Source of the DNA: Brevundimonas sp.
GTDB taxonomy: Bacteria; Pseudomonadota; Alphaproteobacteria; Caulobacterales; Caulobacteraceae
Length of the DNA: 64,000 nt
Assembly (NCBI RefSeq): GCF_027487935.1
Contig: NZ_JAIYCP010000021.1
Location: forward strand, 63,271-127,270
Reading direction: 5' to 3'
Under the pieces are notes generated by a model, which made no database searches, was not told the origin of the DNA, and was given only the letters and a program-made list of their open reading frames with translations. This document shows, one piece after another, positions 1 through 64,000 of the stretch. Position numbers and translations under genes: made by a program. Position 1 is the stretch's first letter; each line of letters starts with the position of its first letter.

Positions 1-795
1 GCCCATGGCCCCCCAGGCGATGCCGAAGCGGGCCTTGTTCAGGCAGGAGAAGGGCCCGCGCAGACCCTTGACGCCCGGCAGCAGGTTTTCTTCCGGCACG
101 AAGACGTCGTTCAGGCCGATGTCGCCGGTGATGGAGGCGCGGAGTGACAGCTTGTCGCCGATCTTGTTGGTGGTGAAGCCGTCCATGCCCCGCTCGACGA
201 TGAAGCCCCGGATGACGTCATCCAGCTTGGCCCAGACCACAGCGAGGTCGCTGATCGGGCTGTTGGTGATCCAGTATTTGGCACCGTTGAGGCGGTAGCC
301 GCCGTCAACGGCCACAGCCCTGGTCTTCATCGAGGCCGGATCGGAACCGCCGTCGGCCTCGGTCAAGCCGAAACAGCCGACCAGCTCGCCCGCCGCCATG
401 CGCGGCAGGAAGCGCATCTTCTGCTCTTCCGACCCGAAGGCGTAGATCGGGTACATGGCGAGCGAGGACTGGACGCTCATGGCCGAGCGATAGCCGCTGT
501 CGATCGCCTCGATCTCGCGGGCGATCAGGCCATAGGCGACGTGGCTGACCGAGGAGCCGCCGTACTGTTCCGGCAGCATGGCCCCGAGGAAGCCCATCTC
601 GCCCAGTTCGGTCATGATGGCGCGATCGAAGGTCTCGTCGCGGAAGGCCTCGACCACCCGGGGCAGCAGCTTCTCGCGGGCGTAGGACCGCGCCGCGTCC
701 TGGATCATCCGCTCGTCGTCGGTCAGCCGGCCCGACAGGTCCAGCGGGTCGTCCCAGCGAAAGGTCTTGTGCGAAGCAGAGGCACCGTCAGCCAT
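1..795 (-). CDS. gcdH: Acyl-CoA dehydrogenase, glutaryl-CoA dehydrogenase type (3' end runs off the window)
   Basis: Not in ORF track (no stop in window). Manual translation from ATG 795: [24 protein letters not shown]...[23 protein letters not shown]...[14 protein letters not shown]...[11 protein letters not shown]...GIAWGAMG. Confidence 0.85.
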
Positions 796-890
796 GGGTC
801 GTCTTTCGTGAGCGTGGCGAAGGCGCGCGGTTTAGGCCAAAATGCACCGGTCGGGTAGAGGGGCGGGCCGACGCAGGCTAGACTGCCGCC

Positions 891-1157
891 ATGAGCCGCA
901 CCTTTCACCGCCTGTTCGTCGAACACCCGCGCGAGGTCGACGAAAGCTATTTCCACCATATGGCCGCCTCGGCGCGGTTCGGATTCCGCCTGCTGAAACT
1001 GGCCGGCTGCGCCTTCGCCCACGCCCTGATCCCCGGCGTGCACAAGGCGACGGTGTCAAAGGCCGTCTGCGTAATGGCCGAAGAGATGGACGGCCGGGCG
1101 CGGGAGGCACGGGAGTGCCGGATGCGGGACGCGGGCGTGTGGGATCCGGGGCTGTGA
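891..1157 (+). CDS. Small membrane protein, DUF6356-like
   Basis: LFVEHPREVDESYFHHM...CAFAHALIPG pattern recalled for this family; 88 aa; divergent from the acyl-CoA dehydrogenase. Confidence 0.65.
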   Translation: MSRTFHRLFVEHPREVDESYFHHMAASARFGFRLLKLAGCAFAHALIPGVHKATVSKAVCVMAEEMDGRAREARECRMRDAGVWDPGL

Positions 1158-1278
1158 GCGGGTCGAGGGTCGAGGGTCGAGGGGCGAGGGGTGAAGCCAG
1201 GCTGACCGCGACGCGGACCACCCGCACATGAATTCGACCGTAGATCGAGCCTCCCTCGACCCTCGCCCCTCGCCCCTC
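1158..1278. repeat. Inverted heptamer tandem arrays (GAGGGTC/GAGGGGC, then GACCCTC/GCCCCTC)
   Basis: Left array about 1158-1192, complementary right array about 1251-1278, read directly. Confidence 0.85.
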
Positions 1279-2484
1279 GCGCCCAATGGCCCCCTCTCCG
1301 GCGTTCGTGTCCTCGACCTGTCGCGCGTGCTGGCCGGGCCGTGGGCGACGCAGATGCTGGCCGATCTCGGGGCCGAGGTGATCAAGATCGAGCGGCCCGG
1401 CGTCGGCGACGACACCCGCGCCTGGGGCCCGCCGTTCACGACGAAAACCGACGGCTCAAAGGGCGACGCCGCCTATTTCCTGTGTGCCAACCGGGGCAAG
1501 AAGTCGGTCGAACTGGACCTCGCCTCGCCTGAAGGTGCGGAGATCGTCCGTGAGCTGAGCAAGACCTGCGATGTGGTGGTGGAAAACTTCAAGACGGGTG
1601 GGCTGAAGAAATACGGCCTCGACCACGCCGCCCTGTCGGCGATCAATCCGAAGCTGGTCTATTGCTCGATCACCGGCTTCGGTCAGGACGGACCGGACGC
1701 CCACCGCGCCGGCTATGACTATATGATCCAGGCCATGGGCGGGCTGATGTCGATCACCGGCCAGCCCGACGGCGCGGCCGGGGCCGAGCCGATGAAGGTC
1801 GGGGTCGCCGTCGTCGACCTGTTCACGGGCCTGTATGCCTCCAACGCCATCATGGCCGCCCTGCTGCATGCCCGGGCGACGGGACAAGGCCAGCATATCG
1901 ACATCGCCCTGTTCGACGTCCAGGCCGCCATGCTGGCCAATCAGGCGACCAATTGGTTCGTCTCGGGCAAGGCGCCGACGCGGATGGGCAATGCGCATCC
2001 GAACCTCGCGCCCTATCAGCCTTTTCCGTGCACGGACGGTATGGTGGTCATCGCGGTTGGTAACGACAGCCAGTTTCGGGCGCTGTGCGGCGCCCTGGGC
2101 GCGGGCGGCATGGGCGCGGACCCGCGCTTCCTGACCAACGCCCTGCGGATCGAGCATCGCGCCGTGATGACCGCCGAGCTGTCGGCCCTGACGGCGGGAC
2201 TGACCATGCACGGCCTGATGTCGGCGCTGGAGGCGGCGGGCGTGCCCTGCGGCCCCGTCAATACGATCGATCAGGTGTTCGACGAGCCGCAGGCCAGGTA
2301 TCGCGGACTGGAGGTGACGCAGGACCGCGCCGACCTGTCCGGGCCGGTGCGGACCGTGGCCTCGCCGATCCGGATGTCGCTGACGCCCGTCGCCTACGAC
2401 CGGGCACCGCCGGCGCTGGGGGCGGATACGGATGAGGTGCTGGGTCGGCTTGGCAGGGGCCGCCCGCGGTCCCCGGCAAACTGA
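1228..2484 (+). CDS. CaiB/BaiF family III CoA-transferase
   Basis: PLSGVRVLDLSRVLAGPWATQMLADLGAEVIKIERP, DVVVENF, GYDYMIQAMGGLMSITG, APPALGADT. Confidence 0.95.
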   Translation: MNSTVDRASLDPRPSPLAPNGPLSGVRVLDLSRVLAGPWATQMLADLGAEVIKIERPGVGDDTRAWGPPFTTKTDGSKGDAAYFLCANRGKKSVELDLASPEGAEIVRELSKTCDVVVENFKTGGLKKYGLDHAALSAINPKLVYCSITGFGQDGPDAHRAGYDYMIQAMGGLMSITGQPDGAAGAEPMKVGVAVVDLFTGLYASNAIMAALLHARATGQGQHIDIALFDVQAAMLANQATNWFVSGKAPTRMGNAHPNLAPYQPFPCTDGMVVIAVGNDSQFRALCGALGAGGMGADPRFLTNALRIEHRAVMTAELSALTAGLTMHGLMSALEAAGVPCGPVNTIDQVFDEPQARYRGLEVTQDRADLSGPVRTVASPIRMSLTPVAYDRAPPALGADTDEVLGRLGRGRPRSPAN

Positions 2485-2505
2485 ACCACGCCCCTTGCGG
2501 AACCT

Positions 2506-2967
2506 TCAGTCCGTAGCCTCCACGCGCGACCTGATCGCCTCCATCGACAGGGGATCGGAACCCACCGACCAGTCGATGATCGGCAGCCCTTCAACCTGGC
2601 TGAAATGCCTCACGTTCCGGGTAACGACCGTCCAGCCCCGCGCCAGCGCCTGACCCGCGATCAGGATGTCCATGGCTCCAATGGGCCGACCGTCGACCTG
2701 CAATCGGGCGCGCAGACGACCCGCCTCGACCGCATCCCGATCATCGAAATCCATGACCTGACAGCCGAGCAGGACGCCGTTCAATCGGGTTCTTTGGACC
2801 TCCGGGCGCGCACTCAGAACCACGCCGACTTCCAGTTCGTGAAGCACGATAGTGGGAACGACCATCGGTACGCCACTCCCGCAGGCCCTGGCCCAGGCCG
2901 CGCGAACCGGCTCAGACCGTCCACGGACGATGTCGATGACCGTGTTTGTATCGAGACACAGGGTCAC
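2506..2967 (-). CDS. vapC: VapC PIN-domain toxin
   Basis: CLDTN...LHELEVG...GAMDILIAGQALARGWTVVTRNVRHF PIN motifs; start overlaps antitoxin stop. Confidence 0.9.
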   Translation of the reverse strand: MTLCLDTNTVIDIVRGRSEPVRAAWARACGSGVPMVVPTIVLHELEVGVVLSARPEVQRTRLNGVLLGCQVMDFDDRDAVEAGRLRARLQVDGRPIGAMDILIAGQALARGWTVVTRNVRHFSQVEGLPIIDWSVGSDPLSMEAIRSRVEATD

Positions 2968-3245
2968 CAGGGCTCGACCGGCTCTGAAATGACCCGTGGG
3001 GGAAGCTCCGGAAAGGGCTCATCGCACAGGGCGTCCATCTTCGCCCAGAAGGCCGCCCATTCCTCCGGCGTCCGTGGGCGAGGTTCCTTCGGATCCACGG
3101 GTTCAAGGACGACCGCGTCACCATCCCGACGGATGCGAACCTCCTTGCCCTCGAAACGGAATGCCTTGGGCAGACGAACGGCCTGGCTACCGCCGTGGGT
3201 GAAGATTTTGGCGGTCTCGGCGACGCCACCCTTGGGATCGGCCAT
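2964..3245 (-). CDS. vapB: VapB antitoxin, AbrB/SpoVT type
   Basis: AKIFTHGGSQAVRLPKAFRFEGKEVRIRRDGDAVVLEP swapped-hairpin motif; 4-bp overlap with vapC. Confidence 0.9.
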   Translation of the reverse strand: MADPKGGVAETAKIFTHGGSQAVRLPKAFRFEGKEVRIRRDGDAVVLEPVDPKEPRPRTPEEWAAFWAKMDALCDEPFPELPPRVISEPVEPW

Positions 3246-3255
3246 CTCGATTTCC

Positions 3256-3276
3256 GTATCTACAAGATGTAGATAC
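3256..3276. promoter_or_regulatory. Probable VapBC autoregulatory operator
   Basis: Perfect AT-rich inverted repeat GTATCTACA-aga-TGTAGATAC, 10 bp upstream of the vapB ATG. Confidence 0.75.
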
Positions 3277-3308
3277 TAACACGGGGGCAGCCACCCTGCA
3301 ATCACGGG

Positions 3309-3728
3309 TCAGCCGCCCAGGGCCGTAACGATGCAGCCTGCAACAGGGAAGACGACGAAGGCCAGGACGACCACGACCGCGCCGGTCTTCTTCGCCCGGC
3401 CCATGACGCCGCTGATTTCGTGATCGTGGAGGTCGCCGACCATGCCCGGCGTATGATCGATCAACCAGTCGCCGGTCTCGTCAGACCCATCGACGAATTC
3501 TCCGGCGCGCATGCGGGCAATGATTGCGCGCGCCTCGACGATCTGGGCGGTTGTCGTGGCGACCCGCACGCCGCCGAGAGCGATCAGAAGGTCGGGGTTC
3601 ATGGTCGCCATGTCGCGGTCGGGCAGCCAGGCGCGAACGCCCTGCTGCTGCAGGAAGGAGGCCGCGAGTTCCGCTTCGGGTATCGTCGAGAACCGCGCGA
3701 CTTCCAGAACGTCGGCGGCCTCCGTCAC
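3309..3728 (-). CDS. DUF2007-like domain protein with C-terminal TM helix
   Basis: VARFSTIPEAELAASFLQQQGVRAWLPD...GGVRV pattern; hydrophobic C-terminus; 2 bp after sucB stop. Confidence 0.65.
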   Translation of the reverse strand: MTEAADVLEVARFSTIPEAELAASFLQQQGVRAWLPDRDMATMNPDLLIALGGVRVATTTAQIVEARAIIARMRAGEFVDGSDETGDWLIDHTPGMVGDLHDHEISGVMGRAKKTGAVVVVLAFVVFPVAGCIVTALGG

Positions 3729-3730
3729 GG

Positions 3731-5278
3731 TCAGAGGTCCAGCAGCGCCCGCGCCGGGTCTTCCAGCAGTTCCTTGACGCGGACGAGGAAGGTCACCGCC
3801 TCCTTGCCGTCGACGATGCGGTGATCGTAGCTGAGGGCCAGATACATCATCGGCCGGATCACCACCTGACCGTCCACCGCCATCGGGCGCTGGACGATGT
3901 TGTGCATGCCCAGAATGCCCGACTGCGGAGCATTCAGGATCGGTGTCGACATCAGCGAGCCATAGGTGCCGCCGTTGGTGATGGTGAAGGTGCCGCCCTG
4001 GAGCTGATCGAGGGTCAGGGCGCCGTCACGGGCGGCCCTGCCGAGGGCGGCAATGCCCTTTTCGATCCCGGCCAGCGACAGATGGTCGGCGTCCCGCAGG
4101 ACCGGCACGACCAGGCCCTTTTCAGTGCCGACGGCGACGCCGATGTCATAGTGGTTCTTGTAGATGATGTCCGTGCCGTCGATCTCGGCATTGACCGCCG
4201 GGATCTCCTTCAGGGCCGCGACCACGGCCTTGGTGAAGAAGGACATGAAGCCCAGCTTCACACCGTGGCGCTTCTCGAACACCTCCTTGTACTGGTTCCG
4301 CAGGGCCATGACATTGGTCATGTCCACCTCGTTGAAGGTGGTCAGCTGGGCGGCGGTGTTCTGCGATTCCTTCAGGCGGCGCGCGATGGTCTGGCGCAGG
4401 CGGGTCATCTTGACCCGCTCCTCACGCGGCTGGTCGGCGCGCGGGGCGGCCGGTGCCGCGGTGGGGGCCGGAGCGGCGGCGGGAGCAGCGGGGGCGGCGG
4501 AGATGGCGTTCACGGCGTCGGCCTTGGTGATGTTGCCCTTGGGGCCGGTGGCGGCGATGGTCTTGGGGTCGAGGTTGTTCTCGGTCACCACGCGCTGGAC
4601 GGCGGGCGACAGGTGCGGGGCGTCGGAGGCCGGAGCAGCGGCGGGCGCGGCGGCGGCCTGAGCCGGAGCCGGAGCCGGGCTGGTGCCCTCACCCGAAGCG
4701 GCGATAGAGCCGATCTGCTGGCCCGGGGTGACGCTGGACCCAGCTTCGGCGGCTATGGTCAGGACGCCGGCGACGGGGGCCGACACCTCGACCGCGACCT
4801 TGTCGGTCTCGATCTCGACCAGCATTTCATCCTTGGCGACGGTGTCGCCGGACTTCTTCAGCCAGGTCCCCATCGTGCCCTCGGCGACGCTCTCGCCCAT
4901 GGTGGGGGTCATGATCGGAACATCACCGCCCGGGGTAGCGACCGGAGCGGCCGGTGCGGCCGGTGCGGCGGGAGGCACTTCGGCGGCCGGCGCGGCCTTC
5001 GGCGCTTCAGCCTTGGGAGCGTCGTCGGCGGAAGCGGCGGACGCTCCCTCGCTGATCACGCCCAGAACGGCACCCGGGGTCACGGTCGCGCCGTCGGCGG
5101 CGCGGATCTCGGTCAGGACGCCGTCCGACGGCGCGACCACTTCCAGCGAGACCTTGTCGGTTTCCAGCTCGACCAGGACCTCGTCCTTCTTCACGGCGTC
5201 GCCGGCCTTCTTCGTCCACTTGCCGATCGTGGCTTCGGAGACGGATTCGCCGAGGGCGGGGGTCAGGATATCGGCCAT
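3731..5278 (-). CDS. sucB: Dihydrolipoyllysine succinyltransferase (E2), two lipoyl domains
   Basis: ETDKV twice, E3-binding HLSPAVQR, catalytic [10 protein letters not shown]. Confidence 0.97.
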
Positions 5279-5307
5279 GGGACGGGCTCTCTCAGGTTCG
5301 TTCTTTG

Positions 5308-5340
5308 GTCATCCCGGAAACGGCACAGCCGCGGTCCGGG
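5308..5340. repeat. Single CGTC-type REP-like unit between sucA and sucB
   Basis: GTCAT-CCCGGA-aa-CGGCacaGCCG-cgg-TCCGGG; same GTCATCCCGG head as the units at 21.5 and 22.0 kb. Confidence 0.6.
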
Positions 5341-5346
5341 GCGGAA

Positions 5347-8300
5347 TCAGGCGAAGGCTTCAGTCAGGAAGGCGTCGAGTTCTTTCAGGTGCCGGCTCAT
5401 CAGGCCGGCGGCGGTCGAGGCGGAGGCCGGGCGACCGACATAGCGGGCGCGCTTCGATTTCACCGACAGCTTCTCGAGCGTCAGCTCCAGCCAGGGATCG
5501 ACGAAGGTCCAGCCGCCCATGTTCTTGGGCTCTTCCTGGCACCAGACCAGTTCGGCGTTGGGGAAGCGTCCCAGTTCGGTCAGCAGCGACTTCATCGGCC
5601 AGGGATAGAACTGCTCCAGACGCATCAGATAGATGTCGTCGATCCCTTCGCGCTCGCGCCGCTCCAGCAGGTCATAATAGACCTTGCCCGAGCAGAGGAT
5701 GACGCGGCGGATGTCGGCGTCCGGCTTGATCGTGATCCTGGCAACGTCGGGACGACGCTCGGCATCGTCGTGCAGCACGCGGTGGAAGGAGCTGCCCTCG
5801 GCCAGTTCGGCGAGGCTCGAGACCGCCTTCTTGTGCCGCAGCAGGCTCTTGGGCGTCATGATGATCAGCGGCTTGCGGAACGGCCGGTGCATCTGGCGAC
5901 GCAGGATGTGGAAATAGTTGGCCGGGGTCGAACAGTTGGCGACCTGCATATTGTCCTCGGCGCAGGCCTGCAGGAAGCGCTCGAGACGGGCCGAGGAGTG
6001 TTCCGGTCCCTGCCCTTCGTAGCCATGCGGCAGCAGCATGGTCAGGCCGCACATTCGCAGCCATTTGCGCTCACCCGAACTGATGAACTGGTCGATCACC
6101 ACCTGGGCCCCGTTCACGAAATCGCCGAACTGGGCCTCCCACATCACCAGGGTATTGGGGTCGGTCAGGGCGTAGCCGTATTCGAAGCCGAGGACGGCCT
6201 CTTCCGACAGGGCGGAGTCGATGACCTCGAACTCGGCCTGGCCGTCGCGGATGTTGTTCAGCGGGACGTAGCGGGCCTCGGTGGTCTGGTCGATAATGCC
6301 CGAGTGGCGCTGGGAGAAGGTGCCGCGAACCGAATCCTGGCCCGACAGACGGACCGGGAAACCCTCGTCCAGCAGCGAGCCGAAGGCCAGGCTCTCGGCC
6401 GTGGCCCAGTCGATGTTCTCACCGGTCGTGATCATCTCGCGACGGCCGTCGATGACGCGTTTCAGCGTCTTGTGCATGTCGACCGAGTTGGGAATCGTCG
6501 TCAGCCTGTGGCCGAGGTCGGCCAGCTTCGCCGCCGGGACCGAGGTTTCGCCGCGGCGCTCCTCGCCGTCCGGTTGGCCGATGCCCTGCCACTGGCCGTC
6601 CATCCAGTCGGCCTTCTGCGCCACGAAGGTCTTGCCGGCCTCGAACTCGGCGTCGAGGAAGGCCTCGAACCGGGCCACTTCGGCGTCGACGGCGGCCTGG
6701 TCGATCACGCCTTCAGTGATCAGCCGCTCGGAATAGATCTCGCGCGTCGACTTCAGGGCGCGGATCTTCGAATACATCAGCGGCTGGGTGAAGGTCGGGT
6801 CGTCACCCTCGTTGTGGCCGAAGCGGCGGTAGCAGAACATGTCCACCACCACATCCTTGTGGAATTTCTGCCGGAACTCCGTCGCCACCTTGGCGGCGAA
6901 GACCACCGCTTCCGGATCGTCGCCGTTGACGTGGAAGATCGGGGCCTGGACCATCAGGGCCACGTCCGACGGATAGGGCGAGGAGCGGCTGTTCCGCGGG
7001 CTGGTCGTGAAGCCGATCTGGTTGTTGACGACGAAATGCATCGTCCCGCCGGTGCGGTAACCCTTCAGCCCCATCAGGGCGAAGCATTCGGCCACCACGC
7101 CCTGACCCGCGAAGGCGGCATCGCCGTGGATCAGCAGGGGCATGACCTTGGAGCGGTCGAGGGCCCAGGTCTCCTCGGGCCGGCCGGCATTGGCGGCGCG
7201 AATATCAAAGGCCTGTTTCGCCCGCGCCTTGCCCAGCACCACCGGATTGACGATCTCGAGGTGTGACGGGTTGGCGGTCAGGGACAGGTGGACGTTGTTG
7301 CCGTCGAACGACCGGTCCGACGAGGCCCCCATGTGGTATTTGACGTCGCCCGAGCCCTCAATGTCCGAGGGGACGGTCGAGCCGCCCTGGAATTCGTGGA
7401 AGATGGCGCGATAGGGCTTGCCCATCACCGCCGCCAGGGTGTTCAGCCGCCCGCGGTGGGCCATGCCCAGCACGATCTCGTCGACGCTCAGGGCACCGCC
7501 GCGCTTGATGATCTGCTCCAGCGCCGGGACCATGGCCTCGCCGCCGTCCAGGCCGAACCGCTTGGTGCCGGGGAAGCGTTTGTGCAGGAAGCGTTCGAAA
7601 CCCTCGGCCTCGATCAGCTTGTAGAGGATGGCCAGCTTGCCCTCACGGGTGAAGCCGTTCTGGGCGAAGGTGTCCGCACCCTCGAAACGCGCCTGCAGCC
7701 AGGTCTTCTCTTCCGGCTCGGCGATATGCATGAACTGGATGCCGAGCGTGCCGCAGTAGGTGCGCTTCAGCAGCGCGAGGACCTCGCGGATGGTGCCGGT
7801 CTGGAAGCCCAGAACGCCGTCGAGGAAGATCGGCCGGTCGAGGTCGGCCTCGCTGAAGCCGTAGAATTCGGGGGTCAGTTCCGGATTGCTGGGCGGTTGC
7901 TCAATGCCCAGCGGGTCGAGACTGGCCTGCAGGTGACCGCGAACGCGATAGCTGCGGATCAGCATCAGCGCCCGGATCGAATCATGAGCGGCGGTGCGGA
8001 CGGCCTCTGCCAGGACGGCGGCGTCCGGAGCGGCGGCCGGCGCAGGGGCGGCGGCGGCGGCACCCGGCTTTTTCGGATCGGCCTTCGGAGCGGGCCAACG
8101 GCCGTCGAACACGCCTGTCGCCTCGGTCGGCTCGGTCGTAACCGGGCGACCCCAGGCACCGGCGGCGCCCGAGGCCTTCACACTCTCGGCATTGTCCCGG
8201 AGCTGGTCGAAGAAGGCGCGCCATTCGCCCGAGACAGACGCCGGATCGGCGGCCCATTTCTCGTGCAAATCCTCGATGAACGAGGCGTTGGAGCCATACA

Positions 8301-8352
8301 GGAAGCTGGTCTCGGCAAAGACCTGGTTCAGCCGACCGGCATCGTCCGCCAT
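5347..8352 (-). CDS. sucA: 2-oxoglutarate dehydrogenase E1
   Basis: GMAHRGRLN, HGDAAFAGQG, WEAQFGDF, LLPHGYEGQGPEHSSAR; ATG at 8352 preferred over ORF-track start. Confidence 0.98.
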   Translation of the reverse strand: MADDAGRLNQVFAETSFLYGSNASFIEDLHEKWAADPASVSGEWRAFFDQLRDNAESVKASGAAGAWGRPVTTEPTEATGVFDGRWPAPKADPKKPGAAAAAPAPAAAPDAAVLAEAVRTAAHDSIRALMLIRSYRVRGHLQASLDPLGIEQPPSNPELTPEFYGFSEADLDRPIFLDGVLGFQTGTIREVLALLKRTYCGTLGIQFMHIAEPEEKTWLQARFEGADTFAQNGFTREGKLAILYKLIEAEGFERFLHKRFPGTKRFGLDGGEAMVPALEQIIKRGGALSVDEIVLGMAHRGRLNTLAAVMGKPYRAIFHEFQGGSTVPSDIEGSGDVKYHMGASSDRSFDGNNVHLSLTANPSHLEIVNPVVLGKARAKQAFDIRAANAGRPEETWALDRSKVMPLLIHGDAAFAGQGVVAECFALMGLKGYRTGGTMHFVVNNQIGFTTSPRNSRSSPYPSDVALMVQAPIFHVNGDDPEAVVFAAKVATEFRQKFHKDVVVDMFCYRRFGHNEGDDPTFTQPLMYSKIRALKSTREIYSERLITEGVIDQAAVDAEVARFEAFLDAEFEAGKTFVAQKADWMDGQWQGIGQPDGEERRGETSVPAAKLADLGHRLTTIPNSVDMHKTLKRVIDGRREMITTGENIDWATAESLAFGSLLDEGFPVRLSGQDSVRGTFSQRHSGIIDQTTEARYVPLNNIRDGQAEFEVIDSALSEEAVLGFEYGYALTDPNTLVMWEAQFGDFVNGAQVVIDQFISSGERKWLRMCGLTMLLPHGYEGQGPEHSSARLERFLQACAEDNMQVANCSTPANYFHILRRQMHRPFRKPLIIMTPKSLLRHKKAVSSLAELAEGSSFHRVLHDDAERRPDVARITIKPDADIRRVILCSGKVYYDLLERREREGIDDIYLMRLEQFYPWPMKSLLTELGRFPNAELVWCQEEPKNMGGWTFVDPWLELTLEKLSVKSKRARYVGRPASASTAAGLMSRHLKELDAFLTEAFA

Positions 8353-8589
8353 TGTTCTCGTCACGTCCCTGAGGCGGCGCGCGCACGCCTGCGCGCAACC
8401 GGCACCGCTGATATAGGCGGTGTTTCCTTATGGGTCATGACCGAATGGGGGCGAAAAGGGCAAAATTCGCCTGAATCGGGTGAAATTCGTACGCCCGGTG
8501 TCCCGCTGCCGGGACAAAATCAGGTGTGTTCCGGACCGCCATACCCGGGCCTGACCCCGGTCTGACGGGGCCGGACGGGCAGACGCGGT

Positions 8590-9492
8590 CTAGCCCTTGA
8601 GTACTTCCACCAGCGTCTTGCCCAGACGCGCGGGCGACGGCGAGACGCGGATGCCCGCGGTCTGCATGGCAGCGATCTTGGACTCCGCATCGCCCTTGCC
8701 GCCCGAGACGACAGCGCCCGCGTGGCCCATGGTCCGGCCCTTGGGCGCGGTGACACCGGCGATGAAGCCGACCATGGGCTTGGAGCGGCCCTTCTTCGCC
8801 TCGTCGATCAGGAACTGGGCGGCGTCTTCCTCGGCCCCGCCGCCGATCTCGCCGATCATGACGATCGACTGGGTAGCGGGGTCGGCGAGGAACAGCTCCA
8901 GCACATCGATGAATTCCGTGCCCTTGACCGGGTCGCCGCCGATGCCGACGGCCGTGGTCTGGCCGAGACCCTCGTTCGAGGTCTGGAACACCGCCTCATA
9001 GGTCAGGGTGCCGGAACGCGAGACGATGCCGACATTGCCCTTCTTGAAGATCGAGCCCGGCATGATGCCGATCTTGCACTCTTCCGGGGTCAGGATGCCG
9101 GGGCAGTTGGGGCCCAGCAGGCGGGAGTTCGACCGGTCCAGCCGCGCCTTGACCCGCACCATGTCCAGCACCGGAATGCCCTCGGTGATGCAGGTGATGA
9201 AGGGCACTTCGGCCTCGATGGCCTCGATGATGGCGTCCGCAGCACCCGCCGGCGGGACATAGATGACCGAGGCGGTCGCGCCGGTGGCCTCTTTCGCTTC
9301 GCCGACCGAGGCGTAGATCGGCAGGGTCTCGCCATGCGAGCCGGTCCAGGTCTGGCCACCCTTGGCCGGATGGACGCCGCCGACCATCTGGGTGCCGAAA
9401 TAGGCGAGCGCCTGTTCGGTGTGGAAGCCGCCGGTCTTGCCGGTCAGGCCCTGGACGATGACCTTGGTGTTCTTGTCGACGAGGATGGACAT
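8590..9492 (-). CDS. sucD: Succinyl-CoA synthetase alpha subunit
   Basis: [30 protein letters not shown] (phospho-His). Confidence 0.98.
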
Positions 9493-9501
9493 GATCAGCT
9501 T

Positions 9502-10082
9502 TCAGTGCGTCGGGAGTGTCGTGGCCTCTGGAGCCACGCTGGAAAGGAAAAGGAATGGTCCGGCTCGGGCAGTACGAACCTGGATGGCGTGGATTGTGCC
9601 GCGTGATCTCGCCGCAGCCTGAAGCTTGGCATCGTCGGCGTCCACGAGATCAAGCTGGGGCGTCACTTGATCGGGGCCGCCGGAGTATATCCACGAGGTC
9701 CCGCCTTGGGCCGAGCGCGCGGGCGCGAAACCGGCCCAGCCAGTCACCTGCTCTTCGAGTTCGGCCTCGACGGCTGGCCCCATGACCGAGCAGACCGGCA
9801 TCGACAGACCGGTCGGGGAAGCAATGATGCCCACCATCACCATTTCCGAAGGTGGCGTGCCGGTCGCGGGATCGCTCATCACGGTGACGGACGAATCAGC
9901 CGGCAGGTTTCCCGCACGCGGGTCTGTTTCCCATCCGGCCTGATTAAGCGCGCTGACCGCGCTTTCCGGCACGCCTCCCGTTTCAAGACAAAATCTCTTG
10001 AAGGTATCGAATGGTTGGGCCGCTGACGGTGTGGCCGCCGCCACGCCAACCATCGCCAGCGATAGGCACAGACCTCTCAGCA

Positions 10083-10083
<1 letters not shown>
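9502..10083 (-). CDS. Hypothetical secreted protein inserted between sucC and sucD
   Basis: 193-aa ORF exactly fills the gap; signal-peptide-like [22 protein letters not shown]; ATG overlaps sucC TAA. Confidence 0.7.
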
Positions 10084-11273
<1,190 letters not shown>

Positions 11274-11355
11274 GGGGAGGCGCCGCCGGACTGCTGGGAG
11301 GAGTTGCGGCGCTTATAGGGGCTGCGCCTTCGCAGGCGCAACCGTCACCCTGCGA

Positions 11356-12669
11356 TCAATCCACCCAGTCCTTCTTCAGGCTCCGCGCCGAGATGATCAG
11401 AAGGATGGCGGCCAGGGCATAGAACCACTGTCCGACATAGAGCGAATAGCGCAGCGCCTCCTCGGCGAAGATCGGCGTCAGGGCCTTGGACACGGCTCCC
11501 AGCAGATAGATGCCGAGACCGATGCCGACGAGATTGTTGATCAGCAGGAAGCTGGCCGAGGCGGTCGAACGCATATGCGACGGCACCAGATGCTGCACGG
11601 CCGTGATCACGGGCCCCAGCCACGCCAGGCTGAGCGCCTGAGGAATCAGGAACAGCACAAAGGCCAGCCATTTGTCGTGGACGTTCATGGCCAGGAAGAA
11701 CAGCGGCACGGCGATGAGGAAGCCGATCGCCGGGACCAGCGGATACCAGGCCCTGTTCACGCCCTTGCCGAGCTTGTCGGCGAGCCAGCCGCCGAACCAG
11801 ATGCCGACGGTGCCGCCGATGAAGGCGATGCCCGCGATATAGACGGCGCGTTCGACCCCGGCCATGCCCAGCGAGCGCTCGAAGAAGCTGGGCAACCAGA
11901 AGGCCGAGCCGTAGCCGTAAACCGAGGAACAGGCCGCCCCGAAGGCCAGGAACCAGAAGCTGGGCTTCTTCAGCAGGACACCCCAGACCTCGCCGAAGCC
12001 GGCGGCCTTGGTCGGGACGTGGGCCACTTCGGCCTCGCCGGCGACCGGTTCAGCGCGGTCAAAGCCACCCCGGACCGGATCCTTGACCGTGAATTTCAGG
12101 AGGGGCGCGAGCAGCACCCCGGTAAGGCCGACGACGATAAAGGCCATGCGCCAGTCGATCAGGGCCGCCAGGATCCCGCCGAACAGGTATCCCAACGCCG
12201 TGCCGATCGGGACGCCGAAGGAATAGACCGCCAGGGCGCGGGCCCGCTGCGCCTTGGGGAAATAGTCCGCCACCAGGGAATAGGACGGCGCGACCCCGCC
12301 CGCCTCGCCGACGCCGACACCCATGCGGGCCCCGAACAGCGGCCAGAAACTGGTGGCCAGACCACACAGGGCCGTGAACCCGCTCCACACCGCCAGCGAG
12401 ACCCCGATGATCGATACGCGGCTCATCCGGTCGGCCAGCCAGGCGATGGGCAGGGCCAGGGTGGAATAGACGACGGCGAAGGCCGGGCCGCCCAGCAGCC
12501 CCATCATCTCGTCATCAAAGCCCATCTCGGCCTGGATGTAGGGGGCCAGGATGGCGAGGATCTGCCGGTCAATGAAGTTGAAGGTGTAGACCACCATCAG
12601 CAGCGCCAGCACATAGGCGCGATAGGCCGGATTGGCGGCGGGCCCGATGCCCTGCTCCGTCATGCTCAT
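11356..12669 (-). CDS. MFS transporter (spinster-like)
   Basis: NFIDRQIL, motif A-like WLADRMSR, RMGVGVGEAG, about 12 hydrophobic segments. Confidence 0.9.
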   Translation of the reverse strand: MSMTEQGIGPAANPAYRAYVLALLMVVYTFNFIDRQILAILAPYIQAEMGFDDEMMGLLGGPAFAVVYSTLALPIAWLADRMSRVSIIGVSLAVWSGFTALCGLATSFWPLFGARMGVGVGEAGGVAPSYSLVADYFPKAQRARALAVYSFGVPIGTALGYLFGGILAALIDWRMAFIVVGLTGVLLAPLLKFTVKDPVRGGFDRAEPVAGEAEVAHVPTKAAGFGEVWGVLLKKPSFWFLAFGAACSSVYGYGSAFWLPSFFERSLGMAGVERAVYIAGIAFIGGTVGIWFGGWLADKLGKGVNRAWYPLVPAIGFLIAVPLFFLAMNVHDKWLAFVLFLIPQALSLAWLGPVITAVQHLVPSHMRSTASASFLLINNLVGIGLGIYLLGAVSKALTPIFAEEALRYSLYVGQWFYALAAILLIISARSLKKDWVD

Positions 12670-12735
12670 GGCGTTTCCCTCGACTGGTCTTCTTGTTGGA
12701 CGGAACGGTAGCCTTGCTTTCCGGCAGCGCCAAAG

Positions 12736-12769
12736 AAAAAGGGCGGCGGCTCCGATGAACCGCCGCCCT
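12736..12769 (-). terminator. Intrinsic terminator after the TonB-dependent receptor gene
   Basis: 10-bp stem AGGGCGGCGG/CCGCCGCCCT followed by a T tract on the minus strand. Confidence 0.75.
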
Positions 12770-12797
12770 GGATCAGATGCGATCAGGCTTCAGACGA

Positions 12798-15050
12798 TCA
12801 GTAGCGGGCTGTCAGCTTGACCATGATGGTTTGAGGCGCACCGAAATAGGCGGTGCGGATCTGGCCGACCGACGAAAATTCCTGCGCATCGGTTTTGTAG
12901 ACCTCATTGAGCAGGTTCTGGCCGTAGACGCCCAGGCTGTAGCGACCCGAGGCGTCGTTCATGACAACCCGGGCATCGAACAACCAGTATTCGTCCTGGA
13001 ACATGCCGGGCAGCTGGGCCTGGCTGTTGGTCGCGGTGTTGTCGACGGCAAGCGCCATACGGCTGCGGAATTTGGCAACGCCGCCGAAGGTGACGTCCCC
13101 GCCGCCGGGCATCTCGGCCACATAGGTCAGGCCGTAACGCGCCGTAAGCCTCGGCGCGAAGGCCGGGGTCTGGAAGGCACGGCTGCCGCCCGTCGCGGTA
13201 AAGCGGGCGTCGGCGAACACGTCATATTCGGCATCCAGCAGTCCGATCTGCGTATCGAACGTAAAGGCGTCGGTGACTTGCCAGGCCGCGTCGACCTCGA
13301 GGCCGGAAATGGCCATCGCACCGGCGTTGATGACGCTGAGCTTCGCGGCCGGCAGGTTGGTGATCGGGTCGATATCCAGACCGGAAACGCGCGCCTGGAA
13401 ATTCTTGTAGTCGGTGGTGAAGGCCGCCACATTCAGGCGTACGCGGCTGTCGTACAGGGTGGATTTGAAGCCGACTTCATAGCTGTCAGCCGTCTCCGGA
13501 TCATACTGCGTGGCTTCGGCGGTCGAGTTCGCCCGGCCGTTGTAGCCGCCCGATTTGAAGCCCTGCGAGAAGCGGGCGTAGAGCATGACGTTTTCGGTGG
13601 CCTGGTAGTCCGCCGACGCCATGTAGGAGGTGTCGGTAAAGTTGGCGACCGGCGGGAGGAACGGGAAGGTCGCGTTGAACGCCGGCAGGGCGCCGAAGAA
13701 GGTCGAGGTGGTGCGGTCGTAGTCCTTGTCTTCCTCGGTGTAACGAACGCCGCCCGAAACGCGGAAGCGGTCTGACAGAGCCCAGGTCAGGTTGCCGTAG
13801 GCGGCCTTGGACGTGGTCTCGAGCGTGTCATCGACCGTCCGGGTAAAGGTCGAGTTGAGGAAGGCCGGGCCGAGAAGGTCATCGGCATAGGCTTCCTGAT
13901 GCGAGTCGATGTTTTCCTGCAGGTAGTAGAGGCCGCCGACGGCGGTGATCGGGCCGGACTCGAACGTCGCCTGCAGTTCCTGACTGAACTGGTCCTGATC
14001 CACAGCGACGAGAGCGCTCGACACTTCGCGCGGCGTGCCGTCGAAGTCGATATAGTCGTCCGTATTGAGCCTGCGATAGCCGGTGATGGACCGGATCGTC
14101 AGGGCGTCGCTGAGGTCAAAGGCGGCGTTCAGCGACACGCCGCGCGATTCCAGCCGGGTCTCGTTCGGCAGGGTCGGATCAACCACCGCCTGGAAATTCC
14201 AGGGCGGCGGCGGCGATGTCACCGCCACGATGGTCTGACCACTGGAGCCGATCAGGCTGTTCTGCGACTGGCCGACCGTCAGGCCGGCGTCGTCATTCGA
14301 ATAGTCGGCGATCAGATCGACGCGGAGATTATCCGAAGGGTCCCAGGCCAGGGCGGCGCGGAAGGCGTTGGTGTTCTTGTCGTTGTACTCGGCACCCGTG
14401 ACCGGATTGGAGACATAGCCGTCGCGCGAGGAGTGCAGGGCCGAGAAGCCCAGGGCGAGGGAGTCGCTGATCGGACCCGAGACCGACCCCTGGACGTCCA
14501 TCATGTTGTAGCTGCCATAGGCGACCGAGCCGCGGGCGCGGAATTCCTGGCCCGGCCGGCGCGAGACCAGCTTCAGCGCACCGCCGATGGTGTTCTTGCC
14601 GTAAAGGGTGCCCTGGGGTCCGCGCAGGACCTCGACGCGCTCCAGATCAAGCAGGTCGAACTGGGTGCCGCGGATGCGGCTGTAATAGACGTCATCGATA
14701 TAGACGCCGACGGCAGGATCGAAGGTCTGCAGGGCGTCGGGCTGGCCCACGCCGCGGATGTAGATGTTGGTCGAGTTGGACGAGGCGCGGCCCTGGACGA
14801 TGTTCAGGTTCGGCACCAGACCTTGCAGATCGGTGGTCTGGGTCGCGCCGGCCTGGTTGAGGGATTCGCCCGAGAAGGCGCTCAGCGACAGCGGCGTGCG
14901 CTGTGCGGACTCTTCGGTCCGGCGAGCGGTTACGATGACGTCATCGAGAGCGGCTGACTGTGCCGCAGGCGCATCCTGGGCCACGGCGAAGGTGGAGAGC
15001 GCGCTCCAGGCGGCTCCGGCGAGCAAGGCGGTCTTTACATAGCGGTTCAT
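12798..15050 (-). CDS. TonB-dependent receptor
   Basis: Signal peptide, TonB box DDVIVTARR, plug motif LERVEVLRGPQGTLYGKNTIGG, C-terminal aromatic residue. Confidence 0.95.
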   Translation of the reverse strand: MNRYVKTALLAGAAWSALSTFAVAQDAPAAQSAALDDVIVTARRTEESAQRTPLSLSAFSGESLNQAGATQTTDLQGLVPNLNIVQGRASSNSTNIYIRGVGQPDALQTFDPAVGVYIDDVYYSRIRGTQFDLLDLERVEVLRGPQGTLYGKNTIGGALKLVSRRPGQEFRARGSVAYGSYNMMDVQGSVSGPISDSLALGFSALHSSRDGYVSNPVTGAEYNDKNTNAFRAALAWDPSDNLRVDLIADYSNDDAGLTVGQSQNSLIGSSGQTIVAVTSPPPPWNFQAVVDPTLPNETRLESRGVSLNAAFDLSDALTIRSITGYRRLNTDDYIDFDGTPREVSSALVAVDQDQFSQELQATFESGPITAVGGLYYLQENIDSHQEAYADDLLGPAFLNSTFTRTVDDTLETTSKAAYGNLTWALSDRFRVSGGVRYTEEDKDYDRTTSTFFGALPAFNATFPFLPPVANFTDTSYMASADYQATENVMLYARFSQGFKSGGYNGRANSTAEATQYDPETADSYEVGFKSTLYDSRVRLNVAAFTTDYKNFQARVSGLDIDPITNLPAAKLSVINAGAMAISGLEVDAAWQVTDAFTFDTQIGLLDAEYDVFADARFTATGGSRAFQTPAFAPRLTARYGLTYVAEMPGGGDVTFGGVAKFRSRMALAVDNTATNSQAQLPGMFQDEYWLFDARVVMNDASGRYSLGVYGQNLLNEVYKTDAQEFSSVGQIRTAYFGAPQTIMVKLTARY

Positions 15051-15091
15051 GGTAGCCCCAGTCCTGTGATTTCCGACCCGATGACGCTTTT

Positions 15092-15105
15092 ATTCAGCGT
15101 TCAAT
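15092..15105. promoter_or_regulatory. Possible TetR operator
   Basis: Imperfect palindrome ATTCAGCGTTCAAT in the AT-rich gap between the divergent receptor and tetR genes. Confidence 0.35.
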
Positions 15106-15206
15106 GATTTTAAGGAACCTAATCGTTTTCAGTCGCCTGTCAAACGACGCCTCGTCGCATCCATCACCGGCGGTCCGACCTGTGGCGCCGTTGCACAGCG
15201 AGGGCG

Positions 15207-15926
15207 ATGCGGCCTAGCTTCGCCACCATGACCAAGCTCGAAGTGCCGACCGCAAAACGGGGCCGCCCGCCCAAGGCCCGGGCCGGTGGTGGCGCCGACA
15301 CGCGGGACCTGATCCTCGACGCCGCCGAGGACCTGTTCTCCAAACACGGCTTCTATGGCGTCACGATTCGCGAGGTGGCGCGGGAAGCGGGCGTGGATAC
15401 GGCCCTGGTCCACTACTATTTCGGGGCCAAGCGAGAGCTGTTCGACGCGGTCTTCCTGCGGCGGGCCGAGGTCTGGAACAATGAGCGGGTCGACGGGATC
15501 AACCGCTATGCCAACGAAATGGGCGATGCGATGACGCTGGAAGGCCTGTTCGAGGCGTTTCTCCGGCCGCCGTTCCAGTGGTCGATGAAGGGTGGGCCGG
15601 GCTGGAAACACTATTCGGCCCTGGTCGCCCAGACGAACGCCAATCCGACCTTCGGCGGCGAGACCATGGCCCGCTACTATGATCCGGCGATCCGGCGGCT
15701 GATCGAGCTGATCAAGCGGGTCCTGCCGGATGCCCGCGAGGTCGATCTTTACTGGGCCTATCACAACCTGTCGGGCGCGCTGACGCTGACGCTGGGTGAG
15801 ACGGGGCGGCTGGACCGGCTGTCCGGTGGCCTGTGCCGGTCCGGCGATCTGGAGACGGCCGGCGACTATATGGTGCGGTTCGCGGCGGCAGGGTTCCGGG
15901 CGGTCTGCGGTCCGCGCCCGGTCTAG
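15207..15926 (+). CDS. TetR/AcrR family regulator
   Basis: ILDAAEDLFSKHGFYGVTIREVAREAGVDTALVHYYFGAK HTH; start may be the next Met. Confidence 0.93.
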   Translation: MRPSFATMTKLEVPTAKRGRPPKARAGGGADTRDLILDAAEDLFSKHGFYGVTIREVAREAGVDTALVHYYFGAKRELFDAVFLRRAEVWNNERVDGINRYANEMGDAMTLEGLFEAFLRPPFQWSMKGGPGWKHYSALVAQTNANPTFGGETMARYYDPAIRRLIELIKRVLPDAREVDLYWAYHNLSGALTLTLGETGRLDRLSGGLCRSGDLETAGDYMVRFAAAGFRAVCGPRPV

Positions 15927-16447
15927 CCGAAGAACACGGCCCACATCAGACGGCCCGGGAGGAAGGTGAAGGCCCCGGCGACGATCAGGCCGCCGATGAA
16001 GGTCCAGGTCATGCCGCGGGCATGACTGGCGATCCGGCCCCGGCGGACGGCGAACAGCGCCATGGGCAGGGCGATCAGGGTCCAGCCGCTCAGCAGGTGG
16101 ATCAGGGAGAAGGAACCCGGGTTGATCTGGCGGATGAACAGGGAGCTGACCGCGACGGTGAACATGGCCACAACCCAGCTCCAGCCGATCAGCCGGTGGA
16201 CGCCCGTGCCCTTGATCCCCACCAGCTGGACCGTCCCGAGCAACAGGGCGGCCAGGGCGGCGGAGATGTGGAGCCGGATCACCCACGGCTGGCGGGCGAG
16301 CAGGGCCCAGTCTGGGGCATGGGCGGCGGTCGATGCGACCGCCAGCGCCAGACCGGTGCCGCCCGCGACGGCGGCGAGCAGCCACAGGCGGCGCGCGGGA
16401 AAGGTGGCGAAGGCGGCGGGTCTCTGGCGGGTCACGCGGGGCTCCAT
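15923..16447 (-). CDS. DUF2306-like membrane protein
   Basis: KGTGVHRLIGWSW, FSLIHLLS, HARGM...GAFTFLPGRLM; ATG 16447 chosen. Confidence 0.75.
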   Translation of the reverse strand: MEPRVTRQRPAAFATFPARRLWLLAAVAGGTGLALAVASTAAHAPDWALLARQPWVIRLHISAALAALLLGTVQLVGIKGTGVHRLIGWSWVVAMFTVAVSSLFIRQINPGSFSLIHLLSGWTLIALPMALFAVRRGRIASHARGMTWTFIGGLIVAGAFTFLPGRLMWAVFFG

Positions 16448-16566
16448 TGGGTGTGTCCTGGTCGAAGGGTCGGTCGTTTGTCCGTGACAGATCCGCGCTT
16501 CAATCCCGACCCGTTTCGTGGTCTCAAGGCAGTCTGACAGACCACGCGGACAGGGGGCCGTCCAGC

Positions 16567-17346
16567 ATGAGCGCGAGCGAGCCGGCACAGGATGTCGTGC
16601 GCATCTCCATCGATCGCGGGCTTCTGCGCGGCCTCGTTGTGGCGCTGGCCGCCGGCCTGCTGCTGGCCCTGACCGAGGCGTTCGGCATGAGCGGGACGTC
16701 CCTGCTGTTCCGGCTGGGCTACTGGCTGCCGCTCATGCTGCTTGGCTCGCTCTGGGGGCATCTGTGCTCCCTGCTGGTCGAGCGGTATGTCGACATGGAT
16801 CGGCGGCCGCTGACGGCGGTCGTGGCCCTGACCCTGGTGATGTCCGGACCACTGGTGTTCCTGGTCTGGGCCTTTACCGGCTGGTTCTTCGATCAGGACC
16901 GGTCGGTCGATCTGGCGAGACTGCCGAACTTCATCGGGCCGGTGCTCGTGGTAACGGGGACGATCAGCGCCCTTAACGTCTTCCTCGCGCGGACACCGGT
17001 CCAGACGCATGCGGCCTTGCCCGGGGCGAAGCCGGCGCGGTTTATCGACCGGCTGCCGTTCAAGCTCAAGGGTGCGGCCATTCGGGCGGTCCAGTCCGAG
17101 GACCACTATCTGCGCATCCATACCGACCGCGGATCGGACCTGATCCTGATGCGGCTGTCCGACGCCCTGACCGAGCTGGAGGGACTGGAGGGGGCCCAGA
17201 CGCACCGCAGTTGGTGGGTCGCCCGGGACGCCGTGCGGGACGTCAGTCGCGGCGACGGCCGGGCGACCCTGACCCTGCAGGGCGGGATCGAGGCCCCGGT
17301 CAGCCGGCGCTATGCCAAGGCCTTGCGCGAAGCCGGCTGGTATTGA
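16567..17346 (+). CDS. Membrane-bound LytTR DNA-binding regulator
   Basis: About four N-terminal TM segments, then AVQSEDHYLRIHT...QTHRSWWVA...APVSRRY; no receiver domain. Confidence 0.9.
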   Translation: MSASEPAQDVVRISIDRGLLRGLVVALAAGLLLALTEAFGMSGTSLLFRLGYWLPLMLLGSLWGHLCSLLVERYVDMDRRPLTAVVALTLVMSGPLVFLVWAFTGWFFDQDRSVDLARLPNFIGPVLVVTGTISALNVFLARTPVQTHAALPGAKPARFIDRLPFKLKGAAIRAVQSEDHYLRIHTDRGSDLILMRLSDALTELEGLEGAQTHRSWWVARDAVRDVSRGDGRATLTLQGGIEAPVSRRYAKALREAGWY

Positions 17347-17356
17347 GGTCCGCACC

Positions 17357-18823
17357 CTAGCCTGCCCAGACACCGTGGAAACCGGCCGGAAGGGCGACGT
17401 CGGCGCGCCAGCTGGCGACCGGGCCGTCGGCGACGCGGGCGGCTTCGAAGGCGTGCAGTTCGGTCACGCCCTCCGCCAGATTGATCGAGGGGGCGACCAG
17501 CCAGGCGTCGGCCTCGGCGGTCGCGCCCGGCTTGGGCACGAACACGGCCTCCTCCACGATCTGGCTGTCGCCGAACAGGAAGCGGTCGGACCGGCCGGTG
17601 TCCCAGTCCCAGGTGGCGAGGCCATTGGGCAGGGGCCGGTCGGGGCGTTCTCCGGCGACATGGGCGGTGAGGCGGCGCGGCAGGCCGGCGCGGCGCGGAT
17701 CGCTCTTCGGGAATTCGGCGGTGATGCCCGAGGCGACCATTTCCGCGCGACCGTCCGTATGCAGGGTGATGAGGTTGAGCACCGCATGCTCGCCCGGCAC
17801 CACACCGCGCTGTTCGACCAGGATGCGGGCCCCGTCGATGGCGAAGTCCACATCCCTGGCGGCGGCGACGTCGAAGCGGATCGTGCCCGAGCCATCCTCC
17901 CAGGCGTCGCCGAGGTGGAAATAGCTGAAGGCCGGCAGCTCGAAGATCCGGCGGCGCGACAGGTCGGCCTTGTCGATGACCAGCACCCGGGTGCCCAGCT
18001 CCGGCCTCCAGGCGAACTGGCTGGCGTAGGGCATGCCGCGGTGGTCGAAGACCCAGGGCTGCAGTACGAGGATCAGGTGCCGGGCCGTGGCGGTGAAGTC
18101 GTGCATATAGCTGGCGCGCGGCAGGTCGATGACCGCGGCCGTGCGCAGGCTGCGGTCGGCGTTCAGGTGCCAGACGACGGCCTTGTCGCCGTTCAGGCCG
18201 ATGTTCCAGACCGTGCCGTCGGGGTCGTAGCGGGGGTGGGCCTGGAAGGGCATACCCTTGAGGTCATCGCGCAGGGTCACGAACCGCCTGGTCGACAGGT
18301 CGGAGGCGGACATGGCCATGGGCGAACCGGCCTCCCACAGGGCCCAGACCTCGTCGCCGGCGACCATGACCGCGGTATTGGCGGCATTGGCGTCATCGTT
18401 GGAGCCGATGCGGGCGCGGGCGTCGCCGGCGGTGCCGAAACCGGGGGTGACGACGGCGTCGATCTCGGTCTCCCAGCGGCGTTTGGGGGTGTCGGCGAAC
18501 CGGGCCTCGAAGGTGACCTGACCCTCATGGACGCGGAAGGCCCGCATCAGGCCGTCGCCGTCGAACCAGTGGGTGGCCGAGCCGCCCGGGCGCCGGAATT
18601 TGCCGGGGCCGTTGCGGAACAGGGTGCCGGTCAGGCCGGCCGGCGCGCGGCCGTGGACCAGCCGCATGGCCCGGGGCGCGACATCCGCCTCGAGGTCGGC
18701 GGTGGCCAGGGCCCAGTCGGCGGCGGCCTGCATGGCGGCCATGGCGCGGACGGTCTCGGGGGTGACCACGGCGGCTGACAGGGCGGCCGCACCCATCAGG
18801 AAGTTTCGGCGGGAAGCGTGCAT
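17357..18823 (-). CDS. Carotenoid oxygenase (CCD/RPE65) family dioxygenase with twin-arginine leader
   Basis: LFRNGPG, HWFDGDG, four Fe-ligand His contexts (QAHPR, YMHDF, YFHLG, GFHG), EAVFVP; N-terminus MHASRRNFLMGAAA from ATG 18823. Confidence 0.9.
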   Translation of the reverse strand: MHASRRNFLMGAAALSAAVVTPETVRAMAAMQAAADWALATADLEADVAPRAMRLVHGRAPAGLTGTLFRNGPGKFRRPGGSATHWFDGDGLMRAFRVHEGQVTFEARFADTPKRRWETEIDAVVTPGFGTAGDARARIGSNDDANAANTAVMVAGDEVWALWEAGSPMAMSASDLSTRRFVTLRDDLKGMPFQAHPRYDPDGTVWNIGLNGDKAVVWHLNADRSLRTAAVIDLPRASYMHDFTATARHLILVLQPWVFDHRGMPYASQFAWRPELGTRVLVIDKADLSRRRIFELPAFSYFHLGDAWEDGSGTIRFDVAAARDVDFAIDGARILVEQRGVVPGEHAVLNLITLHTDGRAEMVASGITAEFPKSDPRRAGLPRRLTAHVAGERPDRPLPNGLATWDWDTGRSDRFLFGDSQIVEEAVFVPKPGATAEADAWLVAPSINLAEGVTELHAFEAARVADGPVASWRADVALPAGFHGVWAG

Positions 18824-18896
18824 CTTAAAGTCTCCTGATGAGTTACGGCGCGGCCTCAAGCAGCGAGCCGCCGCGCGGCGAGCGTTAGGCCGCCGG

Positions 18897-19328
18897 CTAC
18901 CTGATGCTGATGGTCTGGGCGGTCTCGCCGGAGACGGCGAAATGGGCGCGGTCCCAGCGGGCAGGGCCCATATTGCCGACGGCGTTGTTGGAGAAGGCAT
19001 AGGGCTCGGTCGGTATGCCGAAGGGGTTGGTGTTCATCTGGCCGTCGCCGTTGACGTCATGGAACGCCTTCACCGCATAGTCGCCGGCGGGCAGGTTCCC
19101 GAAGGTGGCGACGACGGGGCCGGAGGCCGGGATGGCGGTGGCGGCGACGGGGCTGGATGAGCCGCCGTCGAAGGCGGCGGCGGAGTCATACAGGGCCACC
19201 ATGACCTGGCCGGTGCGCGCGCCGGTCTCGAAGGTCAGGACGACCTTGCTGTCGGCGGTCTGGGCGAGGGCCGGGGCGGCGGTGAGCAGCAGGGCGGCGG
19301 CGGTTGCGGTGGCGGCGAGGCGGATCAT
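18897..19328 (-). CDS. DUF2141-like secreted protein
   Basis: Signal peptide; GDYAVKAFHDVNGDGQMNTNPFGIPTEPYAFSNN signature. Confidence 0.85.
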   Translation of the reverse strand: MIRLAATATAAALLLTAAPALAQTADSKVVLTFETGARTGQVMVALYDSAAAFDGGSSSPVAATAIPASGPVVATFGNLPAGDYAVKAFHDVNGDGQMNTNPFGIPTEPYAFSNNAVGNMGPARWDRAHFAVSGETAQTISIR

Positions 19329-19436
19329 GGCGGCGGTCCTTCGTATGAGCAGCCCGAAGACCGGGCCGTTTCGATGGACGGACCGTGATGCGCCGCCGGG
19401 CGCGCCGCCATGTCGTTTGCAGGTTCGGGCGGCTGC

Positions 19437-19470
19437 CGTTCGCGAATGACGGCCGGTGTTCATTCGCGAA
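19437..19470. promoter_or_regulatory. Direct repeat upstream of DUF2141 gene, candidate LytTR site
   Basis: TTCGCGAA at 19439-19446 and 19463-19470 (24-bp period); degenerate CGTTTGC at 19414. Confidence 0.4.
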
Positions 19471-19807
19471 ACGCGAGTGAACAGGTCGGCGGCTTGCGGC
19501 TTTGCGGAAGCGAGGGTCGGGAAGGCGCCTTCCCTCCGGAAAATGCGAAAAGCTGTCTTCTCGCCCCTCGGGCCTTGCGGGTTATGCACCGGACCTGGGG
19601 CGGCCGGGCGGAGATGGATCGGATTGTCAAAGACCGGACAGGCGTCGGCACGGGCACGCGGGGTGCCGACGATCAGAGTCTAGCCGGATGCCGGTGGGGG
19701 GATGGCAAATAAATTCTGCGGCCGCGTTTGAGGGGGCGGGAAGGCACGGTCGGGGGTTCGAAAGGGCGGGATGATCGGGGGCGGAAAGGTCGCCTGCCCG
19801 AACCCGG

Positions 19808-20266
19808 CTACATCCTGTGTCGGCGACCGATCAGGGCGCGGAGGCCGAGGGCGACCAGGGCACCGAACAGGCCGACCGACAGGGCCAGCAGGGTCTCGGC
19901 GTAGGACGGCGCGACAACCTCGAACGAGACGGGGCCGACGTGGCGGATGGCCGTCTGGATGTTCATCCAGCCGTACAGGGCGGCGAGCAGGCCGAGGGTC
20001 GCGGAGAGGGTTGCCGCGAGCTTGAGCAGCAGGCCCATGGCACCGGCGGTGCGGCGCGCGAGAAGACCGATCACCCCGAACACCAGCGCGCCGAACAGGA
20101 GCTGCAGGATGAACATCATGACCAGTTTGGCGACCGGGTCCGCGCTCATGAACATCTGCGCGGCAGAGAAGCCCGGCATGTAGCGGCTCATGAGCCAGGC
20201 GCAGGTTCCGGCGGAAGCCGCGAAGGCGACGGCGGCGACGATGAGAAGAGCGGGCGCGCGTTTCAT
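19808..20266 (-). CDS. Shortened MotA/TolQ/ExbB-like membrane protein (copy A)
   Basis: ADPVAKLVM and GLLAALYGWMN...VVAPSYAETL...GLFGALVA resemble TolQ TM1 and TM2-TM3 motifs from memory; cytoplasmic loop absent. Confidence 0.6.
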   Translation of the reverse strand: MKRAPALLIVAAVAFAASAGTCAWLMSRYMPGFSAAQMFMSADPVAKLVMMFILQLLFGALVFGVIGLLARRTAGAMGLLLKLAATLSATLGLLAALYGWMNIQTAIRHVGPVSFEVVAPSYAETLLALSVGLFGALVALGLRALIGRRHRM

Positions 20267-20320
20267 TGGGCGGAGGGTGTGGGGCGGAGGGTCGCGACGT
20301 CAAGCGGGGGCGGGTCGGGA

Positions 20321-21052
20321 TCAGTAGTGCGCGGGCGGCGGCGTGGGCGGTGCCAGCCAGGGCATGGCGAACAGGCCGAACAGGAAGCCGCCGACGTGCC
20401 CTTCCCACGCTACGGAGGGGCCGCCGCCCTCCGCCTGGTTGATGGCGTAGACGAGTCCCACCGTCGCCAGATTGAGCCAGACGACCAGCAGCACCTCGTC
20501 GCGAATCCGCCGCGACCGCAGCGGGATCATGCCCCCGTCAGGACCGATCCGGGCGACCGCGCCCCACAGGCCGAAGATCGCCCCCGAGGCGCCGACCATC
20601 GGGAGCCCCTCCGGGTTGAGGGCGAGGTACAGCGCCGCGCCGGCGAGGGCCGAGCCCACAAAGAGCACCGCGAACCGCCTCCAGCCGGCAGGCCCGACCC
20701 CCAGCCGCACCATCGCCAGCGGCGTCAGCGGCAGCAGGACGCTGGCGTTCAACAGCAGATGGGTCAGCCCGCCATGCGAGACCATGTGCGTGGCCAGGGT
20801 GTACCAACGCCCCTCGGCGAGGGCCGGACCCGAGACGCCCCACGGCGCCGGACCCCCATCGGCCATCTGGGCGACGAACACGGCACCGCAAAGCGCGAGC
20901 AGGACAAAGGCGGGCAGGCCGGCGGCGGAAAACAGCAGCTTCCAGGTGCGGATGTCCCAGATCGGCGGACCGGACCGCAACCGCCCCCGGCGGTCGCGCC
21001 GGCGGGCGAACAGCGGCGGACGGTCAGCGGCAGGCTGGTTCATGGCGGTCAC
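20321..21052 (-). CDS. Rhomboid intramembrane serine protease
   Basis: HMVSHGGLTHLLLN, VGASGAIFG (catalytic Ser), AWEGHVGG (catalytic His). Confidence 0.93.
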   Translation of the reverse strand: MTAMNQPAADRPPLFARRRDRRGRLRSGPPIWDIRTWKLLFSAAGLPAFVLLALCGAVFVAQMADGGPAPWGVSGPALAEGRWYTLATHMVSHGGLTHLLLNASVLLPLTPLAMVRLGVGPAGWRRFAVLFVGSALAGAALYLALNPEGLPMVGASGAIFGLWGAVARIGPDGGMIPLRSRRIRDEVLLVVWLNLATVGLVYAINQAEGGGPSVAWEGHVGGFLFGLFAMPWLAPPTPPPAHY

Positions 21053-21109
21053 TGTGGCTCAGGCGGGCGGGATTGGACAGGGGCAGGCCGTGGAGAGGGC
21101 CTTGAGGCA

Positions 21110-21451
21110 TCAGTCCGGCTCCTCGGGCGGGGTCCAGTTCGGGTCGTTGGTGGGGAACCAGTCGGCGGCGAGGTCGCGCCAGTCGGGGTTTGCTTCCTCG
21201 ATCAGCCTGAGCTTCCAGTCGCGCTTCCATTCCTTGATCTGCTTCTCCCGCCGGATGGCCTCCGTCACCCAGTCAAAGCGCTGGAACCAGACAAGCCCGG
21301 TGCAACCGTACCGTTTGGTGAACCCGTCCAGAATACCGGTTCGGTGCTTCCAGACCCGCGCCGTGAGGTTGGCGGTCATGCCGGTGTAGATCGCGCCGTT
21401 GGGGCGATTGGCCATCATATAGGTCGCGATGAAGGTGCGATGCGTTCCCAT
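21110..21451 (-). CDS. Stand-alone GIY-YIG nuclease family protein
   Basis: TYMMANRPNGAIYTGMT, RVWKH, GFTKRYG, AIRREKQIK, NPDWRDL; 113 aa. Confidence 0.9.
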   Translation of the reverse strand: MGTHRTFIATYMMANRPNGAIYTGMTANLTARVWKHRTGILDGFTKRYGCTGLVWFQRFDWVTEAIRREKQIKEWKRDWKLRLIEEANPDWRDLAADWFPTNDPNWTPPEEPD

Positions 21452-21475
21452 GAAAGCAACCTATACGTTTGTTTT

Positions 21476-21513
21476 CCTTTCGTCATCCGGGCCTTCGCCG
21501 GGATGACGAAAGG
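21476..21513. repeat. CGTC-type REP hairpin
   Basis: CCTTTCGTCATCCGG-gccttcg-CCGGGATGACGAAAGG, near-perfect inverted repeat 24 bp upstream of the GIY-YIG ATG. Confidence 0.85.
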
Positions 21514-21531
21514 GGGGCGGAGAGGTAGTCG

Positions 21532-21963
21532 TCAGAGCTGGCGGGACCTTCGACGGCTGAGCAGGCCGAGACAGAGGAGCGCGCCGGTCAGGCCGACGAG
21601 TAGGACGATAAGGGCCTCGGCGTAGAACTGCGAGTAAATGGCGAAGGGGATCGGCGGGTTCATATTGATCAGCCCGCTCTGTGCGCCCGCCGCGCCGTAA
21701 AGGCCGCCCAGAGCGCCCCAGCCGAAGGCGCCGCCGACGCCGATCCACAGGCGGGGCCGCGCGTCGGCGCGCAGGCTGAGGATCCCGATCGCGGCCGAGA
21801 CGACTGACAGCACCGTGCACGCCATCATCACCAGGTTCAGATGGATCAGTAGGAGCAGCGCGTGGTAGGGCCGCAACTGCGCCAGGGTCATCATCCAGAC
21901 GAGGCCAGCGAGGGCAACAACCCAGGCGATGGCCAGGGCGACAATCAGGATGCGGGTCGTCAT
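21532..21963 (-). CDS. Shortened TolQ/ExbB-like membrane protein (copy B), apparent paralog of 19808-20266
   Basis: Shares LYG...Q...P...YAE.L..L.VGL.GAL..LGL with copy A; about 4 TM segments. Confidence 0.55.
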   Translation of the reverse strand: MTTRILIVALAIAWVVALAGLVWMMTLAQLRPYHALLLLIHLNLVMMACTVLSVVSAAIGILSLRADARPRLWIGVGGAFGWGALGGLYGAAGAQSGLINMNPPIPFAIYSQFYAEALIVLLVGLTGALLCLGLLSRRRSRQL

Positions 21964-22027
21964 GGCCGTGATCCCCTCTGTGGTGATGCAGTACGGTGCG
22001 TCCCGTGCATGAACCTATCCGTCTCGT

Positions 22028-22205
22028 CCCCTTTCGTCATCCCGGGAGCGAGCGCAGCGAGACCCCGGGACCCAGCGGCGCCGAAGGCGACTTGTCCACG
22101 CACGGTGTTTCAGCAGCGGCGCTCCCGACAGGGTCGCGCTCGCGCGCGCCGCTGGGTCCCGGGGTCTGCGCGGCTTCGCCGCTTGCCCCGGGATGACGAA
22201 AGGGG
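22028..22205. repeat. REPIN-like doublet of CGTC REP units
   Basis: Perfect outer 19-bp inverted repeat (22028-22046/22187-22205) and perfect inner 22-bp inverted repeat (22060-22081/22146-22167); abuts clpB stop. Confidence 0.9.
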
Positions 22206-22208
22206 GGG

Positions 22209-24812
<2,604 letters not shown>

Positions 24813-24885
24813 TTGGCTATCCCCTGATGGCGGACTCCGCCGTCGCGCCCTCTGATGCAAGCAACGCGCCGTGCGGCTGCGACTC

Positions 24886-24914
24886 AGGTGGGTGTGACCG
24901 AAACATCACGCAAG
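24886..24914 (-). promoter_or_regulatory. Possible sigma32 promoter of clpB
   Basis: Minus strand CTTG-N18-CCCACCT resembles the RpoH consensus; clpB is an established heat-shock gene. Confidence 0.45.
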
Positions 24915-24944
24915 GGGGTGGGCGGCCGGCCGAAGCCGGCGGGA

Positions 24945-27257
24945 TCACCCGCCGGTGGTCGGGGCCGAGAAGTCGAACTGTTCCGGACGCCGCTGGCCGC
25001 CACCGAAATTCCACGTCAGGCCGATGAAGGCCGCGCGACCGCCGAACACCTGGTCGGCCTGGTCGGTGAAGGTCGGGGTGGTCAGGGTGGTGGTGGAGCC
25101 GAAATCGTCGAACACATCCCGGACCGTCACATTGAGGGACCAGGCGTCGCTCAGTTTGCGACGATAGCCGAGATTGACGAGGGTGGACTGTTCCCGGCTG
25201 CCCTGGGCCAGCAACTGCTCGCCGCCCCAGATGCCGGACACCTGCAGGAAGTCTTCCGGCGTCGGGGTCCAGTTCAGGGTCAGGCGGCCGGCGACGCTTT
25301 CGCCCTCGCTGTCGACCGTGCCGACCAGGCCGGCGGCGTCGATCTGCTGGCGGAAGAGGTTGAGACTGGCGTTGTAGCGCAGGGTCGGGTGCAGGGCACC
25401 GCTGGCCACCAGTTCAAGGCCGGTCGAGGTGCTGGCCCCGAGGTTCTCGGGCCGGGTCAGGAAGACGCCGCCGCCGAGATCGGTCGTGACCGGGGTGAAG
25501 GCGTCGCGGGTGTCCCGGTAGTAGACGGTGGCCTGGTAGAAGGTCTGCTGCTGGCGATAGCCCCAGATCAGCTCCAGCGCGTCCGTCTCCTGCGGCAGGA
25601 GGTTCGGATTGCCGGAGCGGCGGTTCAGATCGTCCTGATAGGTCAGGAAGGGGTTGAGGTCGCCCGGGCCCGGACGCTGGATCCGGCGGCCATAGCTGGC
25701 CCGCAGGGTCTGGGTGTCGTCCAGCTGCCAGGAGACGTTCAGGGTCGGATAGGCGCGGAAATAGTCCTGCGACGACCGCAGGCCGGTGGTGATCTGGTCC
25801 AGCTCCAGGTCGGCCTGTTCGAGGCGCAGGCCGAACTGGGCGGTCAGCTTCTCGCCGAACGGCCGCTCCAGGGTCGCATAGACGGCGTGCACCGTCTGAT
25901 CGAGGTGGAACTCATTGGACACGACGGGGTCGGGGACCAGGTTCGCCGGGGTCGGCCCGCGGGCGAAGAGGTTGTCCTGTTCGAGGGTCAGGGCCTGACG
26001 CTCATAGCCCAGCCGCAGGCGGCCGCCGTCGGCCATGGGCCGGACATAGGCGCTGGTGAAGCCGATCTGGTCCTGGCGGTTCTGGTTGCTCAGAAACTCG
26101 CTGAAGGGAGACGCCACCGGGATCAGCCGGTCGGCCCGGGTGGCGAGGTCGACACCGAAGCGGTTGCGGTCGTAGCGCAGCTCATTGGACCATTCATGGC
26201 CCGCCGCGTCGAACCGGCGCAGGACGCGCGCGCTCGCGCCGGAGAACTGGCCCTGGAAACCGCCGCCGGAGAGGCGGCGATAGGCCGAGGCGATGCCGCC
26301 GCCGGCGGCATCCGCCTCATACAGGTCGAGACTGTCGGCGAAGCTGTCGACGTCCGTATGGCGCACGTCGCCGGTCAGCTGGGTCTTGGCGTCCAGATTG
26401 TGCTCGGCCGCCAGACGGATGAAGACGCTGTCGGAATCGCCCTCGACAGTCTGGCTCTGCCGGGCCTCGAGAAACCGGCCGGACCCGGCGTCGAACCGCG
26501 TCCGCAGCCGCTCGAGCTCCTGCAGATAGGCGTCGTGGCGCACGCCGAAATCGGCGGACAGGGTCGTCGGGCCGTTCACATGCGACAGGCTGCCGCCGAC
26601 ATTGTAGCGGCCGGTGTCGCCGATATTGGCGCGCAGCGAGCCGGTCGTGGTCTGGCCGGGGCGGACCGTGGTCGGCTTGGAGATCAGATTGATCACCCCG
26701 CCCGAGCCCTCGGGGCTGTAGGCGGCGGACGGATTGGTCAGGATTTCGATCCGGGCATACTGGGCGGCCGGAATCTGCTGCAGCAGCTGGCCCCGGCTGG
26801 GTCCGTTGAACTGGCTGGCCGGCCGGCCGTCGACCAGGATGGTGACATTGGCATCGCCGCGCAGGCTGACATTGCCGTCGGGATCGACCTCGACCGAGGG
26901 AATGTTGCGCAGGGCCTCGGCCAGGGTGCCGGTCTGGGCCTGGAGATCGTTGGCGAGGCTGTAGCTGGTGCCCTCGCTGGAGGTGCGGATGTCATTGGGG
27001 CGGGCGGTGACGACCACCTCATCAAGCGACGCAGCCTCGGCGGGCTTTTCGGACTCCGCGGCCGGGGCCTGCGCCTGCGCCTGCGGGGCCTGAGCCGGAG
27101 CCGGAGCCGGGGTTTGGGCCGGAGCGGGTGCCGGAGTCGGGGCCGGATTCTGGGCGGGCGTCGGGGCCGGCGTCTGGGCCGGCATCTGGGCGAAGGCAGC
27201 ACCGGACGTGGTGGCCAGGGCCGTGCCGACCAGCAGCAGGAAGCGGATGGAAGTCAT
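24945..27257 (-). CDS. TonB-dependent receptor / outer-membrane beta-barrel with Pro-Ala-rich N-terminal linker
   Basis: Signal MTSIRFLLLVGTALA, TonB box DEVVVTA, plug ALRNIPSV...IEILTNPSAAY..EGSGGVINL; ATG 27257 chosen. Confidence 0.9.
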   Translation of the reverse strand: MTSIRFLLLVGTALATTSGAAFAQMPAQTPAPTPAQNPAPTPAPAPAQTPAPAPAQAPQAQAQAPAAESEKPAEAASLDEVVVTARPNDIRTSSEGTSYSLANDLQAQTGTLAEALRNIPSVEVDPDGNVSLRGDANVTILVDGRPASQFNGPSRGQLLQQIPAAQYARIEILTNPSAAYSPEGSGGVINLISKPTTVRPGQTTTGSLRANIGDTGRYNVGGSLSHVNGPTTLSADFGVRHDAYLQELERLRTRFDAGSGRFLEARQSQTVEGDSDSVFIRLAAEHNLDAKTQLTGDVRHTDVDSFADSLDLYEADAAGGGIASAYRRLSGGGFQGQFSGASARVLRRFDAAGHEWSNELRYDRNRFGVDLATRADRLIPVASPFSEFLSNQNRQDQIGFTSAYVRPMADGGRLRLGYERQALTLEQDNLFARGPTPANLVPDPVVSNEFHLDQTVHAVYATLERPFGEKLTAQFGLRLEQADLELDQITTGLRSSQDYFRAYPTLNVSWQLDDTQTLRASYGRRIQRPGPGDLNPFLTYQDDLNRRSGNPNLLPQETDALELIWGYRQQQTFYQATVYYRDTRDAFTPVTTDLGGGVFLTRPENLGASTSTGLELVASGALHPTLRYNASLNLFRQQIDAAGLVGTVDSEGESVAGRLTLNWTPTPEDFLQVSGIWGGEQLLAQGSREQSTLVNLGYRRKLSDAWSLNVTVRDVFDDFGSTTTLTTPTFTDQADQVFGGRAAFIGLTWNFGGGQRRPEQFDFSAPTTGG

Positions 27258-27401
27258 ATCGGGCACCCCGGACGTGGAGCAGGCCGACAGGGCCCGATCC
27301 TTTTCAGGCGCGGTACCAGCCTTGCCGGGGGTCAGGACAGTTACTTCCCGGTAATCCCGGGCTCGGCGACGGATTGTCGCGCGCAAAGGCAGAAGCCCGA
27401 C

Positions 27402-27417
27402 CCGTTGTGCGCAACGG
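27402..27417. promoter_or_regulatory. Palindrome between divergent receptor and TPR genes
   Basis: CCGTTG-tgcg-CAACGG. Confidence 0.35.
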
Positions 27418-27465
27418 TCAAACCCGCGAAACTGTTCCTTGAGGACGAGGGGAGGAGACGACGGC

Positions 27466-29412
27466 TTGGCCAAACGACCACGCGCAACGGCAAGGGCTTC
27501 GGCCCCCACCACACCCGATCCGGTCGAGATCGCCATGGAGATCGCCGCCACGGGCAAGACCCCGGCGGAGGCGGCCATGGCGGTGCTTCACGCCAATGCC
27601 GCGCTCCTGACGCATCAGGGCGTGCTGGCGCGCAACGAGATCTTCCGCAACCGCATCCGCTCCATCCGCGACATCGCCATCGCCGCCATGGTCGTCGCCC
27701 TCGTGGTGGCGGTCGGGGCCGTGGTGTGGAGCGCCAGCCGGACGACCGGTCTGGTGATCCAGCCCTTTTCGGTGCCGCCGGAGCTGGTCGAGGACGGTCT
27801 GGACGGCCGCGCCGTCGCCGCCCTGTTCCAGGACGAACTGGTCCGGCTGGACGCGGTCAGCCAATCAGCCCGCCCGCCGGCGAGTTTCCGCAACGACTGG
27901 TCCGAGGGCATTACTGTCGAGGTCGAGGCGGGGGGTCTGTCCCTGACCGACACCTACCGCGCTCTGGTCCGCTTGCTGGGCAAGGAATCCTATGTCGACG
28001 GAGGTCTCAGCCGAACCACCCGCGGACTTGAACTGGTGATCCGCACCAGCGACGGCACAGCGGTCACGGTGCAGGGGCCAGCCGATCGTCCGGCCGATCT
28101 GATGCGGCAGGCGGCCGAGCGTTTCTATGAGGAGACCCAGCCCTATCGCTATGCGATCTACCTCCAGAACAGCGCGATATCCCTCGCCGCCGGTCCGGAG
28201 CAACAGGCACTGCTGGACCGCAGGCGGGCCATCCTGAAGACGCTTTCGTCCAGTCCAACAGAGATCGAACGGCTCTGGGGCAACAATGGTCTGGCAGTGT
28301 CTACGAGTGTATTGCCGCAGGATTCGATCTCGTTTCTGCAAGTCGGCCTGAAGATCGACGCGGAACACCCCCTGTTGCTGTTCAACCTCGCGAGTTTCCG
28401 GCTCCTACTCGGCCACGACGAGGCGGTTCTGTTCGAAGCCCAGCGTGCCGCAGAATCTCTTTCCAAGCCGCGCAACCGCGCCAAACTAAGCGCAGGGCGG
28501 CAGGTATCCATTCCGCTTCGAGCGCAGGCCAGGCTTGCGGAACTGCGGGGGGACTGGTCAGAGGCGCTCAGGGTCAGAACGAAGGGTGGGTCAGAGATCA
28601 CAGATCAATTTTGGGAGGACAACGTTCGGGATCTGGTCAGCACTCTGATCGCCCTGCACCAACCCTCTGAGGCCTCAGCCCTTAGCCACAGCCTGAATCT
28701 CTACCCTGGAACAAACATCTATTGGATGAACCTCACGCCACCGTTCGCGCCCCTGGCCGAGGCGGCGGCGAGCCTGGACCAGTGGCCACAGGCCCTGGCG
28801 GCGCTGGAGGCCTTCGAGTCGGAGGTGGCCCCGACCCTGCCCCTGCGCGCCAGCGCGGCCCGCGCGACCTTCATCTGGCCCCGCCTCGCCTATGCCCGGG
28901 CACGGACCGGCGATCTGGCCGGGGCCCAGGCGCTGATCGCGGCCACGCCGCTGGACTGCTACCTGTGTGTGCGCGAGCGGGCGCGGATCGCGGAGCTGGC
29001 GGGGGATCGGGCGGCGGCGGACCGCTGGTCGGCCGAGGCGCGGCGGCAGGGACCGTCCCTGCCCTTCGCCTTCGCCGAGCGGGGCCAGATGCTGATGGCG
29101 CGCGGCGACACCGCCGGGGCCATCGACTTCTACGAACAGGCCATCGAGCGCGGCCCCCGCTGGGCCGATCCGCAGAAATACTGGGGCGACGCCCTGATGG
29201 CGCAGGGCGACGAGGCCGGTGCGATCCGCAAATACCGCGCCGCCGCCGACCGCGCCCCCCGCTGGGGCGCCCTGCACCTGGCCTGGGGCCGGGCGCTGGA
29301 GGCACAAGGCCGCCGCGATCAGGCCCGTGAGAAGTATGAGCAGGCCTTCCGCATGGACCTGTCCGCCACCGACCGGGCCGAGGTGGTGCGCAGGTTGGGG
29401 GCGAGGACATAG
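27466..29412 (+). CDS. Membrane-anchored TPR protein 1
   Basis: TM helix (IAIAAMVVALVVAVGAVVW), TPR-like C-terminus (WGDALMAQG, WGRALEAQG); TTG 27466 follows GGAGGAG. Confidence 0.85.
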   Translation: MAKRPRATARASAPTTPDPVEIAMEIAATGKTPAEAAMAVLHANAALLTHQGVLARNEIFRNRIRSIRDIAIAAMVVALVVAVGAVVWSASRTTGLVIQPFSVPPELVEDGLDGRAVAALFQDELVRLDAVSQSARPPASFRNDWSEGITVEVEAGGLSLTDTYRALVRLLGKESYVDGGLSRTTRGLELVIRTSDGTAVTVQGPADRPADLMRQAAERFYEETQPYRYAIYLQNSAISLAAGPEQQALLDRRRAILKTLSSSPTEIERLWGNNGLAVSTSVLPQDSISFLQVGLKIDAEHPLLLFNLASFRLLLGHDEAVLFEAQRAAESLSKPRNRAKLSAGRQVSIPLRAQARLAELRGDWSEALRVRTKGGSEITDQFWEDNVRDLVSTLIALHQPSEASALSHSLNLYPGTNIYWMNLTPPFAPLAEAAASLDQWPQALAALEAFESEVAPTLPLRASAARATFIWPRLAYARARTGDLAGAQALIAATPLDCYLCVRERARIAELAGDRAAADRWSAEARRQGPSLPFAFAERGQMLMARGDTAGAIDFYEQAIERGPRWADPQKYWGDALMAQGDEAGAIRKYRAAADRAPRWGALHLAWGRALEAQGRRDQAREKYEQAFRMDLSATDRAEVVRRLGART

Positions 29413-29414
29413 CC

Positions 29415-31391
29415 ATGACCGACACAAACAAGCCGACCGGCCAGTCCCGGCGTCCGCGACCGGCCGCCCCCACCACGCCTGATCCGGTGGAGATCGCCAT
29501 GGAGATCGCCGCCAGCGGCCAGACGCCCGGCGATGCTGCGTTGGAGGTTCTGCGCATCAATGCCGCCCTGATGCGCGAGCAGATCGATGTCGCCCGTGAA
29601 GAGGCCAACCTGTCCCGCGAACAGATCGGTCTGGCCCGCAACGAGCGGTTCCGGAACCGGATCAAGGCGGTGCGGGACATCGCCATTGCCGTCGTCGTTC
29701 TTCTGCTCGCAGCGGGCGTGATCGGTTTCGTCTGGAATGCCCGACAGGCCAGTGGGCTGGTCATCCAGCCGCTGTCGACGCCGCCGGATCTGGCCCAGCG
29801 CGGGCTGGATAGCCGGGCCGTTTCCTCGCAACTGCTGGACCGGCTCAACCGGCTTCAGGCGGAGACGGATTCGATCCGCGCGGCCAACACCTATGCCAAC
29901 AACTGGCAGGGGGACGTCAGCGTGGAAATCCCCTCCACGGGCGTTTCCATCGGCGAGCTGGATCACTGGCTGCGAGGGACACTGGGTCGCGAGACGGTCA
30001 TCTCCGGCGAGGTGACGCGGGCGGGTGAAAGCCTGTCGATGAAGGTGCGAACCCCGGCAGGGGGCGGTCGCACCATCGTCAGCCCGACCGGTGATCTGGA
30101 CGCCCTGGTTCAGGGCGCCGCCGAGGCCATCTATGAGATGACCCAGCCCTATCGCTATGCGATCTACCTTCGGGGCGCGGGACGGCGAGACGAGGGGCTG
30201 GCCGTCTTGAGGAAGCTCGCCGCTTCAGGGGCGCCGCTGGATCGCGCCTATGCCAATTTGGGCCTCGGGGTGGACCTGGACAGACAGGGTTATTTCGATC
30301 AGGGCATGGTTCGTTACAGGCGCGCGCTCGAAATCGATCCCGATTTCGCGCCGGCGGAGAACAATCTGGCGGCCATATACGATATGGTCGGCGATACAGA
30401 ACGCGCGCTGGCCAGTTCGAACCGGCTCGTTCGCATCCTGAATGGGCCCGGCCGCCGAGTCCTTCAGCCGGGCCCGGCCGAGGTTACGGAGATCGTCAAC
30501 CGGGCCTTTATCGCCGACTATCAGGGAGATGCGGCGGCCGCCGCTGACCTGGTTGGAACGCTGGCCGGCAAACAGGAATACGCGGGAATTGTTCAGGCCG
30601 CCCCCTTGCATCAGGCCAGCCTTCTGGTTGCCGCACATGACCTCGGCCGGGCCAGAAGGGTCCTGGTGGACGTCGGGGTCGCGTCGGCGGTCCAGAGTTA
30701 CCGCATCACCGGGGTGTACTACGATCTGTCGATCCCAACGGCCGACCTTCTGATAGCGCGCGAACTGTGGCCTCAGGCCCTGGCGGAGCTGCAGGCCTGG
30801 GAGGGCCTGGTGAGCCGCCCCGACCATGTCGCGCAGATACCGATAGTGATCTGGCCCCGGATGGCTGAGGTCATGGCGCGGATGGGGCGGCTGGACGAAG
30901 CCGTTGCCCTGGTCGGGCGGACGCCGACCGACTGCTATCCCTGCCTCACGGCACGGGCGCGGATCGCGGAACTGGCCGGAGACAGACCCGCCGCCGACCG
31001 TTGGTCGGCCGAGGCGCGGCGGCAGGGGCCGTCGCTGCCGTTCGCCTTCGCCGAGCGCGGCCAGATGCTGATGGCGCGCGGCGATGTGGCCGGGGCCATC
31101 GATTTCTACGAACTGGCCATCGAACGCGGCCCTCGCTGGGCGGACCCTCAAAAGTACTGGGGCGACGCCCTGATGGCCCGGGGTGACGCGGCCGGGGCGA
31201 TCCGCAAATACCGCGCCGCCGCCGACCGGGCTCCGCAGTGGGGCGCGTTGCATTTGGCCTGGGGCCGGGCGCTGGAGGCGCAAGGAAGGCGCGATCAGGC
31301 CCGTGAGAAATATGAGGAGGCCGCCCGCCTGGACCTGTCCGCCACTGATCGGGCCGAGGTGGTGCGGCGGTTGGGGGTCCGGCCGGGATGA
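29415..31391 (+). CDS. Membrane-anchored TPR protein 2, tandem paralog
   Basis: Same architecture; shares PTTPDPVEIAMEIAA and a near-identical last approx. 145 aa with protein 1. Confidence 0.88.
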   Translation: MTDTNKPTGQSRRPRPAAPTTPDPVEIAMEIAASGQTPGDAALEVLRINAALMREQIDVAREEANLSREQIGLARNERFRNRIKAVRDIAIAVVVLLLAAGVIGFVWNARQASGLVIQPLSTPPDLAQRGLDSRAVSSQLLDRLNRLQAETDSIRAANTYANNWQGDVSVEIPSTGVSIGELDHWLRGTLGRETVISGEVTRAGESLSMKVRTPAGGGRTIVSPTGDLDALVQGAAEAIYEMTQPYRYAIYLRGAGRRDEGLAVLRKLAASGAPLDRAYANLGLGVDLDRQGYFDQGMVRYRRALEIDPDFAPAENNLAAIYDMVGDTERALASSNRLVRILNGPGRRVLQPGPAEVTEIVNRAFIADYQGDAAAAADLVGTLAGKQEYAGIVQAAPLHQASLLVAAHDLGRARRVLVDVGVASAVQSYRITGVYYDLSIPTADLLIARELWPQALAELQAWEGLVSRPDHVAQIPIVIWPRMAEVMARMGRLDEAVALVGRTPTDCYPCLTARARIAELAGDRPAADRWSAEARRQGPSLPFAFAERGQMLMARGDVAGAIDFYELAIERGPRWADPQKYWGDALMARGDAAGAIRKYRAAADRAPQWGALHLAWGRALEAQGRRDQAREKYEEAARLDLSATDRAEVVRRLGVRPG

Positions 31392-32035
31392 TCCCCCACA
31401 CAGCCTGGCCCGTCGATCCTGCCGTCATCCTGCCCTTCCTGCTGGCGGTGGCCCTGATCGAGCTGACGCCGGGGCCGAACATGGGTTGGCTGGCGCTGGT
31501 GTCTCTGGGGCGCGGGCGGTGGGCGGGGTTTGCGGCGGTCGCCGGGGTGACGGTCGGGCTGGCGGTGTGGATGCTGGCCGCGGCCTTCGGCCTGACACAG
31601 GTCCTGCTGATCTGGCCGCCGCTGTTCCAGATCATCCGCTGGGCCGGGGTGGTGTTCCTGCTGTGGCTGGCCTGGGAGGCCTGGCGCGGCGACAGCGATC
31701 CCGCGGCCCCGGACGGTCCCGACCACCGGACGATGCGCGGCCTGTTCCTGCGCGGGATGACCGGCAATCTGCTCAATCCCAAGGCGGCGGTCTTCTATGT
31801 CGCCCTGCTGCCGACCTTCATGCGGCCCGATCATGGGTCGCCGCTGGTGCAGGCGCTGAGTCTCGGCGGCCTGCATCTGGCCGTGGCGGTCGTGGTGCAT
31901 GCCCTGATCGTGCTGGGCGCGGCCGGGGCGAGTGGCGCGGTCCTGACGCGGGTACAGGGGCCGGTGCTGCGCGCCGTCATGGCCGGCGGCATCGCCCTGG
32001 TGGCACTGTGGATGGCGTGGGAGACGCGGGGCTAG
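31388..32035 (+). CDS. LysE/RhtB family translocator
   Basis: IELTPGPNM, LLNPKAAVFY; 4-bp overlap with TPR gene 2. Confidence 0.92.
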   Translation: MIPHTAWPVDPAVILPFLLAVALIELTPGPNMGWLALVSLGRGRWAGFAAVAGVTVGLAVWMLAAAFGLTQVLLIWPPLFQIIRWAGVVFLLWLAWEAWRGDSDPAAPDGPDHRTMRGLFLRGMTGNLLNPKAAVFYVALLPTFMRPDHGSPLVQALSLGGLHLAVAVVVHALIVLGAAGASGAVLTRVQGPVLRAVMAGGIALVALWMAWETRG

Positions 32036-32060
32036 GGCGGGCGCCGAGGCGGACAGGGCT

Positions 32061-32257
32061 GGTTCGTCACAACGGACACAACGCAGGGCACAACGGACAC
32101 AGCGGGTGCTGCGCGGATGCCCGGACCCACCGGGGCTGGGCTGGAACAATGCGGCGTCCGCCGCGATTTCAAGTCCGCCGGAGATGACACCGAACTTAAC
32201 GGAGCTCCGGTCCCGTTGTGTGCGTTGTGCCCTGCGTTGTGTCCGTTGTGATGAACC
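32061..32257. repeat. 197-bp element with 46-bp terminal inverted repeats (MITE-like or RNA hairpin)
   Basis: Arms 32061-32106 and 32212-32257 match at 43/46 positions and contain repeated CACAACG. Confidence 0.85.
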
Positions 32258-32353
32258 TGACCACCACCGCACTCCACCAAAGACGCGACGGCCGGTTCAA
32301 CTCCGCGGTTGATTGCTCTAGCGTCCGCACCTAACCTGTCCGGAGTGCCCCTT

Positions 32354-33967
32354 ATGACGATCCGCCTCACCCGCCGCGCGGCTCTGGTTTCCTCCGTGGC
32401 CGGGGCGGCCGCCCTGCCCTCGACCGGCTGGGCCCAGGCTGCCGCGAACGACAGCGCCTCGCTGGCGGATCAGGTCGACGCCTATGTGCAACGGGTTATG
32501 GCCGGCTTTCCGGACCAGCCGGCGGTGTCTGTGGCGCTGGTCAAGGACGGGCAGGCGGTGCTGACGCGCGGCTATGGCGTGCGGGCCATCGGCGGGGCGG
32601 CGGTGGATGAGCACACATTGTTCGCCATCGCCTCCAACACCAAGGCGGTGACCTGCGCCGCCCTGGCCATCCTGATCGATGAGGGCAAGGTGAAGTGGGA
32701 CGAGCCGGTGCGCACGTATCTGCCCGGCTTCAGCCTGTCGAAACCCGAGCTGAACGACATGGTGACGGTGCGCGATCTGGTCAGCCACCGGATCGGCTTC
32801 GGCCTCGGGGCCGGGGACCTGCTGTTCTGGCCCAACAGCGACCGGACCCGGGCCGAGATCATGGCCGCCGTGCCCCATGTGCCGATCGAGGACAGTTTCC
32901 GGACCACCTACCACTACTGCAATCTGATGTTCGTGGTGGCCGGCGAGGTGATCGCCGCGGTCTCGGGCATGGCGTGGGAGGATTTCGTCCAGACCCGGAT
33001 TCTGGACCGGCTGGGCATGACCGAGACCCTGCCGGTGATGGTCGGGGCCGATCCGGCCAAATCAGCCCTGCCGCACGGTCGGGTCGGGCCGCCGCTGCGC
33101 TACCAGGGCGAGATGCGGACCATCGGCCAGTCGATCCAGGAGGTCTGGAACTGGTCGGCTGCGGGGGCGGCGGGCGGCTTCGTCACGACCCCGGTCGACT
33201 GGGCCAGATGGATCGCGGTGCAGCTGGCGCGCGGCGAACTGCCGGACGGGACCCGGCTGTATTCCGAAGCCCGGGCCAATGAGATGTGGCGGCCCAATAT
33301 CATCATCTCCAACTCGGCGGGACCGACCGAGACCCTGCCCGGGCGGGCCATCGCCTCGACCTATGCGACCGGCTGGCAGGTGCAGGACTATCGCGGCGAA
33401 CGGATGATCACCCACGGCGGCGGAGCCCCGGGCTATGTCTCGGGCACGGTGCTGATCCCGGGGCGAAATGCGGGCTTCTCCTATTTCACCAATGCCGAGG
33501 AGAGCTTCCTGACCCGTGCCCTGCGCAGCGGCATCACCGACATCGTCATGGGCAAGACCGGCTTCGACTGGGTCGCGGACGGGGTACGTCTGAAGGCCGA
33601 GGGGGATGCGAAATCGATCGAGGCGGCGGCGGAGATCGATGCGAAACAGGCCGCGGGCGCGCCGCCGTCCCTGCCGCTGGCGGCCTATGCCGGAACCTGG
33701 CGCGACCCCTGGTACGGCGACATCACGATCCAGGCACGGGACCTTCAGCTGTGGCTGAGCTTCAGCCGGACGCCGTCGCTGCAGGGCCCGGTCGAGCCCT
33801 ATGACGGCGACACCCTGCGGACCCGGTTCACCGACCGGCGCGAGGAGGATGTCTTCATCACCTTCAGGCTGGAGAACGGCCGGCCCGTATCCGCGACGAT
33901 GAAGGCGGTCAGTCCGGATGCGGACTTCAGCTATGACTACCATGACCTGCGGCTGACGAAGGTTTGA
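32354..33967 (+). CDS. Serine hydrolase (beta-lactamase/class C-like) with DUF3471-like C-terminus and Tat-type leader
   Basis: SNTK (SxxK), YHYCN, HGG, LTRRAAL leader, YAGTWRDPWYG. Confidence 0.88.
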   Translation: MTIRLTRRAALVSSVAGAAALPSTGWAQAAANDSASLADQVDAYVQRVMAGFPDQPAVSVALVKDGQAVLTRGYGVRAIGGAAVDEHTLFAIASNTKAVTCAALAILIDEGKVKWDEPVRTYLPGFSLSKPELNDMVTVRDLVSHRIGFGLGAGDLLFWPNSDRTRAEIMAAVPHVPIEDSFRTTYHYCNLMFVVAGEVIAAVSGMAWEDFVQTRILDRLGMTETLPVMVGADPAKSALPHGRVGPPLRYQGEMRTIGQSIQEVWNWSAAGAAGGFVTTPVDWARWIAVQLARGELPDGTRLYSEARANEMWRPNIIISNSAGPTETLPGRAIASTYATGWQVQDYRGERMITHGGGAPGYVSGTVLIPGRNAGFSYFTNAEESFLTRALRSGITDIVMGKTGFDWVADGVRLKAEGDAKSIEAAAEIDAKQAAGAPPSLPLAAYAGTWRDPWYGDITIQARDLQLWLSFSRTPSLQGPVEPYDGDTLRTRFTDRREEDVFITFRLENGRPVSATMKAVSPDADFSYDYHDLRLTKV

Positions 33968-33971
33968 GCCC

Positions 33972-34382
33972 CTACTCCGTCTGGCGGCGCGAGACCCGGC
34001 CCGCTTCGAGCACCGGCATGCCGGCCTCGGTCGGGATGTAGATGGTTTCGCGGCCGGACTTGCCGGCGGTTTCCTTGAGCATGTCGATATAGGCCCAGCG
34101 CAGGTAGTTCTCGGGGCCGCCGAGGCTTTCGGCCATGATGCGGTTGGCCTCATTGGTGCCGCGGGCGCGGGCGACCTCGGCCTGGGCGGTCAGCTGGGCC
34201 GAGTCGAGGGCGGCCTGGGCCTCAAGCACGCGGATGCGGCGGTCCTGGACGGCCTGCTCATAGGCGGCCTTGCCCTGCATCTGTTTGGAATAGACGTTGT
34301 AGGACGGCAGGCCGATCATGACGACGGCCAGGACGATGACGACTGCGATGACCGAGCCGATGGTGATGCTGACGCCGCGCAT
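33972..34382 (-). CDS. Small membrane protein resembling the C-terminal half of SPFH/prohibitin-like proteins
   Basis: N-terminal TM, then AQAEVARARG..EANRI..SL...YLRW, IYIPTE. Confidence 0.6.
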   Translation of the reverse strand: MRGVSITIGSVIAVVIVLAVVMIGLPSYNVYSKQMQGKAAYEQAVQDRRIRVLEAQAALDSAQLTAQAEVARARGTNEANRIMAESLGGPENYLRWAYIDMLKETAGKSGRETIYIPTEAGMPVLEAGRVSRRQTE

Positions 34383-34445
34383 GGGAACCTCCTGACAGGG
34401 CGGGACCATCCCGCCGTGGGAGATTCGCGGTCCGGGCGAGCGGGG

Positions 34446-35672
34446 TCAAGGGCGGTGTGACGGGCGGGGGTCCAGCAGCAGGCCCGAGACGGTGGCCGCC
34501 AGCAGGCGCGGCGACAGCGGCAGCCGCGACACCTTGCCGAGGATGTGGTCGCGGACCCAGGGCAGAACCCGACCATCGGCCTGGTAGAAAGGGGTGAAGC
34601 CGAGGCTGAGCGCCTGATAGAGCCGCACATGCCAGCGGCGCGCGGCGGCATAGGCCGACAGGGCGTCCGGCAGGTCGGTATGCGACGCCAGCGCTTCGCT
34701 CAGGCTCCAGGCATCGAGCAGGCCCATATTGACCCCCTGCCCCAGCTGCGGACTGGTCGAATGGGCCGCGTCACCGATGATCGCCAGCCGGTCGGCGACG
34801 GGCCGGGCCAGGGTGTGATGACCGTAGCGGGCGAGGGTCAGCTGGTCCGGGTCGGTCAGGGTCTCCAGCAGGCCCGCGGTCTCGGGCCAGAGGGTCCGGA
34901 CCTCGGCCTTCCAGGCGTCCAGGCCGGCCTCGTGCCAGGCGGCATGGTCTTCGGTCCGCAGGCTCCAGAAGAAGGTGGCGAGGCGGTCGGGGCTGCCGGG
35001 TCGGGCCCCGACCGGCAGGACGCCGACCATCTTCGAGGCGCCGCGATAGACCTGTTGCAGGGCGCGGGGATCGAACGGCTCTCCCGGCCAGGGCACGGTG
35101 CCCCACAGGGCTCCCCAGGCCAGCGGGCGCGGCGCGGCGCCGAGGCCGGCGGCGATCCGGGAGCGCGCGCCCGAGGCGTCGACGATCAGGTCGAAGGCCG
35201 GGGTGGAGTGACCGCACGCGTCCGTCAGCCGCCCGCCATCGGCGGCGACCATCTCCCGGCCGGTCTCGAACCTGACACCGGCCTCGAGACAGGCGCGGTG
35301 CAGGACGTCGAACAGGGCCGCCCGGTGGACGCCGAGCGCCAGCCTCGGACGGTGCAGGTCGTCGTAGCGGACATCCAGCACGATGCGGCCGCGCCGGGCC
35401 TCGCGTCCGAAGATGTGGTCGATCGGCTGGGCCATGGCCTCGACCGCCGGGGTCAGACCGAGCGCATCGAGCACGGCCAGTCCGGTCGGCTGGAGCATGA
35501 AGCCGGCCCCGACCGGCCCGGCCTGTTCGAACCGTTCGAAGACGATGACGTCCCGCCCCTGCCGCGCCAGCATGAGGGCTGCCGCCAGGCCGGAGGGGCC
35601 CGCCCCGACGATGGCCGTTTTGTCGGGCCGCGGTCGTCGGCCCTTCGGGACCTCCCGATCCGACGCGGCCAT
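34446..35672 (-). CDS. FAD-dependent monooxygenase/oxidoreductase
   Basis: IVGAGPSG, LIVDASG, IIGDAAHSTSPQLGQGVNMG. Confidence 0.92.
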   Translation of the reverse strand: MAASDREVPKGRRPRPDKTAIVGAGPSGLAAALMLARQGRDVIVFERFEQAGPVGAGFMLQPTGLAVLDALGLTPAVEAMAQPIDHIFGREARRGRIVLDVRYDDLHRPRLALGVHRAALFDVLHRACLEAGVRFETGREMVAADGGRLTDACGHSTPAFDLIVDASGARSRIAAGLGAAPRPLAWGALWGTVPWPGEPFDPRALQQVYRGASKMVGVLPVGARPGSPDRLATFFWSLRTEDHAAWHEAGLDAWKAEVRTLWPETAGLLETLTDPDQLTLARYGHHTLARPVADRLAIIGDAAHSTSPQLGQGVNMGLLDAWSLSEALASHTDLPDALSAYAAARRWHVRLYQALSLGFTPFYQADGRVLPWVRDHILGKVSRLPLSPRLLAATVSGLLLDPRPSHRP

Positions 35673-35674
35673 GC

Positions 35675-36346
35675 TCAGGCCGGCACCAGCTCGATCAGGT
35701 CGAGGTTGGACTCGGCCTGGGGCCAGGGGATGACCAGCCGCCAGCGGCGCTCACCGATCCGCTCCAGAACGGCGATCAGGTCGCGGTCGGGCCGCTGGCC
35801 GTAGGAGTTGGCGGGCGGCTCCTCGGCCAGGGCGAGGGAGCCGAGCATGACCATCTGGCGGTCGTTCTCGGGGAACAGCAGGCCGGCGGGGCGCTGACTG
35901 CCGGTCTGTTTGGAGAATTTCAGACCCCGCTGTGTGGCTTCAATGCGGCAGGCGAACCAGCCGTAGACCACATAGCCGAGGCCGTCCTCGCCCCCCTGGG
36001 AGCCCAGTTTGACGGTGCGGCAGCGATAGTCGCCGGGCGGCGGCGCGACCGATGACCGGGCGGCGCGGGGGTCGATCAGGTCACCGAGACCGCTCAGGTC
36101 GCCCGAGCCGGGCTGACGGCGGGCCTGTTGCAGGGCCAGAGACCAGGCCGCATCCCGGCGGCTGTAGCGGTCGCGGTCGGATGCCGTGACGATGCCGCGC
36201 CAGTCGCGCAGCGCCACCGATCCGGCGGCCTCTCCGGACGCGGCGGGTGGCGGCGGGGGTGGTGGCGGGGGTGGCGCGGAGGCGCAGGCAGCGAGCGCGA
36301 GGCTCGCGAAAAGGCTCAGGGCCGAAGACCGCGACAGGCCGGACAT
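35675..36346 (-). CDS. DUF4893-like lipoprotein
   Basis: Lipobox LAAC, poly-Pro linker, GDYRCRTVKLG, KQTGSQRPAG. Confidence 0.75.
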   Translation of the reverse strand: MSGLSRSSALSLFASLALAACASAPPPPPPPPPPAASGEAAGSVALRDWRGIVTASDRDRYSRRDAAWSLALQQARRQPGSGDLSGLGDLIDPRAARSSVAPPPGDYRCRTVKLGSQGGEDGLGYVVYGWFACRIEATQRGLKFSKQTGSQRPAGLLFPENDRQMVMLGSLALAEEPPANSYGQRPDRDLIAVLERIGERRWRLVIPWPQAESNLDLIELVPA

Positions 36347-36431
36347 GGGCGCTCCGGGAGAGATCGAGGCCCCCTTGGGCCAGCGAAGCGAGGCGGCGTC
36401 AAGCGACCTCGCACGGCGGGCAGGGTGCCGG

Positions 36432-37403
36432 TCAGTCCTCGGCGGCCGTGGCCTCGACCTTGCGGCGGGGCGCGCGACGTTTGGGCGCGGCGGCCTCTTC
36501 GGCGGCTTCAACGGGTTCCGGTGCCGATGCGGTCGAACGGGTCAGGAAGCCCGGCAGGGCCGAGGGACCGTCGTCGGTGGCCACGCCGGCATCACGGCGG
36601 GGCTTGCGCTCGGGACGTTCTGCGCGGGCCGGGCGTTCGGCCCGTTCCGGCCGGTCGGAACGGACGTCCGGGGCGGCCTCGGTCGTCTCGGCGGGCGGAG
36701 CGTCGCTCTCGGTGCGGGCCTCACCGCCTTCGCGTTCGAAGCGGGCGTTGCGCTCCAGCTGGCGGCGCTCCCAGCGTTCGCGGCGGGTCTCGCGGCGGCT
36801 GCCGTCGGCATTGAAGCCGCCGTCACTCTCGGACCGGGGCTCGCGCGGTTCGCGGTCCTGACGCGGCTGGTCGTCGCGGTCACGCCATTCCCGGCGGGGC
36901 TGTTCGCCCCCCTGACGATCACCTTGGCGGTCATTGGGGCGGTCGTTCTGGCGGTCGTTCTGGCGTTCCTCGGCCTCGCGCTGGCGGGCCTCGATCTGGG
37001 CGAGACGGTCGGCCTCGACCTTTTCGGCAGCCATGATGGCGGCGGCCTGGGCGCCGGTCTCGTCCTCGAAATCGATATCGAAACCCTGGCCGGCCAGTTC
37101 GCGCTGGGCGATCTCGGACACGGGACGCGAGGGCTGGAGCGCGCGCAGGACGCGGAAATAGTGTTCGGCGTGCTGGGTGTAGTTCTCGGCCAGGACGCGG
37201 TCGCCGGCGGCGGAGGCGTCACGCGCCAGCTGCATGTAGCGCTCATAGACGGTCTGGGCGTTGCCGCGGACCTTGATGTTCTCGGGGCCCTGGGAGTCCC
37301 ACGAACGGTTCGGATTGGTGGCGTTGGCATTGTTGTTGCCGCTGCCGCCGCCGGGCTTTCTGTTGCGTCCGCGCTGACGCTTCATGCCCTTGAAATCTCT
37401 CAT
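36432..37403 (-). CDS. DUF4167 domain protein
   Basis: DSQGPENIKVRGNAQTVYERYMQLARDA...AENYTQHAEHYFR, then low-complexity charged tail. Confidence 0.85.
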   Translation of the reverse strand: MRDFKGMKRQRGRNRKPGGGSGNNNANATNPNRSWDSQGPENIKVRGNAQTVYERYMQLARDASAAGDRVLAENYTQHAEHYFRVLRALQPSRPVSEIAQRELAGQGFDIDFEDETGAQAAAIMAAEKVEADRLAQIEARQREAEERQNDRQNDRPNDRQGDRQGGEQPRREWRDRDDQPRQDREPREPRSESDGGFNADGSRRETRRERWERRQLERNARFEREGGEARTESDAPPAETTEAAPDVRSDRPERAERPARAERPERKPRRDAGVATDDGPSALPGFLTRSTASAPEPVEAAEEAAAPKRRAPRRKVEATAAED

Positions 37404-37677
37404 CCGACGCTACCGTGCTTTGTATGAGGGACGGTCCGGGGCGATGGCCGCCGGTGCTGTCCGTTGGGTCGTTCCGCTTCGTTCCGGGGCCAATCCCCGC
37501 TGACGATGTGATCGGAAATACATATCTCCCCGTGGTCCGCCCGGCCGATCTGGCCAGACCTTCACATGCCCTGAGCGCGCGTGGATGGGCCTGAAGCGGT
37601 CCAAGGCGTGCGTTTTGGGTGGGAGACAGAAGAAGACTTAGCGCGGCAAGGGGCCGTTTCCAAGAGGTTTGTTTGAG

Positions 37678-37725
37678 ACCCCTGCACCACCCTTCGGGCG
37701 GTCCCCCTCCCCCGATGGGGGAGGA
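37678..37725. repeat. Short double-hairpin palindromic element downstream of prmC
   Basis: ACCACCCTTCGGGCGGT plus CCTCCCCC-gat-GGGGGAGG; resembles a dispersed alphaproteobacterial repeat family (recollection). Confidence 0.55.
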
Positions 37726-37728
37726 ACG

Positions 37729-38607
37729 CTACATCTTCGGAATGGGGTTTGTCCTCGGGTCCGGGCCGTTGGTGACGACGCGGTCGCGGTCGGACAGGTC
37801 CTTGACGATGATGACGTGGTCGAAGCCCGCCGCCTCGAACAGGGCCTTGACCTGCGGGCCCTGGTCCCAGCCGATCTCGACGGCGAAGATGCCACCGGGA
37901 CGCAGGATGCGGCGGATCTCCGGGGCCAGTTCGCGATAGGCGACGAGGCCGTCGGGGCCGCCGTCGAGGGCCAGATGCGGGTCATGCTCGCGGACCTCGG
38001 GGTCGAGGCCGGGGATGTCGCCGGACGGGATGTAGGGCGGGTTGGAGACCACCAGATCGAAGCTGGCGTCGCCGAAACCGGCGGCCCATTCGGTGCGCAG
38101 GAAGGTGGCGCGGTTGTCGAGTTCGAGGTTGGTGGCGTTCTCCTTCGCGACGGCCAGGGCCTCGAAGGAGATGTCGGTGCCGACGCCGCGCGCCCCGGCC
38201 CGCTCGGCCAGGGTGGCCAGCAGGATGGCGCCGGAGCCGGTGCCGAGATCGATCATCTCGAAGGCCTGATGCGGCGGATAGGCCAGCATGACGACGTCGA
38301 GAATGGCCTCGGTGTCGGGCCGGGGGCTGAGCACATCGGGGGTGACGTTCAGCATGATCTTCCAGAAGCCCTTCCGGCCGAGGATGCGCGAGACCGGCTC
38401 GCGGCGCAGGCGGCGTTCGACGAAGCCGTCCAGGGCGGCCTGCTGGTCCGGGGTCACGACGCGGTAGGGGTCGGTCAGGATGTCGGTGCGGCTCGCGCCG
38501 GTGGCGACCTCCAGCAGCAGGCGGGCGTCGATGGACGGGCTGTCGATGCGGCCGGCCTTGAGCGTGGCGGTCGCAGCCTTCCAGGCGGTCACGAGGGTCG
38601 GGGTCAT
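37729..38607 (-). CDS. prmC: Release factor glutamine methyltransferase
   Basis: PRPDTE, DLGTGSGAI, VSNPPY; follows prfA. Confidence 0.95.
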   Translation of the reverse strand: MTPTLVTAWKAATATLKAGRIDSPSIDARLLLEVATGASRTDILTDPYRVVTPDQQAALDGFVERRLRREPVSRILGRKGFWKIMLNVTPDVLSPRPDTEAILDVVMLAYPPHQAFEMIDLGTGSGAILLATLAERAGARGVGTDISFEALAVAKENATNLELDNRATFLRTEWAAGFGDASFDLVVSNPPYIPSGDIPGLDPEVREHDPHLALDGGPDGLVAYRELAPEIRRILRPGGIFAVEIGWDQGPQVKALFEAAGFDHVIIVKDLSDRDRVVTNGPDPRTNPIPKM

Positions 38608-38693
38608 GGGGTCTCCGGGCATTCGGCGGTCTGGAGCATTGTTGGGCAAGTTCCGGGACCGGACTCGCTGTTTCAGTCAGGTCCGGTCAGGCC

Positions 38694-39761
38694 TTAGCCG
38701 AATTCCGCCTCGAGATCGGCGAGGCGGGCCGCCTGATCCTCCGCGATCAGGGCGTTGAGCAGGGGGTCGATGTCGCCCTCGAGAATCTGCGGCAGGCTGT
38801 GCAGGGTCAGACCGATACGGTGGTCGGTCACCCGGCCCTGCGGGAAATTATAGGTGCGGATACGCTCCGACCGGTCGCCGGAGCCGACCTGTGATTTGCG
38901 CGAGTCGGAGCGGGCGTCGTCCTTCATCTGGCGCTGCATGTCGTAGAGCCGGACGCGCAGGTTTTTCATCGCCTTGTCGCGGTTGACGTGCTGGGACTTC
39001 TCCGAGGAGGTCACCACGATCCCCGAGGGGAAATGGGTGATGCGCACGGCGGAATCGGTCTTGTTGACGTGCTGGCCGCCCGAGCCGGAGGCGCGGAAGG
39101 TGTCGATGCGGATGTCCTTGTCGTGGATCTCGATCTCGACATCCTCGACCTCGGGCAGGACGGCGACCGTGGCGGCCGAGGTGTGGATTCGGCCGCCGGC
39201 CTCGGTCGTCGGGACCCGCTGGACGCGGTGGACGCCGCTCTCGAACTTCAGCCGGCCGAAGACGCCGTCGCCCGTGACCGTCGCGATGATCTCCTTGTAG
39301 CCGCCCGCGTCGCCCTCGGTGGCGGAGTCCAGTTCGACCTTCCAGCCCCGGGTCGAGGCATAGCGGGAGTACATGCGGAACAGGTCGCCCGCGAACAGGG
39401 CGGCCTCATCGCCGCCGGTGCCGGCGCGGACTTCCAGCACGGCGGAGGCGTTTTCGTCGGCATCGCGCGGGGCCAGCAGCAGGGCCACGTCGCGCTCCAT
39501 GTCGGGCAGCCGGTCCCTGAGCGCCTGCAGTTCGTCGGCGGCCATTTCGGCCATCTCGGGGTCGGTGGCCATGGCTTCGAGATCGGCCATCTCGGCCCGG
39601 GTCCTCGCCAGCGCCATGACGGCGTCGGCGACGGGCTTCATCTCCGCATGTTCCTTGGACAGGCGGACGATCTCCTGGCCGTCGCTGGCCGCACCCATCC
39701 GCGCCTCCACCTGGTGGAAACGGTCGAGCACCTGATCGAGCCGGGCCTGGGGCAGTCGCAA
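38694..39761 (-). CDS. prfA: Peptide chain release factor 1
   Basis: GGQ motif (GSGGQHVN), PxT motif (RVPTTE), RTYNFPQGR; TTG start. Confidence 0.98.
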
Positions 39762-39883
39762 GGGGGAAGCGCCTCTTCAAAACGGGAGGCGGTGTTTACT
39801 CCGACGGACACCGCCCTGTCGATGCGGGCCTGTCGATGCAGGGGCACGAGGCGTGATCTGATCCCGGGTGCGGCCGGGACGGC

Positions 39884-40480
39884 TCAGCCCGGTCGTGTGT
39901 CCGCAAAACTCGGCCGGGCCTCCAGCGCCGCCTGCAGGGCCATCAGCCCGGGACGACCCGCCGCGAGGTCGAAATCGGGATGGCGGAAGCCGATCCAGGT
40001 CACGGCGACGCCGGCGGTGATGAGGCCGATGTCCAGCCGGGTCGGGTCGGGGCGTGCGGCCTCAAGCGCATCAAGCGCCCGGCCCATGTTTTCGGTCCAG
40101 CGACCGATCCACGACGGGGACTGCTCGCCTTCGGGGCGGCGCTTTTCCAGCACCAGCTTGACCCCCATCTCCAGCGCCTGATTGCCCAGGGTCTCCAGCC
40201 GCCGCACGCGCAGACGCTCCGCGCCCTCGGCGGGCAGGAGGCGCGGGCCGGAGCCGAGAGAGTCCAGGTAGTCGCAGATCACCGGACTGTCGCTGATCGG
40301 CAGGCCGTCTTCGGCGATCAGGGTCGGGACCTGGACCACCGGATTGGAGGCCAGCAGTTCCGGCGCATTGGCGTAGGGGTCGACCACGATCTCCTCGATC
40401 CGGTCGATCAGCCCCTTCTCACGGGCCACGATCCGGCATTTGCGGGCGAAGGGCGACGGGACGGTGATGTAGAGTTTCAT
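39884..40480 (-). CDS. Glutathione S-transferase family protein
   Basis: SPFARK, NPVVQVPTL, DSPVICDYL. Confidence 0.9.
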   Translation of the reverse strand: MKLYITVPSPFARKCRIVAREKGLIDRIEEIVVDPYANAPELLASNPVVQVPTLIAEDGLPISDSPVICDYLDSLGSGPRLLPAEGAERLRVRRLETLGNQALEMGVKLVLEKRRPEGEQSPSWIGRWTENMGRALDALEAARPDPTRLDIGLITAGVAVTWIGFRHPDFDLAAGRPGLMALQAALEARPSFADTRPG

Positions 40481-40508
40481 GCTGCTCTTCCCAGATTCAA
40501 GAGACCGG

Positions 40509-40784
40509 TCACGGGTATTGTCGGCGGGTGTGCAGCACGTTCACGATCCGCACCAGTTTCTCTTCCACGTGATAGACCAGAATGTAGTTGGGATGGACGA
40601 CCATCTCCCGCGTGCCGGCTCGGCGCCCGGGTCGCCCTGCCATCGGAAACCGGGCAAGCCGGTCGGCAGCGGCCTCGAAGAGGTTGTTCATAGCCTCGGA
40701 AGCATCGGGATTTCGCTCGGCGATGAAGGCAAGAATCGCGCGCAGGTCGGACCGCGCATCTTCGGCCCAGGCGACCCGGGCCAC
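40509..40784 (-). CDS. RelE/ParE family toxin (ParE2-like)
   Basis: DLRAILAFIA, GRPGR..GTREMVVHPNYILVY, VLHTRRQYP. Confidence 0.88.
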   Translation of the reverse strand: MARVAWAEDARSDLRAILAFIAERNPDASEAMNNLFEAAADRLARFPMAGRPGRRAGTREMVVHPNYILVYHVEEKLVRIVNVLHTRRQYP

Positions 40785-40786
40785 GA

Positions 40787-40960
40787 CTATTTGCGGTAGC
40801 TCTCGATCAAGGCCTTCATTTCCGCCATGACCTGTTCATGCGGAATCGGAGGCCGGGTATCCGCCAGAGACCGCTCCACCTTCGCCCGGAACCAGGCGTC
40901 ATAGGCTTCGGCCTCTTCGATCGAGGCGAATTCGGACTCTGTGGGATCGAGCGCGGGCAT
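40787..40960 (-). CDS. PaaA2-like antitoxin, 57 aa (below ORF-track cutoff)
   Basis: Manual translation MPALDPTESEFASIEEAEAYDAWFRAKVERSLADTRPPIPHEQVMAEMKALIESYRK; stop 2 bp before toxin GTG. Confidence 0.85.
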   Translation of the reverse strand: MPALDPTESEFASIEEAEAYDAWFRAKVERSLADTRPPIPHEQVMAEMKALIESYRK

Positions 40961-41002
40961 GGGCGGAATATGCGCCCCGTCCGGAGTCGCCGCAACCGAT
41001 TG

Positions 41003-42151
41003 CTACCGCAGGGCGATCCTCGGCGCGGCTTCTACCGCGCGCGCCGCGTCCAGTTCGGCGGCTTTCGCCTCGACCAGTTCCACGATGTGATCGACCATAC
41101 CGTCGTTGTGCTGTTTGTGGGCCATCCTGCCGTTGACATAGACCATGCCCGAGCCGGCCCCGCCGCCGGTGAAGCCGATGTCCGTGTACAAGGCCTCGCC
41201 CGGGCCGTTGACGACGCAGCCGATGATCGACAGCGACATCGGCGTGGTCACATGGGCCAGACGCTCCTCGAGGATGCCGACGGTCTCGATGACGTTGAAG
41301 CCCTGACGGGCGCAGGAGGGGCAGGCAATGATGTTCACCCCGCGGTGGCGCAGGCCCAGCGACTTGAGGATGTCGAAACCGACCTTGACCTCCTCCACCG
41401 GGTCGGCGGCGAGCGAGACACGGATGGTGTCACCGATCCCGGCCCAGAGCATGGAGCCGAGGCCGATGGCGGACTTGATCGTGCCCGACCGCAGGGGACC
41501 GGCCTCGGTCACGCCCAGGTGCAGGGGGCAGTCGATGGCCTCGGCCAGCTGCTGGTAGGCCGCCACGGTCAGGAAGGGGTCGGAGGCCTTCACGGAGATC
41601 TTGAACGCGTGGAAATCGTGGTCCTGGAGGATGCGGGCGTGGTTGAGAGCGCTCTCGACCATGGCCTCGGGGCAGGGCTCGCCGTATTTTTCCAGCAGCT
41701 CCTTCTCCAGTGAGCCGGCGTTGACGCCGATGCGCATGGAGCAGCCGTGGTCGCGGGCCGCCTGGATGACCTCCCGGACCCGGTCCGCCGAGCCGATATT
41801 GCCCGGATTGATACGCAGGCAGGCGGCGCCGGCCTCGGCCGCTTCAATGCCGCGTTTGTAGTGAAAATGGATATCTGCGACCAAGGGGACGCGGGACTCG
41901 CGGGCGATGACCCGGAAGGCTGCCGTCGAGGCTTCGTCGGGGCAGGAGACCCGGACGATGTCGGCACCGGCCTCCTCCAGCTGGCGTATCTGCTCCAGCG
42001 TCGCCGCCGCGTCGGACGTCGGCGTATTGGTCATGGACTGGACGGAGATCGGCGCATCGCCGCCCACAGGCACCGATCCGACCATGATCTGGCGGCTCTT
42101 GCGGCGCTCGATGTGTCGCCAGGGACGGATATGGGAAAGGTCAGTACTCAT
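41003..42151 (-). CDS. ispG: (E)-4-hydroxy-3-methylbut-2-enyl-diphosphate synthase
   Basis: [35 protein letters not shown]. Confidence 0.97.
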
Positions 42152-42206
42152 GGGGCCGCAACATAGGGCCTTGATTGCGGCATGGCCACGACACCCGATG
42201 CCGCGA

Positions 42207-43298
42207 TCAGCCCCCTGTCGTGGGAACCTGGGCCGTCTCGACCGCGACAGCCTCCGCCTGGGCCTGGGCCTCCGCCTGGGCGGCCTGGGTGCGGGCCACG
42301 ACCTCGGCGGCCGCCTGACGGGCGAGGGTCTGGGCACGGGCGTTGAGCTGGCTGAGCGGGGTCTGCTCAGCGGTGAGCGTGCCGCCGTGTTCGCCGTTCA
42401 GATAGACGTCAAAATCGGCGAAATGACTGGAGACGTCCACCACAGCCGCCACGCCGGCAGGCGCACGCCAGGCATCTCCGGCCGCCAGCTGTCGCGCGAA
42501 AAGGACCCGGCCGTCCGCCATCCGGACCACCAGACTCGCCGCCTTGCGCGCCTGGATGACCACCTGTGAGGCACCGGCCGAAGCGCCATAGATGGCGCCG
42601 CGGGGGTTGAAGGCCCGCTGCACCGGCGGCGCGCCGAAGGCCGCCGCGGCAAGGGCTTCGGGCGAGGCCGGGTCGACGCCGGTCAGCTCGGCCTCGAGAC
42701 CCGGCGTGATGTAGAGGGCCGGTATGGTCTGGTCCGGCGGGGCCGGGCGCGGCGCGGAGAGGCGCAGGGCCTCAGGCTGGCCGGGGACGGCCCCAAGGGT
42801 CCAGCTTTCCGGAATGGCGGTCAGGTCGGAAGGCTGGGGGGCCCGCATCAGGCTGACACGCTGGAACACGTTCCAGCCGACCACGGCGATGATGAGGGCC
42901 AGGCCGGCGGCAATCAGACGCGGCGAATAGCGACGGACCTCCTCGAAGGCCACGCCGACCGGGGCCTGAAGGGGCACGGAGGGATCGGGGCTCTCGCGCT
43001 TGAACCGCTCCACCGCCAGCTGTTCGTCAAGGCCCAGCGCGCCGGCATAGGCGCGCACATAGCCGATCGAGAAGACCCGGTTGGGCAGGGTCGAGAAATC
43101 ATTCTGTTCCAGCGCCGTCAGATAGCGCGGCGGAACGCGGGTGAGGCTGGACAGTTCGGCCAGGGAGCGGCCGGAGTATTCACGGGCGATGCGCAGGCCG
43201 TCGCCCAGAGTCGCCGCATCCGTGACGGAAGGAACGACATCCTTCCAGTCTGGATGAGCCCTGAGCTCTTCGGAGGTTCCCCCCGCATCCAGCGCCAT
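42207..43298 (-). CDS. rodZ: RodZ cytoskeletal membrane protein
   Basis: N-terminal HTH ([10 protein letters not shown]...YLTALEQ...[12 protein letters not shown]), one TM, periplasmic domain; ptsP-rodZ-ispG order. Confidence 0.88.
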
Positions 43299-43422
43299 TA
43301 CGCCTGACCCCACACTCGGCGGGCGCGAGGGATCCCCCCGCGTCGCCATACTCGAACTGACGGCCCGTACCATATCGGGACGGCGGTTCCGGCCTGCCCC
43401 CGCAGACCACCACGACCCAGCT

Positions 43423-43431
43423 TGTGGATAA
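43423..43431 (-). promoter_or_regulatory. Consensus DnaA box upstream of rodZ
   Basis: TGTGGATAA on + equals TTATCCACA on -. Confidence 0.55.
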
Positions 43432-43492
43432 CTCATTAGAGCCGCCCGATCAACGATTTGTTAGCCATCCCGACGTGTCGGACCGGGACGGT

Positions 43493-45757
43493 TCAGATCG
43501 TGACGTTCAACTTCCGCGCCAGGGATTCGAGCTCACCCCGGATTGAGCCGGCAGAGGAGCCCAGCAGGCTGGCCATGCTGCGCCGGGCGGCGGTCAGGTC
43601 GGCCGACAGGATCATCCGCTTCACCGATCCGACGCCGCCCGCCGGAGCCGAAAGGCGGGTGAACCCCAGGGTCAGGAGGGCGAAGGCTTCCAGCGGCCGG
43701 CCGGCCAGTTCTCCGCAAACCGACACAGGCGTGCCGGTCTCGGCGCATTTTTTCTGGATCTCGGCCAGGGCGCGCAGGGCCGGAGGCGACAGGGGGTCGT
43801 AGCGATCGGAAACCAGCGGGTTCGTCCGGTCGGCGGCGAACATGTACTGGAACAGGTCATTGGTCCCGACCGACACGAAATCGGTCAGGGGCAGAAGCGC
43901 GTCGAGGTGCCAGAGCAAAGACGGGCATTCGATCATGGCCCCCACCCGCAGCAGGGCCGGCAGTTCCCGGCCCCGGCGTTTGGCCCAGGCGCATTCGACA
44001 TCGACCATCTCGCGCGCTGCACGGAACTCGTCGACTGTGGCGATCATCGGGAACATCACCCGCAGCTCGCGGCCGGCGGCGGCGGTCAGAAGGGCCCGCA
44101 GCTGCAGCCGCAGCAGGCCGGGCCGGTCAAGACCGAGGCGGATGGCACGGCGGCCCAGGGCGGGATTCTCCTCCCGTTCGGTCTCCAGATAGGGCAGCAC
44201 CTTGTCGCCACCGATATCGAGGGTGCGGAAGGTGACGGGCCGGTCTCCGGCCGTGTCCAGAACCAGCTTGTACAGGGCGGTCTGGCTGGTCAGGCGGGGC
44301 AGTTCCTCCGAGACCATGAACTGGAATTCGGTGCGAAACAGGCCGATGCCCTCGGCACCGGTGGCGTCCAGGTTCTCCAGATCGACAGCCAGGCCCGCGT
44401 TGGTGAGGACGGTGATCCGGGTCCCGTCGAGGGTGACGGCCGGAACGTCGCGGAGCTTGGTGAATTCGGCCTGGCGCGCACTGCGGACCAGCATGCGTGA
44501 CTGGACGGCGGCCAGCATGTCGGGGCGAGGACGCAGATAGGTCTCACCGGTCTCGCCGTCGACGATGACGAGGTCGCCTTCCGACAACCGGTCGCGCAGC
44601 CCCATGATGCGCCCGACACAGGGGATCTGCAGGGCGCGGGCGACGATGGCGGCGTGGCTGGCGGCCGAGCCCTCCTCGAGCAGGAGGCCCCGCAGCTTGT
44701 GGCGGGGATATTCCAGCAGATCGGCCGGACCGAGGTTACGGGCGACAAGGATCGCATCGTCGGGCAGGTCGCGCTCGCCCGGCCTGTCGCCGGCCAGCAC
44801 CCGCAACAGCCGGTTCGCCAGATCCTCGAAGTCGTGCAGCCGCTCCTTGATGTAGGGGTCGCGGGCCTGGGCGAACCGGGCGCGGTGCTCGTTCCGGACG
44901 CGGTCAACGGCGGCCTCGGCGGTCAGGCCGGTTCGGACAGCCTCTTCAAGCGAACGGTTCCAGCCCCGGTCGTCGGCGAACATCCGGTAGGTTTCCAGCA
45001 CCTCGAACGGCAGGCCCGCGAGCTTGCCCTGACCGCCGTCAAGGATGGAATCGATATGGGCCTTGAGGCTGATCAAGGCCTCGCGCAGCCGGATCTCCTC
45101 GACCTGCTGGTTCTCGGCCAGAAGGTTCTCGGGCGCGACCGGAGCCTCGTGCAGGATGACGTGACCGTAGGCCAGACCCTCGGCGAAGCGCTGGCCCTTG
45201 AGGCGTTCGGGCCGGTGCGGCGCGACCTCGATGTCGCGCAACTCGTCCTGTGCCAGCAATTCACCGGAGGCCACGGTCTCGGCAAGGACCATGGCGATGG
45301 TCTGGATGTCCTCGACTTCCTCGTCATCATAGCGCCGCTCGGAGCGGTTCTGGACGACGAGCACACCGATCGCGCGGCCGCCGCGCAGCAGGGGGGCACC
45401 GAGAAAGGCGTGATAGGGGTCCTCGCCCGTCTCCGGCCGGTAGGCGAAGCTGGGATGGGACGGTGCGTCCGACAGGCTGATGGGGGCTGCGGTGCGCGCC
45501 ACCTCACCGACCAGGCCCTCGCCGGGACGCAGCCGGGTCGTGTGGACGGCCTCGGGCTTCAGGCCCTGGGTGGCGAAGAGTTCAAGCTCGCCGGAGGCGC
45601 GGCGCAGATAGATCGAACAGACCTCGGCCACCATCGACTGGGCGATGATGCGCACCACCGTATCGAGCCGGTCCTGGGCCGGAGTCGCGCCGGCCATGGC
45701 TTCGCGAATCTGGCGAAGGAGGTTCCGTGGCCCCGTCGTCAATCCGCCAACCGGCAT
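43493..45757 (-). CDS. ptsP: PTS enzyme I-Ntr
   Basis: N-terminal GAF domain, SHAAI phospho-His, GIGLFRTEF, VSVGTNDL. Confidence 0.96.
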   Translation of the reverse strand: MPVGGLTTGPRNLLRQIREAMAGATPAQDRLDTVVRIIAQSMVAEVCSIYLRRASGELELFATQGLKPEAVHTTRLRPGEGLVGEVARTAAPISLSDAPSHPSFAYRPETGEDPYHAFLGAPLLRGGRAIGVLVVQNRSERRYDDEEVEDIQTIAMVLAETVASGELLAQDELRDIEVAPHRPERLKGQRFAEGLAYGHVILHEAPVAPENLLAENQQVEEIRLREALISLKAHIDSILDGGQGKLAGLPFEVLETYRMFADDRGWNRSLEEAVRTGLTAEAAVDRVRNEHRARFAQARDPYIKERLHDFEDLANRLLRVLAGDRPGERDLPDDAILVARNLGPADLLEYPRHKLRGLLLEEGSAASHAAIVARALQIPCVGRIMGLRDRLSEGDLVIVDGETGETYLRPRPDMLAAVQSRMLVRSARQAEFTKLRDVPAVTLDGTRITVLTNAGLAVDLENLDATGAEGIGLFRTEFQFMVSEELPRLTSQTALYKLVLDTAGDRPVTFRTLDIGGDKVLPYLETEREENPALGRRAIRLGLDRPGLLRLQLRALLTAAAGRELRVMFPMIATVDEFRAAREMVDVECAWAKRRGRELPALLRVGAMIECPSLLWHLDALLPLTDFVSVGTNDLFQYMFAADRTNPLVSDRYDPLSPPALRALAEIQKKCAETGTPVSVCGELAGRPLEAFALLTLGFTRLSAPAGGVGSVKRMILSADLTAARRSMASLLGSSAGSIRGELESLARKLNVTI

Positions 45758-45807
45758 GGCCCCTCCTGATGAACGACGCCGCAGATGGGCGCCGTCCGGC
45801 TCAATTC

Positions 45808-47097
45808 CTAGACTTGCTCAAGTCCATAAGCGGCATGAAGTGCACGAACTGCCAATTCCGCATAGGCAGCGTCGATCAATACGCTGATCTTGATCTCGGA
45901 TGTCGAGATGGCCTGAAACTTCACGCCCTTGTCGGCGAGGGCCCGGAACATGGTCTGGGCCACCCCCGCATGGCTGCGCATGCCGACGCCGACGACCGAG
46001 ACCTTGGCGACATCCTCATCGACACGCAGTTCCTCGAAACCGAGTTCGGTCCGGGCGGCGCGCATGAGCTCGGCGGCGCGGGCGGCGTCGCGGCGGCCGG
46101 TGGTAAAGGTCAGGTTGACCGCGCCCTCGCTGCGCGCCTGGCTCTGCACGATCATGTCGACATTGACGTTGGCCCCGGCCAGCCGGGCGAAGACGTCAGC
46201 CGGCGCCTCGACCCGGTCAGAAAGGCCCAGCAGGGTGATACGGGCCTCGTCGCGGCTCATGGTCACGCCCGATACGATGCGTTTTTCCACGATTTCCTCC
46301 TCGTCGCAGATCAGTGTGCCGGACTTGGCGGGCAGGATGCCGTTTTCGTCGGGTTCGATAAAGCTGGACAGCACCCGGAGCGGCACCCGTTTGGCCATGG
46401 CCAGTTCGACCGAGCGGGTCTGCAACACCCTTGCCCCCAGCGAGGCCATTTCCAGCATCTCCTCATAGGAGATCTTCTCGAGACGCCGCGCGCGCGATTC
46501 GATGCGGGGGTCGGTCGTATAGACGCCGTCCACGTCCGTGTAGATGTCGCAAGGGCAGCTGAGGGCGGCGGCGACCGCCACCGCCGAGGTGTCCGAGCCG
46601 CCGCGGCCGAGGGTGGTGATCCGCCCCGAGCGGCTGACGCCCTGGAAGCCGGGCACCACGGCGATCTCGCCTGCGTCCATGGCGGCACCCAGGACCTCGC
46701 CGGGCACCTCCTCGATCCGGGCGCGACCGTGGGCCTCATCGGTGAGGATGGGAATCTGCCAGCCCATCCAGCTGCGGGCATTCAGGCCCATGTTGCGCAA
46801 GGTCAGGGCCAGCAGGCCGGCGGTGACCTGTTCGCCCGAGGCGACGACGATGTCGTATTCATCATCCGAGAGCTCGACCCCCTGGCCCGGCCGCCCCGCG
46901 CCGTCGGTCCAGGCGACCAGTTCATTGGTCTTGCCCGCCATGGCGGAGACGACCACGGCGACCTGTTTGCCCGCAGCGGCCTCGGCCGCGACGATGCGGG
47001 CGGCGCGGCGGATGCGTTCGAGGTCGCCCATGGAGGTGCCGCCGAACTTCATCACCAGTCGCGTCTTGGCTGACCGCGTTTCGTCTGGCCGCGTCAT
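45808..47097 (-). CDS. lysC: Aspartate kinase
   Basis: [23 protein letters not shown], two ACT domains; true start near 47097, not the ORF-track start. Confidence 0.95.
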
Positions 47098-47152
47098 CGT
47101 GGCGGATCGCCCCATCTTGCATGGAAGGCCGCGCGGGTTCATCCCTCGGCCC

Positions 47153-47956
47153 ATGGCCGCTTCTAACGACAGGGTATCGGCGCGCAAACCCCAAAGCGGC
47201 GCGGAATTCGAAGGCGGGGCTGCCGGCCCCTCGATAGATCCCGCCGATGTGGCGCGATTTTCGGCCCAGGCGGCGGAATGGTGGGACGCCCACGGACCTT
47301 TCGCACCGCTGCACAAATTCAATCCGGCCCGGCTGGCCTTCGTCCGCGACCGGGCGGCGGAGCGGTTCGGGCGCGATGTCAGGGCACGGGCCGCCTTTGC
47401 CGGCCTGACCCTGCTGGACGTCGGCTGCGGCGGCGGGCTGATCGCCGAACCGATGCGGCGGCTGGGCTTCCAGGTCACCGCCGTCGACGCCTCGGCAGAA
47501 AACATCGGAACGGCGCGGGCCCATGCGGAACAGCAGGGCCTCGACATCGCCTATCGCGCCGCCACCGTCGAACAGCTGGAGGCCGAGGGGGCCGGGCCTT
47601 TCGACGTCGTGCTGACGCTTGAGGTGATTGAACATGTGGCCGATCCGGAGGCCTTCATCCGCGCCTGTTCGCGGCTGGTGAAGCCCGGCGGGATGATGAT
47701 CGTCGCCACGCTGAACCGGACGCTGAAGGCGCTGGCGCTCGGCAAGGTCGCTGCGGAATACGTCCTGCGCTGGGTGCCCGCCGGGACCCATGACTGGAGC
47801 CAGTTCCTCAAGCCGGAGGAGATCCGGCGGATGCTGTCGGAGGAGCCGGTGGCGGTCAGTGGACCGTTCGGGCTGGCCTATGATCCGTTTGCGGATCGTT
47901 GGAGCGAAAGCGACGATACCGCTATAAACTATCTGATGATCGCAACGCGGGACTGA
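47153..47956 (+). CDS. ubiG: Ubiquinone biosynthesis O-methyltransferase
   Basis: [38 protein letters not shown]. Confidence 0.95.
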
Positions 47957-47978
47957 AGCCCGCGGCAAGGAGTTCCGC

Positions 47979-48362
47979 ATGATCGCCATCCTGTCCGCCG
48001 CCCTGCTGGCCACAGCCACCACCCAGGCTCCGCCCCTCACCGCGACCCAGGAGGCGGCGACCGACAGTCGCGGCGTGGCGGGCCTCTGCATCCGCTGGGG
48101 GCGAGGGCGGCCTTCGCGGGTCGCCCAGGCGGTCATTGTGCGCTCAACCGGCAACCGGGCGCTGGACCGCCGCATCTCGGACGCGATCCCCATGATGGAC
48201 TGGCCGACCGGCGTGGACAATTATCGCGGCCAGTGGATGGGTATCTGGATGGCGGTTGGGGGTGCCGAAAGCCCCCCGGCGACCGAACCCCTGCCGGACT
48301 GTTCCGGGCAGCGGGATCGCAGTTGGGCACCGCCGCCCGTGCCGGCCACCCCGGCGACCTGA
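47979..48362 (+). CDS. Secreted protein with TonB C-terminal-like segment
   Basis: Signal peptide; VIVRSTGNRALDRRISDAI..MDW resembles TonB_C. Confidence 0.5.
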   Translation: MIAILSAALLATATTQAPPLTATQEAATDSRGVAGLCIRWGRGRPSRVAQAVIVRSTGNRALDRRISDAIPMMDWPTGVDNYRGQWMGIWMAVGGAESPPATEPLPDCSGQRDRSWAPPPVPATPAT

Positions 48363-48382
48363 CTGTCGGGCGGACCCGACCC

Positions 48383-48402
48383 GGTTCATCGGGGGTTCAT
48401 CG
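48383..48402 (+). promoter_or_regulatory. 11-bp-period direct repeat, candidate response-regulator site
   Basis: GGTTCATCG at 48383 and 48394, upstream of the small lipoprotein gene. Confidence 0.4.
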
Positions 48403-48485
48403 ACCTGACCTCGTTGTAACGGGACAGGAAGGCCGGTCGGTGGGATGAGGGGTCTCCTCTCCACCTCCAGAAACAGGAGCCCCAC

Positions 48486-48707
48486 GTGAAACGCCTGCTC
48501 ATCCTCTCCGTCCTGTCCGCCGCCCTGTTGACCTCGGCCTGTGTCACCGTGATCGATGCCTCGGACAGCGACGACCTGGCCTGGCATGGCGAGAACGCCC
48601 AGCCGTTCGACGCCGCCCGCGCAGAATGCCGCGCCTCGACCGGCGAGGGCATTCGCAGCGACGCCTTTCGCGGTTGCATGGCCGGCAAGGGCTGGACGCG
48701 CGGCTAG
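48486..48707 (+). CDS. Small lipoprotein, 73 aa
   Basis: Lipobox LTSAC, AGGAG RBS before GTG, two further Cys. Confidence 0.75.
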   Translation: MKRLLILSVLSAALLTSACVTVIDASDSDDLAWHGENAQPFDAARAECRASTGEGIRSDAFRGCMAGKGWTRG

Positions 48708-49321
48708 GGCCTGACCCGCGCGTAAGGACCCGCGGCGCCCTCCTGCCGGTGCCGTGACCCGGGCTGCGGCGGGATTTCGCCCTGGCCGGTCAGGTGGCGG
48801 ATCATATAGCAGGCGTCCGCGCCATAGGACGCCAGCTTGTCCGCCATGCCGGGCGGGTCGATGACCACGAAGCCGTGCCGTTCCCAGAACGGTGCGGCGT
48901 CATTGACCGCCACCAGGGTCAGGGCCGGCCAGCCGGCGGCGCGGGCCTCCTGCGCCAGACGCTCGACAACGGGACGGGACCAGCCGGCCCCGCGCACCGG
49001 CGGGGCAAGGGCGAGGTCGTGCAGATACATCACGGCGGCATCGTCCGGTATGGCGCTGATCAGGGTGTCCAGCGCCGGCGCGGCGTGCGCCGTCCACGGA
49101 TAGGCCACCAGATAGCCGACCGGCGCGGTGCCCTCCCCCGCCAGCACAAAACAGCCGGACGGGTTCAGGCTGAGCCGGTTCTCGAAACAGGCGCGGCCTT
49201 CGAAATGGTCCGGGAAACCGACGGCGGCGATCGTCGTGACGGCGTCCAGATCGGCAACCGTCATCGTCCGCCAGTCCAGGCCGGACAAGGGCTGTCGGGC
49301 GGGGCCGCCTTGAAACGCCAT
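48704..49321 (-). CDS. GNAT acetyltransferase
   Basis: YLHDLALAPPVRGAG, LVAVNDAAPFWERHGF; start may be 49264. Confidence 0.85.
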   Translation of the reverse strand: MAFQGGPARQPLSGLDWRTMTVADLDAVTTIAAVGFPDHFEGRACFENRLSLNPSGCFVLAGEGTAPVGYLVAYPWTAHAAPALDTLISAIPDDAAVMYLHDLALAPPVRGAGWSRPVVERLAQEARAAGWPALTLVAVNDAAPFWERHGFVVIDPPGMADKLASYGADACYMIRHLTGQGEIPPQPGSRHRQEGAAGPYARVRP

Positions 49322-49346
49322 TACGGACTCCGCCTTCGGGTTACGC

Positions 49347-49778
49347 TCAGTGCGCCTTGGCCGGATCGGGCGGGAGCGGCGGCAGGGCGGCGCAGGGGAT
49401 GCCGTCGTCCTTCAGCTTCTTCACCTCGGCGGGCGTGGCCTCACCATAGATTTCGCGCTTCTCGGACCGACCTTCATGGATGTCCCGGGCCTCGCGGGCG
49501 AAGGCGTCGCCGACATAGTCGAAATTCTGCTCGACGTGGGACCGCACCTCGCGGGCCATCCGGGTCATCATGGTCTGCATCGTCGCAAGATCGGGTCCCG
49601 ACGCCGTCTTGCGGGTCCCGGCGACAGCCGGGGCCATGATCTGTTTGGACACCCCGCGCGAGCCGCAGAGCGGGCATTCGACCAGTCCGCGTGCGGCCTG
49701 GTCGTCATAGGCGGCCGAGTCGCCGAACCAGGCCTCGAAGCCGTGTCCGTGATCGCACTGAAGGGCGTAGCGGATCAT
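49347..49778 (-). CDS. DUF1178 family protein
   Basis: MIRYALQC..GHGFEAWF, CPLCG, DYVGDAFAREAR. Confidence 0.88.
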   Translation of the reverse strand: MIRYALQCDHGHGFEAWFGDSAAYDDQAARGLVECPLCGSRGVSKQIMAPAVAGTRKTASGPDLATMQTMMTRMAREVRSHVEQNFDYVGDAFAREARDIHEGRSEKREIYGEATPAEVKKLKDDGIPCAALPPLPPDPAKAH

Positions 49779-50611
49779 TGTGGTCCGGCGAACCTGCGGT
49801 CGTGGGTCAGTTGCGGCACGGCGTTACGGGCGCGTGTGACGGCGTCGAAATCCAGGGCCGCATGGAGGATACCCGGCTCGTCGTGATCAAGCCTGGCCAC
49901 GACCTCGCCCCAGGGGCCGACGACGGTCGACCGGCCCCAGGTGCGGCGGCCGTCCTCATGCAGACCGGCCTGGGCCGGAGCGAGGATCCAGCAGCCCGTC
50001 TCGATGGCCCTGGCCCGCAACAGGGTTTCCCAATGGGCCTCGCCGGTCGGGACGGTGAAGGCGGCGGGCACGGAGATCATGCCGGCGCCGGCCCCGGCCA
50101 GGGCGCGATACAGCTGCGGGAAGCGGATATCGTAGCAGATGGTCAGGCCGAGCCGGGCCCAGGGCGTGTCGGCCACCACAGCGGCATCGCCGGGACGGAT
50201 GGCGGCGCTTTCGCGCCAGCGCTCGCCGGTCGGCAGGTCGACATCATAGACGTGCAGCTTGTCATAGGTCGCCACCACAGCGCCCGCATCGTCGATCAGC
50301 AGGGAGCGGTTGGCGGCGCGGTCGTCGCCCGGATGGCCCGACCGGACAATGGCCGAGCCGATCAGAAGCCAGACGCCGAGTTCCTGCGCCAGGGCGCGCA
50401 GGCCGGTGACCACCACATCGAGATCCGGGTCCGTGAGGACGGCGGCACGGGCCGCCGGGTCCCGGATCAGGAAATTGGTCGCTTCCGGCGTCAGGATCAG
50501 TTTCGCCCCGCCTGCCGCCGCCTCCCGGATCAGGGGTTCAACATGGGCCAGGGCCGCCGCCGGACTGGCCGGAGTGCGGGTCTGGATCAGGGCGATCGGA
50601 AGTGTTGCCAT
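49775..50611 (-). CDS. Carbon-nitrogen hydrolase (Nit1-like amidase)
   Basis: Triad contexts TPE, YDKLH, ICYDIRFP. Confidence 0.92.
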   Translation of the reverse strand: MATLPIALIQTRTPASPAAALAHVEPLIREAAAGGAKLILTPEATNFLIRDPAARAAVLTDPDLDVVVTGLRALAQELGVWLLIGSAIVRSGHPGDDRAANRSLLIDDAGAVVATYDKLHVYDVDLPTGERWRESAAIRPGDAAVVADTPWARLGLTICYDIRFPQLYRALAGAGAGMISVPAAFTVPTGEAHWETLLRARAIETGCWILAPAQAGLHEDGRRTWGRSTVVGPWGEVVARLDHDEPGILHAALDFDAVTRARNAVPQLTHDRRFAGPQ

Positions 50612-50868
50612 CAGGGCCGGAGCAATGCGTCGAGCTCGCCCTTGCGGTCAAGCGCGTGCAGGTCGTCAGAACCGCCGATGTGTTTTCCGCCGATGAAGAT
50701 CTGCGGGAAGGTCATGCGACCGCCGGAGCGCTGGATCATTTCCTGCTTCTTCGCAGGGTCATGGGAGGCGACGATGTCCTCATAGGGCGCGCCCTTGCGA
50801 TCGAGCAGGTCCCGGGCGGCGTGGCAGTAGCCACAGCCGGGCTTGGTATAGAGAACGATGTCAGCCAA
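50611..50868 (-). CDS. grxC: Glutaredoxin 3
   Basis: CGYC, TFPQIFI, GGSDDL; TTG 50868 chosen. Confidence 0.9.
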   Translation of the reverse strand: MADIVLYTKPGCGYCHAARDLLDRKGAPYEDIVASHDPAKKQEMIQRSGGRMTFPQIFIGGKHIGGSDDLHALDRKGELDALLRP

Positions 50869-50922
50869 GGCGGAACTCCGGTCAGAAAGCAACGCCCGCC
50901 GCCGGGGCGGCCGGGCCTGCCC

Positions 50923-51729
50923 CTATGTAGGCAATTCCCGTGCCGTTCGCACCCGGGCCACGACCGCGAGATCCACAGCGCGGGCACCGGCCTCGATCAG
51001 GGCCCGGGCGCAGGCCTCGGCGGTGGCCCCCGTGGTCAGCACATCGTCGACCAGAAGGATGCGGCGGCCCCTGATCCGTCGCCGGCCCGCCTCGCTGACG
51101 GCGAAGGCCTTTCTGACATTCAGACGACGGCCGCGCGCGGACTTGCCGCCCTGGGTGGTCGTGTGGGTCGTCCGGATCAGGGCGTCCGGCAGGTAGTCGA
51201 GCCCCGCGTCACGCGCCAGCGGCCGGGCGATCTCGGCGGCCTGGTTGAAACGCCGCGACAGCAGGCGAAAGCGGTGCAGGGGCACCGGAACGAGGGCGTC
51301 CGCTTCGTCCAGCAATGGCGAGGACGAACGGGCGATCCAGCGGGCGAACAGGGGCGCATAGGGCTGGTGGTCGCCATGTTTGAACTTCAGGATCAGGCCG
51401 CGCGAGGCCTCGTCATAAACGCAGGCCGCCCGGGCGCGGGCGAAGGCATAGGGCTGGGCCAGACAGGCGGCGCACCGGGGCGCGGCAAAAGGCCCGCCGT
51501 CCATCTCGAACCCCGCGCCGCAGCCGTCACAGACCGGGTCCTCGAGGAAGGTCACCCGGCTCCAGGCCCCGGCGGTCAGGCCGGGGGAACCGGCGGCCTC
51601 CGGGCTGTCGTGGGCCAGGGACGGCAGCAGCAGGTCGGTCACGCCGCGGGCAACGACACGGGCACCGAACCCGATCCGCGGCAAGGCCGCTTTCAATCGG
51701 TCGCGCCAGACCCCATCCTGAAGTCCCAT
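50923..51729 (-). CDS. comF: ComF family protein
   Basis: Cys motifs, VPVPLH, RRFNQA, LLVDDVLTTGAT. Confidence 0.9.
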   Translation of the reverse strand: MGLQDGVWRDRLKAALPRIGFGARVVARGVTDLLLPSLAHDSPEAAGSPGLTAGAWSRVTFLEDPVCDGCGAGFEMDGGPFAAPRCAACLAQPYAFARARAACVYDEASRGLILKFKHGDHQPYAPLFARWIARSSSPLLDEADALVPVPLHRFRLLSRRFNQAAEIARPLARDAGLDYLPDALIRTTHTTTQGGKSARGRRLNVRKAFAVSEAGRRRIRGRRILLVDDVLTTGATAEACARALIEAGARAVDLAVVARVRTARELPT

Positions 51730-52612
51730 GAGCCCTTCCTCCGGTCCTCCGCATATCTTCGACGTTCAGCGCCGCACGGCAAGGCTCGAACGCAGCGAAC
51801 GATCGCTTTCCCGCGCCGACTTCCTGCATGCGCGGGCGGCGGAGAACGCCGTGGGCAGTCTGGAGGCCCTGGTCCGCGACTGGCCCGGGGCGGCTGATCT
51901 GTCTGCGCACCCGGGAGCCTTCGCCGCCGCCCTGGCCGAAAGCGGGGCGGCGGACCGGGTCGGCCCGGTGAAGACGGTCGGCGACCGGGCGGCGCGCGCC
52001 GGGCCGGGTGCGGCCCCGCTCGATCTGGTGGACGGGTCGCAGGACCTGATCGTCTCCCTGATGAGCCTGCACTGGGCCAATGACCTGCCGGGCGCCCTGA
52101 GCCAGATCCGGCGGGCGCTGAAACCCGACGGCCTGTTTCTGGGCACCCTGCTGGGAGCCGGGACGCTGAAGGAGCTGCGTGCGGTCCTGACCGAGGCCGA
52201 ACTGGAGGCGCGCGGCGGGGCCCAGGCCCGGGTCTCGCCCTTTGCCGACGGTTTCGACGGCGCGGCCCTGCTGCAGAGGGCCGGGTTCGCCCTGCCGGTG
52301 GCCGATGTCGACCGGGTGACGGTGCGCTATCCCGACCTGCCGGCCCTGATCCGGGATTTGCGCGCCATGGGCGAGACCAATGGTCTGGCGGGGCCGGTGC
52401 GGCCGCTGACGCGGGGCATCGTCGGCCGGGCGGCGCAGCTGTATGCGGAACGCCATGCCGACAACGACGGCCGCATTCCGGCGACCTTCGAGATCGTACA
52501 TCTGGCCGGCTGGGCCCCGCACGAGAGCCAGCAGAAACCCCTGCCGCGAGGGTCAGCGAAGATGCGGCTGGCGGATGCGCTGGGGGTCAGGGAGCAGACG
52601 GGAGAGGACTGA
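51728..52612 (+). CDS. SAM-dependent methyltransferase (BioC/NDUFAF5-like)
   Basis: SLHWANDLPG, LGAGTLKELR, GFALPVAD, PATFEI. Confidence 0.85.
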   Translation: MSPSSGPPHIFDVQRRTARLERSERSLSRADFLHARAAENAVGSLEALVRDWPGAADLSAHPGAFAAALAESGAADRVGPVKTVGDRAARAGPGAAPLDLVDGSQDLIVSLMSLHWANDLPGALSQIRRALKPDGLFLGTLLGAGTLKELRAVLTEAELEARGGAQARVSPFADGFDGAALLQRAGFALPVADVDRVTVRYPDLPALIRDLRAMGETNGLAGPVRPLTRGIVGRAAQLYAERHADNDGRIPATFEIVHLAGWAPHESQQKPLPRGSAKMRLADALGVREQTGED

Positions 52613-52615
52613 GCC

Positions 52616-52798
52616 TCAGCCGCCCATGGCGCCGCGGACCCTGTCCATGGCACCGTTTATGATACCGCTGCCCGTTGCGCCGAAGGCCTGCAAGGCGCCG
52701 AGGATGACGAGGAACATCAGCGCCAGGATCATGCCGTATTCGATGGCGGTCGCGCCGCTTTCGTCGCGCAGGAGGCGGGAGAGGAAGCGTTTCATCAT
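52616..52798 (-). CDS. Flp family type IVb pilin
   Basis: RDESG-ATAIEYG cleavage motif, then hydrophobic helix; about 60 aa. Confidence 0.88.
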   Translation of the reverse strand: MMKRFLSRLLRDESGATAIEYGMILALMFLVILGALQAFGATGSGIINGAMDRVRGAMGG

Positions 52799-52818
52799 CG
52801 GCCCCCTCCTTCCGGTGG

Positions 52819-53229
52819 CTAGAGCAGGTCGCGCAACCAGGCGACCAGCGGTTCGTCGGCCGGTGGCATGGGATAGTCCGAAAGCTGGTTCGGCCTGACC
52901 CACTTCAGCGCCGCGTGCTCGCGGTTCTGCACCACCCCCGACCAACGTCGGCAGAGATACAATGGCATCAAGAGGTGAAACGAATCGTAAGCGTGGCTCG
53001 CAAAAACGAACGGGGCCAGGCAGGCCTCGCTGACATCTATTCCGAGTTCTTCCTGCAATTCGCGGATCAGGGCCTGTTCGGGCCGCTCGCCCGGCTCGAC
53101 CTTGCCGCCGGGAAACTCCCACAGCCCGGCCAATTTCTTGCCCTCGGGCCGCTGGGCGATCAGGACGCGGCCGTCGGCATCGATCAGGGCCACGGCGACG
53201 ACGAGGACGGTGGGCAATGCGCCGTTCAC
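52819..53229 (-). CDS. mutT: 8-oxo-dGTP diphosphatase
   Basis: Nudix box WEFPGGKVEPGERPEQALIRELQEELG. Confidence 0.92.
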   Translation of the reverse strand: MNGALPTVLVVAVALIDADGRVLIAQRPEGKKLAGLWEFPGGKVEPGERPEQALIRELQEELGIDVSEACLAPFVFASHAYDSFHLLMPLYLCRRWSGVVQNREHAALKWVRPNQLSDYPMPPADEPLVAWLRDLL

Positions 53230-54617
53230 GAACGATAGTCGCCGTTGATCTCGACGTACCGCTTGGTCAGGTCGCAGGTCCAGACCGTCGCCGAGGCGCG
53301 GCCCCAGCCGACGTCGACGGTGATGTCGATCTCGGCGTTCTTCATATAGGCGCTCATCTTCGCCTCGTCGTAGTTGGGCGCGGGGGCACCGTCGATGGCG
53401 GCGACATGGGGGCCGAAACGGATGGCGAGGCTGTCGCGGTCGACCGGCTCCTCGGTCTTGCCGACGGCCATGACGACCCGGCCCCAGTTGGCGTCCTCAC
53501 CGGCCAGGGCGGTCTTGACCAGGGGGCTGTCGGCGATCGACTTGGCCAGTTTGCGGGCCGAGGCGGGGCTGGCGGCGCCGTCGACCGTGACCTTGACGAA
53601 TTTGGTCGCCCCTTCGCCGTCGCGGACCAGCTGGTGGGCGAGGTCGAGCATGACCTTTTCCAGGGCCGCCGAGAAATCCTTCAGCCGGCGGTCGCCGACC
53701 CGGCCGATACGCGGGGCACCGCTCGCGCCCGTGGCGAACAGCAGGCAGGTGTCATTGGTCGAGGTATCGCCGTCGACGGTGACACTGTTGAAGGTGGTGC
53801 GGACATGCAGGCCCAGCAGGGCGCGGAGCACCGGCGGGGCGATGGTTGCGTCGGTGACGATGAAGCCCAGCATGGTGGCCATGTCGGGGGCGATCATGCC
53901 CGACCCCTTGGCGATGCCGGCGATGCGGACCTTGCGGCCCTCGATCTCGCACTCGGCATAGGACCCCTTGGGGAAGGTGTCGGTGGTCATGATGGCCCGG
54001 CCGGCGAGGGCCCAGTTTTCGGCGTCCAGCCCCGCCTCGATGTCCGGCATGCGGGCGACGATCTTGCGGTCGTCCAGCACAACGCCGATCACTCCGGTCG
54101 AGGCCAGCATGACGTCGCGCTGGCGGCAGCCGAAGCGTTTGGCGACCTCCGAGGCCGTGCGACGGGCCGCATCGGCCCCGGCCTTGCCGGTAAAGGCATT
54201 GGCGCAGCCGGCATTGACCACCAGGGCCCGCACATCCTGCCCGCCCTCGGCCGCGTCCAGCTGCCGCTTGCACCAGTCGACCGGTGCAGAGCCGACCTTG
54301 TGACGGGTGAAGACGCCGGCGCAGGTGGTGCCCCGCACGAAGCTGAACACCACCAGATCGTCGCGCTCGTGTTTGTAAAAGCCGGCCCGTGCGGTAGCGA
54401 TCTCGACCCCGCCGATGGGCGGAATGGTCGGGAAGGGCACGGCGAGGGGCGAAATCTCGAGCCCCGGCTTGCCCGGTACGGCCCCCGCCAGTGACCTTGC
54501 CGGTGCCGGAGTCGTGGCGCGTTTCAGGGCCGTCGCCAGGGGGTCGAAGGCCTTTTCGATGGCCTGTTCGATCTTCTGGCCGGTGGAGGCGCGGCCGGCC
54601 CTGGGCGGGCGGCTCAT
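53226..54617 (-). CDS. argJ: Bifunctional ornithine acetyltransferase / N-acetylglutamate synthase
   Basis: NAGCANA, IMTTDT, KGSGMIAPDMATML, DGDTSTND, NWGRV. Confidence 0.96.
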   Translation of the reverse strand: MSRPPRAGRASTGQKIEQAIEKAFDPLATALKRATTPAPARSLAGAVPGKPGLEISPLAVPFPTIPPIGGVEIATARAGFYKHERDDLVVFSFVRGTTCAGVFTRHKVGSAPVDWCKRQLDAAEGGQDVRALVVNAGCANAFTGKAGADAARRTASEVAKRFGCRQRDVMLASTGVIGVVLDDRKIVARMPDIEAGLDAENWALAGRAIMTTDTFPKGSYAECEIEGRKVRIAGIAKGSGMIAPDMATMLGFIVTDATIAPPVLRALLGLHVRTTFNSVTVDGDTSTNDTCLLFATGASGAPRIGRVGDRRLKDFSAALEKVMLDLAHQLVRDGEGATKFVKVTVDGAASPASARKLAKSIADSPLVKTALAGEDANWGRVVMAVGKTEEPVDRDSLAIRFGPHVAAIDGAPAPNYDEAKMSAYMKNAEIDITVDVGWGRASATVWTCDLTKRYVEINGDYRS

Positions 54618-55576
54618 GACGCCTTCCCGGGCGCGGGGGCCGCGGCGGCGGCCGGCCGGGCCGGTGCAGCGGGGGTTCCGACGGACGATGCGGACGGGCG
54701 CGGTGCCGAGGCCGGCTCCTGCGAACGGGGCGTATCATCGGGCAGAAGCACCTCGACCTCGGCCTTGCCGCGCAGTTCCTCCAGCAACTGGCGCACGCCC
54801 TCATAGGTCAGGTAGCGGACGATCTGGGGCCGGGCCTGCTCCAGCGTCGGCGGCGTTTCGCGACGGCGGTCCTCGACCCGCAGCACGGCCCAGCCGCCCT
54901 CGGTCTGGAACGGACCGACGGTCGAGCCGGCGGGGCGGTCGCGCAGGGCGTTCTTGTAGGCCTCGGGCATGACGTCGATGGTCCGGTAGCCGAGGTCGCC
55001 GCCGGAATAGCGGGTGGCGTCGTCGATCGAGCTTTCGGCGGCCACGGCCTCGAAGGCGGCGCCCTGGGCCAGAATGCCGATCACGGCGTCGGCCTCGGGC
55101 CTGGTCCGCGACAGGATCAGGCGGACGCGGATTTCCTCGGACGTCTCCGCGAGGCGCACCTGTTCCTGATAGATGGTCTCCACCGCGCGGTCCGAGATGG
55201 AGCCGTTGACCACGGTCTCGACCAGCATGTCGCCGAGGATACGCTCCCGCGTCGCCTCCAGCCGGCGCTGGGCGAGGGCGGAGTTGTCGAGGCCACGCCG
55301 CTCGGCCTCGCGGGCCAGCAGCTTCTGGTCGATGACCTCGTCCAGCACCCGACGGAACAGATCGGAGGTCACGTCCAGCGGCTCGCCCTCACCGACCAGA
55401 CCCTGGGCCACCGCCTCGCGCTTGACGTCGGACGCCCAGATGGTCTGGCCCTGGACCTCGGCCACGGACCGGTCACCCGGCTCGGGCGCGCGGTCGGAGC
55501 CGCCGTCGCGACCACACGCCGAAAGGGCCAGAAACGCCGCAAGAAGGACGGGAACGAAGGGGCTTGAAAGCCGCAT
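54614..55576 (-). CDS. Parvulin (PpiC-type) peptidyl-prolyl isomerase lipoprotein
   Basis: Lipobox LSAC, AFEAVAAESSID, GGDLG, PFQTEGGW. Confidence 0.88.
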   Translation of the reverse strand: MRLSSPFVPVLLAAFLALSACGRDGGSDRAPEPGDRSVAEVQGQTIWASDVKREAVAQGLVGEGEPLDVTSDLFRRVLDEVIDQKLLAREAERRGLDNSALAQRRLEATRERILGDMLVETVVNGSISDRAVETIYQEQVRLAETSEEIRVRLILSRTRPEADAVIGILAQGAAFEAVAAESSIDDATRYSGGDLGYRTIDVMPEAYKNALRDRPAGSTVGPFQTEGGWAVLRVEDRRRETPPTLEQARPQIVRYLTYEGVRQLLEELRGKAEVEVLLPDDTPRSQEPASAPRPSASSVGTPAAPARPAAAAAPAPGKAS

Positions 55577-55615
55577 TTGGGCGCGCTCCGTCACAGGGCG
55601 GCAAAGCCCCTCGCG

Positions 55616-55644
55616 TTGACAGGGATAAGGTCGGTGCTTAAGTC
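55616..55644 (+). promoter_or_regulatory. Possible housekeeping-sigma promoter of secA
   Basis: TTGACA at 55616, GCTTAAGTC -10-like element, about 180 nt before ATG. Confidence 0.4.
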
Positions 55645-55818
55645 CCGCCTGCGCCCAAGTCGAGGGGTTTTCGAACGACCGCGCGGCCCTCGCGCGCGCC
55701 TGAGTCAGGCGCATCGGGTCGTCGTCGCCGGTGCCCCTCCCCGCCGCGCAGTCGTCGCCGTTCCTTCGGGACCTTTCAGTACCAGAGCCCCTGTGGCTCG
55801 CCCGCCTTCGGATCATCC

Positions 55819-58713
<2,895 letters not shown>

Positions 58714-58721
58714 GTCGGCGG

Positions 58722-59891
58722 ATGGCCGGTTCGCACAAGGACCTCTTCTCCCGCGCCCTGTCGCTGGACCCGGAGCGACTGCATTTCGCGGCCCACAGCC
58801 ATCATCTGTGGCCGGACGCCAGCTTCGACGGCCAGATGCGGGCCTGGGTCGAGGCCAACCGGTTCGCCGACCGGAAATGGGACCTGATCTTCGGTGAGGT
58901 GATCCCCGAGGCACAGGCCCATGTGGCCAGGGAGTTGAACCTGCCCTCGCCCGACACGGTAGTGTTCGCGCCCAATACCCATGACCTTCTGCTGCGGATC
59001 GTGTCAGGCGTGGAGCGCAAGCCGGTCCGCATCCTGTCAACCGACGGGGAGTTCCATTCGTTCCGGCGTCAGGGCGAGCGTTGGGAAGAGGCCGGCGAGG
59101 CGGTCATCACCCGTGTGCCCCTGCATCCTTTCGGGACCTTTGACGACCGGTTCATCGAAGCCGCGAGCGGGGGCGGCTTCGATCTGATTCTCGTCAGCCA
59201 GGTCTTCTTCCGCACCGGCCAGACCTTCGGACGGATCGCCGATCTGGCGGCCCTGGCCGACCCGGCGGGGCCGTGGGTGGTGATCGACGGCTATCACGGC
59301 TTCATGGCCACGCCGACGGATCTCTCGGCCGTTGCGGACCGGATCTTCTATGTCTCGGGCGGCTACAAATACGCCATGTCGGGAGAGGGTGTCTGTTTCC
59401 TGCATGCGCCGGACGGCTATTGCCCGCGGCCGGTGGTGACCGGCTGGTTCGCCGAGTTCGGGGATCTGTCAGGGCCGCCGGGCGGGGTGCAATACCGCAG
59501 CGACGGCGGCCGCTTCTGGGGCGCGACCTTCGACGTCTCGCCCCTGTACCGGTTCAACGCCGTGCGGCGGAGGCTGGACGAGGCCGGCCTGGGCACCGCC
59601 GACGTCAGTACCCATGCCCACGCCCTGATGGCCCGGTTCCAGTCTGCGGTCGGGAACGGGGAGGTCGGGCGGCTGGCGGCGGCCGAGCTGATCAACCCGT
59701 TGACGGGCGAGGCCCGACGCGCGCGCTTCCTGGCCTTTCGGCATGAGGATGCATCGGCCTGGCAGTCGGCGCTGCTGGACGCAGGCGTGGTCACCGATGT
59801 GCGGGACGACGTGATCCGCTTCGGCTTCGGCCTGTATCAGGACGCGGACGATGTCGAACGGCTGATCGCCGCCTGCCAACGCGTGCTCTGA
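58722..59891 (+). CDS. PLP-dependent class V aminotransferase, kynureninase-like
   Basis: AAHSHH, VIDGYH, GGYKY (PLP Lys), GWFA. Confidence 0.75.
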   Translation: MAGSHKDLFSRALSLDPERLHFAAHSHHLWPDASFDGQMRAWVEANRFADRKWDLIFGEVIPEAQAHVARELNLPSPDTVVFAPNTHDLLLRIVSGVERKPVRILSTDGEFHSFRRQGERWEEAGEAVITRVPLHPFGTFDDRFIEAASGGGFDLILVSQVFFRTGQTFGRIADLAALADPAGPWVVIDGYHGFMATPTDLSAVADRIFYVSGGYKYAMSGEGVCFLHAPDGYCPRPVVTGWFAEFGDLSGPPGGVQYRSDGGRFWGATFDVSPLYRFNAVRRRLDEAGLGTADVSTHAHALMARFQSAVGNGEVGRLAAAELINPLTGEARRARFLAFRHEDASAWQSALLDAGVVTDVRDDVIRFGFGLYQDADDVERLIAACQRVL

Positions 59892-59904
59892 TCCCCCCGT
59901 CCGG

Positions 59905-60768
59905 CTAGAAGAAGGTCGTGTCTTCCGCCTGTTTCGCCTCGGGTGCCTTGCGCGGGGCGGGGCTTGAAGCGGGGGCCGGCGCGGATGGGGCACCCGGCGC
60001 GGTGCCGTCCGCCGGGGGGAAGGGGGCCAGGTCCGGATAGGGCAGGCTTTCGGAAACCCCGTCGCCCGGGACGGCCTGGGCTCCCGAAGGGTCGACCGGT
60101 CCCACATCCGACGGATCGATCCGGTCAGGCGCGTCCAGATCGTCGCGGATGAAGACCCAGGAGCGGCGGTCGGAACAGGCGCAGGCCTTCATGAAGCCCT
60201 CCCGGTCGCGCCAGATGATCAGCGGATAGCGCGTCGACAGGCCCGCTTCCTGCAGGTCGGCAGACAGACGGGCGACAAAATCCCGCCCGGCCTCGACCAC
60301 GGCCCCGCGTGCCAGATTGCCGTCAGCGGCGGGAATGCCCGCGGCCGTCCAGTTGCGCACCGGGGTCGCGGTCCAGCGCTGGTACAGGGTCCAGTCGCGG
60401 GTCAGCCAGAGCTCGGCGATGGTGGCGCGCTCGGCGGCGGTCGACTGGGCCAGGCCCTCGCGGTCGGGGCGGGCGAACAGGATGGTGCGGGCCTCGACGC
60501 CCGCGGCGCGCAGCTTGGGAATCTCCTCGCGCTCGTAGCGGGCCATGGCCACCGAGTCGCGATAGCCGATGATGTAGAGCGGCTCGCCGCCGCCGCCCGC
60601 CGAGACCCAGGACGCCTCATCCAGCAGGCGCTGGATTTCGGCCTGGTTACGGGTCACCGTGACGGGCTGGAACCGGGCGTAGTAGTTCCAGTAGGCCCAG
60701 TAGGCACCGCCCGCGAGCGCGAGGCCGATGACGACGGCCAGGGCCGACCAGATGAAAAAGCGACGCAT
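59905..60768 (-). CDS. Hypothetical membrane-anchored protein
   Basis: N-terminal TM, host-like codon usage, Pro/Ala-rich tail. Confidence 0.75.
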   Translation of the reverse strand: MRRFFIWSALAVVIGLALAGGAYWAYWNYYARFQPVTVTRNQAEIQRLLDEASWVSAGGGGEPLYIIGYRDSVAMARYEREEIPKLRAAGVEARTILFARPDREGLAQSTAAERATIAELWLTRDWTLYQRWTATPVRNWTAAGIPAADGNLARGAVVEAGRDFVARLSADLQEAGLSTRYPLIIWRDREGFMKACACSDRRSWVFIRDDLDAPDRIDPSDVGPVDPSGAQAVPGDGVSESLPYPDLAPFPPADGTAPGAPSAPAPASSPAPRKAPEAKQAEDTTFF

Positions 60769-60854
60769 GGGGGGAGGCGCTCCAGCTTCACGGTTCGCAG
60801 AGGTTAACGCCTAGCATCGAATCGGGTTGTCGCGCACGCCTGTGAGGCGAGCCG

Positions 60855-62357
60855 TCACCCCATCGTCGGGATGACGAAGCTCGAATCCGCATGTTCCAGC
60901 GCGCTGTCGGGCCACCGCGCCGTGACCGTCTTGACCTTGGTCCAGAATTTCACGCCCTCCATGCCGTGCTGGTTGGTGTCGCCGAAGGCCGAGCGCTTCC
61001 AGCCGCCGAAGGTGTGATAGGCGACCGGCACCGGGATCGGGACATTGATCCCGACCATGCCGACATTGACGCGGGCAGCGAAGTCGCGGGCCGCGCGGCC
61101 GTTCTGGGTGAAGATGGCGACGCCGTTGCCGTACTGGTGCTTCGACGGCAGGGACAGGGCCTCCTCGAAGCTGGCGGCGCGGACGATCTGCAGCACCGGG
61201 CCGAAGATCTCTTCCTTGTAGGATTCCATCTCCGGGGTGACGTGGTCGAACAGCGACGGGCCGATGAAATAGCCCTTCTCGTGGCCCTGCAGCGAGAAGC
61301 CACGGCCGTCGACCACCAGTTCGGCGCCCTCGCGCACCCCGGTCTCGATCCAGCCCTCGACGCGGGCCTTGTGCTGGGCGGTGACGACGGGGCCGTAGTG
61401 GGCACCGGCGTCGGTCGAGGTGCCGACCCGCATCGTCGGGATTTCGGCGACCATCCGTTCACGGAGTTCATCCGCGGTCTTCTTGCCGACCGGAACCACG
61501 ACCGGCAGGGCCATGCAGCGCTCGCCGGCCGAGCCATAGGCCGCGCCGGACAGGTCCTTGATGACCTGGTCCATGTCGGCGTCGGGCAGGACGATGCCGT
61601 GGTTCTTGGCCCCACCCATGGCCTGGACGCGTTTCCCGTGGGTCGCGCCGGTCTGGTAGACATAGTTGGCGATGTCGGACGAGCCGACGAAGCTGACGGC
61701 GTGGATCTGCGGATGGGTCAGGATGGCGTCGACCGCCGCCTTGTCGCCATGGACGACGTTGAGGACGCCGGCGGGCGCTCCGGCTTCCATCATCAGCTCG
61801 GCCAGACGGACCGGCACCGACGGGTCACGCTCGGAGGGCTTGAGGATGAAGGTATTGCCGACGGCGATGGCGACGCCGAACATCCACATCGGGATCATGG
61901 CCGGGAAGTTGAACGGGGTGATGCCCGAAACCACGCCCAGCGGCTGGCGCATCGAATAGACGTCGATGCCGGGACCGGCACCCCAGGTGTATTCGCCCTT
62001 CAGGGCATGGGGGATGCCGCAGGCGAATTCGATGACTTCCAGACCGCGCTGGATGTCACCTTTTGAGTCGGCGATGACCTTGCCGTGCTCGGCCGACAGC
62101 AGTTCGGCCAGCTGATCCATATTGGCCTCGACGAGGCGTTTGAACTCGAACATCACCCGCGCGCGGCGCTGGGGATTGGTCGAGGACCAGCCTTCGAAGG
62201 CGGCCTGGGCGGCCTGGACGGCGCGATCCATCTCGGCGACCGAAGCCAGCTGGACGCGGGCCTGGACCTCGCCCGTGTTGGGGTTGAACACGTCCGAGAA
62301 GCGGCCCGAGGCACCGGTGAAGGACGCGCCGTCGATGAAATGGTGGATGTCGCGCAT
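60855..62357 (-). CDS. mmsA: CoA-acylating methylmalonate-semialdehyde dehydrogenase
   Basis: ITPFNFPAMIP, LKPSERDP, MGGAKNH, AGERCMA, EEIFGPV. Confidence 0.95.
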   Translation of the reverse strand: MRDIHHFIDGASFTGASGRFSDVFNPNTGEVQARVQLASVAEMDRAVQAAQAAFEGWSSTNPQRRARVMFEFKRLVEANMDQLAELLSAEHGKVIADSKGDIQRGLEVIEFACGIPHALKGEYTWGAGPGIDVYSMRQPLGVVSGITPFNFPAMIPMWMFGVAIAVGNTFILKPSERDPSVPVRLAELMMEAGAPAGVLNVVHGDKAAVDAILTHPQIHAVSFVGSSDIANYVYQTGATHGKRVQAMGGAKNHGIVLPDADMDQVIKDLSGAAYGSAGERCMALPVVVPVGKKTADELRERMVAEIPTMRVGTSTDAGAHYGPVVTAQHKARVEGWIETGVREGAELVVDGRGFSLQGHEKGYFIGPSLFDHVTPEMESYKEEIFGPVLQIVRAASFEEALSLPSKHQYGNGVAIFTQNGRAARDFAARVNVGMVGINVPIPVPVAYHTFGGWKRSAFGDTNQHGMEGVKFWTKVKTVTARWPDSALEHADSSFVIPTMG

Positions 62358-62440
62358 GATCGGAAAGGGTCCTGGAGAACGAAACAGTCGGGTCGGATGG
62401 GCAGCGGTTTAGCCCCTGGCCCGCCCCTGCGCCAGCGTCT

Positions 62441-63331
62441 CTAGACCGCCGCCTCGAACAGGGCGTCGCGGGCGATGTCGGCCTGGAGCATGGGGAAGAA
62501 ATGGGTGCCGCCGGGCACCGTCCCGACGGTGAGATGCGGCAGTCGACGCCGGTCTTCGGACATTCGGCAGGGCGAGCCGGTTTCGGCCTTCAACACGCTG
62601 ACCGGACAGTCGAGGCGTTTCAGGGCCTGCCAGGGATCGTGGCTCTGGGCGGCGAAATTGGAGGCCTCCCATTCGGGATCGCAGGCCAGGGTGAATCCCT
62701 CGGGCGTCTCGACCAGGCCATCGGCGATATAGTCGGCCAGCATCATCTCGGGCCAGCCACGGAAGGCCCCGCGGCCCAGCCAGGCGGCCATGGCCTGCTG
62801 CCGACTGTCGAAGACCTTGCGGCGGCGCAGGGCGTTCCGGGCCAGCGGAATGCGCGAGCCGAGCCGGTCCAGCAGTGGCAGTTGGAAGGCAGCGACGACC
62901 CAGCGACGCCAGACCACCGGGTCAAACAGGACGAGACTGCCGACCCGGTCCGGGCGTTCGGCCGCGGCCAGCAGGGCCGCCGTGCCGCCCATGGAATGGC
63001 CTGCGAGCACCACGGGCGGCCCTTCGATCGTATCCAGAAGGGCGACGAGATCGTCGCGGTGATCGTGCCAGTTGCGCCGGCCACGCGGTTCGGCCGGAAG
63101 CGAGGCCCCGCCGTGGCCTCGCAAGTCCGGGGCCCAGATCCTCAGGGACCCGGACAGGGGGGCCAGCAGGGTGCGGTAGGTCAGGGCGTTAAAGCCGTTG
63201 GCATGGACGAAGACCAGATCGACCGGCCGCTTCGGATCGCCGAAGTCGAGCAGGCTCATCCTGCCCTCGCCCCAACGGTTCGACACCGGCAGGCTCAGAC
63301 GGCGGGGCGGGGAGAGCCGGATCGCATCCAT
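62441..63331 (-). CDS. Alpha/beta hydrolase
   Basis: FVHANGF, PDLRGHG, GHSMG nucleophile elbow, GGTHFFP; ATG 63331 chosen. Confidence 0.9.
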   Translation of the reverse strand: MDAIRLSPPRRLSLPVSNRWGEGRMSLLDFGDPKRPVDLVFVHANGFNALTYRTLLAPLSGSLRIWAPDLRGHGGASLPAEPRGRRNWHDHRDDLVALLDTIEGPPVVLAGHSMGGTAALLAAAERPDRVGSLVLFDPVVWRRWVVAAFQLPLLDRLGSRIPLARNALRRRKVFDSRQQAMAAWLGRGAFRGWPEMMLADYIADGLVETPEGFTLACDPEWEASNFAAQSHDPWQALKRLDCPVSVLKAETGSPCRMSEDRRRLPHLTVGTVPGGTHFFPMLQADIARDALFEAAV

Positions 63332-63389
63332 GGGGCCGAGATAGTCTTCGCGTCCGGGGATTGCCAGAGGGCCGGGGCCGGGGTTCAGA

Positions 63390-63866
63390 CTACCGGCAGG
63401 CCGGGCAGCGACCGTGGGCTTCGATGGTGGTGCGGGCGATGGCATAGCCGGCGACCTCAGCGGCCCGGGCCAGATCACCGGCCACCGGCGCCGACACCTC
63501 TGCGGTCGCGCCACAGCAGTCGCAGATCAGGAAGGCGGCGGCGTGGTCGATCGCACCCGAGGTGCAGGCGACATAGGCACTGATCGAGGCGATGCGGTGG
63601 GCGAGGCCCTTGCGTTCGAGGAACTCCAGCGCGCGATAGACCGTGGGCGGCTTGGCCGGCTGACCGTCCTCGCCGAAGCGGGCGATCAGGTCATAGGCCT
63701 TCACCGGTTCACCGGCGGCCAGCAGAAGCTCCAGCACCCGCAGGCGCGACGGCGTCATCCGCTCGCCCTCGGCCGTCAGACGCCGGTCGGCGTCCTGCAT
63801 GGCGCGGGCGACATCAGCGGCCCCCGGGGGGGCGTCGGCATGGTGGTGACCGCAGGCTTCGCTCAT
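63390..63866 (-). CDS. zur: Fur-family regulator, Zur type
   Basis: KAYDLI, PPTVYRALEFL, FLICDCCG, HGRCPAC, His-rich N-terminus; Zur box upstream. Confidence 0.8.
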   Translation of the reverse strand: MSEACGHHHADAPPGAADVARAMQDADRRLTAEGERMTPSRLRVLELLLAAGEPVKAYDLIARFGEDGQPAKPPTVYRALEFLERKGLAHRIASISAYVACTSGAIDHAAAFLICDCCGATAEVSAPVAGDLARAAEVAGYAIARTTIEAHGRCPACR

Positions 63867-63925
63867 GCCCCTGAGCTAGGCCTTCAGAGGCGGTCTCGCA
63901 ACAGCCGCCGCTTGACGAGTCGTGA

Positions 63926-63940
63926 TGTTATCTCATAACA
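63926..63940. promoter_or_regulatory. Zur box overlapping a probable promoter
   Basis: Perfect TGTTAT-ctc-ATAACA; TTGACG at 63912-63917 places the -10 region inside the box. Confidence 0.8.
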
Positions 63941-63971
63941 CCACATCTTCGTGTTCGTCCGGATGGTCCCC

Positions 63972-64000
63972 ATGAGTCTCGCTGTCGTGTCCCGCACCGC
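63972..64000 (+). CDS. 5' fragment of a gene divergent from zur
   Basis: ATG AGT CTC GCT GTC GTG TCC CGC ACC, open to the window end; too short to assign. Confidence 0.4.

Follow-up and report, generated by a model that had tools for sequence, protein, structure and literature searches.

Small GIY-YIG nuclease genes are associated with their own families of tagged REP palindromes in Brevundimonas

Small GIY-YIG nuclease genes of Brevundimonas sp. and its relatives occur together with tagged REP palindromes, and each nuclease clade is matched by a repeat class. The stretch of DNA analysed here (the window, 64 kb over its full length) holds one such gene next to CGTC-tagged REPs. A first-pass annotation of the window had linked this GIY-YIG subfamily to CGTC-type REPs, and we found the link to be real, strong and family-specific in the host genome and in 20 relatives. 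We consider it somewhat probable that the locus represents one copy of a nuclease-plus-repeat system, the nuclease being a candidate to act on its cognate tagged REPs. The matching of nuclease to repeat family makes the window's nuclease a good candidate for the enzyme that the CGTC REP class reportedly lacks.

REP/REPIN–RAYT systems ('REPtrons') were reportedly described by Nunvar in 2010 and by Bertels and Rainey in 2011. These systems are discussed in PMC3733652 (Di Nocera, De Gregorio & Rocco 2013), which also describes CGTC-tagged REPs as lacking a dedicated transposase. Such REPs are multi-copy, intergenic, mostly inverted dimers and predominant in Alphaproteobacteria; each unit has an unpaired CGTC (or TGTC/CCTC) at one end of a short stem–loop, with a stem of 8–9 bp that starts with A–T pairs, a loop of 4–5 nt and a short CCA-like tail (PMC3733652). 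The paper closes by asking whether an enzyme makes and moves CGTC REPs and, if so, which one, in agreement with the first-pass annotation, which had treated them as a described class without an established enzyme. CGTC-tagged REPs are a widespread repeat class, so the question of their enzyme matters. Our literature search, which included YhbQ/COG2827 and miniature inverted-repeat elements, found no publications describing a pairing of GIY-YIG with REP/REPIN.

The features reported in the first-pass annotation are all present where it had placed them (Table 1), including the stand-alone nuclease gene, the hairpin 24 bp upstream of its ATG, the doublet with perfect 19-bp and 22-bp arms, and the two REP elements that enclose exactly one gene. 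The upstream palindrome, CCTTTCGTCATCCGGGC/GCCGGGATGACGAAAGG, is imperfect: its 17-nt arms contain one mismatch (94% complementary) and lie 4 nt apart. The doublet, 580 bp from the nuclease gene, consists of units at 22035–22075 (+) and 22152–22198 (−), both detected by a hairpin scan and both with tails CCGGGACCCAGCGGCGC. Its outer arms (22028–22046 and 22187–22205) and inner arms (22060–22081 and 22146–22167) match perfectly, and as single-stranded DNA the doublet is predicted by folding to form one long hairpin (−81.7 kcal/mol, z = −9.8). All three REP units at the locus are tagged CGTC, followed by a stem that begins with AT (CGTC-AT-CC...) and ending in a CCCAG tail. The palindrome has a loop of 4 nt, and the two doublet units have loops of 15 and 19 nt, outside the published range. 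In the scan of the 64-kb window these were the only tagged REPs of defined families. A solitary unit had also been noted near the start of the window; a REP-like hairpin does exist there, but it is weak, GGTC-tagged and of a different subfamily from the locus REPs. The head, GTCATCCCGGA, and the long loop of this hairpin agree with the TGTC-ATCCCGGA subfamily, and it has neither the CGTC tag nor the CCCAG tail.

Table 1 Features of the nuclease–REP locus and its surroundings in the window
Feature	Position	Strand	Remarks
Doubtful solitary REP-like hairpin	5308–5340	+	GGTC-ATCCCGGA ... TCCGGG; TGTC-type subfamily
Variable island downstream of clpB	19789–22210		Nuclease, both REP elements, rhomboid gene, two paralogous membrane ORFs
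Clade-D GIY-YIG nuclease gene	21110–21451	−	113 aa, stand-alone; PF01541 E = 6e-12
Leader between REP head and start codon	21452–21475	−	Conserved motif (C/T)ATAGGTTG
Single CGTC-tagged REP palindrome	21476–21513		Inverted repeat; stem ATCCGGGC, loop CTTC; tag on both sides
143-aa membrane-protein ORF between the two REP elements	21532–21963	−	Context, outside the repeat system; no Pfam match
Remnant of GIY-YIG leader and first codons, adjoining the doublet head	21985–22022	−	Local alignment
REPIN-like doublet	22028–22205		178 bp; two inverted CGTC-tagged REP units, heads outward
clpB, conserved anchor gene	22209–24860	−	ORF list; doublet begins 4 bp past its stop codon

These repeats resemble the published CGTC super-family in their CGTC/TGTC tag followed by an AT-starting stem, their CCA-like tail (CCCAG), their mostly dimeric arrangement, and the presence of several families per genome with common heterodimers. 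They differ from it in that each family has a specific gene associated with it, in that many units have loops of 14–24 nt with a nested small hairpin instead of 4–5 nt, and in the additional presence of a GCTC-tagged family.

The catalytic GIY-YIG domain is the sole domain that Pfam detects in the 113-aa protein (PF01541, 46 bits against a cut-off of 22.6). Among 18 GIY-YIG homologues, Y22, R32, H36, E69 and N88 are invariant, and Y11 is conserved in at least 90%. An AF2 model (pLDDT 84) had as its top fold matches 1zg2, a UPF0213 protein, and Slx1 nuclease domains (Foldseek probabilities 0.96–1.0, with modest E-values of 3e-3 to 0.1); I-TevI and UvrC structures were not among the Foldseek matches. 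In a PDB sequence search 1zg2 was the only meaningful match; WD40 repeat proteins also appeared, as sums of sub-threshold stretches, and were disregarded. Searches of NCBIfam and PHROGs with the protein gave no match. The fold and sequence matches would place the protein in the Slx1/UPF0213-like branch of GIY-YIG proteins, and its catalytic residues are conserved. Slx1 is a structure-specific nuclease that cuts branched or structured DNA. Bacterial Slx1/UPF0213 members (BH0048, PDB 1zg2) give the best sequence and fold matches and share the minimal stand-alone domain, but they are described as vertically inherited, with a predicted repair role and no link to repeats (Dunin-Horkawicz 2006, PMC1564403), whereas the subfamily studied here is multi-copy, patchy, often pseudogenized and wrapped in REPs. 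The invariant N88 would be a further difference if it corresponds to the Asn of UvrC and I-TevI, as the Slx1 cluster is described as being without a C-terminal Asn (PMC1564403).

The host genome (2.65 Mb, 100% completeness) carries five small GIY-YIG genes from four clades, the window gene belonging to clade D. Four of the five are boxed by tagged REP doublets, with a repeat island no more than 100 bp away on either side, compared with 1.34% of 2,020 ORF-genes used as background, which gives P of about 1.6e-7. The window's own gene counts against the nuclease–REP reading, with a single palindrome alongside it and a bare 3′ side. Four REP classes match the four clades: CGTC-ATCCTCGGGC-TTG REPs pair with nuclease C5b, GCTC-ATCCCCGC-GAAA REPs with C26g, TGTC-ATCCCCGAC REPs with C1g and C5a, and CGTC ... 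CCCAG REPs with the window's clade-D nuclease. With four nuclease clades (proteins of about 100–130 aa) and four cognate hairpin families, this cell is an unusually clean test bed. The tags are nearly constant within families (CGTC in 23/23, 8/8, 6/6 and 6/6 units, TGTC in 22/23 and 16/16, GCTC in 17/19). About 129 tagged units were found over all families, 20–22 of them in the window's subfamily, where they form 10 doublets including the one described above; this copy number, which the first-pass annotation had proposed to count, favours the link. Doublets lie at operon junctions and gene ends, and a 681-bp doublet-plus-gene unit is duplicated within the genome at 92% identity. REP heads and tails are conserved and loops are variable, and the stems contain many compensatory double changes (for example, ATCCCGG/CCGGGA versus ATTCCGG/CCGGAA), a pattern that suggests that the hairpin is under selection.

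The first-pass annotation had seen no RAYT or transposase in the window and had suggested a possible RAYT-independent repeat mobiliser. The link is RAYT-independent: a search of the complete genome for PF01797 (Y1) found no RAYT, and of the 19 genomes examined from the genus one has a RAYT. The genome also has no DDE_Tnp_1, and neither of its two rve genes is flanked by these REPs. The likeness to REPtrons is nevertheless broad: tagged palindromes form inverted doublets that fold as one long hairpin and occur in tens of intergenic copies; a small nuclease gene, in most cases single-copy, is flanked by the repeat family that belongs to it; a genome has several such gene–repeat pairs, and the sites compared showed no target-site duplication. 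The differences lie in the gene, which is GIY-YIG (PF01541) rather than an HUH/Y1 (IS200/IS605-like) transposase, and in the tag, which is CGTC, TGTC or GCTC here and GTAG in RAYT REPs. Like MITEs and their parent insertion sequences, the system has short non-coding elements with terminal inverted repeats and a longer coding relative that shares their ends, but here the ends are tagged hairpins, no target-site duplication is seen and no DDE transposase shares the ends.

Enrichment of CGTC palindromes near this GIY-YIG subfamily, nuclease–repeat co-phylogeny and empty sites in relatives had all been named as checks on the proposed link, and each was borne out. In 40 small GIY-YIG loci from 20 related genomes, tagged hairpins had a density of 5.2 per kb at distances of up to 150 bp from the gene and of 0.12–0.19 per kb beyond 300 bp, an enrichment of about 30-fold, and 33 of the 40 loci had a tagged hairpin within 300 bp. 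On the nuclease protein tree, REP class tracks clade with three changes, the minimum for four classes, a match that is partly due to shared descent, since these genomes are related to one another and several of the loci are orthologues in conserved synteny. When loci with no REP found were treated as a fifth class, eight changes were needed compared with a shuffled mean of 27.3, and 0 of 200 shuffles were as low. Small accessory genes and repeats might simply co-accumulate in permissive intergenic hotspots with no functional link between them. The window's locus does lie in a variable island downstream of clpB, and other repeat families and another small nuclease (DUF559) occupy the same kinds of site, but we regard this explanation as very improbable: it leaves unexplained the matching of clade to family, the 30-fold enrichment over the same loci's own flanks, and the four of five genes boxed on both sides compared with 1.3% of genes.

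Gene and repeat are also co-distributed. The tail motif CCGGRACCCAGCGGCGC occurs 20 times in the host genome, 25 times in G005, whose nuclease is the closest at 74% identity, once in G011 and never in the other 28 genomes. That single G011 occurrence aside, the window's REP subfamily is confined to the two genomes with the closest pair of nucleases. Family A numbers 9–77 units in genomes with an intact clade-A gene and 0–2 in three congeners without a small GIY-YIG gene, and within the genus family C was found only in genomes with clade-C genes, bar one unit in G017. The same REP type accompanies the gene in three contexts, beside clpB, beside a carboxyltransferase and in a restriction–modification neighbourhood. 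At orthologous operon junctions in G009 and G010 the doublets are absent; filled and empty sites, where an alignment was possible, showed no target duplication, most clearly at the site-2 operon junction. REPs can persist without an intact nuclease, as seen in G010 (24 family-A units, with a truncated gene as its only extra GIY-YIG) and G018 (51 units and a frameshifted gene). In G029 and G025, from another genus, related TGTC REPs gave 17 and 4 pattern matches, and the only GIY-YIG protein is UvrC.

The clpB gene that anchors the window's locus is 86–98% identical in the 12 congeners compared, and 4 of these 12 (G004, G013, G008 and G006) also have a clade-D GIY-YIG gene downstream of it. The clade-D gene is thus syntenic beside clpB in five species, which indicates stable inheritance. 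The closest relative is G005, with 93% nucleotide identity in the clpB region as aligned; its homology to the window ends at 19788 and restarts at 22211, and a GrpB gene and a reverse-transcriptase gene take the place of the island.

Free-standing GIY-YIG homing endonucleases such as I-TevI and the Seg proteins of T4 are phage- or intron-borne and have a DNA-binding domain. The genes described here are similarly small, may be selfish and may spread by target cutting and repair copying. They could be homing-type elements for which REP doublets serve as safe places to insert, with one REP family as the target of each clade, while the REPs themselves are made and spread by another process. Several features would suit such genes: in many loci the gene sits inside a doublet with the heads outward; a 389-bp cassette in G001 and G003 shares its ends, a hairpin and an asymmetric tail TTGTCCGCC, with 106-bp solo doublets; copy number is patchy (0–8) and pseudogenes are frequent; and G029, G025 and G010 have REPs without the gene. 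We nevertheless think homing unlikely, as the chromosomal, bacterial 113-aa protein has no DNA-binding extension or linker, its fold resembles that of Slx1 more than those of I-TevI and UvrC, the clade-D gene keeps its place beside clpB, and congeners without a small GIY-YIG gene have almost no REPs of families A, C and D, which would be unexpected if the REPs spread by themselves. Less probably, solo doublets may be internally deleted cassettes: the significant sharing comprises just the hairpin and 10–13 nt of the tail.

In the nuclease-plus-repeat system that we favour, a minimal Slx1-like GIY-YIG gene would travel with, and normally be boxed by, tagged REPs of its own family, here CGTC-AT-stem ... 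CCCAGCGGCGC units arranged as REPIN-like doublets. The nuclease would recognize the cognate tagged hairpin or cruciform and cut at or near it, whereupon host recombination and repair would copy the doublets and the gene cassette, or maintain them, at intergenic sites. Such a partnership would be similar to that of RAYT and REPIN but built on another kind of nuclease, a non-covalent one. The reaction of GIY-YIG enzymes has no covalent DNA intermediate and uses no covalent tyrosine. Unaided strand transfer, as supposed for RAYTs, would therefore be impossible, and the chemistry of any mobilization would have to differ from that of RAYT. More generally, small Slx1-like GIY-YIG proteins might be the dedicated, HUH-independent enzymes of CGTC-, TGTC- and GCTC-tagged REPs, with clades that co-evolve with their hairpins and with spread by nuclease-triggered, repair-dependent copying, an idea to which we give slightly less than even weight. 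If the nuclease acts on its hairpins, partnerships of the REP/REPIN type would have arisen two or more times, with nucleases that are unrelated to each other, bacterial Slx1-like proteins would gain a first function, and a set of very small nucleases specific for both structure and sequence would become available. If it does not act on REPs, the tight pairing would still need an explanation.

At the window's locus the cassette has probably been rearranged. Orthologous loci have a full doublet upstream of the nuclease gene, which here would have shrunk to the single palindrome. The leader motif lies in the same position in clade-D loci aligned from four other genomes, and it is also found upstream of the ATG in loci L072 and L073. 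A remnant between the doublet and the membrane ORF aligns with the leader and first codons of the nuclease gene (21428–21468) with a score of 26, compared with 13.6 ± 2.3 for shuffles, of which 3 of 2,000 reached 26; both copies contain ATAGGTT. The remnant suggests a local rearrangement inside the nuclease cassette, after which a second REP-head-plus-leader junction would now precede an unrelated membrane gene. The idea that REP head and start codon are a constant distance apart in all clades was considered and rejected: a head facing the gene was found in just 17 of 47 loci, and in most clades the heads point outward.

The leader gives some weight to a reading in which the REPs serve the cassette in cis (as terminators, insulators, or mRNA-stabilizing or expression signals), solo doublets are scars of lost cassettes, and the nuclease acts elsewhere, for example in repair. 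In clade D this conserved leader connects REP head and start codon, the window's doublet retains a leader/first-codon remnant, and a repair role has been predicted for bacterial Slx1-like proteins (PMC1564403). However, a genome scan (pattern GATGAC[GA]A[AT]AG) found ATAGGTT after only 2 of 28 REP heads, both at this locus, a result on which we also rejected solo doublets as recent cassette scars. Family-A solo doublets are not significantly similar to the ORF start (P 0.002–0.57 per copy); the 10 doublets of a subfamily with a single gene, and the family-A units, which number as many as 77 in a genome, would require many lost cassettes; and a consensus scan of 20900–22400 found no sigma-70-like or terminator-like sites. 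We hold this reading to be quite improbable.

REPs in general are sited in intergenic spacers. The first-pass annotation had suggested that paired repeats capture cargo genes, which is unsupported as a rule: the enclosed 143-aa ORF is single-copy and found in this genome only among the 31 searched, with no homologues in the 30 relatives, and no second REP-boxed cargo gene was seen. The ORF has a paralogue at 30% identity in the same island (19808–20266). The sole hint towards cargo capture is the leader/first-codon remnant that lies between the ORF and the doublet.

Re-examination of the locus sequence bore out its first-pass description as a GIY-YIG open reading frame, a hairpin, a doublet and an enclosed gene (see table). 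The window's nuclease gene is adjoined by the single palindrome, and the doublet lies one gene away. Each doublet unit reads CGTC-AT-CCCGGG-(long loop)-CCCGGGA-CCCAGCGGCGC; the outer (19 nt) and inner (22 nt) arms are both perfect, and folding computation predicts that the element forms one long hairpin as single-stranded DNA (−81.7 kcal/mol, z = −9.8). A hairpin scan of the 64-kb window found no further repeats of this kind; a 'solitary unit' at 5308-5340, previously assigned to the same repeat, carries the tag GGTC and resembles a different subfamily.

Features of the nuclease locus and REP families of the same genome with their nuclease genes
Feature	Position	Strand	Description
clpB	22209-24860	-	Ends 4 bp before the 178-bp element
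REP doublet, 178 bp	22028-22205		Two inverted units, CGTC heads outward
Membrane ORF, 143 aa	21532-21963		Between doublet and single palindrome
Single palindrome	21476-21513		Arms 17 nt, one mismatch; loop 4 nt
GIY-YIG ORF, 113 aa	21110-21451	-	Pfam GIY-YIG E = 6e-12; ATG 24 bp from palindrome
REP family CGTC-AT(C/T)CCGG..., tail CCCAGCGGCGC			20-22 units, as 10 doublets; window nuclease (C13g)
REP family CGTC-ATCCTCGGGC-TTG			23 units; nuclease C5:17223 (C5b)
REP family GCTC-ATCCCCGC-GAAA-...-CCCAG			19 units; nuclease C26:2545 (C26g)
REP family TGTC-ATCCCCGAC, 14-nt loop			23 units + 31 of related TGTC-ATCCCGG[AC] type; nucleases C1g, C5a

The source genome (2.65 Mb, 67% G+C, 34 contigs) encodes five small GIY-YIG genes in addition to uvrC. 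A whole-genome search found no Y1 transposase (RAYT) gene; the genome has no DDE_Tnp_1 gene, and neither of its two rve genes is flanked by tagged REPs. Self-comparison revealed 233 short repeat islands, occupying ~1.2% of the DNA. Such islands lie within 100 bp on both sides of four of the five small GIY-YIG genes, the window gene being the exception, compared with 1.34% of 2020 ORF-genes (P ~1.6e-7), and we regard chance co-accumulation of nuclease genes and REPs as highly improbable. Using the pattern 'tag + TCAT + hairpin', we found ~129 tagged units in a few families, each linked to a single nuclease gene or to a pair of them (C1g and C5a are 92% identical copies on contigs C1 and C5). 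Within each family the loops vary and the heads, stems and tails are kept. The stems have undergone compensatory changes, such as ATCCCGG/CCGGGA versus ATTCCGG/CCGGAA and, in family A, many double changes; the hairpin itself is therefore under constraint.

We next considered 40 loci from 20 genomes of the same genus and order. The density of tagged hairpins was 5.2 per kb up to 150 bp from the nuclease gene and 0.12-0.19 per kb at greater distances in these loci, and 33 of the 40 loci had one within 300 bp. A frequent layout was unit(+), gene, unit(-) with heads outward, that is, a gene inside a doublet; in two relatives (G001 and G003) the entire cassette measures only 389 bp. On the protein tree, with two REP-class labels assigned by hand, the four REP classes required three changes, the minimum possible; with a 'none' class included, eight changes were needed, whereas shuffled labels needed 27.3 on average and none of 200 shuffles gave so low a number. 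This match is partly common descent, because kin share labels. The same REP type nevertheless accompanies clade-D genes, the clade of the window gene, in three neighbourhoods unrelated to one another, those of clpB, of a carboxyltransferase gene and of a restriction-modification region. The nuclease subfamily is patchy, with 0-8 copies per genome and frequent stop codons and split genes. The foremost rival reading, that a homing-type gene merely lands in REPs, is unlikely. In a metagenome-derived genome, the REP doublet that precedes a clade-D gene directly adjoins a sequence judged by eye to resemble a tRNA 3' end (L072:2781-2812, reverse complement GGTCGCAGGTTCAAATCCTGAGCCCGCA).

REP and nuclease were also compared across genomes. 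Among 31 genomes, the tail motif of the window subfamily is limited to its own genome (20 occurrences), G005, whose nuclease is the closest at 74% identity (25 occurrences), and G011 (one). Family A is confined to the genus, with 9-77 units alongside an intact clade-A gene and 0-2 in three congeners without small GIY-YIG genes. Family C within the genus is found only in genomes with clade-C genes, save one unit in G017. Of 19 genomes of the genus, one has RAYT genes. Two genomes hold many units yet have damaged genes: G010 (24 family-A units, extra GIY-YIG gene truncated) and the complete genome G018 (51 mostly identical units, clade-A gene frameshifted). The split G018 gene (C1:77452-77914) still has REPs on both sides. 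Related TGTC-ATCCCCGCC REPs occur in G029 and G025, from another genus of the order (17 and 4 pattern hits), where UvrC is the sole GIY-YIG protein; either REPs persist after loss of the nuclease or they are served by a different enzyme. We consider it quite unlikely that REPs are simply cis parts and scars of the nuclease cassette.

Three doublets of the source genome are absent from orthologous operon junctions in G009 and G010, where spacers measure 8-34 bp; alignment of filled with empty sites, where possible, showed no target duplication. A 681-bp unit of doublet plus nuclease gene exists in two copies (92% identity) in the source genome. The clade-D gene adjoins clpB in five species; in G001 a doublet of clade-D type still follows clpB but the gene is missing. 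The system can therefore also be stably inherited. The stretch downstream of clpB is a replaceable island: in G005, the closest relative, the interval corresponding to the whole of 19789-22210 (L041:876-3785) carries instead a GrpB gene and one for a 406-aa reverse transcriptase (RVT_1).

In every clade-D gene examined, a leader with the motif (C/T)ATAGGTTG separates REP head from ATG. The window locus has two copies of this junction, one ahead of the nuclease gene and one separating the doublet from the membrane ORF, and similarity of the second copy extends into the first codons (score 26 versus 13.6 ± 2.3, reached by 3 of 2000 shuffles). The simplest reading is that a doublet-leader-nuclease cassette was rearranged internally, which would have put the membrane gene behind a junction copy. 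Among 31 genomes searched, the membrane ORF and a 30%-identical neighbouring paralogue (19808-20266) were found only in the source genome, and the proposal that paired repeats generally capture cargo genes is therefore not supported. One of the two paralogues matches MotA/ExbB weakly.

The endonuclease Slx1 is structure-specific and acts on branched DNA. The AlphaFold2 model of the 113-aa protein (pLDDT 84) most closely resembled 1zg2 (UPF0213 protein BH0048), also the only meaningful PDB sequence match, and the Slx1 nuclease domain (probabilities 0.96-1.0, modest E-values); no UvrC or I-TevI structure was among the fold matches. Across 18 homologues down to 43% identity, Y22, R32, H36, E69 and N88 never vary and Y11 hardly does. 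Close homologues, mostly from Brevundimonas where named, are called only 'GIY-YIG nuclease family protein' or 'putative endonuclease', and most lie on ~1-kb contigs, as repeats on either side of a gene would lead one to expect.

Di Nocera et al. (2013, PMC3733652), who defined CGTC REPs, concluded that these 'apparently lack a dedicated transposase'. Bacterial Slx1-like proteins were treated as vertically inherited by Dunin-Horkawicz et al. (2006, PMC1564403), who relay an earlier prediction of a DNA repair role. We found no paper in the searchable literature linking the two; the present genome offers four nuclease clades and their four REP families side by side. The evidence is strong for the association, for its family specificity and for its not depending on RAYT. 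From the RAYT-like anatomy, Slx1-like fold and hairpin constraint, we infer that each nuclease cleaves the hairpins of its cognate family, which would drive their spread or upkeep; completion of copying would then depend on host repair.

Heptamer tandem arrays (CCCTAAG, CCACTAG, CCCCAAG and CCCTAAT), sometimes inverted, supply the commonest 16- to 21-mers of the source genome and occur genome-wide. On contig C5, such arrays (2160-2312 and 3077-3110) and a 52-bp direct duplication (2316-2367, 3111-3162) bracket a doublet plus GIY-YIG cassette. The duplication is the 3' end of the upstream gene, presumably rpoD from its C-terminal residues; the closest relative has only a GC-rich, terminator-like hairpin there. 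Small DUF559 (PF04480) endonuclease genes are wrapped in a different hairpin family, GTCTCCTCCCC...GGGGAGGGGGACC / CCTTCTCCCC...GGGGAGAAGG, at C9:27061-27372 of the source genome, outside the window, and at L064:3307-4019 of G015, a second pairing of nuclease and hairpin. In G015 a 515-bp DUF559 unit occupies the very operon junction that holds a CGTC doublet in the source genome.
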